Below are positions 1-13,537 of a stretch of DNA of 13,537 nucleotides, in pieces. Positions within the stretch are counted from its first letter, which is position 1; each line of letters starts with the position of its first letter. The notes beneath the pieces are model-generated. The model saw nothing but the letters and a program-made list of their open reading frames with translations. It was not told the DNA's origin and made no database searches. The stretch spans positions 1 through 13,537 of IMG/VR virus record IMGVR_UViG_3300012662_000073, one strand, 5' to 3'. The stretch is from a virus. The translations under genes were made by a program, and so were the position numbers.

Positions 1-47
1 CAATCCTGAGTAATTCCAGCCAGTGTAATACTTGAGCAATCTGCCAT
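1..47 (-). CDS. Hypothetical protein, 5' end only (MADCSSITLAGITQD...), continues past the left edge of the window
   Basis: ATG at 47..45 lies 29 nt downstream of the capsid gene stop, on the same strand as all other genes. Only 15 codons are visible. Confidence 0.3.
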   Translation of the reverse strand, partial: MADCSSITLAGITQD

Positions 48-76
48 ATTCTTTATTTATTTAATCGTTAATTAAT

Positions 77-988
77 CTACGCTATATCCTTTCCACCAAG
101 TACAATCTGATCAGAGAATGCATACTGAACACCAGCATTAGCCTCAATAACAAGTCGAAATTCCCTGTTGTCTTTGGAATAGAAGAAATCAAACACCTCT
201 TCATCATTTACGAGGTCGCAACCGAAGAAAAGATCCTGTGGACGAGCAGCAAAAATATAATCAGTTCCGTTAAGACCGTTAACAGCAACTACTCGTACGT
301 TGGTTCCAGGGAAATAAATCTCTTCATCAACTCCCTTGCCATCATAGTGGAAAAGATTCTTCTCCATAAGCTCGTTAGTGAACTTACGATATACATCAGC
401 ACCTACGAAGATAACTGCACCATCAAGAACCTTCTCCGGAATAGCCATATAAACAGCCTTGATAGCACCATATGCACCAGCAGTTACATCTGCATCCACT
501 TTATTGATATTTGCATCAGCCTTAGCAATCTTGAGAAGACCATCGAAAATCTTGAGATTAGCATCACCAGAAGCAGTATCACCCTGCCAAATAGCGGTCT
601 CGATCTTTGCTTTTACATCAGCGATAACAGCGTTAACGAAATCCTCTTCAAACGGAAGTGTCTTCTGTCCAGCTGCTACGCGAACTGCGTACTGCGTCCA
701 ATATTTAAGCATTGTTTTATCGCAGTAAGCCATATTTACTTTGAAATTACCAGTCTTAATCGTACGCTGCGAAAGAGTCTGTGAGCCCTTTTCGTCCCAA
801 CCACAAGCAAGTCCATCACCGAACTCTACATCAGTTGAAAGAAGATTAATAACTGCATCTGTTTTAATATCTGTCTGGAGATTGAACATCGAAGCACTCT
901 TTGCTCCAAGAACAGCCTCCTTAATAAGGGGAAGTCTACGCTCTTCTACATAAGCCGGAAGAGTTGTCATAACTGGTGAATTTGCCAT
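77..988 (-). CDS. Major capsid protein (HK97-fold type), 303 aa
   Basis: Intact ORF from ATG 988 to TAG 79..77. It sits directly after the protease and scaffold-like genes. By eye, length and sequence character are typical of HK97-like capsid proteins. It has three Trp codons, all TGG, and no TGA. Confidence 0.75.
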   Translation of the reverse strand: MANSPVMTTLPAYVEERRLPLIKEAVLGAKSASMFNLQTDIKTDAVINLLSTDVEFGDGLACGWDEKGSQTLSQRTIKTGNFKVNMAYCDKTMLKYWTQYAVRVAAGQKTLPFEEDFVNAVIADVKAKIETAIWQGDTASGDANLKIFDGLLKIAKADANINKVDADVTAGAYGAIKAVYMAIPEKVLDGAVIFVGADVYRKFTNELMEKNLFHYDGKGVDEEIYFPGTNVRVVAVNGLNGTDYIFAARPQDLFFGCDLVNDEEVFDFFYSKDNREFRLVIEANAGVQYAFSDQIVLGGKDIA

Positions 989-990
989 TT

Positions 991-1455
991 CTAAATATAT
1001 TTTTTACAATTTTTAAAAACTGCTCTCAAATCGTCTTTTGGAGCAATAACATCTTCTATTTCTTCTGTAGCTGGTTTAGCAACAGATTTATCTTCAATTG
1101 CATTTATACGCTCAGTAATTGCCTTTTCAAAAGCATCAATACGAGCATACAATTCATTTACCTCTTTACGAAGATTTTCTATATCCTCGGTTTCTTTTTC
1201 TGGAATAACCTCTTCAAGAGTCTCTTTCTCTTCTGGTTCAACAATCTTACCTTCCTTTACTTGGATTGGAGTTTCGTTAACAATATATTCACCATCTGGA
1301 ATATCTGCATATTCTCCATTCTCAGTAACGAGATATACTTCAGAACCAATTTCAAGACTCTCAAAAGCAATCTTTGTTCCGTCTTCAAGAACAACCTCAG
1401 TAAGGTCAGAAAGCATCTTTGCAAGAGCAATTCTTAAATCATTCAATTTACTCAT
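991..1455 (-). CDS. Scaffolding-like acidic coiled-coil protein, 154 aa
   Basis: Intact ORF ending in TAG 993..991, 2 nt before the capsid ATG. It is rich in E/K/I with a heptad-like central region (EEKETLEEVIPEKETEDIENLRKEVNELYARIDAFEKAI). Its position between protease and capsid is the classical scaffold slot. Confidence 0.5.
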   Translation of the reverse strand: MSKLNDLRIALAKMLSDLTEVVLEDGTKIAFESLEIGSEVYLVTENGEYADIPDGEYIVNETPIQVKEGKIVEPEEKETLEEVIPEKETEDIENLRKEVNELYARIDAFEKAITERINAIEDKSVAKPATEEIEDVIAPKDDLRAVFKNCKKYI

Positions 1456-1967
1456 TATCGAGTTGTTTTAATTTTGTTAAACAAATCATCTCTTTTTATC
1501 TCTGCTTCTATAGAGAAGCCAGAGTAGTTTTCATTTATTATTCTGTTATACAGATCTGGATTTTCAACCAAGTAAGTGATAAACAGAGTACCATCTGGTA
1601 GATCCTCAAATCCATTTAAGATATTGCGAGTAGAATCCTTGATATATACTTCTATTGGTTTAATTCCGGTAAGTAGTTGACCATTGTGCATAATCGAAAC
1701 ATTTTTTGTGTTTCCAGATGTAATTAAGTCACTAGCAAACCGTTTAATTGCTTCTTTACTAAAGACTAAGTAATATTCTCCGGATTCATCTCGTCTATAT
1801 ATCTTCATATCTGGAATAAGAATCGGTCCAGTTATTGATCTCTGATTGTTATCTGATTGAAATCGAATCTGTTTATTAAACAGAATAAAATCGCTTTCGA
1901 TTGCTGGTCTATCTACAAGAGATATACAATCTATGAAAGCATTGTTAACGTAATAAACAGGAATCAT
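1455..1967 (-). CDS. Prohead protease, XkdF-like (Peptidase_S78_2-type), 170 aa
   Basis: I prefer ATG 1967 (MIPVYY...), which lies 1 nt after the upstream TAA. The track's GTG start at 1985 would overlap the upstream gene. The pattern ISLVDRPAIESDF ... ITGPILIPDMKIYRRDESGEY ... SGFSIEAEI resembles the XkdF family as I remember it. The TAA stop overlaps the next ATG (TAATG). Confidence 0.6.
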   Translation of the reverse strand: MIPVYYVNNAFIDCISLVDRPAIESDFILFNKQIRFQSDNNQRSITGPILIPDMKIYRRDESGEYYLVFSKEAIKRFASDLITSGNTKNVSIMHNGQLLTGIKPIEVYIKDSTRNILNGFEDLPDGTLFITYLVENPDLYNRIINENYSGFSIEAEIKRDDLFNKIKTTR

Positions 1968-1968
1968 A

Positions 1969-2649
1969 TTAAAAATTATAAACACACTTTATCTTGTTCT
2001 GGGAATGCAATTTAAGTCTACCAGATAAGACAGAGTTATAAAACCTATACTGATATGGAGTAGGAACGTTCTCAGTAACCCAAGTAGCAAGACGGCCAAT
2101 CCTACCAGCCAGGTATGAGAGGGGTGTAATTACGGTTTTTCTACGAGTTTTATAAAAGCAATTCTTCATAAGCAATTGGATTTTCTTTAAGAACTTACGA
2201 AGGCGGTTTTTTCCAACTCCCACATATTCAGCAAGTTGCGCCCAACTCATTTTAATATCAAGAGTGTCGGAAAATGCAGCACATCTCGTTTTGAGAATAA
2301 TCCCCTTTTCAATGGAAGTGTAATTTGCCTTAAGAAAAGATCTGTTTACGAGATAATACGACTTGTAATTAAGTGAAATCACATAATGCTGTTTTCCCAT
2401 CTTACCGCGCCTGTAAGAGAGATTAATTAAACCAACTTTCGCAATTGCCTTTACTAGGTCGGATACTCTGTCCAAATCTTTTATTTTCAAACACTTAGCA
2501 AGATAAGCTCGGTTTACTTGCTGGTGATCTGTAATCATCTTTACGATATATAAATAAGTAGTTGCTTGTACATCAGTAAGCAATCTAACTCTATAATCGA
2601 TTCTGAAATAATTTTTCATAATCATTGTTATTTTAATAATCATTATCAT
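1969..2649 (-). CDS. Winged-helix DNA-binding protein, paralog A (replication-initiator-like or operon regulator)
   Basis: Intact ORF ending in TAA 1971..1969. Possible ATG starts are 2649, 2643, 2625 and 2619. Comparison with paralog B (MNKNYF...) favours 2619 or 2625 (M(IM)KNYF...). It shares the layout KNYF - wHTH - basic beta hairpin (GKQHYVISLNYKSYYLV vs GRKYVDYIIVKPKYYVV) - second HTH with the 12477..13169 product. There are no TGA codons. Confidence 0.55.
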   Translation of the reverse strand: MIMIIKITMIMKNYFRIDYRVRLLTDVQATTYLYIVKMITDHQQVNRAYLAKCLKIKDLDRVSDLVKAIAKVGLINLSYRRGKMGKQHYVISLNYKSYYLVNRSFLKANYTSIEKGIILKTRCAAFSDTLDIKMSWAQLAEYVGVGKNRLRKFLKKIQLLMKNCFYKTRRKTVITPLSYLAGRIGRLATWVTENVPTPYQYRFYNSVLSGRLKLHSQNKIKCVYNF

Positions 2650-2667
2650 TTTAATAGTTAATAGTCT

Positions 2668-2700
2668 AAGAAAACCTCCCAGACCGAATTATCCGGGAGG
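2668..2700 (-). terminator. Rho-independent terminator-like hairpin upstream of paralog A
   Basis: The minus strand reads CCTCCCGGATAATTCGGTCTGGGAGG followed by TTTTCTT. The stem is 6 perfect bp (2675..2680 / 2695..2700), extendable with G-U pairs. Confidence 0.5.
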
Positions 2701-2769
2701 ACCATTTCAAAATCGACTATCGAGAGAAAAACAAAACTCTCTCTATATATAATGTAAGGGGGTACACAC

Positions 2770-2789
2770 TTTTTGGGCATTTTTGGGCC
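2770..2789. repeat. Tandem 10-bp repeat TTTTTGGGC(N) x2 (minus strand GCCCAAAAA)
   Basis: The copies at 2770..2778 and 2780..2788 are identical. They are followed in the direction of transcription by TATATATA and a hairpin, mirroring the layout upstream of paralog B. Confidence 0.6.
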
Positions 2790-2800
2790 TAATTTTGAAT

Positions 2801-2875
2801 AATTTTTTTAATTTTTTTCGTAAGTGATTGATAATCATCGAGAAAAAATTTAAAATTTTTTTTAAAATTTTTTTT
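2801..2875. promoter_or_regulatory. AT-only phased T-tract block with a central inverted repeat (candidate DNA-unwinding or bent element)
   Basis: AATTTTTTT occurs x2 (2801..2818) and AAAATTTTTTTT x2 (2852..2875). These flank TTTTTTTCG-taagTGATTgatAATCAt-CGAGAAAAAA. Confidence 0.45.
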
Positions 2876-2986
2876 CGGAGACTCAACAATTCCTTTACCT
2901 GGCTTGTAGGATCATCCAAAATAAGACAATCAAAAGATTCTTTTTCGGAGCCAGCGGGAGAGTTTCTTTATAGTACATTGTAAATA

Positions 2987-3004
2987 TATGAAATATATTT
3001 CATA
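2987..3004. repeat. 18-bp perfect palindrome TATGAAATATATTTCATA
   Basis: Read directly from the sequence. It lies 27 nt downstream of the terminase stop. The stem is AT-only, so it is weak as a terminator. Confidence 0.6.
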
Positions 3005-3030
3005 CACTAGGGTGTCTCATTATCAATAAG

Positions 3031-4230
3031 TTAACCTATTCTGTATGTTCCGAGGTTTTTTTTGATTGCATAACAAGTAATTGCGAGTGACATACAAGCA
3101 TCATCTGGACAATTCTTTCCTGCGTATGTTATAAGATTTCCTTTATAAACGGCTTGAAATGCTTGTAGTTCTCTAATCAACTCTTTGTTGTTAATTATTT
3201 TTATTCGTTTTTGTTCAAAAAGTATTTGTAATCACTCTACAATATCTCTTTTACTCGAATTGGTTGTAGTTCATTCTGTTATCGGAATTGTAGTGTATTT
3301 CTTTAAGAGATCGATGTATGCCTTTCCCATCGAATTGCCTTCGCAAACTACTTTATTCGGTTTGTATTTATTAACGATCTCAGCAATTCATTTAACTCGT
3401 TCAACGGGCTCTAGCTGGTTGTTATATTGGAAATCAATCATTTCGTAATCTCTATTCATAACTGTTACAGCAGTATAATCTCCACCAACAGACGAACTAC
3501 AATCCACTCCTATTACTAGCCCGTTTTTGTGGGTAGGTTCTCCAACTGCATCTAGTATATTATTAAAAAGCAATCCTTGTCCTGCTGGAGCGAATTGTCC
3601 TAGTATTTCAGTCATATAACGCATTGGAGAATATTGTTCTTTTAAACGATCTAATTCTTCAGGCGAATAAACGAGATTCACATATTTCGATCAATCATAA
3701 ACAATTGTGTTTTTATTGTTATAAAGATCTCAAATATATCCCTCTGCCGTTAACGGGCTGGAAATATAAATAGTCAACGCTTTCTTCACCCTACGTAAAG
3801 GGAGTGCAGTCATAATAAAATCCGGGTCGAGAAAACAACATTCATCTAGCACAAGAAAGTTTTCCGCAGTTAATCCTCGTAAGGAGTCTTTTTGTTGTCC
3901 CGATCTAAAAAAGATTCTGGAACCATTTATGAAACATAATTCAAGTGTTTGGTAATTCACTTGCTTTATAAGGTTTGCTCCATTTAACATTTTAACAACA
4001 TCCTGCATTTGTGATCGAGATTGTTGTAACGTAGGTGCAATATAAACCCCATCTCCAATTAATTCAAGAGATGATTTAATCATCAAAAGAGCGATTGTAG
4101 AGCTTTTAAAAAATTGTCTCGGCGCAATTATGAGTATATCTTTATTTTGGTTTCGGAAACCCATCCGAGTAACATCAGACAGCAACTCTTTTTGCCAAAC
4201 TGTCAGATTGTTTGGAAGTACTATTTTCAT
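3031..4230 (-). CDS. terL: Terminase large subunit, 399 aa, with five in-frame TGA codons
   Basis: The gene runs from ATG 4230 to TAA 3033..3031. It has a Walker A-like motif IIAPRQFFKSST, Walker B LVLDE, coupling motif ISSP and nuclease-domain acidic motifs (VIGVDCSS..GGDYTAVTV; CPDDACMSLAI). Track fragments 3730..4230 and 3388..3681, plus the untracked 3031..3387, are in one frame. They are joined by TGA at 3730, 3691, 3388, 3271 and 3232. Confidence 0.8.
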
Positions 4231-4232
4231 AT

Positions 4233-4667
4233 TTATTCAATCTTTATTTCGCTCTGTTTTAAATTATATAAACGCTCCCAAGTAATTCGAGAGTTAATTA
4301 AGTGATCTTTATTTCATTGTCCTACTCCAATACAGCCTTGTGTTTCCGAAACTCAGTTCAGTGGGTGACATAACACACCTTCCCAGCAAGGCACATCAAG
4401 TAAACGAGGCATCTTTCCATCACAAAAATCTTTGTAGTATTTAATCTTACTGTATTTGGGAGATTTTATTTCATACGATATTTTATATGTCCCAGTAGGA
4501 ATTGCTGTCTTAGAAGGGATTTTAACCCGCTTTATAAGGCTTGTAGGATCATCTTTTTTAAGGCCTCTATCAGTTGGTTCAAGAGTATCACAAAAGTATT
4601 TGTTGTCGATATATAATTCTCCCTGCGTATACTCTGGTTGTTTGTTTGTTCTTTTTAAAATTAGCAT
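4233..4667 (-). CDS. DUF5675-like protein (possible cell-wall-active enzyme), 144 aa, with two in-frame TGA codons
   Basis: The gene runs from ATG 4667 to TAA 4235..4233. The pattern TQGELYIDNKYFCDTLEP ... AIPTGTYKI ... MPRLLDVPCWEGVLCHPLN-TGA-VSETQGCIGVGQ matches my memory of DUF5675 (T.G.L..C.TLE .. IP.G.Y .. VP...iH.GN...T.GCI.vG). The TGA codons are at 4353 and 4314. Confidence 0.5.
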
Positions 4668-4670
4668 ATT

Positions 4671-4713
4671 AAAAAGTCTGCCAGGTTGTCATACTACTGT
4701 CAGAATGGCAGAC
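4671..4713 (-). terminator. Terminator-like hairpin 3 nt upstream of the DUF5675 start codon
   Basis: The minus strand reads GTCTGCCA-(22 nt)-TGGCAGAC TTTTT AAT ATG. The stem is 8 perfect bp (4676..4683 / 4706..4713). Confidence 0.45.
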
Positions 4714-5163
4714 ATTATTTCTGGCATAGTATTTGTATATATAATATTCGGATCGAGATACACCTCGATAGGATAGTGGGAAAGGGAAAGCCCTCCGATG
4801 TAGTAGAAACTAAAGTATAGCCTGCATTGAGCCTCAGTTGTGTTAATTGATTTTAAGATGAATTAATCTTAAATAGCACCTGCCAAAAAGACCATCACAT
4901 ATAACAAGGGAACTTGCAAAGTGTATTTCAGAGTGAAGCAAGTAGTGGTACTCAGCCACTCCTAAGTGAAGATAAACTCAGCGATCTTACTCGGTAGTCA
5001 TTCCAGAAGACAACGTTGAAGGGAACAAAATTCTTTGTAACGGGTTTATAACCGATTGATTTAATCGTTACTTGGTTTTGTTTTAAAAGACTTTCTCACT
5101 GCCCACCCCCTATATTAAGAGTGATTGGTAATCGAAACTTGCTTTAATAACAAAAGCGAGTAA
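4714..5163. ncRNA. Candidate structured noncoding RNA or long cis-regulatory leader (class not recognised)
   Basis: TAA/TAG stops are dense in all six frames even when TGA is read as sense. Local G/C-rich patches are unusual for this genome (GGGAAAGGGAAAGCCCTCC 4778..4796; GCCCACCCCC 5101..5110). There are several local helices: 4752..4757/4764..4769, 4852..4859/4866..4873, 4912..4917/4938..4943, 4944..4948/4956..4960 and 5053..5057/5063..5067. I could not fold a tRNA. Confidence 0.25.
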
Positions 5164-5196
5164 GGGGAAACTATTCCCTATATGAAACGTTTCCCC
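5146..5196 (-). terminator. Terminator-like hairpin after the tape-measure-like gene
   Basis: The minus strand reads GGGGAAAC-(17 nt)-GTTTCCCC with 8 perfect bp (5164..5171 / 5189..5196), starting 10 nt after the TAG. The following tract TTACTCGCTTTTGTTATT is only moderately T-rich. Confidence 0.4.
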
Positions 5197-5206
5197 ATAG
5201 ACTACT

Positions 5207-8095
5207 CTAGAAAGTTGCATTATCGTTAACTACTTTTACTCGGTTTTGAGCATCAGTAATATCTCTTTCAGTAACATAAACTTTAATTGGTTTGTTAACT
5301 TCATCTATCTCTTTATCTCCGAGTAAGTTACGAGTATATTCTATATTCGGTTGAGTAACAGCAGGCGGAGTAACAGTAGATGCAGATACACTACTTGATG
5401 AACTGAATTGCGTTCTTTGAATTTGTACAACATTTGCAATACCAGCCGCAATTGCAGCAGCAGCCGCAGCAGCACCTAAAAACGGTCCAACATACGGTAT
5501 TGATGCCATTGATTGATAAGAACTATTCGCAGCAGCATAAGTATCCATAATTGCTTGTGTAGTTGCAGCTACCTTATAAGTAGTAAATGCTTTTTTACGT
5601 TGTTCTTCACTCAGTTTTTCGTTTTGTGATTCAGTTTGTGCTATACTAGCCAGACTACTCATTACATTGCTTGCTACACTAAGAGTTGATTGTAATGCTA
5701 GTCGTTTCTTTGCTTGTACAGCATCATATGCTTTTGCGTTATCTTGTTCGTTTTTAATTGCTGCATCACTAAGAGCTATTTCATTCTCTTTAAGAGTACG
5801 CTCTATCTCCAGACGTTGATCAGCAGTTAATTGACTATTCGATAATTGTTCCGTTAAAAGTTTGTTTTCGGCATCTATACGCTGCTTTGTAAGAGCATAA
5901 AGATCATTGTTATACTTGATTGTGTCTGCATATTGTTTTTGGACATCCTCTTTTGATTGATATGTAAATACTTCATTACGATCGAATCCTGCTCCAAATG
6001 CTCTACTAAACTTTTGTCCGTATCTAGTGTTATATGCTTGCTCTTGTGGTTGTCTCAGATTGCTTGTATCACTCAGTTGTCTTATTCGAGCTAGTTCTTC
6101 CTTAAATTGATCATATCTGCTCTTTTGATTCTCTTTTTCATCTTGCTTGTTCTTATCCAGATATTTATTCAATATCTCGTTCTTCTTAACAAGATATATT
6201 TCATCGATTCGAGTACTATCTACACCATATCGTTCAGCCAGAGAAAGCATCTCTTGATACTGTTCATCTAATGCGTTAATTGCATTCTCTTTCTCAGTAT
6301 AAAAGAGTTTTTCAGATTCTTTTAAAAAGCTATTCAGTGCTTCGAGATCTTTATCAATCTCAGTTTTCGTAGTACTACCAGATCCCTCTTTGTCTTTACT
6401 AGCCCAGAAAGGTTTGTATTTCTTTCGGAGTTCCTCTGTTTTGTTCGTTATGTTACTAACAAACTCTGTATATGATTCCTCGTTCTCTTTAAGTGCTTTA
6501 TCTACTTGTGCTTTATTCGCTACTCGTATTGTCTCTACGCTTGTTCCAGTAGCGTATTGTGCTGCATTTTGTAATGCTTTTTGGAGATCTTCTGCACCCT
6601 GTCTTTCGATTTCTAATTGATTGTTGATATACTCAGTAGTCTTCTCAGAAATCTTCTGTCTATATGCATCTATTTGTGCTCTTGCTATAATTGCATTTTT
6701 ATAATCCTCTGTATTATTAACAAAAGCATCTTCAGCATCTTTAACGTCATTTATCTTTAATCCAGTTTTCTCGATTTGTTCGGAGTACTCTTTTAAAAAC
6801 TCCTTTTTATCACCAAACTGATTGTAAACGTTCAAGAGTTCATTAAACGCAGCAAGACTATCTCCAGCTAATTCAGATGTAGTTTTATTAATTGCTTTGT
6901 TAAATTCCTGTTGTGCTTTACTTGCTTTGTAAGTAGCAGCAATTCATTCAAACAATTTAAAAACTGCTGCTGTTATCACTGTTATTAAGGCTGTCCAACC
7001 CACTGTTGAAATTACACTCTTTGTAGCAGACCAAGCTTTACCAAGTTTTGATTGTGCAAACTCAGCCTTTTGTAAGGCAGATTCATATTGCTGTAATTCC
7101 TTTACTTGGCCCGCTTCTTGGTATTGTAAGTCTTTTAAGACTTCTTTTAGCCCTGTGGTTCCGTTCGCGTACTTTTGTTGTACTTGTATTGCTTTATTGT
7201 AGTCCAATCCCATTCCTTGGAGAGCCGCTTTTGCATTTATTCTCGCATCAACAAGAGATTGTCCGTACTGCTCTTGTAATTCCTTTACTTGGTCGTAGTA
7301 TATCGACAATGTCCTATCTGATTCTGAGACTTCTTGGATCTGTTGTTTTACAACTTCAATCGACTTCTGTGTATTAGCAATTAAGTTCTTTTGTCGGCTA
7401 ATTACCTTTGTTTGGTTTGTAATATATTTATCCCACTGTTCATTAACCGGTACAATCGTTTTTTGTTGCTGTTGTAATGCTTGTGTAGTCTGTGCAATTT
7501 CTTTTGATCCACCAGAAACACTTGTAGATATGTTCACATCTCCTATTCCAGCAAGATCTTTAATCGGTTGTATATCCAAGCTATTTAAGGCTTGCGCAGA
7601 TTCTGTTATTCGTCTATTAAACGGACTCAGATTCTCAAACAAGTCGAGTACGCCATCTTTTAAACGATCGAATCATCCTTTTATTGTTGGTAAACTATTT
7701 GCAAGTCCTTCCAATCCACCAATTCCTTGTACAACTGCAATTCCTCCTTGGAGTTTTACAAGCACCTTACTAAGATCATCACCACTCTTACCAAGTAAGG
7801 CAAGTAGTCCATTTAATGCACCGAATCCACCTGCCAATCCAGATCCGATTCGAGAAAGATTCGCTAATTGATCAGCCAGCTTTTGGGTATTCTGCTGGCT
7901 AATCTTATTAACGTTATTTAATTGTGCTTCGTATTGATTTAATCTCTCTATTGTTTTTGTATATTCAGCACTAGTCTTATCTAGGCTTGCTAAATAATCT
8001 TTTAAAGAGTTAATCTCTTTTTTAAGCTGTCTAACGTTTGTAACCGCTTTACCGGTTTGTACGTCAACTATTTTGGTAATTACTGTTTCTGCCAT
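5207..8095 (-). CDS. Tape-measure-like or internal ejection-like protein, 962 aa, with two in-frame TGA codons
   Basis: The gene runs from ATG 8095 to TAG 5209..5207. Track fragments 7673..8095, 6944..7642 and 5207..6835 share one frame and are joined by TGA at 7673 and 6944. The TTG 'starts' of the two downstream fragments are internal Leu codons. The protein has long Q/E/K-rich coiled-coil stretches plus Gly/Ala-rich hydrophobic segments (GSGLAGGFGALNGLLALLG; VGPFLGAAAAAAAIAAGIANVV), as in tape-measure proteins. Confidence 0.6.
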
Positions 8096-11000
8096 TATAA
8101 ACTAATTGTTATATCATCTGTTCCAGCAGTTATCTGGAAACGTCTAATTACTGTTCCTCGTCTATTTATCAACTGTATTTCAAATGCTTCATTTCTCGGT
8201 CCGTATATCAATCAAGATTTATTAAAATCATCAAACGAGTAAGTGTATCTATCATCCTCACTAACTACACTCATTCACATTGTATCAAGAGTAAGTAAGT
8301 TTTCAATCACTTTTATATTTCTTGCTTTACTTGGGTTCGGGAGCGTCTCCATTCTAAACGATTGTGTGTATTTATATAACCTGCTAGTAAACGTCCAATA
8401 TGCTACTTCACTATGTCAAGTATCATTTATGCTTGTTTGTGCAGTAATCTCTGTAGTACCAGCATCTCCACTAGTTATATCTGGTTCAAGATATTGTGAA
8501 TCACTTTCTACCGTTCAACTATCAGCAGCAAGGAGAGTCCCTTCATATTGTCCACTATCATATCTGGTTGTTAACGGACTCAGAGTAAATCCATATGTAT
8601 AATCTGGTTGTCCATTTGTATATGCATTTATATCATTTACTCGTATAAACTCAAATTGTTGTGGTTCTTTACTTTCCGGAGAGTAATCGTTTGCCTTATT
8701 TAAGATATAAACTGTATTATCAATCAAATAAAACGAGTTCAAATCAATTTCATCAAGTAATGCTCAACAAGTAAGCTTTCTTGTGTTCTCGTTAAAGAGA
8801 TCATTATAATATTCTTTATTAAACCTGTTATAAATGCATTTATCGTCTGTGTATTCAACTCCTGGTATAAATCATTCTTTTGGTCATCCTAAATCAAGAC
8901 TATCTGTTACTTGGTTGTCATTAATCAAATAACTAGAGTAACTCGGTATTTTATCAAGCTTGTATGCAATTCGTTCACCAGCCTTGTTATATTCGCTTGT
9001 AGTGTACAAAAAGCATCTTTCTTCATTCAGATCAAACATTTCTTGTGTATCATCAGATAACCAGTATATCTGTGGAGTATCGAAATATCCGTTATAAAAG
9101 ACTAAGCTTGCTTTAAAATCACTAGTGGACTTACTTTTATCAAAGAAACAAGGCTTGTAATTGCTATCCTGTCCAGCGAGTATTCCTCAATCACTAATCT
9201 TATTTATATATTCCGAACCATATAAAGTCTGTGTTGTGGAGTCATCTTTTGTCTTAAAAAGAGTTCATTCACAATTATCAACCAAGAAACAAGGTTGTTC
9301 AGTAGATCCCTTAAAATAACTTCGATAATATTTACTGGAGTCTCTTGCCGTTATTGCTTGTTGGAAAACATTATCACTCAGTAATTCATTTATATCACTG
9401 TTAAATTCATATCCAGTGTCAATTCGTTGTTGTCCGTATTCTATATTATATCTATTCTTATATTTGCTTGCGTAATATGTTTCCGGAGTCTCCAGTTTCA
9501 TTAAATATCATTTCTTATCAAATAACAAGGGTTCAATCGTAATCTCTTTCGAGTAGTCTATTTTGCCTGTTATATCAATAATATTTCTTTTAAAGAAACT
9601 ATTTCTCGATTTTATGTTAATCTCATTATTAACTCGATCTATCTCAAAATATAATCCAAAGAGTTTCGCATAACTAATCAAATAATCAGCAGCAGAGTCT
9701 TCTGTAGTAAGCAATTTCTTTTTGGTAATCAATGTGTTTGTTCCAACCGTATAATCAGACTTGATTGTTATCGAGCTTGTTTGTGCAGTAAAGTTCATTT
9801 CACCAGCATATCCAGAACCAATCTCAATTTCATCTTTTGTAGGATAAAGTTTTGTAACCCTTTCACTATAAAAAACGGAGTACCAACTTGCTTTCACAAC
9901 AATTTTAACACTGTCAGCAGGTTTCACCAAATCAGTAATTGTAAGATGTATCGTTTTATCAAATTTAAAAGTATCTCCAGACTTTATAAAAGCACCATCC
10001 ATTAAAGTACTGTTTGCATCTGTTTCAGGAGTATATCCCATTCAGTTATTCGGTTGTGGTGTCTTGCTGTCACTCAGTCTGTTTGTAATATTATAAATAT
10101 TCGAGTAGCCAACAATTTTATTATTATCATCAAGTAACTGTACTTGTAATGCAATTGAACCACCAGCAGTACTAACTATATTACCTCTTTCAAAAGTAGC
10201 AGCCATATAAAGAGTATTATCCGAGATTTCATCATCTGGTTGGAAATTAATGTCAATCGGTATATCAATATCAATTGTACTATCATTCGAGTAACCAGAT
10301 AAATCAATTGTCTCAGAACCATCCTTTTTAAAAGGAAATGTGTTATCCGGTAGAGAACTATTTATATTTCCGAGATCACTTGTTATTTCGCTTGTAGATT
10401 CATTTCCAGATTCACTTTCTTGATCAGCACCAAGTAACGGTAGAGTAATATAAGATTGTTCCCAATAAGGATTTTTTGGACTAAATCAGCTTGGATCGAG
10501 ATTCACTTGATATCCTGTATTGTCTTTATTTAAAATCGCCTTAAAAAGCTCTTTAAGCCTCAATGCAGGTCTTTGTTTGTAAGATCGTAAATCTCGTATT
10601 TCCCATTCCGTATAAGATTCATTCAGTTTGGCTAATCCATATCCGTTATATAATTTATATTCTCCATTCACACTAGGGAAACTAGTTCCAGATTGATTCA
10701 CTAAACAAGAACTTGTATCAAACTCTTCATATAATCCGTTATATGCAGGTATAAACTTTAATAAACTATGTAAACCATCTTCAGATCCATTAAAAGAGTC
10801 ATAAACCCATTCTTTATTTATGCTAAACCTAAAATAAGTATCATCATCACTTGTATAAGTAATATCAGCAAGTGTTCTTGTGGAGCCATCTTCTTTATAT
10901 CTAAGATTGTAAAAGAAATCACCAAGCAAACCATATAAGTTAATATTATATGCTCGCTTGGTAATGCTAGTCAGTTGCATATATCCTCTTTCAAATAAAC

Positions 11001-11250
11001 AACCGTTTCTAAGTATAACGAAATCAACTCTCTTTCTTGGATTGAAAGTCTGTTCTGTTTGTTGTCTATCTAATCTGTATATATCATCAAAAATCTTGTT
11101 GTTGTTATCTGTTCTCGGTATTTCTATGCTAACCGAGTAAGGATTCTTTATTGCTGTTGGATTGTATATCTCCAATTGGCTATAAGTCATTCCGAGAGAT
11201 ATATCATCATTCAGATCAACTTTCTTGTTATTTATATATAATTCTACCAT
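8095..11250 (-). CDS. Large tail/baseplate protein (host-recognition candidate), 1051 aa, with twelve in-frame TGA codons
   Basis: The gene runs from ATG 11250 to TAA 8097..8095, which overlaps the next ATG as TAATG. Hand translation shows a single open frame through TGA at 10486, 10042, 9508, 9265, 9187, 8884, 8872, 8764, 8515, 8416, 8275 and 8212. This joins track fragments 10486..11250, 9508..10041, 9265..9501 and 8515..8742 with the untracked stretches between them. The composition is beta-rich (N/Y/T/S/D), typical of fibre and baseplate proteins. Confidence 0.6.
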
Positions 11251-12068
11251 CGAAATTGTGTTCTAGCGGATTTCAAAGTAAGTTCAAGCCTACTAAATCT
11301 CTTTTTAAAATCATAACTAGTTGTATCAATTAAAACTGGCTCAATAATGTTTTTATCTAGACTGTGTAAGTAAACTTTTGGACTATTTAACAAGTGATGT
11401 ATATTCTCCTTGTTAATTGTATAACCAGTAACAACGTCATAACTGTTTGTAAACTCAGTTAAGTACCTCCTTGTAAGAGTATCATCCAAGTAATCATAAT
11501 TCGTTTTGTTCTCAGATTTATTTGCTTTCACAAGTAAACTATCTCAACCACCAAACTCGTTCAAGTAATATATTGCGTAATCACCACAACTCATTTTGTA
11601 TTTAAACTCTTGAAACGTACTAGTAAACGAAATATTTCCAGTAGTCTTTTGTGAATAAACGTTTGCTTCATTACTAGCAGGTAACGCAGTACCATTTATT
11701 TTCGGATTCACATCTTTCAAGTAAGAGAAAATCAAATATTGTCTTGCATCATATAAATCATCAATCGGAGCAGAAATATATGTTGCATCACTATCTGTAT
11801 ATTCTTGATTGTTTGTTATATAATCATCTATTCCAGTTGATGTTTCAAAATATCTTTTCCAGTTAACTAAGCCTTGTGTTTGTTTCGGGAGATCTCCAGA
11901 GTCTATATATTTCTTTATAAGATCGTTTATTTTAACGCTTATCTTACCGGTGTTTGGATTTCTCCAAGCTTTTCCAGTAAAAACTGTTTCATCATCTATT
12001 TTAATTCAGTAGTCTGTGTATTCTTTATTAACTACTTGTTCATCTATTATTGGATAACCTATATTCAT
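11244..12068 (-). CDS. Tail-associated structural protein, 274 aa, with two in-frame TGA codons
   Basis: The gene runs from ATG 12068 to TAG 11246..11244, overlapping the next ATG by 7 nt (ATGGTAG). The TGA codons are at 12006 (..TDY-TGA-IKIDD..) and 11544 (..YYLNEFGG-TGA-DSLLV..). It joins track fragments 11544..11735 and 11244..11531. Confidence 0.55.
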
Positions 12069-12484
12069 ATCGAGTCTATCAATTTATTTGTTTGTATATC
12101 TATTTCTTTATCAAGGTTCGGTTCTATTATATCTAACGACCTTTCTAAGATGTGTTTGCCAGGTATGCCTTTCTTAGCAATGCTCTTTGCAATTGCTCAA
12201 CTAAGATTTCTTTCTAAGGGCAAGTGTTTGTTTTTTATCCAATTCTCTATAAGAGCAATCGGAGGTTGTTTTCCAGGTAATCGACCATTCTCTATATATT
12301 CGTAATAATCAGCAATTGATAATCAAACCGATCAATTATCCGATTGCTCTTGTGTAGTAACACTAAGACTGTTTGAAAGATTTCCAGTTGTGTTAATATT
12401 CTCTTTATTTAACAATTCTCTGTAAGAGTTTATAAATTCTTCTCCAGAGTGTTCTAAAACTGTATCTAAATCAAGTCTATTCAT
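12059..12484 (-). CDS. Hypothetical virion or assembly protein, 141 aa, with four in-frame TGA codons
   Basis: The gene runs from ATG 12484, overlapping the upstream wHTH stop by 8 nt (ATGAATAG), to TAG 12061..12059. The TGA codons are at 12332, 12323, 12197 and 12065. It is invisible in the standard-code track because the first TGA comes after 50 codons. The product reads MNRLDLDTVLEHSGEEFINSYRELL...ADYYEYIENGRLPGKQPPIALIENWIKNKHLPL... Confidence 0.5.
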
Positions 12485-13169
12485 CCTTTTGTTTTTTTAA
12501 TAATCCGGAAATCATTTTGTCATATATCTCGTTTGCTTTCGGGATAATATAAAGTTGATTTTCATAAAACCAACTTGCTTGTTTATAAAGCTTGCTAGTA
12601 GGATCACCCGTAGTAAGGATCATATTCAATTCATTCATTCTATTATCCGAAAGATGCGTTGTAGCGAAAATTGGGAAATACTCTCCAGATAAAGCATAGC
12701 CGTCATCAACCACTGTTATAATGCCCGATTCAATTAAACGCTTCTTGTAAGAGAAATAGGCAGTTCTTCCTATTTGGAGATGCTTTATAATATCGTTATC
12801 CGAGTACTTTATTTGGTTTGTTCCATTAATTCTTAATTCGGCTAGTTTAATTGCCAATACTCCCAATTCTTTGTATTGTAGGATAGCGTTCATACAAACT
12901 ACATAATACTTCGGTTTGACAATTATATAGTCCACATATTTTCTTCCGTTTACAAAGCGGTACTCCTTTCTTATATAGCCATCTTTTTGAAATTGATTTG
13001 TCATTCTAGTAACGACATCTGCTTTCTTTATTCCGGTAAGTTCCATTATCTTTCCTCGGCTTATGTGGCTGACTTTTGAGTCGCTATTCATCATAATTAG
13101 CGCAAGCACATAATCCTCTTTTAAGAGGTAACATCTCTTGGTTGGCATTACAAAATAATTTTTATTCAT
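12477..13169 (-). CDS. Winged-helix DNA-binding protein, paralog B (replication-initiator-like or operon regulator), 230 aa
   Basis: Intact ORF from ATG 13169 to TAG 12479..12477. The N-terminal pattern KNYFVMPTKRCYLLKEDYVLALIMM..ISRGKIMELTGIKKADVVTRMTNQFQKDGYI resembles RepA_N / DnaD-type wHTH initiators from memory. It has a second HTH-like segment (DIIKHLQIGRTAYFSYKKRLIESGII), no TGA and one TGG. Confidence 0.6.
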   Translation of the reverse strand: MNKNYFVMPTKRCYLLKEDYVLALIMMNSDSKVSHISRGKIMELTGIKKADVVTRMTNQFQKDGYIRKEYRFVNGRKYVDYIIVKPKYYVVCMNAILQYKELGVLAIKLAELRINGTNQIKYSDNDIIKHLQIGRTAYFSYKKRLIESGIITVVDDGYALSGEYFPIFATTHLSDNRMNELNMILTTGDPTSKLYKQASWFYENQLYIIPKANEIYDKMISGLLKKQKDE

Positions 13170-13183
13170 AAAATTTCATTGAT

Positions 13184-13198
13184 GGAAACTCGGTTTCC
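13184..13198. promoter_or_regulatory. Inverted repeat GGAAAC-TCG-GTTTCC, 15 nt upstream of the paralog B start (operator or RNA hairpin candidate)
   Basis: Perfect 6-bp arms read directly from the sequence. The same half-site recurs at 13363..13386 and 5164..5196. Confidence 0.4.
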
Positions 13199-13201
13199 TA
13201 T

Positions 13202-13230
13202 TATAGATAGTTTATATATAGATAGTTTAT
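13202..13230. repeat. Tandem direct repeat TATAGATAGTTTAT x2 (period 15 bp)
   Basis: The copies at 13202..13215 and 13217..13230 are identical. A TATAAT hexamer on the minus strand (13202..13207) lies at the downstream edge. Confidence 0.6.
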
Positions 13231-13234
13231 TGAT

Positions 13235-13276
13235 ACCCCTTTTTCGGTACCACCCTAACCCCTTTTTCGGTACCAC
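13235..13276. repeat. 19-bp direct repeat ACCCCTTTTTCGGTACCAC x2 (period 23 bp), iteron- or operator-like
   Basis: The copies at 13235..13253 and 13258..13276 are identical. They lie between a terminator and the wHTH paralog B gene. Confidence 0.65.
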
Positions 13277-13289
13277 TTGTGTAGGTTAT

Positions 13290-13320
13290 TAAAAAACAGC
13301 GAGTTAGCTAGACCCGCTGT
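13290..13320 (-). terminator. Rho-independent terminator
   Basis: The minus strand reads ACAGCGGGTCTAGCTAACTCGCTGT followed by TTTTT. The stem is 6 perfect bp (13296..13301 / 13315..13320), extendable to about 10 bp with one G-U pair. Confidence 0.6.
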
Positions 13321-13322
13321 TC

Positions 13323-13340
13323 CAATGAAATTCAATGAAA
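13323..13340. repeat. Tandem CAATGAAA x2 (period 10 bp)
   Basis: The copies are at 13323..13330 and 13333..13340. An inverted copy (ATTTCATTG) sits at 13173..13181 next to the paralog B start. Confidence 0.4.
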
Positions 13341-13362
13341 ACTATCTAATCTTTTATTTAAC

Positions 13363-13386
13363 GGAAAGTCTCGAAAGAGAGTTTCC
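13363..13386. promoter_or_regulatory. Inverted repeat GGAAAGTCTC-GAAA-GAGAGTTTCC (9 of 10 bp)
   Basis: Read directly from the sequence. The loop is GAAA on the plus strand and UUUC on the minus strand. It shares the GGAAA/TTTCC arms with 13184..13198 and GAGAGTTTC with 2958..2966. Confidence 0.4.
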
Positions 13387-13455
13387 TATTATTATATCTA
13401 TTCTATATACAATAACTATGCCAAACTAGTTTTTCGGAATATTGGCAGTTATTTT

Positions 13456-13537
13456 TTAGAAGGAAATTTCAAACTGTCCATCATTTACATTAACCTCCTG
13501 TTTATCAACAAGTAAGCCATTTAGTTTACTTTGTTCG
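13456..13537 (-). CDS. 3' end of an upstream gene (...EQSKLNGLLVDKQEVNVNDGQFEISF), entering from beyond the right edge
   Basis: The frame is open from the window edge to TAA 13458..13456. It is followed by a hairpin (TGCCAA 13419..13424 / TTGGCA 13442..13447) and then the 13290..13320 terminator. Confidence 0.35.
   Translation of the reverse strand, partial: EQSKLNGLLVDKQEVNVNDGQFEISF

What the first reader, a model, noticed from the sequence alone, without database searches (positions are those of the whole stretch)
77..2649. Recoding is modular: the head operon and both wHTH genes avoid TGA entirely
By my hand count, the six recoded genes (3031..12484, about 2970 codons) use TGA 27 times and TGG 17 times. 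The wHTH-A / protease / scaffold / capsid operon (77..2649) plus wHTH-B (12477..13169) total about 1080 codons and use TGG 6 times and TGA 0 times. If TGA were used at the same ratio, six of six TGG has a naive probability of about 0.003. Those genes are therefore translatable under the standard code, while the tail, tape-measure-like, lysis-like and terminase genes are not. This resembles published observations that recoded stop codons concentrate in late and lytic genes of recoded gut phages. Here, however, the capsid module falls on the standard-compatible side. Possible explanations are avoidance of a suppressor-limited codon in the most highly expressed proteins, a staged translation switch, or recent acquisition of the head module from a standard-code phage.
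Basis: partly seen in the sequence, partly recalled or inferred. Interest (0 to 1): 0.7.

Follow-up and report, generated by a model that had tools for sequence, protein, structure and literature searches.

The report
Recoded phage spares its most abundant proteins
In a small gut phage that reads the stop codon TGA as tryptophan, the genes for the two most abundant virion proteins (capsid and tail tube) almost never use TGA, which suggests the borrowed codon is costly to translate rather than marking an early/late expression switch.

Summary
The window alone is weak evidence. Protease and scaffold have no Trp codons, wHTH-B has one, and the selection-corrected p is about 0.04.

A 26.6-kb composite genome of the same strain and about 50 related genomes make part of the pattern solid. 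A 17-codon TGG-only run spans wHTH-A to the portal 5' end (scan p=0.0004). Across relatives the capsid has 1 TGA and 150 TGG. The next gene, a tail-tube-fold protein outside the window, has 1 and 95. Tail genes use TGA at about 50%. wHTH-A homologues have 0 of 14.

The pattern is a gradient, not a clean partition. Near-identical strains carry TGA at capsid W64, protease homologues carry some TGA, and a wHTH-B paralogue has 2 TGA and 0 TGG. Putative early genes also use TGA.

The capsid has an AT-rich four-fold composition like the rest of the genome, plus codon-specific bias. This indicates translational selection, not foreign origin. No tRNA was found in about 75 loci.

Best reading: TGA is purged from the most heavily translated genes. 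This is a new variant of a known kind, of moderate interest.

The parts
77..988 (-). Major capsid protein gene (303 aa), TGA 0 and TGG 3
   Evidence: PHROG 11320 at 5e-21 and PHROG 1623 (virion structural protein) at 3e-10. 3118 homologues were found. W64, W97 and W134 are invariant. Recoded relatives have 1 TGA and 150 TGG. K/E/Q G-ending fraction is 0.73 and four-fold G+C is 0.14.
991..1455 (-). Scaffold-like gene (154 aa) with no Trp codons, so uninformative in this strain
   Evidence: Counts are. Its position between protease and capsid suggests a scaffold role. Relatives have 1 TGA and 20 TGG.
1455..1967 (-). Head maturation protease, XkdF/S78_2 type (170 aa from the ATG at 1967), with no Trp codons
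   Evidence: Pfam PF14550 at 3e-9. Homologues in the ~70%-identity clade have 8 TGA and 52 TGG, so the family does not avoid TGA completely.
1969..2649 (-). wHTH-A (216-226 aa), a rare winged-helix protein that heads the TGA-free block; TGA 0 and TGG 2
   Evidence: Only 4 homologues exist among 5.8 billion proteins. Three homologues at 72-75% identity each have 0 TGA and 4 TGG. The AF2 model has an N-terminal winged helix with pLDDT 83-90. Fold matches are weak, all E>=0.01, and mostly MarR/DtxR/TFIIIC winged-helix proteins.
2675..2700 (-). Terminator-like hairpin (10 pairs followed by TTTTCTT), 25 nt upstream of wHTH-A, at the end of the DUF5675-TerL unit
   Evidence: Consensus scan and the sequence itself.
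3031..4230 (-). Terminase large subunit (399 aa), TGA 5 and TGG 1
   Evidence: PHROG 2 at 4e-32 and Terminase_6C at 2.6e-12.
4233..4727 (-). DUF5675 protein (164 aa), TGA 3 and TGG 2
   Evidence: PF18925 at 2e-21.
5207..8095 (-). Tape-measure-like protein (962 aa), TGA 2 and TGG 4
   Evidence: Tape-measure PHROGs at about 1e-8. At the conserved Trp column in the family, TGA frequency is 0.69, against 0.71 for A-ending codons at K/E/Q columns.
8095..11250 (-). Large tail protein G4 (1051 aa), TGA 12 and TGG 6
   Evidence: Counts are. The family total is 210 TGA and 223 TGG. At 8 conserved Trp columns the TGA frequency is 0.65, equal to the A/G baseline of 0.70.
11244..12068 (-). G3 (274 aa), TGA 2 and TGG 3
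   Evidence: Counts are. The family total is 84 TGA and 181 TGG.
12059..12484 (-). G2 (141 aa), TGA 4 and TGG 1; its codon-140 TGA overlaps the G3 ATG as ATGA
   Evidence: Counts and coordinates are. There is a weak PHROG 5 (neck/tail completion) match.
12477..13169 (-). wHTH-B (230 aa), Rep/DnaD-like, TGA 0 and TGG 1, so statistically uninformative
   Evidence: PHROG 186 and PHROG 270. Paralogues in the same genome have 0/0 (240 aa) and 2 TGA with 0 TGG (239 aa).
13235..13274 (-). Two 17-nt direct repeats, GGTACCGAAAAAGGGGT, upstream of wHTH-B; these may be iterons or an operator
   Evidence: Read directly from the sequence.

Best explanation
The window is half of a ~26.6-kb tailed phage genome that reads TGA as tryptophan and carries no detectable suppressor tRNA. 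Under AT-biased mutation, TGG drifts to TGA wherever the cost is tolerable. In low-copy genes (large tail protein, tape measure), TGA is used as often as any other A-ending synonymous codon. Terminase, DUF5675, the spanin-like gene and the homing endonucleases are also TGA-rich. In the genes translated most heavily (major capsid and tail tube, less so scaffold, protease and portal), selection for fast or complete translation keeps Trp as TGG. TGG is read by the ordinary host tRNA-Trp, whereas TGA depends on a limiting or slower decoding route. The result is a TGA-poor head and tail-tube block and a graded, abundance-linked use of TGA, not an early/late code switch.

Shown: the codon counts, the gradient, the codon-bias signature, TGA = Trp, and the absence of a tRNA.

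Inferred: that the gradient reflects expression level, that TGA decoding is costlier than TGG decoding, and that the host is a standard-code Bacteroidota.
For: TGA = Trp:
- Columns holding TGA align mostly with W (314), then Y (201) and F (127); G has only 31.

Family counts in recoded genomes:
- Capsid 1 TGA / 150 TGG; tube-like 175-aa gene 1/95; scaffold 1/20; protease 8/52; portal 15/100.
- G3-like 84/181; tape measure 104/121; G4 210/223.
- GIY-YIG endonuclease 49/41; HNH endonuclease 41/0.

Lineage and genome-level tests:
- Head against tail, stratified by lineage: odds ratio 0.034, p=4e-6, same direction in all 5 lineages.
- Whole-genome scan in the window's own strain: a TGG-only run of 17, p=0.0004.
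- The longest TGG-only run includes capsid plus tube in 13 of 15 relatives.

Within-gene control:
- At conserved Trp columns of the capsid, TGA frequency is 0.007, against 0.35 for A-ending codons at conserved K/E/Q columns, of which 29 of 38 are polymorphic (permutation p=0.012).
- In G4 and the tape measure, Trp columns (0.65-0.69) equal K/E/Q columns (0.70).

Codon bias:
- The capsid has G+C 0.12 at four-fold sites, like every other gene. It shifts A to T there and prefers AAG, GAG, CAG, AAC, CAC and TTC, but not TTG or AGG. This is a translational-selection signature.
- TGA fraction correlates negatively with this bias (rho -0.61, p=0.008).

Tail tube:
- The 175-aa protein has a tail-tube fold. 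PDB neighbours include the SPP1, Milano, 7-7-1 and Pam3 tubes. BFVD matches reach TM 0.6-0.72, including 'major tail protein'.

Independent hint:
- Two TAG-recoded relatives have no TAG among 10-12 Gln codons of the capsid, while their tail genes have up to 8.

Precedent:
- Reassigned stop codons are depleted in highly expressed genes of Blastocrithidia (PMC12153298) and of a ciliate (PMC10553269).
Against: - Expression was never measured. Abundance is inferred from the roles of the proteins and from codon bias.
- Part of the capsid signal is simply its general G-ending bias. 13 of 38 K/E/Q columns are also fixed on G, so the TGA-specific excess is only p=0.012.
- The 38 capsid sequences form only 6 clusters at 95% nucleotide identity, so the raw counts overstate independence.
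- Some TGA-free genes in the block show little codon bias. The 439-aa gene has 0 TGA and 7 TGG with K/E/Q G-ending fraction 0.35. The 150-aa gene has a G-ending fraction of 0.12. An operon-level or other factor may therefore add to the effect.
- In-frame TGA shows no avoidance of the strong-termination +4 T (0.25, against 0.20 after TGG). In tail genes TGA looks neutral. Both argue that TGA decoding is efficient, which weakens the 'costly codon' premise.
- L040 and L061 carry TGA at capsid W64, and L040's contig name reports about 72x coverage, so a capsid TGA is viable.
Confidence: 0.6

Rival explanations
1. Staged or conditional translation. The head block is kept readable in the standard code so that it can be made before, or independently of, the switch to TGA reading. 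TGA-containing genes wait for the switch.
For: - The block is contiguous in the window's strain and starts right after a terminator-like hairpin.
- Published models propose that recoding times late and lysis genes (Borges preprint).
- The spanin-like gene (3 TGA, 0 TGG), DUF5675 and the homing endonucleases are TGA-rich, as in that work.
Against: - Putative early and replication genes carry TGA: Rep-like 239-aa gene 2/0, 62-aa gene 2/0, PDDEXK 1/2, 105-aa gene 3/3, 129-aa gene 3/0. TGA must therefore be readable from the start of infection.
- No phage-encoded tRNA, release factor or aminoacyl-tRNA synthetase was found that could execute a switch.
- Head and tail proteins are needed at the same time.
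- In relatives only capsid plus tube are constant; the flanks vary.
- L040 has a TGA-rich endonuclease inside the block.
Confidence: 0.12
2. The host itself uses code 4 (Mycoplasma-like). On this reading there is no recoding by the phage, and the pattern is ordinary codon-usage bias of a code-4 system.
For: - No suppressor tRNA was found in any of about 75 loci.
- TGA occurs in early genes.
- TGA is neutral in tail genes and shows no +4 context signature.
- The DUF285/PARCEL-repeat protein belongs to a family common in Mycoplasma.
- Cook et al. note that many predicted code-4 phages simply share their host's code.
Against: - A 145-aa protein has a lipobox signal peptide plus a C-terminal transmembrane helix. 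This is u-spanin-like and implies an outer membrane.
- Shine-Dalgarno motifs occur at background level (2 of 35 genes, 2.2 expected), and upstream regions are A-rich, as in Bacteroidota.
- A standard-code relative of the head module is integrated in a 646-kb Bacteroides contig.
- Tube-fold neighbours include Nonlabens and Polaribacter phages.
- The G2 ATGA junction looks like a former TGA stop.
- Family members are seen on hundreds of contigs. From memory, several source samples are human stool, where code-4 bacteria are rare.
Confidence: 0.15
3. The head module was acquired from, or keeps being exchanged with, standard-code relatives (prophages or satellites). It has therefore not yet accumulated TGA.
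For: - Standard-code and TAG-recoded relatives share this capsid lineage.
- L060 has an otherwise near-identical genome with a swapped capsid allele at 65% identity.
- Capsid overall GC is 0.42, against 0.31-0.36 for the other window genes.
Against: - The capsid's higher GC comes from amino-acid content and specific codons. Its four-fold sites have G+C 0.12-0.14, the same as the genome.
- Avoidance is shared by lineages down to 56% capsid nucleotide identity, in which most conserved K/E/Q sites have turned over.
- The swapped allele in L060 matches other TGA-recoded lineages such as L064.
- Standard-code relatives L067 and L069 use CAA 10 and CAG 0 in the capsid, whereas this clade uses CAG at about 80%.
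Confidence: 0.07
4. Sampling noise. Few Trp codons per gene and a partition chosen after the fact make TGA-free genes unsurprising.
For: - In the window the omnibus test gives p=0.10 and the selection-corrected test p=0.039.
- Two of the five genes have no Trp, and wHTH-B has one.
- Most single relatives have non-significant runs.
Against: - Genome scan p=0.0004.
- Stratified head-against-tail test p=4e-6.
- Capsid 1/150 and tube 1/95.
- wHTH-A homologues 0 of 14.
Confidence: 0.03

Closest known systems
Stop-codon-recoded ('alternatively coded') gut phages, code 4 and code 15 (Borges et al. 2021 preprint / 2022; Ivanova 2014; Yutin 2021; Peters 2022)
   Same: - In-frame TGA read as Trp.
- Uneven use across genes.
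- Lysis-type genes and homing endonucleases are TGA-rich.
- Close standard-code and TAG-recoded relatives exist.
- Probable Bacteroidota host.
- Lack of a detectable suppressor tRNA is common among such phages (only 15-35% of code-4 phages have one).
   Different: - Genome size is 26.6-33 kb, whereas the small clades named there (Garnet, Amethyst, Topaz) are TAG-recoded.
- TGA also occurs in putative early and replication genes.
- The major capsid and tail tube, which are late genes, are the ones spared. The published emphasis is that structural and lysis genes are the recoded ones, and capsid peptides of crAss-like phages were identified from code-15 predictions.
Depletion of reassigned stop codons in highly expressed genes of recoded eukaryotes (Blastocrithidia, PMC12153298; ciliate PL0344, PMC10553269)
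   Same: - Non-random, expression-linked avoidance of the reassigned codon.
- The avoidance is accompanied by general codon bias in the same genes.
   Different: - Those are cellular genomes with their own tRNAs and altered release factors, and expression was measured.
- Here the genome is a virus with no tRNA of its own, and expression is inferred.
Multiple-code block structure in phage genomes
   Same: A contiguous 6.2-kb stretch is fully readable in the standard code, next to stretches that are not.
   Different: - The standard-compatible block here is the head and tail-tube region, not the early region.
- In relatives the block shrinks to two genes. It behaves as gene-specific codon selection rather than as a code boundary.
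Phages of native code-4 hosts (Mycoplasma and Spiroplasma phages)
   Same: - TGA = Trp.
- No suppressor tRNA is needed.
- TGA occurs in all gene classes.
   Different: - A spanin-like lipoprotein is present.
- There is no Shine-Dalgarno signal.
- Relatives are linked to Bacteroides.
- tblastn of the capsid found no match to any deposited phage.

Membership tests
Code-4 recoded phage (TGA read as Trp) | In-frame TGA in essential genes, and coding density restored when TGA is sense | tested here: met
   Coverage by ORFs of at least 150 aa is 0.61 under the standard code and 0.89 with TGA as sense. TerL, tape measure, portal and tail genes are interrupted only by TGA.
Code-4 recoded phage (TGA read as Trp) | TGA positions align with Trp in homologues | tested here: met
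   W 314, Y 201, F 127, G 31 at columns that hold TGA. TGA and TGG interchange at conserved Trp columns.
Code-4 recoded phage (TGA read as Trp) | The host uses the standard code, so the phage differs from its host | tested here: inconclusive
   All evidence is indirect: a spanin-like protein, no Shine-Dalgarno signal, a distant relative integrated in Bacteroides, and tube-fold neighbours from Flavobacteriia phages. No direct host link was obtained.
Code-4 recoded phage (TGA read as Trp) | Phage-encoded code-change machinery (suppressor tRNA-UCA, RF1 or TrpRS) | tested here: not met
   ARAGORN found no tRNA in the window or in about 75 related loci that together cover whole genomes. Rfam found nothing. 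No release factor or aminoacyl-tRNA synthetase domain was seen. This feature is frequent in the family but not universal.
Early-standard / late-recoded expression model (Borges et al.) | Early and replication genes free of the recoded codon; structural and lysis genes carry it | tested here: not met
   Putative early genes carry TGA (Rep-like 239-aa gene 2/0, 62-aa gene 2/0, 105-aa gene 3/3, PDDEXK 1/2). Capsid, tube and scaffold are free of it. The lysis-type genes do fit the model (spanin-like 3/0, DUF5675 3/2).
Code-25 phages of Absconditabacteria and Gracilibacteria | TGA aligns with Gly | tested here: not met
   Gly accounts for only 31 of 1153 aligned residues at TGA columns.
Translational selection on highly expressed genes | Codon-specific bias that cannot be explained by base composition and is strongest in the most abundant proteins | tested here: met
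   Four-fold G+C is equal across genes (0.08-0.15). The capsid is enriched in T at four-fold sites and in AAG, GAG, CAG, AAC, CAC and TTC. The gradient runs capsid > tube > scaffold > others.
Translational selection on highly expressed genes | Bias scales with measured expression or protein abundance | not testable with these tools
   No transcriptome or proteome is available. Abundance is inferred from the virion roles of the proteins.

The most novel reading that the evidence does not exclude
This phage has no tRNA and depends on an imperfect, host-supplied way of reading TGA. Candidates are near-cognate tRNA-Trp(CCA), or a variant with a 4-bp anticodon stem such as the one reported to co-occur with the normal form in a Bacteroides species (PMC13092985). 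The number of TGA codons per gene would then act as a built-in translational attenuator that helps set virion stoichiometry: none in capsid and tube, one in the portal, 5 in the terminase and 12 in the large tail protein. It would also keep lysis genes and selfish endonucleases in check.
Probability: 0.12. Interest if true: 0.8.

Novelty: new variant of a known kind. Interest (0 to 1): 0.5.

Why it matters
Published work on recoded gut phages treats in-frame stop codons mainly as a timing device for late and lysis genes. In this family the two most abundant late proteins are exactly the ones kept free of TGA, and putative early genes use it.

If the abundance-linked reading is right, the reassigned codon carries a translational cost in phages, as it does in recoded eukaryotes. 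Per-gene TGA load would then be a readable proxy for how much of each protein the phage needs.

The finding also sharpens an open question: how does a 27-kb phage with no tRNA get TGA read as Trp, probably in a standard-code host?

There is a practical consequence too. Capsid and tube genes of such phages are found by standard-code gene callers, while terminase, portal and tail genes are fragmented. This biases marker-gene surveys.

Tried and rejected
- TAG or TAA recoding: neither restores ORFs.
- TGA = Gly (code 25): rejected by aligned residues.
- Nucleotide and capsid-protein searches of deposited phages: no match.
- Suppressor tRNA or other known RNA: ARAGORN was run on all loci and Rfam at E<=1 on the window. 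Nothing was found except a chance snoRNA match.
- The 479-nt non-coding gap at 4728-5206 as a structured RNA: z-score -0.82, and no similar DNA in phages.
- Bacteroidetes-type promoter pattern TTTG..TAnnTTTG: 0 matches against 0.87 expected. The sigma-70 scan was at background.
- wHTH-A and wHTH-B as paralogues: BLASTP E=18.
- Identity of the 175-aa gene by sequence against PDB: nothing significant. It was resolved only at fold level.
- DUF5675 against PDB and NCBIfam: nothing.
- More TAG-recoded relatives for an independent replicate: the new loci L067-L069 were standard code.
- Fetching the window's own contig through wHTH-B in viral and metagenome collections: nothing. This was solved using the 50-aa standard-code fragment of G2.
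- Readthrough-favouring +4 context at in-frame TGA: not seen.
- Foreign compositional origin of the capsid: rejected from four-fold sites.


Full report
**What is in the window.**
All eleven genes lie on the minus strand. Coding coverage is restored only when TGA is read as sense: 0.61 under the standard code and 0.89 with TGA as sense, while TAG or TAA as sense does not help.

In transcription order the genes are:
- wHTH-B, 12477-13169, Rep/DnaD-like
- G2, 12059-12484
- G3, 11244-12068
- G4, 8095-11250, a 1051-aa tail protein
- G5, 5207-8095, a tape-measure-like protein
- G6, 4233-4727, DUF5675
- G7, 3031-4230, the large terminase
- a 380-nt gap ending in a terminator-like hairpin at 2675-2700
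- wHTH-A, 1969-2649
- an XkdF-type protease, 1455-1967
- a scaffold-like gene, 991-1455
- the major capsid gene, 77-988

In alignments with relatives, TGA columns hold mainly W, then Y and F, and not G. The meaning is therefore Trp, which is code 4 and not code 25.

**Check of the observation.**
The five TGA-free genes contain 0 TGA and 6 TGG. The naive probability (0.003) and Fisher's test (0.0056) are reproduced.

Three cautions apply:
- Protease and scaffold have no Trp codon and wHTH-B has one, so only 3 genes and 6 codons carry the claim.
- The partition was chosen after looking. The chance that at least 6 Trp codons fall in TGA-free genes is 0.039, and an omnibus test gives 0.10.
- The TGA-free genes are also Trp-poor: 0.55 against 1.5 per 100 codons.

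The window alone is therefore suggestive, not conclusive.

**Whole genome of the same strain.**
Contigs nearly identical to the window (L060-L063, L103-L106; 26.5-28 kb) were recovered. A 26,599-bp composite was built from L103 and L062. It has 35 genes, 15 of which contain TGA, with 46 TGA and 54 TGG in all.

In genome order, the longest stretch of Trp codons that are all TGG is 17. It runs from wHTH-A through protease, scaffold, capsid, a 175-aa gene, a 439-aa gene, a 66-aa gene, a DUF285/PARCEL-repeat gene and a 150-aa gene, and ends at the first Trp of the portal. A scan permutation test, which is not biased by choosing the block, gives p=0.0004. The TGA-free block is therefore real. It extends about 3.6 kb beyond the left edge of the window.

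wHTH-B is not part of any significant run. A 239-aa paralogue of wHTH-B, about 2 kb upstream of the window, has 2 TGA and 0 TGG. Other putative early genes also use TGA: a 62-aa gene 2/0, a 105-aa gene 3/3, PDDEXK 1/2 and a 129-aa gene 3/0.

**Relatives.**
The capsid has 3118 homologues. I analysed 39 IMG/VR loci and about 20 closer contigs. Genomes with capsids at 65-97% identity are all TGA-recoded and measure roughly 24-33 kb. More distant relatives are standard-code, and two (L050, L054) are TAG-recoded.

Counts in the recoded genomes:

| Gene family | TGA | TGG |
|---|---|---|
| capsid | 1 | 150 |
| 175-aa gene after the capsid | 1 | 95 |
| scaffold | 1 | 20 |
| protease | 8 | 52 |
| portal | 15 | 100 |
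| DUF6712 | 11 | 54 |
| G3-like | 84 | 181 |
| tape measure | 104 | 121 |
| G4 | 210 | 223 |
| DUF285 family | 89 | 79 |
| GIY-YIG endonucleases | 49 | 41 |
| HNH endonucleases | 41 | 0 |

The 38 capsid genes form only 6 clusters at 95% nucleotide identity, so I took one genome per lineage. Head genes against tail genes then give an odds ratio of 0.034 and p=4e-6, in the same direction in all five lineages.

wHTH-A is rare, with only 4 homologues in 5.8 billion proteins. Its three diverged homologues each have 0 TGA and 4 TGG.

The longest TGG-only run contains capsid plus the 175-aa gene in 13 of 15 relatives. Its flanks vary, and most single genomes are not individually significant.

Avoidance is not absolute. 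L040 and L061 (capsid 97% identical) have TGA at W64. L040 also has a TGA-rich GIY-YIG endonuclease (6 TGA, 2 TGG) inserted between the capsid and the 175-aa gene.

**Is it TGA-specific or general codon bias?**
I used a within-gene control that shares the same phylogeny.
- In the capsid, conserved K/E/Q columns are mostly polymorphic for A/G (29 of 38). Their A-ending frequency is 0.35. The four conserved Trp columns have a TGA frequency of 0.007 (permutation p=0.012).
- In G4 and the tape measure, Trp columns (0.65-0.69) match K/E/Q columns (0.70). There, TGA behaves as a neutral synonymous variant.
- Portal, G3-like and the 372-aa family are intermediate.

The capsid also has a strong general bias. 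Its K/E/Q G-ending fraction is 0.60 in the family and 0.73 in the window, against 0.2-0.3 in tail genes. Across families, TGA fraction falls as this bias rises (rho -0.61, p=0.008).

Four-fold sites in the capsid are as AT-rich as in every other gene (G+C 0.12). They shift from A to T. The enriched codons are specific: AAG, GAG, CAG, AAC, CAC and TTC, but not TTG or AGG. This is the signature of translational selection. It is not the signature of a gene imported from a GC-richer, standard-code genome.

**What the spared genes are.**
The capsid assignment rests on PHROG and Pfam matches.

The 175-aa protein was modelled from a close homologue (mean pLDDT 65). In the PDB it matches tail-tube proteins from SPP1, Milano, 7-7-1, Pam3 and E217. 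In BFVD it matches with TM 0.6-0.72, including entries named major tail protein and proteins of Nonlabens and Polaribacter phages.

The two families that are essentially TGA-free are therefore the two most abundant virion components. Low-copy or enzymatic proteins (terminase 5/1, G4 12/6, spanin-like 3/0, endonucleases) are TGA-rich.

**Host and decoding.**
No tRNA was found in the window or in any of about 75 loci, which together cover complete genomes. Rfam found nothing.

Several indirect clues point to a diderm, probably Bacteroidota, standard-code host:
- Shine-Dalgarno motifs are at background level (2 of 35 genes), and upstream regions are A-rich.
- A 145-aa protein has a lipobox signal peptide and a C-terminal transmembrane helix, which is u-spanin-like.
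- A standard-code relative of the head module is integrated in a 646-kb Bacteroides contig, next to FtsK, LolA and TrxB.
- The G2/G3 junction is an ATGA overlap in which the TGA would have been the G2 stop codon.

None of this is a direct host link, and a native code-4 host is not excluded. I give that about 0.15.

In-frame TGA shows no avoidance of the strong-termination +4 T. Together with the neutrality of TGA in tail genes, this suggests decoding is efficient. How it is achieved is unknown. Lack of a detectable suppressor tRNA is common among predicted code-4 phages. [quoted passage not shown] That is a lead and has not been tested here.

**Explanations weighed.**
- Best: selection on heavily translated genes keeps Trp as TGG, while AT-biased drift fills weakly selected genes with TGA (confidence 0.6).
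- Staged switch (0.12): weakened by TGA in early genes, by the absence of switch machinery, and by the fact that only two genes are constant across relatives.
- Native code-4 host (0.15): this would keep the same selective logic but remove the 'recoding'.
- Acquisition from standard-code relatives (0.07): contradicted by four-fold composition and by persistence across deep divergence, although capsid alleles do recombine (L060).
- Pure noise (0.03): excluded for capsid, tube and wHTH-A. It remains the default for wHTH-B, protease and scaffold in this strain.

**Comparison with what is known.**
Uneven use of recoded stops in phages is established, with enrichment in lysis genes, some tail genes and an intron endonuclease (Borges preprint). 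This family agrees on those points. It differs in sparing the capsid and tube and in using TGA in early genes.

Depletion of reassigned stops in highly expressed genes is documented in Blastocrithidia and a ciliate. In the papers I searched and read, I did not find the same stated for phage capsid genes. Cook et al. do report that the major capsid protein is often identifiable without recoding.

I therefore rate this a new variant of a known kind, with moderate interest (0.5). The mechanism is plausible but rests on inferred expression.

Noticed in passing
L046 1-12100 (Bacteroides sp. UMGS1534, 646-kb contig): An integrated element of about 12 kb carries integrase, a DUF5906 primase-like gene, TerL, XkdF protease, scaffold, capsid (52% identity to the window) and portal. 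It has no tail genes and is followed directly by host genes: rRNA methyltransferase-like, FtsK, LolA and TrxB. It looks like a capsid-forming satellite or defective prophage in Bacteroidota.
   Followed up: partly
L050 (tRNA at 8781-8868) and L054: Members of the same capsid family are TAG-recoded, and L050 carries a tRNA with anticodon CTA. One head lineage therefore contains standard-code, TGA-recoded and TAG-recoded genomes. Their capsids have no TAG among 10-12 Gln codons.
   Followed up: partly
window 12065-12068 (minus strand): The G2/G3 junction reads ATGA. The TGA (G2 codon 140 of 141) overlaps the G3 start codon. Under the standard code G2 would stop there. Under code 4 it runs one codon further to TAG. 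This looks like a relic of a standard-code stop.
   Followed up: no
L040 10933-11652; L012 17057-17656; L009 16879-17544: GIY-YIG and HNH/NUMOD4 homing endonucleases are inserted at variable sites, including between the capsid and tube genes. They are the most TGA-rich families (49 TGA / 41 TGG, and 41 / 0).
   Followed up: partly
window 3031-4727, compared with L044 17270-18918 and L064 5064-6697: The DUF5675-TerL pair sits between the tape measure and the head genes in the window. It lies elsewhere on the opposite strand in L044, and its gene order is swapped in L064. wHTH-A is present only in some lineages. The region between tape measure and protease is a rearrangement hot spot.
   Followed up: no
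window 13235-13274 and 2780-2950 (minus strand): Two exact 17-nt direct repeats, GGTACCGAAAAAGGGGT, lie upstream of wHTH-B. CCGAAAAA motifs recur upstream of wHTH-A. These may be iterons or operators for the winged-helix proteins.
   Followed up: no
L103 1746-2468 (minus strand), 6616-7335, 9316-10008: One 26.6-kb genome holds three Rep-like winged-helix paralogues: wHTH-B, a 240-aa copy with no Trp, and a 239-aa copy with 2 TGA.
   Followed up: partly
L060 11665-12564: This genome is near-identical to the window's strain (wHTH-A and protease 100% identical), but its capsid gene is replaced by an allele at 65% identity. The recombination breakpoint is at the scaffold/capsid boundary.
   Followed up: no
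window 4728-5206: A 479-nt non-coding gap separates the tape-measure stop and DUF5675. It starts with a GGGGAAAC...GTTTCCCC hairpin. Overall it shows no significant structure (z=-0.82), no Rfam match and no similar DNA in phages.
   Followed up: yes
window 1969-2030 (C-terminus of wHTH-A): The last 20 residues of wHTH-A (..SGRLKLHSQNKIKCVYNF) are almost invariant among homologues that are otherwise 72-75% identical, and they abut the protease start. This may be a constrained overlap with translation-initiation signals.
   Followed up: no
L062 17085-17522: A 145-aa protein has a lipoprotein signal peptide (LLFASC) and a C-terminal transmembrane helix, which is u-spanin-like. All three of its Trp codons are TGA. 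It lies between the portal and the DUF6712 gene.
   Followed up: partly

What the first reader, a model, noticed from the sequence alone, without database searches (positions are those of the whole stretch)
3031..12484. TGA is decoded as a sense codon: 27 in-frame TGAs, and 19 ORF fragments collapse into six long late genes
Every break between consecutive minus-strand ORF fragments in this span is a TGA ('tca' on the plus strand), and the next fragment continues in the same frame. The positions (first plus-strand base) are listed by gene.
- Terminase: 3732-3730, 3691, 3388, 3271, 3232.
- DUF5675-like: 4353, 4314.
- Tape-measure-like: 7673, 6944.
- 1051-aa tail protein: 10486, 10042, 9508, 9265, 9187, 8884, 8872, 8764, 8515, 8416, 8275, 8212.
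- 274-aa protein: 12006, 11544.
- 141-aa protein: 12332, 12323, 12197, 12065.
All 12 gene ends I could read are TAA or TAG, never TGA. After merging, the genes abut or overlap by 1-8 nt (TAATG, ATGGTAG, ATGAATAG), which is normal phage packing. Local contexts look like Trp positions: EFGG-x-DSL, LG-x-PKE-x-F, DPS-x-FSPKNPYW, and SSPLTAEGYI-x-DLY in the terminase, where homologs usually carry an aromatic residue. A table-4-like TGA->Trp assignment therefore seems most likely. Gly (table 25) cannot be excluded by eye. Standard-code annotation would report this locus as short hypothetical fragments.
Basis: partly seen in the sequence, partly recalled or inferred. Interest (0 to 1): 0.85.

Follow-up and report, generated by a model that had tools for sequence, protein, structure and literature searches.

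The report
Gut phage reads TGA as tryptophan

Summary
All 27 listed TGA positions are in-frame TGAs on the minus strand. The six reading frames contain 28 in-frame TGAs, no TAA and no TAG. Treating TGA as sense raises long-ORF coverage of the span from 61% to 95%.

Homologues run colinearly through every break. TGA columns align with Trp or other aromatic residues and almost never with Gly. Standard-code relatives carry TGG at several of these columns and end 12 of 63 genes in TGA. TGA and TGG swap freely between recoded relatives. This is code 4 (TGA to Trp), not code 25.

The window is about half of a 27-28 kb phage found at over 99% identity in several gut metagenomes, mostly with code-4 gene calls. 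Relatives include a prophage in Alistipes, so the host is probably a standard-code Bacteroidales bacterium (inferred).

Two refinements:
- Recoding is not simply a late-gene feature. The head-gene block has 0 TGA against 15 TGG.
- No suppressor tRNA was found anywhere in the reconstructed genome.

This matches the alternatively coded gut phages of Borges et al. What decodes TGA stays unknown.

The parts
3031..4230 (-). Large terminase subunit, 399 aa, with 5 in-frame TGA (3730, 3691, 3388, 3271, 3232) and 1 TGG; stop TAA
   Evidence: Pfam Terminase_6N and Terminase_6C span the TGAs and PHROG 2 matches. Full-length homologues of 395-423 aa exist. W dominates 4 of the 5 TGA columns. Relatives have TGG at these columns.
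4233..4667 (-). DUF5675 protein, 144 aa from ATG 4667 or 164 aa from ATG 4727; TGA at 4353 and 4314, plus 4689 if the longer start is used; stop TAA
   Evidence: Pfam DUF5675, E=2e-22, aligns across both TGAs. Residue 1 of the L095 homologue aligns at 4667.
5207..8095 (-). Tape-measure-like protein, 962 aa, with TGA at 7673 and 6944; stop TAG
   Evidence: Coordinates. Weak PHROG tape-measure matches, E around 1e-8. The L095 homologue is colinear at 72% identity.
8095..11250 (-). Large tail protein, 1051 aa, with 12 in-frame TGA and 6 TGG; stop TAA
   Evidence: Coordinates. There are 110 homologues, many full length. The TGA columns are mostly W, F or Y. Standard-code relatives have TGG at position 581.
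11244..12068 (-). 274-aa virion-module protein with TGA at 12006 and 11544; stop TAG
   Evidence: Coordinates. Position 175 (EFGGxDSL) is TGG in both standard-code relatives, and TGG or TGA in recoded ones.
12059..12484 (-). 141-aa protein with TGA at 12332, 12323, 12197 and 12065; stop TAG. The last TGA overlaps the ATG of the next gene (ATGA), so it could be read as sense or as a stop
   Evidence: Position 96 aligns with F or Y in relatives.
12477..13169 (-). 230-aa helix-turn-helix protein (weak DnaD-like and AF_0843 matches) heading the recoded block; no TGA
77..2649 (-). TGA-free head block: a 216-226 aa protein (1969-2649), an XkdF-type prohead protease (1455-1985), a 154-aa scaffold-like protein (991-1455) and a 303-aa capsid-like protein (77-988). 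It has 5 TGG and 0 TGA
   Evidence: Over the whole head module the count is 0 TGA against 15 TGG, Fisher p=1.6e-5. The capsid-like protein is 55% identical to its L094 homologue and 79% identical to the L093 (Alistipes prophage) homologue over the 52 residues that locus holds.
4668..5206 (.). Non-coding gap of about 0.5 kb between the tape-measure-like gene and the DUF5675 gene; no tRNA and no Rfam family
   Evidence: The relative L095 has a 364-aa gene at this place.
2650..3030 (.). Non-coding gap of about 0.38 kb between the terminase gene and the head block

Best explanation
The window is about half of a 27-28 kb tailed-phage genome written in genetic code 4. TGA is never a terminator in it and is translated as tryptophan, interchangeably with TGG. 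Genes end only in TAA or TAG. This much is shown.

The following is inferred. The host is a standard-code, diderm Bacteroidales bacterium. That makes this one of the alternatively coded gut phages described by Borges et al., in which a host-incompatible codon sits in many packaging, tail and lysis genes. Recoding is patchy. The head-gene block has no TGA at all, most likely because it was recently exchanged with a standard-code relative; selection against costly suppression in very highly expressed genes is the alternative.

The agent that reads UGA is not a recognisable phage-encoded suppressor tRNA. It must be one of three things: a tRNA supplied by the host or a co-resident element, a phage factor that makes host tRNA-Trp read UGA or disables release factor 2, or a non-canonical RNA. 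This step is not resolved.
For: Sequence and coding:
- All 27 TGA coordinates are verified. In-frame counts are 28 TGA, 0 TAA and 0 TAG.
- Long-ORF coverage of the span rises from 61% to 95% with TGA as sense.
- Profiles and homologues are colinear across the TGAs.

Amino-acid assignment:
- W or aromatic residues, not Gly, sit at the TGA columns.
- Standard-code relatives have TGG at the same columns.
- Of 12 W-W columns shared with the recoded relative L001, 7 are TGA/TGG swaps.
- All TGAs are kept in a 99%-identical strain from another sample.

Stop-codon use:
- Standard-code relatives use TGA as a stop in 12 of 63 genes and have no in-frame TGA. This phage has 0 TGA stops in 34 genes, with 45 TGA and 46 TGG in frame.

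Host:
- The standard-code relative L093 is integrated next to Alistipes genes. Its peptidyl-prolyl isomerase is an exact match to WP_087404663.
- Relatives carry BACON domains. The L094 integrase has the Arm-DNA-bind_5 domain.
- Only 6 of 34 genes have even a 4-mer Shine-Dalgarno core upstream.
- A lipobox plus C-terminal transmembrane protein that looks like a spanin is present.

tRNA:
- No tRNA was found by ARAGORN, at default or relaxed settings, or by Rfam anywhere in the reconstructed genome.

Literature: Borges et al. (bioRxiv 10.1101/2021.08.26.457843) describe such phages down to 14.7 kb. Only 35% of their code-4 genomes had a detectable TGA suppressor tRNA.
Against: - The host of this particular phage is not shown. 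No prophage relative was found among GTDB species representatives, and CRISPR spacers could not be tested.
- With no suppressor tRNA, and with TGA also present in early-region genes, a host that natively reads TGA would be the simpler mechanism.
- There is no protein-level evidence; peptides spanning TGA sites are untested.
- The whole-genome statement rests on a composite of two strains (L091 plus L006), not on one closed contig.
Confidence: 0.88

Rival explanations
1. The phage simply mirrors its host. The host natively reads TGA as Trp (code 4, as in Mycoplasmatales or some unrecognised gut lineage), so no code-switch machinery is needed.
For: - No suppressor tRNA was found in the whole genome.
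- TGA occurs in early-region genes as well as late ones, and no gene ends in TGA.
- One head-module protein matches DUF285, a family named after Mycoplasma.
Against: - The closest standard-code relatives are Bacteroidales prophages in Alistipes, and relatives carry BACON domains and a Bacteroidetes-type integrase arm domain.
- The capsid-like protein is 55% identical to its L094 homologue and 79% identical to the Alistipes-prophage (L093) homologue over 52 residues.
- A spanin-like lipoprotein implies an outer membrane (by reading).
- Only 44% of genes carry TGA. The TGA share of Trp codons is 49%, against 66-75% A-ending in comparable codon pairs, and a 6 kb block has none. Borges et al. report about 90% of genes recoded in phages of natively recoded hosts.
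Confidence: 0.1
2. TGA encodes glycine (code 25), as in phages of Absconditabacteria and Gracilibacteria.
For: TGA is a sense codon and GC content is low. One variable tail column has Gly in 9 of 42 homologues.
Against: Gly appears once in 210 cells of the TerL TGA columns and is essentially absent from the tail columns, against a background of 5.5%. W reaches 60% of TerL cells against a background of 1.2%. Standard-code relatives have TGG at these columns.
Confidence: 0.01
3. The TGAs are real stops. The locus would then be a decayed, non-functional phage remnant, a sequencing or assembly artefact, or a case of selenocysteine or occasional read-through.
For: One public annotation of the same phage (the record behind L008) calls only fragments under code 11.
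Against: - Every interruption is a TGA, with no frameshifts and no TAA or TAG.
- The TGAs are identical in independent assemblies from different samples.
- Downstream segments align colinearly with homologues.
- Twelve stops in one 1051-aa gene rule out low-level read-through.
- Trp or aromatic columns are not Cys/Sec sites.
Confidence: 0.01

Closest known systems
Alternatively coded (stop-codon-recoded) gut phages using code 4, TGA to Trp (Borges et al. 2021/2022; earlier Ivanova et al. 2014)
   Same: - In-frame TGA sits in packaging, tail and lysis genes.
- TGA aligns to Trp, GC content is low, and TGA is not used as a stop.
- Close standard-code relatives exist in which TGA stops are depleted.
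- Only part of the gene set is recoded.
- The predicted host is a standard-code Bacteroidetes bacterium.
- The genome is small, within the range of the Garnet, Amethyst and Topaz clades (22-34 kb).
- One near-identical public contig (SRR1747046_scaffold_154) follows the scaffold naming used in that study.
   Different: - No suppressor tRNA was found. This is true of about 65% of their code-4 genomes too.
- The head-gene block, although late, is TGA-free, and some early-region genes are recoded. The simple pattern of early genes in standard code and late genes recoded therefore does not hold here.
TAG- or TGA-recoded crAss-like and Lak phages of Bacteroidetes (Yutin et al.; Devoto et al.; Peters et al. 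2022, which validated TAG to Gln by proteomics)
   Same: The host phylum is the same, and a stop codon is used as sense in late genes.
   Different: Those genomes are 95-660 kb and usually encode suppressor tRNAs, and sometimes release factors. This genome is about 27 kb and has none. The terminase is unrelated at close range; the best match among GenBank phage records is 22.5% identical.
Phages of natively recoded hosts (Mycoplasma and Spiroplasma phages with code 4; Absconditabacteria phages with code 25)
   Same: TGA is a sense codon and the phage carries no tRNA of its own.
   Different: Here the residue is Trp, not Gly. Recoding is partial, and the host signals point to Bacteroidales.

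Membership tests
Code-4 alternatively coded phage (TGA to Trp) | In-frame TGA in conserved phage genes, with translation continuing colinearly with homologues | tested here: met
Code-4 alternatively coded phage (TGA to Trp) | Coding density rises when TGA is treated as sense, but not when TAG is | tested here: met
   Coverage of the span is 61% under code 11, 95% with TGA as sense and 63% with TAG as sense
Code-4 alternatively coded phage (TGA to Trp) | TGA columns align with Trp, including TGG codons in standard-code relatives | tested here: met
Code-4 alternatively coded phage (TGA to Trp) | TGA is not used as a terminator | tested here: met
   0 of 34 genes here against 12 of 63 in standard-code relatives. 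One ambiguous ATGA overlap lies at 12065.
Code-4 alternatively coded phage (TGA to Trp) | Phage-encoded UCA suppressor tRNA (frequent in the group but not obligatory) | tested here: not met
   None found in the window or the reconstructed genome, even at relaxed thresholds
Code-4 alternatively coded phage (TGA to Trp) | The host uses the standard code | tested here: inconclusive
   Indirect only: a relative is a prophage in Alistipes, relatives carry BACON domains, Shine-Dalgarno motifs are largely absent, and a spanin-like lipoprotein is present. No direct link to a host was found.
Code-4 alternatively coded phage (TGA to Trp) | Peptides spanning the recoded codons | not testable with these tools
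   Needs metaproteomics of the source samples
Code-25 phage (TGA to Gly) | Gly at TGA columns | tested here: not met
Named Borges clades (Garnet, Amethyst, Topaz) | The terminase falls inside the clade with at least 95% bootstrap support | not testable with these tools
   Clade sequences and the supplementary tables are not held

The most novel reading that the evidence does not exclude
This 34-gene phage of a standard-code Bacteroidales host switches UGA to Trp without any tRNA of its own, using a protein or non-canonical RNA encoded among its 19 TGA-free genes. Such a factor might inhibit RF2 or alter host tRNA-Trp. If so, this would be a minimal, tractable system for finding the missing code-switch mechanism of the roughly 65% of code-4 phages that have no detectable suppressor tRNA.
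Probability: 0.2. Interest if true: 0.85.

Novelty: new member of a known kind. Interest (0 to 1): 0.3.

Why it matters
In practice, code-11 annotation shatters this locus into short hypothetical fragments, as one public record of the same phage shows. Recognising code 4 is needed to annotate it and to recognise it as a phage.

Biologically it adds little to what is known about stop-codon recoding in gut phages. One point does stand out. This is a very small genome with no suppressor tRNA, heavy TGA use and a cleanly TGA-free head block. That makes it a compact test case for two open questions: what decodes UGA in phages that lack a tRNA, and how modules move between standard-code and recoded relatives.

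Tried and rejected
- **Phage nucleotide search.** Megablast of the window against GenBank phages found nothing. A protein-level terminase search found only hits of 25% identity or less.
- **GTDB genome scans for prophage relatives.** Two accepted scans found no relative.
- **Hunt for a hidden suppressor tRNA.** ARAGORN was run at 90, 80, 70 and 60% of its thresholds, with introns allowed and in mitochondrial mode. An anticodon stem-loop motif scan and Rfam at E up to 10 were also run. Only noise came back.
- **TGA-free early and head proteins.** Pfam and PHROG searches found nothing related to translation.
- **Distant IMG/VR terminase loci.** These are too divergent (24-30% identity) to test Trp conservation. 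They show only aromatic preference at TerL positions 167, 180 and 320.
- **Published Borges et al. paper.** The paper and its tables could not be opened, so it could not be confirmed that this genome is listed there.
- **Possible paralogy.** I suspected that the 216-aa protein (1969-2649) is a paralogue of the 230-aa helix-turn-helix protein. BLASTP does not support this.
Full report
**Observation**

With only TAA and TAG as stops, the minus strand of 3031-12496 resolves into six long reading frames. Under code 11 the same stretch is a string of same-frame fragments, each ending in TGA. A 28th, at 4689, counts only if the DUF5675 gene starts at ATG 4727.

In the coding frames there are 28 TGA, 0 TAA and 0 TAG. 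The two off-frames hold 235, 252 and 151. ORFs of at least 100 codons cover 61% of the span under code 11, 95% with TGA as sense and 63% with TAG as sense. The longest ORF grows from 542 to 1051 codons, while shuffled sequence never exceeded 274. The junctions ATGAATAG, ATGGTAG and TAATG are real.

**What the genes are**

- The 399-aa protein is a large terminase. Terminase_6N and Terminase_6C both align across the TGAs.
- The next gene is a DUF5675 protein, and its profile also aligns across the TGAs.
- The 962-aa protein has weak tape-measure matches.
- The 1051-aa protein has 110 homologues, many of them full length, in phage-like contigs.
- Downstream in the direction of transcription, at window 77-2649, lie an XkdF-type prohead protease, a scaffold-like protein and a 303-aa capsid-like protein.

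**Which amino acid**

In 42 terminase homologues, four of the five TGA columns are W in 18, 40, 34 and 32 sequences, and F, Y, H, R or I in the rest. The fifth column is variable. W fills about 60% of these cells against a background of 1.2%. Gly fills 1 of 210.

In 107 homologues of the tail protein, W is the commonest residue at four TGA columns and F or Y at six more. Gly enters the top six residues of only one, variable, column.

Many database proteins may themselves be code-4 translations, so I checked codons directly:
- L003, a relative that translates under code 11 and has no in-frame TGA, has TGG at terminase positions 180, 281 and 320.
- L004, whose terminase gene ends in TGA, has TGG at position 180.
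- Against the recoded relative L001, 7 of 12 shared W columns are TGA/TGG swaps. That is how synonymous codons behave.

Code 25 is excluded.

**The whole genome**

The capsid-like protein of the window occurs on 11 contigs read. Three of them, of 26,711, 26,775 and 26,795 bp, come from different samples and start at different points of the genome. The window is 99.6% identical to them.

Joining L091 and L006 gives a closed composite of about 28.2 kb. In its 34 genes there are 45 in-frame TGA and 46 TGG. Fifteen genes carry TGA, and all 34 stops are TAA or TAG. All TGAs of the six window genes are unchanged in the L091 strain.

Standard-code relatives (L003, L004, L093, L094) have no in-frame TGA, 197 TGG, and TGA as the stop of 12 of 63 genes. 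The two low-GC relatives use it only 2 times in 13 and 2 in 19. This fits the stop-depletion route to recoding proposed by Borges et al..

**Patchiness**

The head block, from window 77-2649 onward to the gene just upstream of the portal gene, has 0 TGA against 15 TGG. The rest of the genome has 45 against 31 (Fisher p=1.6e-5). Other A/G-ending codon pairs in the head block are 48-63% A-ending, so the absence of TGA is not a composition effect.

The block is richer in GC: its four largest genes run at 40-42%, while most genes elsewhere run at 30-36%. Its capsid-like protein is 55% identical to that of the standard-code relative L094. It is 79% identical to that of the Alistipes prophage L093 over the 52 residues available. 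Terminase and tail proteins are only about 31-39% identical to those relatives. The block is also TGA-free in the close recoded relative L095, whereas L001 has a different, TGA-containing head gene.

I read this as a module exchanged with a standard-code relative. Selection against suppression in very highly expressed genes is the alternative.

Conversely, several early-region genes do carry TGA: a 129-aa protein whose C-terminus looks like sigma-factor region 4 (by reading only), a PDDEXK nuclease and a helix-turn-helix protein. The label of late genes recoded is therefore only roughly right.

**Host (inferred)**

- The relative L093 lies on an 82.7 kb contig next to PurT and a peptidyl-prolyl isomerase that is an exact match to an Alistipes protein. 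A second, independent assembly shows the same junction.
- Tail proteins of relatives, including the recoded L001, carry BACON domains.
- The L094 integrase has the Arm-DNA-bind_5 domain.
- Only 6 of 34 genes have even a 4-mer Shine-Dalgarno core upstream, as expected for Bacteroidota from established knowledge.
- A 145-aa protein with a lipobox-like N-terminus and a C-terminal transmembrane helix looks like a spanin, and it has 3 TGA and 0 TGG (by reading).

Together these point to a diderm, standard-code Bacteroidales host. No direct link to a host was obtained.

**Mechanism of decoding**

No tRNA of any kind was found in the window, in the composite genome, or in the loci held for five recoded relatives. 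ARAGORN was used at default and strongly relaxed thresholds, and Rfam at gathering score and at E up to 10. The TGA-free proteins show no translation-related domain.

Borges et al. detected TGA suppressor tRNAs in only 35% of code-4 phages, and they state that the mechanism is open. The decoder here is therefore unknown. A tRNA from the host or a co-resident element, a phage factor acting on tRNA-Trp or RF2, and a non-canonical RNA all remain possible.

**Comparison with what is known**

This is the phenomenon described by Ivanova et al. 2014 and surveyed by Borges et al.. That survey covers code-4 phages of standard-code Firmicutes and Bacteroidetes, genomes down to 14.7 kb, small clades of 22-34 kb, partial recoding concentrated in structural and lysis genes, and closely related standard-code phages.

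One near-identical contig (SRR1747046_scaffold_154, ENA ERZ5839825) follows that study's scaffold naming, but I could not open its tables. Three of the four public assemblies shown for this phage carry code-4 gene calls; the fourth, L008, is fragmented under code 11. No GenBank phage record is close.

**Verdict**

This is a member of a known kind and of low to moderate interest. The only open thread is the absence of any phage-encoded suppressor tRNA in so small a genome.

Noticed in passing
window 77-2649 (and L006 8370-14488): The head-gene block has no TGA at all: 0 TGA against 15 TGG, while other A/G codon pairs there are 48-63% A-ending. Its four largest genes have higher GC (40-42%). Its capsid-like protein is much closer to standard-code Bacteroidales prophages (55% to L094; 79% to L093 over 52 residues) than the terminase or tail proteins are. 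It looks like a module swapped in from a standard-code relative.
   Followed up: partly
window 4668-5206: This is a gap of about 0.5 kb with no convincing ORF. The only one, 4853-5143, needs 4 TGAs and reads like junk. There is no tRNA or Rfam match. The close relative L095 has a 364-aa helix-turn-helix-family gene at this position, so the gap may be a deletion scar or a regulatory region.
   Followed up: partly
L095 9589-11007: In a close recoded relative the DUF5675 gene is 472 aa instead of about 144-164 aa. Residues 1-108 and 426-472 match the window gene, with about 317 extra residues between them, and a GIY-YIG/NUMOD gene lies next to it. This may be an intein or another mobile insertion.
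   Followed up: no
window 12059-12068: The last TGA of the 141-aa gene (12065) overlaps the ATG of the 274-aa gene as ATGA, the classic stop/start overlap. Under code 4 the gene runs two codons further (W-I) to TAG. The arrangement is the same in the L095 and L096 relatives. It cannot be decided whether this one TGA is sense or a relic stop.
   Followed up: partly
window 12477-13169; L091 5451-6125; L006 16926-17618 (minus strand): Three similar proteins of about 225-230 aa, with helix-turn-helix features and weak DnaD-like and AF_0843 matches, occur in one 27 kb genome. Each sits at the head of a gene block, and L095 has a further 364-aa relative. They may be module-specific regulators. The 216-aa protein at window 1969-2649 is not detectably related.
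   Followed up: partly
L006 15505-15942: A 145-aa protein has a lipobox-like N-terminus (LLFASC) and a C-terminal transmembrane helix, which makes it look like a spanin. All 3 of its Trp codons are TGA. This matches the reported bias of lysis genes towards recoded codons and implies a diderm host.
   Followed up: no
L008 compared with L006, L007 and L009: Public annotations of the same phage disagree. Three assemblies carry code-4 gene calls (proteins of 1051, 962 and 399 aa). The record SRR1747046_scaffold_154 carries code-11 fragments of 254, 54, 177, 78 aa and so on.
   Followed up: yes
L091 670-1255 compared with L006 18572-19289: The strains differ at a GIY-YIG homing-endonuclease gene, which is 183 aa in L006 and a 113-aa version in L091. 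The composite genome is about 1.5 kb longer than the 26.7-26.8 kb contigs, so there is indel variation in the early region.
   Followed up: no

What the first reader, a model, noticed from the sequence alone, without database searches (positions are those of the whole stretch)
4668..5206. A 540-nt noncoding island bracketed by two terminator-like hairpins, just upstream of the lysis-like and terminase genes
Elsewhere the genes overlap or are 1-2 nt apart, but this gap has no open frame on either strand even with TGA as sense. It begins with an 8-bp hairpin right after the tape-measure-like stop (5164..5196). It ends with an 8-bp hairpin plus T5 only 3 nt before the DUF5675 ATG (4671..4713). 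Between these lie G/C-rich patches atypical for this genome, a repeated AAGGGAAC motif (4906..4913, 5019..5026; related GGGAAAGGGAAAG at 4778 and AAGGGGAAAC at 5162) and at least five local helices. There are two readings. It could be an independent ~450-nt structured RNA ending at the 4671..4713 terminator. Alternatively it could be a long leader or attenuator controlling read-through into the DUF5675-terminase pair. A hairpin-plus-U-run abutting a start codon is the classic expression platform of an attenuator or riboswitch. In a TGA-recoded phage, a regulatory RNA at the entry to TGA-containing lysis and packaging genes is worth testing. The packaging (pac) site could also lie here, because no small terminase gene is adjacent.
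Basis: partly seen in the sequence, partly recalled or inferred. Interest (0 to 1): 0.65.

Follow-up and report, generated by a model that had tools for sequence, protein, structure and literature searches.

The report
New large structured phage RNA gene
The "empty" 540-base gap holds a gene for a roughly 455-nucleotide, intricately folded non-coding RNA that reads in the opposite direction to its neighbours, is conserved in related uncultured gut phages and matches no known RNA family.

Summary
Window 4668..5206 has no conserved ORF and is bracketed by two real hairpins. The gap is not a leader, attenuator or pac site. It is a stand-alone RNA gene on the + strand, about 4743..5198, antisense to the flanking tape-measure, DUF5675 and terminase genes.

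- **Conservation:** homologous ~450-nt elements lie in intergenic gaps of at least five other lineages of related TGA=Trp gut phages. Their neighbours differ and both orientations occur.
- **Structure:** ten helices, two of them long-range, are kept by compensatory changes. 94% of cells pair against 71% in shuffles, and 32 of 51 pairs change on both sides.
- **Strand:** 25 G·U pairs on the + strand against 2 on the − strand.
- **Boundaries:** a conserved promoter box (TGGCATAGTATTTGTATAT) lies upstream. The 5164..5196 hairpin lies at the 3' end.
- **Known families:** no Rfam 15 model matches, even at permissive thresholds. No tRNA or tmRNA is found.

It is best read as a new family of large, trans-acting, fold-dependent phage RNA, comparable in kind to ROOL and GOLLD. 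Its biochemical role is unknown. A link to UGA recoding in these phages, where no tRNA was detected, is not excluded but is unsupported.

The parts
4721..4743 (+). Promoter box CTGGCATAGTATTTGTATATATA; it contains a Bacteroidota-like -7 element (TAGTATTTG)
   Evidence: GGCATAGTATTTG lies at 4723-4735. A near-identical box lies at 13424-13402 (-), ahead of the long - strand operon. In L024 the box is found at the RNA and downstream of the sigma-like gene, 2 matches against 0.03 expected. The same box lies upstream of the RNA in L004 and L018, and a near-variant (TTTGGCATATAGATTG) lies upstream in L006. L001, L010 and L018 have an exact TAnnTTTG.
4743..5198 (+). The RNA gene, about 455 nt. The ends are inferred to within roughly 5-10 nt from the promoter box and the terminal hairpin.
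   Evidence: nhmmer homology 4741..5200; covariation; strand test; fold z -3.2.
4752..4769 (+). P1 hairpin ATCGAG/CTCGAT, loop AUACAC
   Evidence: Fully compensated in 6 lineages: TAGGAG/CTCCTA, TAGATG/CATCTA, ACAGAG/CTCTGT, AGTGAG/CTCACT, AAGGGAA/TTCCCTT.
4778..4793 (+). P2 GGG/CCC closing the conserved loop AAAGGGAAAG
   Evidence: GGG/CCC, GG/CC and GAG/CTC across lineages.
4796..4829 (+). P3 hairpin CGATGTAG/CTGCATTG with the conserved loop ..GUAUAGC
   Evidence: 8/8 pairs in every lineage, 5 positions covary, and one G·U pair is invariant.
4835..4882 (+). P4 hairpin of variable length
   Evidence: GTGTTA/TAGCAC, ACTGAC/GTCAGT, TGGCTTA/TAAGCCA, TAAGCG/CGCTTA, CAAGC/GCTTG.
4891..4898 (+). 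P5 5' strand (ACCATCAC), a long-range helix that closes the core
   Evidence: Pairs with 5121-5129; 6 of 9 pairs change on both sides.
4899..4910 (+). Invariant junction AUAUAACAA plus the P6 5' strand GGG (4908-4910)
   Evidence: TATAACAAGG is invariant in the 5 core lineages. GGG pairs with CCC at 5108-5110.
4912..4943 (+). P7 hairpin ACTTGC/GCAAGT with a conserved 20-nt loop AAAGUGUAUUUCAGAGUGAA
   Evidence: All 6 pairs are replaced between lineages; the loop is conserved.
4944..4960 (+). P8 hairpin AGTGG-TACTCAG-CCACT; GGUACUCAGCC is invariant
   Evidence: Three outer pairs covary; the loop is invariant in 5 lineages.
4977..5021 (+). P9 bipartite hairpin (CAGCG 4979-4983 with CGTTG 5014-5018, plus an inner stem)
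5037..5071 (+). P10 (GTAACG 5037-5042 with CGTTAC 5066-5071). It encloses a swappable hairpin and the invariant single strand GAUUGAUUUAAU (5054-5065).
   Evidence: P10 is different and fully paired in 7 sequences. Strain L027, 99.7% identical to the window, has GTAACA/TGTTAC and a different inner hairpin.
5108..5129 (+). CCCUAUAU (P6 3' strand plus a conserved junction) and the P5 3' strand GTGATTGGT (5121-5129)
5164..5196 (+). Terminal hairpin GGGGAAAC..GTTTCCCC. It is the likely 3' end of the RNA and, read on the - strand, a terminator after the tape-measure stop, so probably bidirectional.
   Evidence: Every homolog ends in a hairpin; in L004 it is a strong hairpin followed by a U-run.
4673..4716 (-). 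Flanking hairpin GTCTGCCA..TGGCAGAC plus U5, immediately before the ATG at 4667. It lies outside the conserved RNA and its role is unresolved: partial terminator, 5' structure of the DUF5675 mRNA, or coding if DUF5675 starts at 4727.

Best explanation
Window 4743..5198 (+) is an independently transcribed gene for a ~455-nt, highly structured non-coding RNA. It belongs to a previously undescribed family carried by a clade of small (~23-27 kb), uncultured, TGA=Trp gut phages.

**Supported by tool results.**
- The element is conserved across at least six lineages and sits in different gene neighbourhoods and in both orientations.
- It folds into ten covarying helices. A 5' three-hairpin domain and P4 are followed by a core closed by the long-range helices P5 and P6. 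The core carries P7 to P10 and several invariant single-stranded stretches.
- The functional strand is the + strand, antisense to the flanking genes.
- A conserved promoter box precedes the element and a hairpin ends it.

**Inferred.** It acts in trans through its tertiary fold, as a protein-binding or self-assembling scaffold or as a ribozyme, in the manner of the large phage-associated RNAs ROOL and GOLLD. It is unlikely to act by simple base-pairing or as a cis leader. My rough split within this inference is:
- scaffold, RNP or self-assembly, about 35%;
- ribozyme, about 15%;
- decoy against a host defence or host factor, about 15%;
- other roles, the remainder.

Its convergent and divergent placement between the tape-measure and DUF5675/TerL genes probably also makes the 5164..5196 hairpin a bidirectional terminator.
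For: **Homology.** nhmmer aligns window 4741..5200 with the following:
- L006 4567..5054 (+);
- L001 6070..5605 (-), the same lineage as L002 and L003;
- L016 8518..8983, near-identical to L001;
- L010 14430..14886 (+);
- L018 1131..698 (-).

The L004 RNA (2745..2231) matches the 5'-domain covariance model at 66 bits and hits the L018 RNA over its whole length.

**Covariation.**
- RNAalifold predicts 51 pairs, 32 of them with compensatory changes.
- The count of structure pairs gives 94.1% of cells paired against 70.6% in shuffles, with 0 of 500 shuffles reaching the observed value on any measure. Slid controls reach at most 47%.
- An explicit helix table shows P1 to P10 fully paired, with different sequences, in each lineage.
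- A strain 99.7% identical to the window shows a G-C to A-U compensatory change in P10.

**Strand.**
- The + strand has 212 Watson-Crick pairs, 25 G·U and 18 mismatches. The - strand has 212, 2 and 41.
- Folding z is -3.2 on the + strand and -0.76 on the - strand.
- GC skew is positive only across the gap.

**Transcription signals.** The promoter box lies at 4721-4743, recurs at operon heads and upstream of homologs. Terminal hairpins are present in all lineages.

**Independence from neighbours.** The flanking genes differ between loci.

**Not coding.** There is no conserved ORF.

**Not a known RNA.** Rfam finds nothing at gathering or at E<=10 in the window and in five related loci (L001, L004, L006, L018, L021), and nothing at gathering in L024. 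ARAGORN finds nothing.
Against: - There is no expression data, so the transcript and its ends are inferred.
- Only about six independent lineages are available. The structure was derived from the same sequences on which it was scored.
- The mode of action is inferred from size, complexity and analogy. No partner, substrate or activity was identified.
- The window, L004 and L006 have TAGTATTTG/TATAGATTG rather than an exact TAnnTTTG, and the window has no TTTG at the usual -33 spacing. L018's upstream TTTG is also at the wrong spacing.
- Most 3' hairpins lack a U-tract.
- The RNA was not found in several related code-4 phages (L009, L013, L022, L043-L058), although those genomes were only partly fetched.
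Confidence: 0.7

Rival explanations
1. It is a cis-acting leader or attenuator on the - strand. A long structured 5' UTR ending in the 4671..4713 hairpin plus U5 controls read-through from the tail genes into DUF5675 and terminase.
For: The hairpin plus U5 directly abuts the ATG at 4667. No promoter box was found on the - strand between the tape-measure gene and DUF5675, so these genes may depend on read-through. A second hairpin plus T-run sits just before the next gene start, at 2666-2703.
Against: - The conserved fold is on the + strand: 25 G·U pairs against 2, and the - strand fold has z -0.76.
- The conserved element lies in other contexts and orientations in relatives. There it is not next to a DUF5675 gene and not directly upstream of TerL.
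- The 4671..4713 hairpin lies outside the conserved region.
Confidence: 0.05
2. It is a DNA-level element: a packaging (pac/cos) site, or a replication origin or single-strand initiation signal whose hairpins form in DNA.
For: No small terminase gene is adjacent. The region lies next to TerL in the window. Strand-specific folding could in principle apply to ssDNA.
Against: - The element has a promoter box upstream and terminator hairpins downstream, including a hairpin plus U-run in L004.
- Ten helices, two of them long-range, and invariant junction nucleotides are typical of a folded RNA.
- Its position relative to TerL is not conserved.
- The other intergenic gap, 2650-3030, with its A/T tracts, is at least as good a candidate for ori or pac.
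Confidence: 0.05
3. It is an antisense or transcriptional-interference module. Strong + strand transcription across the gap collides with, or pairs with, - strand read-through and so times expression of the lysis-like and packaging genes.
For: In the window, and in L001 and L016, the RNA gene is antisense and its 5' end faces the start of a lysis-type gene, DUF5675 or Peptidase_M15_3.
Against: In L006, L010, L018 and L004 the RNA is co-oriented with its neighbours. Interference would not need ten conserved helices and invariant loops.
Confidence: 0.1
4. It is a helper for UGA-to-Trp recoding, for example a non-canonical suppressor, an RF2 decoy or a ribosome-binding RNA, in code-4 phages where no suppressor tRNA was detected.
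For: - All lineages carrying the RNA whose codon use was checked (the window phage, L001, L004, L006, L010) use TGA as Trp.
- No tRNA is found in about 23 kb of the 26.8-kb genome or in any related locus.
- The literature reports detectable suppressor tRNAs in only 35% of code-4 phages (bioRxiv 10.1101/2021.08.26.457843).
Against: - Relaxed ARAGORN settings give no consistent cloverleaf across lineages.
- The bases after in-frame TGA codons show no enrichment of GU, which would complement the invariant ACUCA loop of P8.
- Code-4 relatives L009, L013, L022 and L043-L053 show no copy in the parts fetched.
- About 3.7 kb of this genome was not seen and could hold a tRNA.
Confidence: 0.04

Closest known systems
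ROOL (Rfam RF03087) and GOLLD (RF01998): large, ornate RNAs associated with phages and prophages
   Same: Several hundred nucleotides long. Many covarying helices and invariant junctions. Stand-alone genes in phage genomes. No coding capacity. Function not known (PMC5737381, PMC12286853).
   Different: No sequence or structure match to either covariance model, even at E<=10. Shorter, at about 455 nt. Found in small, probably Bacteroidota-infecting, TGA-recoded gut phages. Not next to tRNAs. Oligomerisation was not tested.
Intrinsic terminators and attenuator leaders
   Same: The two bracketing hairpins look like terminators. The one at 5164..5196 probably serves as one for the RNA and for the tape-measure mRNA.
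   Different: The conserved 450-nt body is on the opposite strand to the supposedly regulated genes and is not linked to them in relatives.
phi29 pRNA (packaging RNA)
   Same: A phage-encoded structured RNA that, in the window, lies beside the packaging gene.
   Different: pRNA is about 170 nt and works with a nuclease-less ATPase. This phage has a classical TerL with an RNaseH-like nuclease domain. No Rfam pRNA match was found. Adjacency to TerL is not conserved.
Suppressor tRNAs and theta ribozymes of recoded gut phages (PMC10879173)
   Same: Non-coding RNA genes in stop-codon-recoded gut phages.
   Different: No cloverleaf and no HDV-like Rfam match. The RNA is far larger.

Membership tests
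Any Rfam 15 family (including ROOL, GOLLD, OLE, raiA, 6S, tmRNA, RNase P, group I/II introns, pRNA, HDV-like and other small ribozymes, riboswitches) | A match to the family's covariance model at the gathering score, or at least a consistent sub-threshold match in several homologs | tested here: not met
   There are 0 hits at gathering score in the window and in L024. At E<=10 only scattered chance hits appear, and none lies on the conserved RNA body in any locus; the only one that touches a copy is a sub-threshold L20_leader match (25.5 bits against a gathering score of 58.7) at the 3' end of the L004 RNA.
ROOL/GOLLD-type large phage RNAs (a descriptive class) | Longer than about 400 nt, with many covarying helices and conserved junctions, as a stand-alone gene in a phage | tested here: met
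   About 455 nt, ten covarying helices, invariant junctions, and its own promoter box and terminal hairpin.
ROOL/GOLLD-type large phage RNAs (a descriptive class) | Homo-oligomeric RNA-only assembly | not testable with these tools
   This needs SEC-MALS or cryo-EM of the transcript.
tRNA / suppressor tRNA / tmRNA | A cloverleaf (or tmRNA) detectable at homologous positions across lineages | tested here: not met
   ARAGORN with default settings finds none. Relaxed thresholds give only inconsistent, lineage-specific calls.
Cis-regulatory leader / attenuator / riboswitch | On the same strand as the regulated gene, directly upstream of it, with the linkage kept in relatives | tested here: not met
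   The fold is on the + strand while the genes are on the - strand. Neighbours and orientation vary between loci. No + strand ORF lies downstream.
Protein-coding gene (small ORF) | A conserved open frame and a codon-like substitution pattern | tested here: not met
   No conserved ORF under code 11, 4 or 15. Substitutions are pairwise compensatory.
Bacteroidota-type promoter | A -7 element TAnnTTTG, with TTTG near -33, just upstream of the transcript | tested here: inconclusive
   L001, L010 and L018 have an exact TAnnTTTG. L001 and L010 also have TTTG 19-20 nt upstream. The window, L004 and L006 have TAGTATTTG/TATAGATTG inside a conserved box. The host is unknown.

The most novel reading that the evidence does not exclude
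The RNA is the missing trans-acting factor, or part of it, that lets these phages read UGA as tryptophan. It would act as a non-canonical decoder, an RF2 decoy or a ribosome-binding RNA. This would be a new, RNA-based route to stop-codon reassignment. The evidence consists only of co-occurrence with code 4 and the lack of any detectable tRNA in the sequence examined. Several code-4 relatives show no copy in the parts fetched.
Probability: 0.04. Interest if true: 0.95.

Novelty: categorically new. Interest (0 to 1): 0.72.

Why it matters
Large RNAs with many conserved helices are rare. They have repeatedly turned out to be ribozymes, RNP cores or, recently, self-assembling RNA cages.

This is a well-supported new family with several useful properties:
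- It is phage-specific. Scans of one genome for each of 185,579 bacterial and archaeal species found no copy in cellular genomes.
- It has a compact, defined architecture, which suits it to structural and biochemical study.
- It sits in a clade of small gut phages that use TGA as tryptophan. How such phages switch code is still an open question when no suppressor tRNA is visible.

It also corrects annotation. The gap is neither a leader nor a pac site, and public gene calls run over parts of the RNA or its promoter in at least two loci. In L006 a called protease gene overlaps the 3' part of the RNA. In this phage the 164-aa DUF5675 call covers the flanking hairpin and part of the promoter box.

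Tried and rejected
**DNA similarity to known phages.** blastn of the gap against 50,697 GenBank phages found no match. TerL has only distant relatives there, at most 25% identity.

**IMG/VR (viral contigs).** Scans with single proteins (TerL, DUF5675) found nothing. Four DNA patterns gave only chance matches, checked with nhmmer. A TerL profile found relatives at 30-37% identity (L043-L059). None carries the RNA in the parts fetched.

**GTDB genomes (genome contigs).** Two DNA patterns and a TerL profile found no real copy and no prophage, so the host is unresolved. Loci L008, L014, L015, L017, L019 and L020 were chance pattern matches.

**Anticodon-like loops.** UUUCAGA in L7 and UACUCAG in L8 were considered and rejected. 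L7 has no flanking stem. L010 has UUUUUAG at that place yet also recodes TGA, not TAA. There is no consistent cloverleaf and no UGAGU context bias.

**Resemblance recalled from memory.** UAACAAGG and GAUACACCUC resemble the 3' end of 16S rRNA. I judged this coincidental: the second motif is part of a covarying stem, and there is no Rfam SSU hit.

**Tertiary pairings.** I looked by eye for partners of the invariant GAUUGAUUUAAU strand among the J8/9 junction and the 3' tail. The candidates were inconsistent across lineages.

**L021 unit.** L021 carries a promoter- and terminator-bounded ~430-nt unit at a comparable place. It shows no detectable homology, so I did not count it as a family member.

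**Protein partner.** A search for a protein that co-occurs with the RNA gave one candidate, the sigma-like 127-130-aa family. The association is confounded by partial genome coverage.

**Missing genome segment.** A look-up meant to recover the unseen ~3.7 kb of the genome returned only a 1.2-kb contig.
Full report
**Setting**

All clear genes in the window are on the - strand. They only make sense with TGA read as tryptophan (code 4). Under that code the window gives the following:
- a 962-aa tape-measure-like protein, with its stop at 5207;
- a 1051-aa tail protein;
- a 399-aa large terminase, 3031..4230;
- DUF5675, 4233..4667.

Pfam confirms DUF5675 (E 1e-21) and the terminase domains Terminase_6C and 6N. 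The five in-frame TGA codons of TerL mostly align with Trp in relatives whose TerL has no in-frame TGA. No gene examined ends in TGA.

The phage genome is about 26.7-26.8 kb, judged from three near-identical public contigs. It has no close relative among GenBank phages, in IMG/VR or in GTDB genomes.

**The observation**

The gap 4668..5206 has no long frame under code 11, 4 or 15. The caveat is that, with TGA as sense, the DUF5675 frame can be extended to an ATG at 4727. Public gene calls do exactly this, although the Pfam domain begins at the ATG at 4667.

Both bracketing hairpins are real, with z between -2.7 and -4.0. The AAGGGAAC repeat is a chance-level two-copy 8-mer.

Three signals already pointed to the + strand:
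- GC skew turns positive only across the gap.
- The + strand folds far better than shuffles, z -3.2 with 0 of 100 shuffles as good.
- The - strand does not, z -0.76.

**It is conserved, and independent of its neighbours**

TerL homologs led to contigs of related phages. nhmmer then showed that window 4741..5200 is homologous to non-coding gaps in these loci:
- L006, 4567..5054, + strand;
- L001, L002 and L003, 6070..5605, - strand;
- L010, L011 and L012, 14430..14886, + strand.

A pattern scan of metagenomes added L016, which is near-identical to L001, and L018.

L004 and L005 carry a more diverged copy. It has the same promoter box, 5' domain, P4, P5, P6 and P10.

The flanking genes differ between loci:

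| Locus | Flanking genes | RNA relative to neighbours |
|---|---|---|
| Window | tape-measure-like gene and DUF5675 | antisense |
| L001, L016 | a 115-aa gene and Peptidase_M15_3 | antisense |
| L018 | the same 115-aa family and a 140-aa gene of the family that L001's 156-aa protein belongs to | co-oriented |
| L006 | a 151-aa gene and the prohead protease | co-oriented |
| L010 | upstream of the 107-aa/115-aa gene pair | co-oriented |
| L004 | downstream of the GIY-YIG and 127-aa genes | co-oriented |

This rules out a dedicated leader for DUF5675 and TerL.

**It is a structured RNA on the + strand**

- RNAalifold on six sequences predicts 51 pairs, 32 of them with compensatory changes.
- For that structure, 94.1% of cells pair against 70.6% in column shuffles. 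Every covariation measure exceeds all 500 shuffles. Sliding the 3' partners by 1-3 columns drops pairing to 34-47%.
- I then wrote out ten helices (P1 to P10) explicitly for each lineage. All are fully paired, with different sequences at homologous positions. P10, for example, reads GTAACG/CGTTAC, TTTATAAAGA/TCTTTATAAA, GAGAAG/CTTCTC, CAGAG/CTCTG, ATTACTG/CGGTAAT and TTTGCCA/TGGCAAA.
- Strain L027, 99.7% identical to the window, has swapped the hairpin inside P10 and changed the closing pair G-C to A-U.
- The same pairs give 25 G·U and 18 mismatches on the + strand, against 2 G·U and 41 mismatches on the - strand. The folded molecule is therefore the + strand transcript, antisense to the surrounding genes.

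**Architecture, in window coordinates**

The 5' domain:
- P1, 4752-4769
- P2, 4778-4793
- P3, 4796-4829

Then the variable hairpin P4, 4835-4882.

The core is closed by two long-range helices:
- P5, 4891-4898 with 5121-5129
- P6, GGG 4908-4910 with CCC 5108-5110

The core holds:
- P7, 4912-4943, with a conserved 20-nt loop
- P8, 4944-4960, with GGUACUCAGCC invariant
- P9, 4977-5021
- P10, 5037-5071, which encloses a variable hairpin and the invariant strand GAUUGAUUUAAU, 5054-5065

Invariant junctions are AUAUAACAAGG and CCCUAKAU.

**Ends**

A box, TGGCATAGTATTTGTATAT (4722-4740), lies just upstream. Nearly the same box stands at 13424-13402 (-), ahead of the long - strand operon. In L024 it also lies just downstream of a sigma-like gene.

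The same box precedes the RNA in L004 and L018, and a near-variant precedes it in L006. L001, L010 and L018 have an exact Bacteroidota-type -7 element, TAnnTTTG; that consensus is established knowledge. BACON domains in the tail proteins of relatives also fit a Bacteroidota host, but the host is not established.

Every copy ends in a hairpin. L004 has a strong hairpin plus U-run. In the window it is the 5164..5196 hairpin. That hairpin also follows the tape-measure stop on the other strand, so it is probably a bidirectional terminator.

**What it is not**

- Rfam 15 gives nothing at gathering score in the window or in L024. At E<=10 nothing lies on the conserved RNA body in the window or in five related loci. 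The one hit touching a copy is a weak L20_leader match at the 3' end of the L004 RNA.
- ARAGORN finds no tRNA or tmRNA in the window, in L024 or in eleven relatives. Relaxed settings give only inconsistent noise.
- No ORF overlapping the element has a BLASTP hit in another locus.
- The conserved motifs are absent from 185,579 species' genomes and from IMG/VR. The family appears to be phage-specific and rare in catalogues.

**How it most likely works**

The tool results support an independently promoted, terminated, strand-specific RNA with a complex fold that is maintained by selection.

The rest is inference. Its size, its ten helices, its long-range closure and its invariant single-stranded segments suggest that it acts in trans through its three-dimensional structure. 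It could be an RNP or self-assembling scaffold, or a ribozyme. In this respect it resembles ROOL and GOLLD (PMC5737381, PMC12286853), whose covariance models it nevertheless does not match.

I could not identify a partner or an activity. The only protein family found in all four well-covered RNA-bearing lineages, and in none of five RNA-less loci, is a 127-130-aa protein. Its predicted two-domain helical fold weakly resembles ECF sigma factors:
- the model has mean pLDDT 72.5;
- the best Foldseek E-values are only 0.17-0.3;
- no Pfam, PHROG or PDB sequence match passes a curated cut-off or E<=0.001.

In L004 this gene lies directly upstream of the RNA. In L024 the promoter box sits at its 3' end. 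This is a lead, confounded by partial genome coverage, and not a finding.

**Recoding**

Every RNA-bearing lineage whose codon use was checked uses code 4, and no tRNA was seen. The literature notes that only 35% of code-4 phages have a detectable suppressor tRNA. However:
- code-4 relatives L009, L013, L022 and L043-L053 show no copy in the parts fetched;
- the context of in-frame TGA codons shows no complementarity to the conserved loops;
- about 3.7 kb of this genome was never seen.

I keep this reading only as a low-probability novel case.

**The flanking hairpin at 4673..4716**

It lies outside the conserved RNA. On the - strand it looks like a terminator directly before the ATG at 4667. 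A similar hairpin plus T-run precedes the next gene start, at 2666-2703. These may be partial terminators or mRNA 5' structures. If DUF5675 starts at 4727, the first one is coding. No relative with this junction was available, so this remains open.

**Verdict**

The leader and pac readings are not supported. The element is a new RNA family of unknown biochemical function.

Noticed in passing
window 2650-3030: A second ~380-nt intergenic gap lies between the TerL stop (3031) and the next gene's ATG (2649). It has no homolog in the relatives. It holds long A/T tracts (2843-2875) and a strong - strand hairpin plus T-run (2666-2703, about -18 kcal/mol) some 17 nt before the ATG. It is a candidate ori, pac or terminator region, and it repeats the layout of a terminator-like hairpin just before a start codon.
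   Followed up: partly
window 4721-4743 (+) and 13402-13424 (-); L024 18143-18161 (-); L013 125-137 and 355-367; L022 6008-6020 and 7145-7157; L010 1864-1876: A conserved promoter-like box, TGGCATAGT(A/T)TTTGTATAT, recurs at operon heads and ahead of the RNA. L024 has 2 matches against 0.03 expected. In L013, L022 and L024 it is followed within about 50-100 nt by terminator-like hairpins, which may be small RNAs or attenuators.
   Followed up: partly
L024 18154-18543 (-); L004 2754-3137 (-); L001 1282-1674 (+); L010 948-1331 (-): A 127-130-aa protein family is present in all four well-covered RNA-bearing lineages and in none of five RNA-less loci. It has two helical domains joined by a disordered linker. 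The top Foldseek matches are ECF sigma factors, but none is significant (best E 0.17). No Pfam or PHROG match passes a curated cut-off. It may be a phage sigma-like factor tied to the promoter box or to the RNA.
   Followed up: partly
window 77-2649 versus 3031-12484; L024 8370-14488: In-frame TGA codons are absent from a block of capsid-region genes, which use only TGG for Trp. They are common in TerL (5 TGA, 1 TGG), DUF5675, the tape-measure-like gene and the tail genes. TGA is never used as a stop. No tRNA was found in about 23 kb of the 26.8-kb genome.
   Followed up: partly
L027 around 5770-6250 (-), equivalent to window 5040-5066: A strain 99.7% identical to the window has the hairpin inside P10 replaced by an unrelated hairpin. 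It also has a compensatory G-C to A-U change in the closing pair. The rest of the RNA is identical.
   Followed up: yes
L021 1560-2010 (+): A relative with no TGA codons at all has a ~430-nt non-coding unit directly after its Peptidase_M15_3 gene. The unit is bounded by a perfect Bacteroidota-type promoter (TTTG..TATCTTTG) and a strong terminator. It shares short motifs with the family (ACAUAUAAAGCC, GURUAGCC) but no detectable homology. It may be a distant relative or a different RNA.
   Followed up: partly
L006 4922-5599: The public gene call for the prohead protease (225 aa) overlaps the 3' part of the RNA. Homologs are about 170 aa, so the true start is probably near 5087, just after the RNA's terminal hairpin.
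   Followed up: no
window 4668-4727 (-): Public gene calls extend DUF5675 by 20 codons, MPEIMSAILTVVW(TGA)QPGRLFN, to an ATG that lies inside the RNA's promoter box. Pfam's DUF5675 model starts at the downstream ATG at 4667. Which start is used is unresolved.
   Followed up: partly

What the first reader, a model, noticed from the sequence alone, without database searches (positions are those of the whole stretch)
12477..13320. Two paralogous winged-helix genes each head a structural operon and sit behind the same terminator-repeat-TATATA-hairpin architecture
The 12477..13169 and 1969..2649 products share the N-terminal KNYF motif, a wHTH, a basic hairpin (RKYVDYIIVKPKYYVV vs KQHYVISLNYKSYYLV) and a second HTH. 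Each is translationally coupled to the first structural gene of an operon. Paralog B overlaps the 141-aa gene by 8 nt and leads into the tail genes. Paralog A ends 1 nt before the prohead protease. In the direction of transcription each upstream region contains four elements in the same order.
- A strong terminator: 13290..13320 for B. For A the 2668..2700 hairpin sits closer to the start.
- A tandem pair of G/C-containing repeats ending in A5: GGTACCGAAAAAGGGGT x2 at 13235..13276 for B, and GCCCAAAAA x2 at 2770..2789 for A.
- A TATATA-rich element.
- A short perfect hairpin: 13184..13198 for B and 2722..2743 for A.
Initiator-like wHTH proteins are normally found in replication modules, not as the first cistron of tail and head operons. 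A duplicated, operon-specific DNA-binding protein with its own divergent repeats suggests autoregulated cassettes, dual origins, or DNA-recognition subunits for packaging.
Basis: partly seen in the sequence, partly recalled or inferred. Interest (0 to 1): 0.7.

Follow-up and report, generated by a model that had tools for sequence, protein, structure and literature searches.

The report
Phage operon-head winged-helix control cassettes
The two genes are real but very distant copies of an unnamed double winged-helix DNA-binding protein. The ~27 kb phage carries four copies, and most sit behind a terminator, repeats and promoter-like module that recurs in unrelated phages. This most likely makes each one a self-contained, self-regulated control cassette at the head of a gene block.

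Summary
A (2649..1969) and B (13169..12477) are not similar by pairwise BLASTP (E=18). They are homologous by profile comparison (hhalign 99.7%, E 5e-27, 227 columns) and through a bridging protein, P0024. AlphaFold2 gives both the same layout: WH1 with a long beta-hairpin, then WH2, then a small helical C-terminal domain.

The window is half of a ~26.8 kb phage genome that reads TGA as Trp. That genome has four paralogs, not two; B2 and B3 lie outside the window.

B's upstream module recurs in nine or more loci whose proteins are 27-57% identical, including 98-160 kb crAss-like contigs. It consists of an inverted 10-mer, a terminator, two 19-mers 23 bp apart, two A/T-rich 12-15-mers carrying TATAAT, and a hairpin. 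It evolves more slowly than synonymous sites.

A's upstream region is only loosely similar and its elements are in a different order.

Paralog number and position vary between close relatives. One relative fuses a B3 copy to a GIY-YIG nuclease domain.

Best reading: modular, autoregulated operon-head DNA-binding cassettes. A Rep/iteron origin role is not excluded, especially for B. A packaging role has no support. The family is uncharacterised and the mechanism is inferred, not shown.

The parts
12477..13169 (-). Paralog B: 230-aa tandem winged-helix protein (WH1 16-93, WH2 94-165, C-terminal three-helix domain 175-220).
   Evidence: ORF. AF2 pLDDT 91.5. Homologues P0001-P0013.
13184..13198 (-). 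Short hairpin or palindrome GGAAAC-CGA-GTTTCC, starting 2 nt after the TATAAT. Probably a 5' stem-loop of the mRNA.
   Evidence: -5.8 kcal/mol, z -4.4. An equivalent hairpin with a different sequence and loop size is present in L008, L009, L010, L013, L016 and B3.
13202..13231 (-). 'Site II': two 15-nt A/T-rich direct repeats (ATAAACTATCTATAT / ATAAACTATCTATAA). The second carries TATAAT (13205..13200). Probable core promoter and/or protein-binding site.
   Evidence: family D2. The 12-mer pair is significant in all B-type loci at spacing 13-16. ATAAACTATCTA is identical in L008 and L009.
13235..13276 (-). 'Site I': two identical 19-mers GTGGTACCGAAAAAGGGGT, 23 bp start to start. Candidate operator or iteron.
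   Evidence: 17/17 matches with 0 of 100 shuffles reaching that. The pair is kept at 23-24 bp spacing, with divergent sequence, in 9 loci.
13289..13321 (-). Intrinsic-terminator-like hairpin followed by U6. It would end transcription coming from the upstream gene block.
   Evidence: -14.9 kcal/mol, z -4.6. A terminator sits at the same place in L008, L009, L010, L012, L013, L016 and B3.
13339..13348 (-). Inverted copy (TAGATAGTTT) of the site II core, 110 nt upstream of the direct copies. It marks the 5' edge of the conserved non-coding block.
   Evidence: I1. The same inverted copy is present in L008 and L009. Conservation against L022 begins here.
13430..13437 (-). Extra CCGAAAAA copy just after the stop of the upstream gene.
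12059..12484 (-). 141-aa gene (four TGA=Trp codons) overlapping B by 8 nt. Weak match to tail-completion/Neck1 proteins.
   Evidence: phrog_5, E 1.5e-3.
1969..2649 (-). Paralog A: divergent tandem winged-helix protein. The likely true start is ATG 2619 (216 aa, MKNYF).
   Evidence: ORF. Orthologues start MKMYF or MYF. AF2 pLDDT 80.6.
2620..2655 (-). Two 18-nt A/T-rich direct repeats (ATTAAAATGATAATGATT / ATTAAAATAACAATGATT) between the leader hairpin and ATG 2619. Possible counterpart of site II.
   Evidence: D2. The segment is partly conserved in L014 and L015.
2675..2700 (-). Strong hairpin followed by UUUUCUU. Terminator-like element directly upstream of A.
   Evidence: -17.6 kcal/mol. The stem is kept through different sequences in L014 and L015.
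2722..2743 (-). Hairpin GAGAGAG-N9-TCTCTC immediately after the promoter-like motif.
   Evidence: z -3.1. L015 has AGAGAGG-TT-TCTCTCT.
2741..2765 (-). GTACCCCC plus the promoter-like 15-mer ACATTATATATAGAG.
   Evidence: The 15-mer occurs exactly twice in the genome. In relative L022 it lies 3 nt before the ATG of the 196-aa gene. GT(T)ACCCC plus TATATAGAG is kept in L014 and L015.
2770..2789 (-). GCCCAAAAA x2, period 10.
   Evidence: D5. Kept in L015, absent in L014.
2871..2948 (-). Two CTCCGAAAAA copies 70 nt apart. The CCGAAAAA motif is shared only with B's upstream region.
   Evidence: D3; 5 copies against 0.49 expected.
1455..1967 (-). XkdF-type prohead protease gene starting 1 nt after A's stop. 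Scaffold (1455..991) and capsid (988..77) genes follow.

Best explanation
A and B belong to a small, unnamed family of phage proteins built from two winged-helix DNA-binding domains and a short helical C-terminal domain. Each gene comes as a self-contained control cassette.

**Proposed mechanism for the B-type cassette**
- A terminator stops transcription arriving from the upstream block.
- A promoter-like A/T-rich repeat pair (site II, carrying TATAAT but no -35 element) restarts transcription.
- Two 19-bp repeats 23-24 bp apart (site I) and an inverted site II copy about 110 bp upstream serve as binding sites for the cassette's own protein.
- The protein therefore sets, most likely by autoregulation, the transcription of itself and of the genes joined to it. 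For B these are the neck and tail genes. For A they are the protease, scaffold and capsid genes.
- The short hairpin is most likely a 5' stem-loop of the mRNA.

Different paralogs carry different site I sequences. This would give each gene block its own regulator. The cassettes are modular and move between phages.

**Shown**
- Homology of A and B.
- The predicted fold.
- The cis-architecture and its conservation.
- Presence/absence polymorphism between relatives.

**Inferred**
- That the proteins bind these repeats.
- The sign of regulation.
- The positions of the promoters.
For: - Homology and fold.
- The module (terminator, 2x17-19-mer at 23-24 bp, 2x12-mer, hairpin, ATG) is significant in winB, B3, L008, L009, L010, L012, L013 and L016, and borderline in B2. 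The proteins at these loci are 27-57% identical and sit in 25, 55, 98 and 160 kb phage backbones.
- Site I sequence differs between paralogs and is unique to its own cassette in the genome.
- The non-coding block from the inverted 10-mer to the ATG is about 92% identical to L022. Third codon positions of B are 78% identical, and the DNA further upstream cannot be aligned.
- No -35 or TAnnTTTG element lies upstream of A, B or B2, so an activator or a special factor is plausible.
- Tight junctions to downstream genes.
- Family members hit transcription-factor wHTH families: HTH_Crp_2 in 12 of 31, also MarR, TrmB and Lrs14.
- CCGAAAAA links the A and B control regions.
Against: - No binding, transcription start or expression data exist.
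- The nearest phage families are replication initiators, not regulators.
- Site I resembles iterons beside an A/T-rich stretch.
- No other replication gene is recognisable in the genome.
- A's control region lacks sites I and II, so the model is weaker for A.
- Tight coupling to the downstream gene is not universal: there is a 263-nt gap in L016.
Confidence: 0.5

Rival explanations
1. These are Rep/iteron-type replication modules. The tandem-WH protein acts as an initiator, like lambda O or plasmid RepA/pi. It binds the 19-bp repeats, melts the adjacent A/T-rich site II region, and also represses its own promoter. At least B, the copy conserved between relatives, would be the phage's initiator.
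For: - WH1-WH2 layout.
- PHROG hits to phrog_270 replication initiation (8 of 31 members, best 2.6e-10), phrog_186 DnaD-like loader (7 of 31) and O-like families. Pfam Phage_rep_O in 3 members and RepL in 1.
- BFVD structural hit to a 'Replication initiator protein', 1.9e-5.
- 19-bp units at about two helical turns, next to an A/T-rich stretch.
- No other replication protein was found in the 26.8 kb genome.
- B and its module are the conserved copy in L022/L023.
Against: - Only two repeats.
- Four copies in 27 kb, including accessory ones that close relatives lack.
- In the 160 kb crAss-like contig the cassette lies between tail-fibre-like genes upstream (my reading of their sequences) and, about 9 kb downstream, CrAss_Ring genes. 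The genes in between gave no informative match.
- No helicase-loader or DnaD C-terminal domain.
- No curated Rep family is reached.
- No DnaA-box excess and no GC-skew inflection at either locus. Skew is weak evidence here because all genes lie on one strand.
Confidence: 0.22
2. The cassettes are selfish, mobile units related to the DNA-binding modules of free-standing homing endonucleases. They persist because they insert at gene-block junctions, not because the phage needs them as regulators.
For: - Presence/absence and position polymorphism. L022/L023 lack B2. L009 has no A-type gene before the protease. B2 together with a small HTH ORF looks like a 1.2 kb insertion between a promoter and the 195-aa gene.
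- A B3 orthologue is fused to a GIY-YIG domain at a different junction in L023.
- Mosaic proteins P0010 and P0011.
- The same cassette occurs in unrelated phage backbones.
Against: - The window copies have no nuclease domain.
- The non-coding module is under purifying selection.
- Tight junctions to essential genes suggest an integrated function.
- This reading is compatible with the best explanation rather than exclusive of it.
Confidence: 0.15
3. The proteins are DNA-recognition subunits for packaging, acting like small terminases that recognise the repeats as pac or cos sites.
For: - No small terminase was identified in the window.
- A lies next to the large terminase gene.
Against: - No similarity to any TerS family in sequence or fold.
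- Four paralogs, each with different sites.
- B, B2 and B3 are not near the terminase gene.
- In relatives the cassette sits at other junctions.
Confidence: 0.03

Closest known systems
Iteron-binding initiators with two winged-helix domains (plasmid RepA/RepE/pi; phage lambda O with its 19-bp ori repeats and A/T-rich region). From established knowledge.
   Same: - Tandem WH1-WH2 protein.
- The gene lies next to direct repeats of about 19 bp at about two helical turns, followed by an A/T-rich stretch.
- Such initiators also repress their own promoters.
- The nearest PHROG families are of this kind.
   Different: - Two repeats rather than four or more.
- Four copies per 27 kb genome.
- Located at heads of structural gene blocks.
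- No curated Rep family threshold is reached.
- No partner-recruiting domain is recognisable.
Late-gene regulators encoded directly upstream of the packaging and structural operon in Gram-positive phages (RinA, LtrC, ArpU). From established knowledge.
   Same: A phage DNA-binding regulator positioned at the entry to the morphogenesis genes, next to a promoter that lacks a good -35 element.
   Different: - No sequence or fold relation.
- Those regulator genes lie upstream of the promoter they activate.
- Here the gene lies downstream of the presumed control region, inside the operon, and is present in several diverged copies.
MarR / Lrs14 / Crp-type winged-helix autoregulators.
   Same: Winged-helix DNA-binding domains. 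Repeats overlap the gene's own promoter region.
   Different: - A single chain with two different WH domains instead of a MarR-type dimer.
- All matches are below the family cut-offs for A and B themselves.
- The repeats are direct, not a simple palindrome.
Free-standing GIY-YIG homing endonuclease genes and phage 'morons'. I-TevI is also an autorepressor of its own promoter. From established knowledge.
   Same: - Self-contained units inserted between conserved genes.
- Variable between close relatives.
- One relative fuses this DNA-binding module to a GIY-YIG domain.
   Different: - No nuclease domain in the four copies of this genome.
- The terminator is upstream, not downstream, of the gene.
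- The gene is joined to the following essential gene.

Membership tests
Iteron-type Rep / lambda O-like replication initiators | Two consecutive winged-helix domains | tested here: met
   AF2 models of B (pLDDT 91.5) and A (80.6) show WH1 and WH2. Foldseek returns only generic tandem-WH matches, none with E<1e-3.
Iteron-type Rep / lambda O-like replication initiators | Sequence membership in a curated Rep family (Pfam/NCBIfam cut-off) | tested here: not met
   A and B reach no Pfam or NCBIfam cut-off. Only some relatives give sub-threshold Phage_rep_O or RepL hits. PHROG matches cover the wHTH part only.
Iteron-type Rep / lambda O-like replication initiators | Array of at least 3-4 iterons beside an A/T-rich unwinding element, one module per replicon | tested here: not met
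   There are two repeats per cassette in all loci and four cassettes in one 26.7 kb genome. An adjacent A/T-rich stretch is present.
Iteron-type Rep / lambda O-like replication initiators | Initiates replication at the repeats | not testable with these tools
   There is no DnaA-box excess and no skew inflection, but neither result is decisive.
DnaD-like helicase loader / replisome organiser | N-terminal winged helix plus C-terminal DnaD/DnaB_2 domain | tested here: not met
   phrog_186 matches residues 84-157 only (1.5e-6). The C-terminal domains of five members give no Pfam match.
MarR-type autoregulators | One wHTH per chain with N- and C-terminal dimerisation helices; family cut-off reached | tested here: not met
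   MarR_2 E 0.25 for B and phrog_1687 E 4.6e-3 for A. The models show two WH domains per chain.
Autoregulated transcription-factor cassette (functional class) | Conserved, protein-specific repeats overlapping or adjoining the gene's own promoter | tested here: met
   For B-type loci. For A this is met only loosely.
Autoregulated transcription-factor cassette (functional class) | The protein binds those repeats and changes transcription | not testable with these tools
   Needs EMSA or footprinting and transcript mapping.
RinA/LtrC/ArpU late regulators | Sequence or fold similarity to these families | tested here: not met
   No such family appears among the Pfam, PHROG or NCBIfam hits.
Small terminase | TerS family match or TerS-like oligomerisation fold | tested here: not met
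   None found.
Mobile free-standing cassette (HEG- or moron-like) | Presence/absence and positional polymorphism between close relatives | tested here: met
Mobile free-standing cassette (HEG- or moron-like) | Nuclease domain in the gene | tested here: not met
   Absent in A, B, B2 and B3. Present only as a GIY-YIG fusion in L023.

The most novel reading that the evidence does not exclude
The cassettes are horizontally mobile 'operon-capture' modules. On inserting between a promoter and essential morphogenesis genes, the cassette's terminator cuts off the resident promoter. Its own promoter and DNA-binding protein then take over expression of the downstream genes. This both gives block-specific control and makes the cassette hard to lose. 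The same module spreads between small phages and 100-160 kb crAss-like phages that share TGA=Trp coding.
Probability: 0.15. Interest if true: 0.75.

Novelty: new variant of a known kind. Interest (0 to 1): 0.5.

Why it matters
If the reading is right, it defines a compact, portable unit of gene control in uncultivated phages that read TGA as Trp. The unit is one protein plus about 200 bp of DNA. It gives testable protein and DNA-site pairs and natural specificity variants, with four in one genome. It also offers a way to mark operon boundaries in phage genomes that have no recognisable promoters. If B instead proves to be the initiator, the finding would locate the replication origin of a phage group in which no replication genes are recognisable.

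Tried and rejected
- Pairwise BLASTP of A against B was not significant. Homology was resolved only with profiles and a bridging sequence.
- Megablast of the whole window, and tblastn of B and of P0024, against 50,697 GenBank phage records found nothing.
- Rfam over the window gave nothing credible.
- Foldseek against PDB returned only generic winged-helix matches, none with E<1e-3.
The B-family alignment gave only 4 viral loci.
- An exact search for the site II pair in GTDB genomes gave two unrelated hits with no family gene nearby, so no host was identified. The same search in IMG/VR gave none.
- DnaA boxes occur at chance level.
- The Bacteroidota-type TAnnTTTG motif is absent upstream of A, B and B2 in this genome, although it is present upstream of the terminator in several relatives.
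- PHROG scans of neighbouring genes in this genome and in L008 were uninformative.
- I considered that the wHTH genes avoid TGA because they are expressed before a code switch. I rejected this: B2 and other early-region genes use TGA.
- Synteny between L008 and this phage, suggested by similar gene sizes, is not real.
- Literature searches found no description of this family.
Full report
**1. Context**

All genes in the window lie on the minus strand. With the standard code many are broken. With TGA read as Trp they become long ORFs:
- B (13169..12477)
- a 141-aa gene
- 274-aa and 1051-aa tail-like proteins
- a 962-aa tape-measure-like protein
- DUF5675
- large terminase (4230..3031)
- A (2649..1969)
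- XkdF-type protease, scaffold and capsid genes

TGA=Trp is shown directly. A TGA codon in the window's terminase gene aligns with TGG in relative L014, and a TGG in the window aligns with TGA there.

The window matches about half of a ~26.8 kb contig recovered at nearly the same length from several metagenomes. Loci L001 and L002 together close the circle. No tRNA gene is present. No gene has a Shine-Dalgarno sequence.

**2. The observation**

The B side:
- Terminator hairpin plus U6: -14.9 kcal/mol, z -4.6.
- Two identical 19-mers 23 bp apart, against 0.01 expected.
- A 15-nt direct repeat pair that contains TATAAT.
- A 6-bp hairpin, z -4.4.

The A side:
- Hairpin 2675-2700: -17.6 kcal/mol.
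- GCCCAAAAA x2.
- A TATATA element.
- Hairpin 2722-2743.

The 8-nt overlap and the 1-nt gap to the downstream genes are correct.

The order of elements is not the same on the two sides. In A the strong hairpin lies between the TATATA element and the start codon. It is followed by two 18-nt A/T-rich direct repeats (2620-2655) that run up to ATG 2619. That ATG is the start orthologues support (MKNYF against MKMYF).

**3. Paralogy and fold**

BLASTP of A against B is not significant. Three lines of evidence nevertheless show homology over the whole length:
- An exhaustive HMMER search with A found 24 representatives. Several carry B's C-terminal domain.
- One of them, P0024, matches A at 6e-13 and B at 8e-32 over 211 residues.
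- hhalign of the enlarged A family against the B family gives 99.7% probability, E 4.9e-27, over 227 columns.

AF2 predicts the same layout for both proteins:
- a short N-terminal strand (the KNYF motif);
- WH2;
- a C-terminal three-helix domain.

No solved structure matches beyond generic tandem winged helices such as RPC34, SelB, DnaD and TFIIIC.

Neither A nor B reaches a curated Pfam or NCBIfam cut-off. Across the family the hits are:
- generic wHTH regulator families (HTH_Crp_2, HTH_36, MarR, TrmB, Lrs14);
- among phage families, replication-initiator and DnaD-like groups, for the wHTH part only.

The C-terminal domain has no known relative. No database source gives any member a name.

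**4. Four paralogs, not two**

Outside the window the same genome encodes B2 (239 aa) and B3 (240 aa, opposite strand). Both are plainly related to B. A family HMM finds exactly four full-length members in the composite genome.

Copy number and position vary between relatives:
- L022/L023 (B 92% identical) keeps B at the same place and lacks B2.
- L022/L023 also carries a B3 orthologue fused to a GIY-YIG domain, at the junction between the tape-measure and DUF5675 genes.
- L009 has a B-type gene, then a 640-aa gene, then the protease, with no A-type gene.
- In L016 the bridging type sits before the protease.
- In L012 the family gene is followed by genes with no match to the phage's structural genes, with sigma-like genes about 2.3 kb further on.
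- P0010 and P0011 are mosaics of a B3-like N-terminus and B's C-terminal domain.

**5. The cis-module**

B's upstream architecture recurs at B2 and B3. It also recurs upstream of homologues in a 6 kb contig (L009), a 55 kb contig (L010), a 26.6 kb contig (L012), a 24.9 kb contig (L016) and 160 kb crAss-like contigs (L008, L013). L008 is also TGA-recoded.

A scan of 12 loci found the following:
- A 17-mer pair at 23-24 bp spacing was significant in 8 loci (0 of 100 shuffles) and borderline in B2.
- It was absent in the three A-type loci.
- The 12-mer pair at 13-16 bp spacing showed the same split.

Site I sequence differs between cassettes. B and B2 are alike (GTACC-A5-7-GGGG). B3 is TTGTTCG-N3-AACCTGG. 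Each site I is unique to its own cassette in the genome.

Site II keeps a common form, ATAAA-N-(T/C)AT-N-TA. It is identical in the window, L008 and L009.

An inverted copy of the site II core lies about 110 bp upstream in the window, L008 and L009.

Against L022, the block from that inverted copy to the ATG is about 92% identical. Third codon positions of B are 78% identical, and the DNA further upstream cannot be aligned. The non-coding module is therefore under selection.

The short hairpin keeps its pairing but not its sequence or loop size (3 to 11 nt). This fits an RNA stem-loop better than a protein operator (inference).

**6. The A side**

A's orthologues keep these features:
- GT(T)ACCCC plus the promoter-like TATATAGAG;
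- the following hairpin, in L015;
- the strong leader hairpin, with different stem sequences;
- the A/T-rich segment before the start.

The GCCCAAAAA pair is kept in L015 but not in L014.

The 15-mer ACATTATATATAGAG occurs at only one other place in the genome, upstream of the B2 region. In L022 it lies 3 nt before the start of the orthologue of the gene that follows B2. Two conclusions follow:
- It behaves as a promoter of the phage backbone.
- B2, and by analogy A, look like insertions between such a promoter and its genes (inference).

CCGAAAAA occurs five times in the window against 0.49 expected. All copies are on the coding strand and all lie in the two upstream regions. This hints at cross-talk between them. 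However, the A-run inside B's 19-mers is not strictly conserved in L022.

**7. Interpretation**

The best-supported reading is a modular, autoregulated operon-head cassette. Its parts would work as follows:
- The terminator insulates the cassette from upstream transcription.
- Site II provides a promoter that has a TATAAT but no -35 or TAnnTTTG element.
- Site I and the distal inverted site provide binding sites for the cassette's own tandem-WH protein.

Binding and the sign of regulation are inferred, not shown.

The main rival is a Rep/iteron module, possibly for B only.
- For: the domain layout, the nearest phage families, the spacing of the repeats, and the absence of any other recognisable replication gene.
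- Against: only two repeats, four variable copies, placement among apparent structural genes in large phages, and no Rep-family membership.

The two readings are not exclusive, because initiators commonly repress their own promoters.

A selfish-mobile-cassette reading is supported by the polymorphism and the nuclease fusion. It is compatible with either function.

A packaging role has no support.

**8. Novelty**

Winged-helix autoregulators and Rep/iteron modules are both well known. What is new here:
- an unnamed, rare family: 24-26 clusters in collections of billions of proteins;
- a stereotyped 200-bp control module that travels with the family between unrelated phage backbones;
- its expansion to four diverged copies that head separate gene blocks in one 27 kb genome.

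Noticed in passing
whole window, e.g. 3031-4230, 8095-11250, 12059-12484: TGA is read as Trp throughout the phage. TGA and TGG interchange at aligned Trp positions with relative L014. The ~26.8 kb genome carries no tRNA gene. A 160 kb crAss-like contig (L008) that carries a B homologue is also TGA-recoded.
   Followed up: partly
L001 7301-8020 (+) and L001 2431-3153 (-), outside the window: Two further clear paralogs of B (B2 and B3) in the same genome. Each has its own terminator, repeat pair, A/T-rich repeat pair and hairpin module.
   Followed up: yes
window 4764-5206: A 443-nt non-coding stretch between the tape-measure-like gene and the DUF5675 gene, with no Rfam match. It is 70-74% similar, in inverted orientation, to a non-coding gap between two other genes in relative L023 (3286-3662). 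It may be a mobile non-coding element.
   Followed up: partly
L023 12766-13860: In a close relative, the junction between the tape-measure and DUF5675 genes holds a 364-aa ORF that joins a GIY-YIG nuclease-like N-terminus to a B3-type tandem winged-helix protein.
   Followed up: partly
window 2741-2755 and L001 about 6792-6806: The 15-mer ACATTATATATAGAG occurs exactly twice in the genome. In relative L022 it lies 3 nt before a start codon, so it is probably a backbone promoter giving a near-leaderless mRNA.
   Followed up: partly
window 2871-2878, 2941-2948, 13240-13247, 13263-13270, 13430-13437: CCGAAAAA occurs five times against 0.49 expected. All copies are on the minus strand and all lie in the regions upstream of A and B.
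   Followed up: partly
window 2620-2655: Two 18-nt direct repeats overlap the annotated 5' end of A. The real start is probably ATG 2619.
   Followed up: partly
window 2987-3004: An 18-nt perfect palindrome, TATGAAATATATTTCATA, lies just after the terminase stop codon. A near-identical block is present in L014.
   Followed up: no
proteins P0010 and P0011 (other contigs): Mosaic family members with a B3-like N-terminal part and B's C-terminal domain. This indicates recombination between paralogs.
   Followed up: no
L023 13877-15295: The DUF5675 protein of a relative is 472 aa rather than 176 aa. It contains a 'CLDGDTEILT' segment that looks like an intein insertion.
   Followed up: no
L008, L010, L012, L013 and L016, upstream of the cassette terminators: A Bacteroidota-type TAnnTTTG promoter motif lies 35-95 nt before the cassette terminator in several relatives. 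This suggests a short terminated leader or a small RNA. The motif is absent at this position in the window.
   Followed up: no
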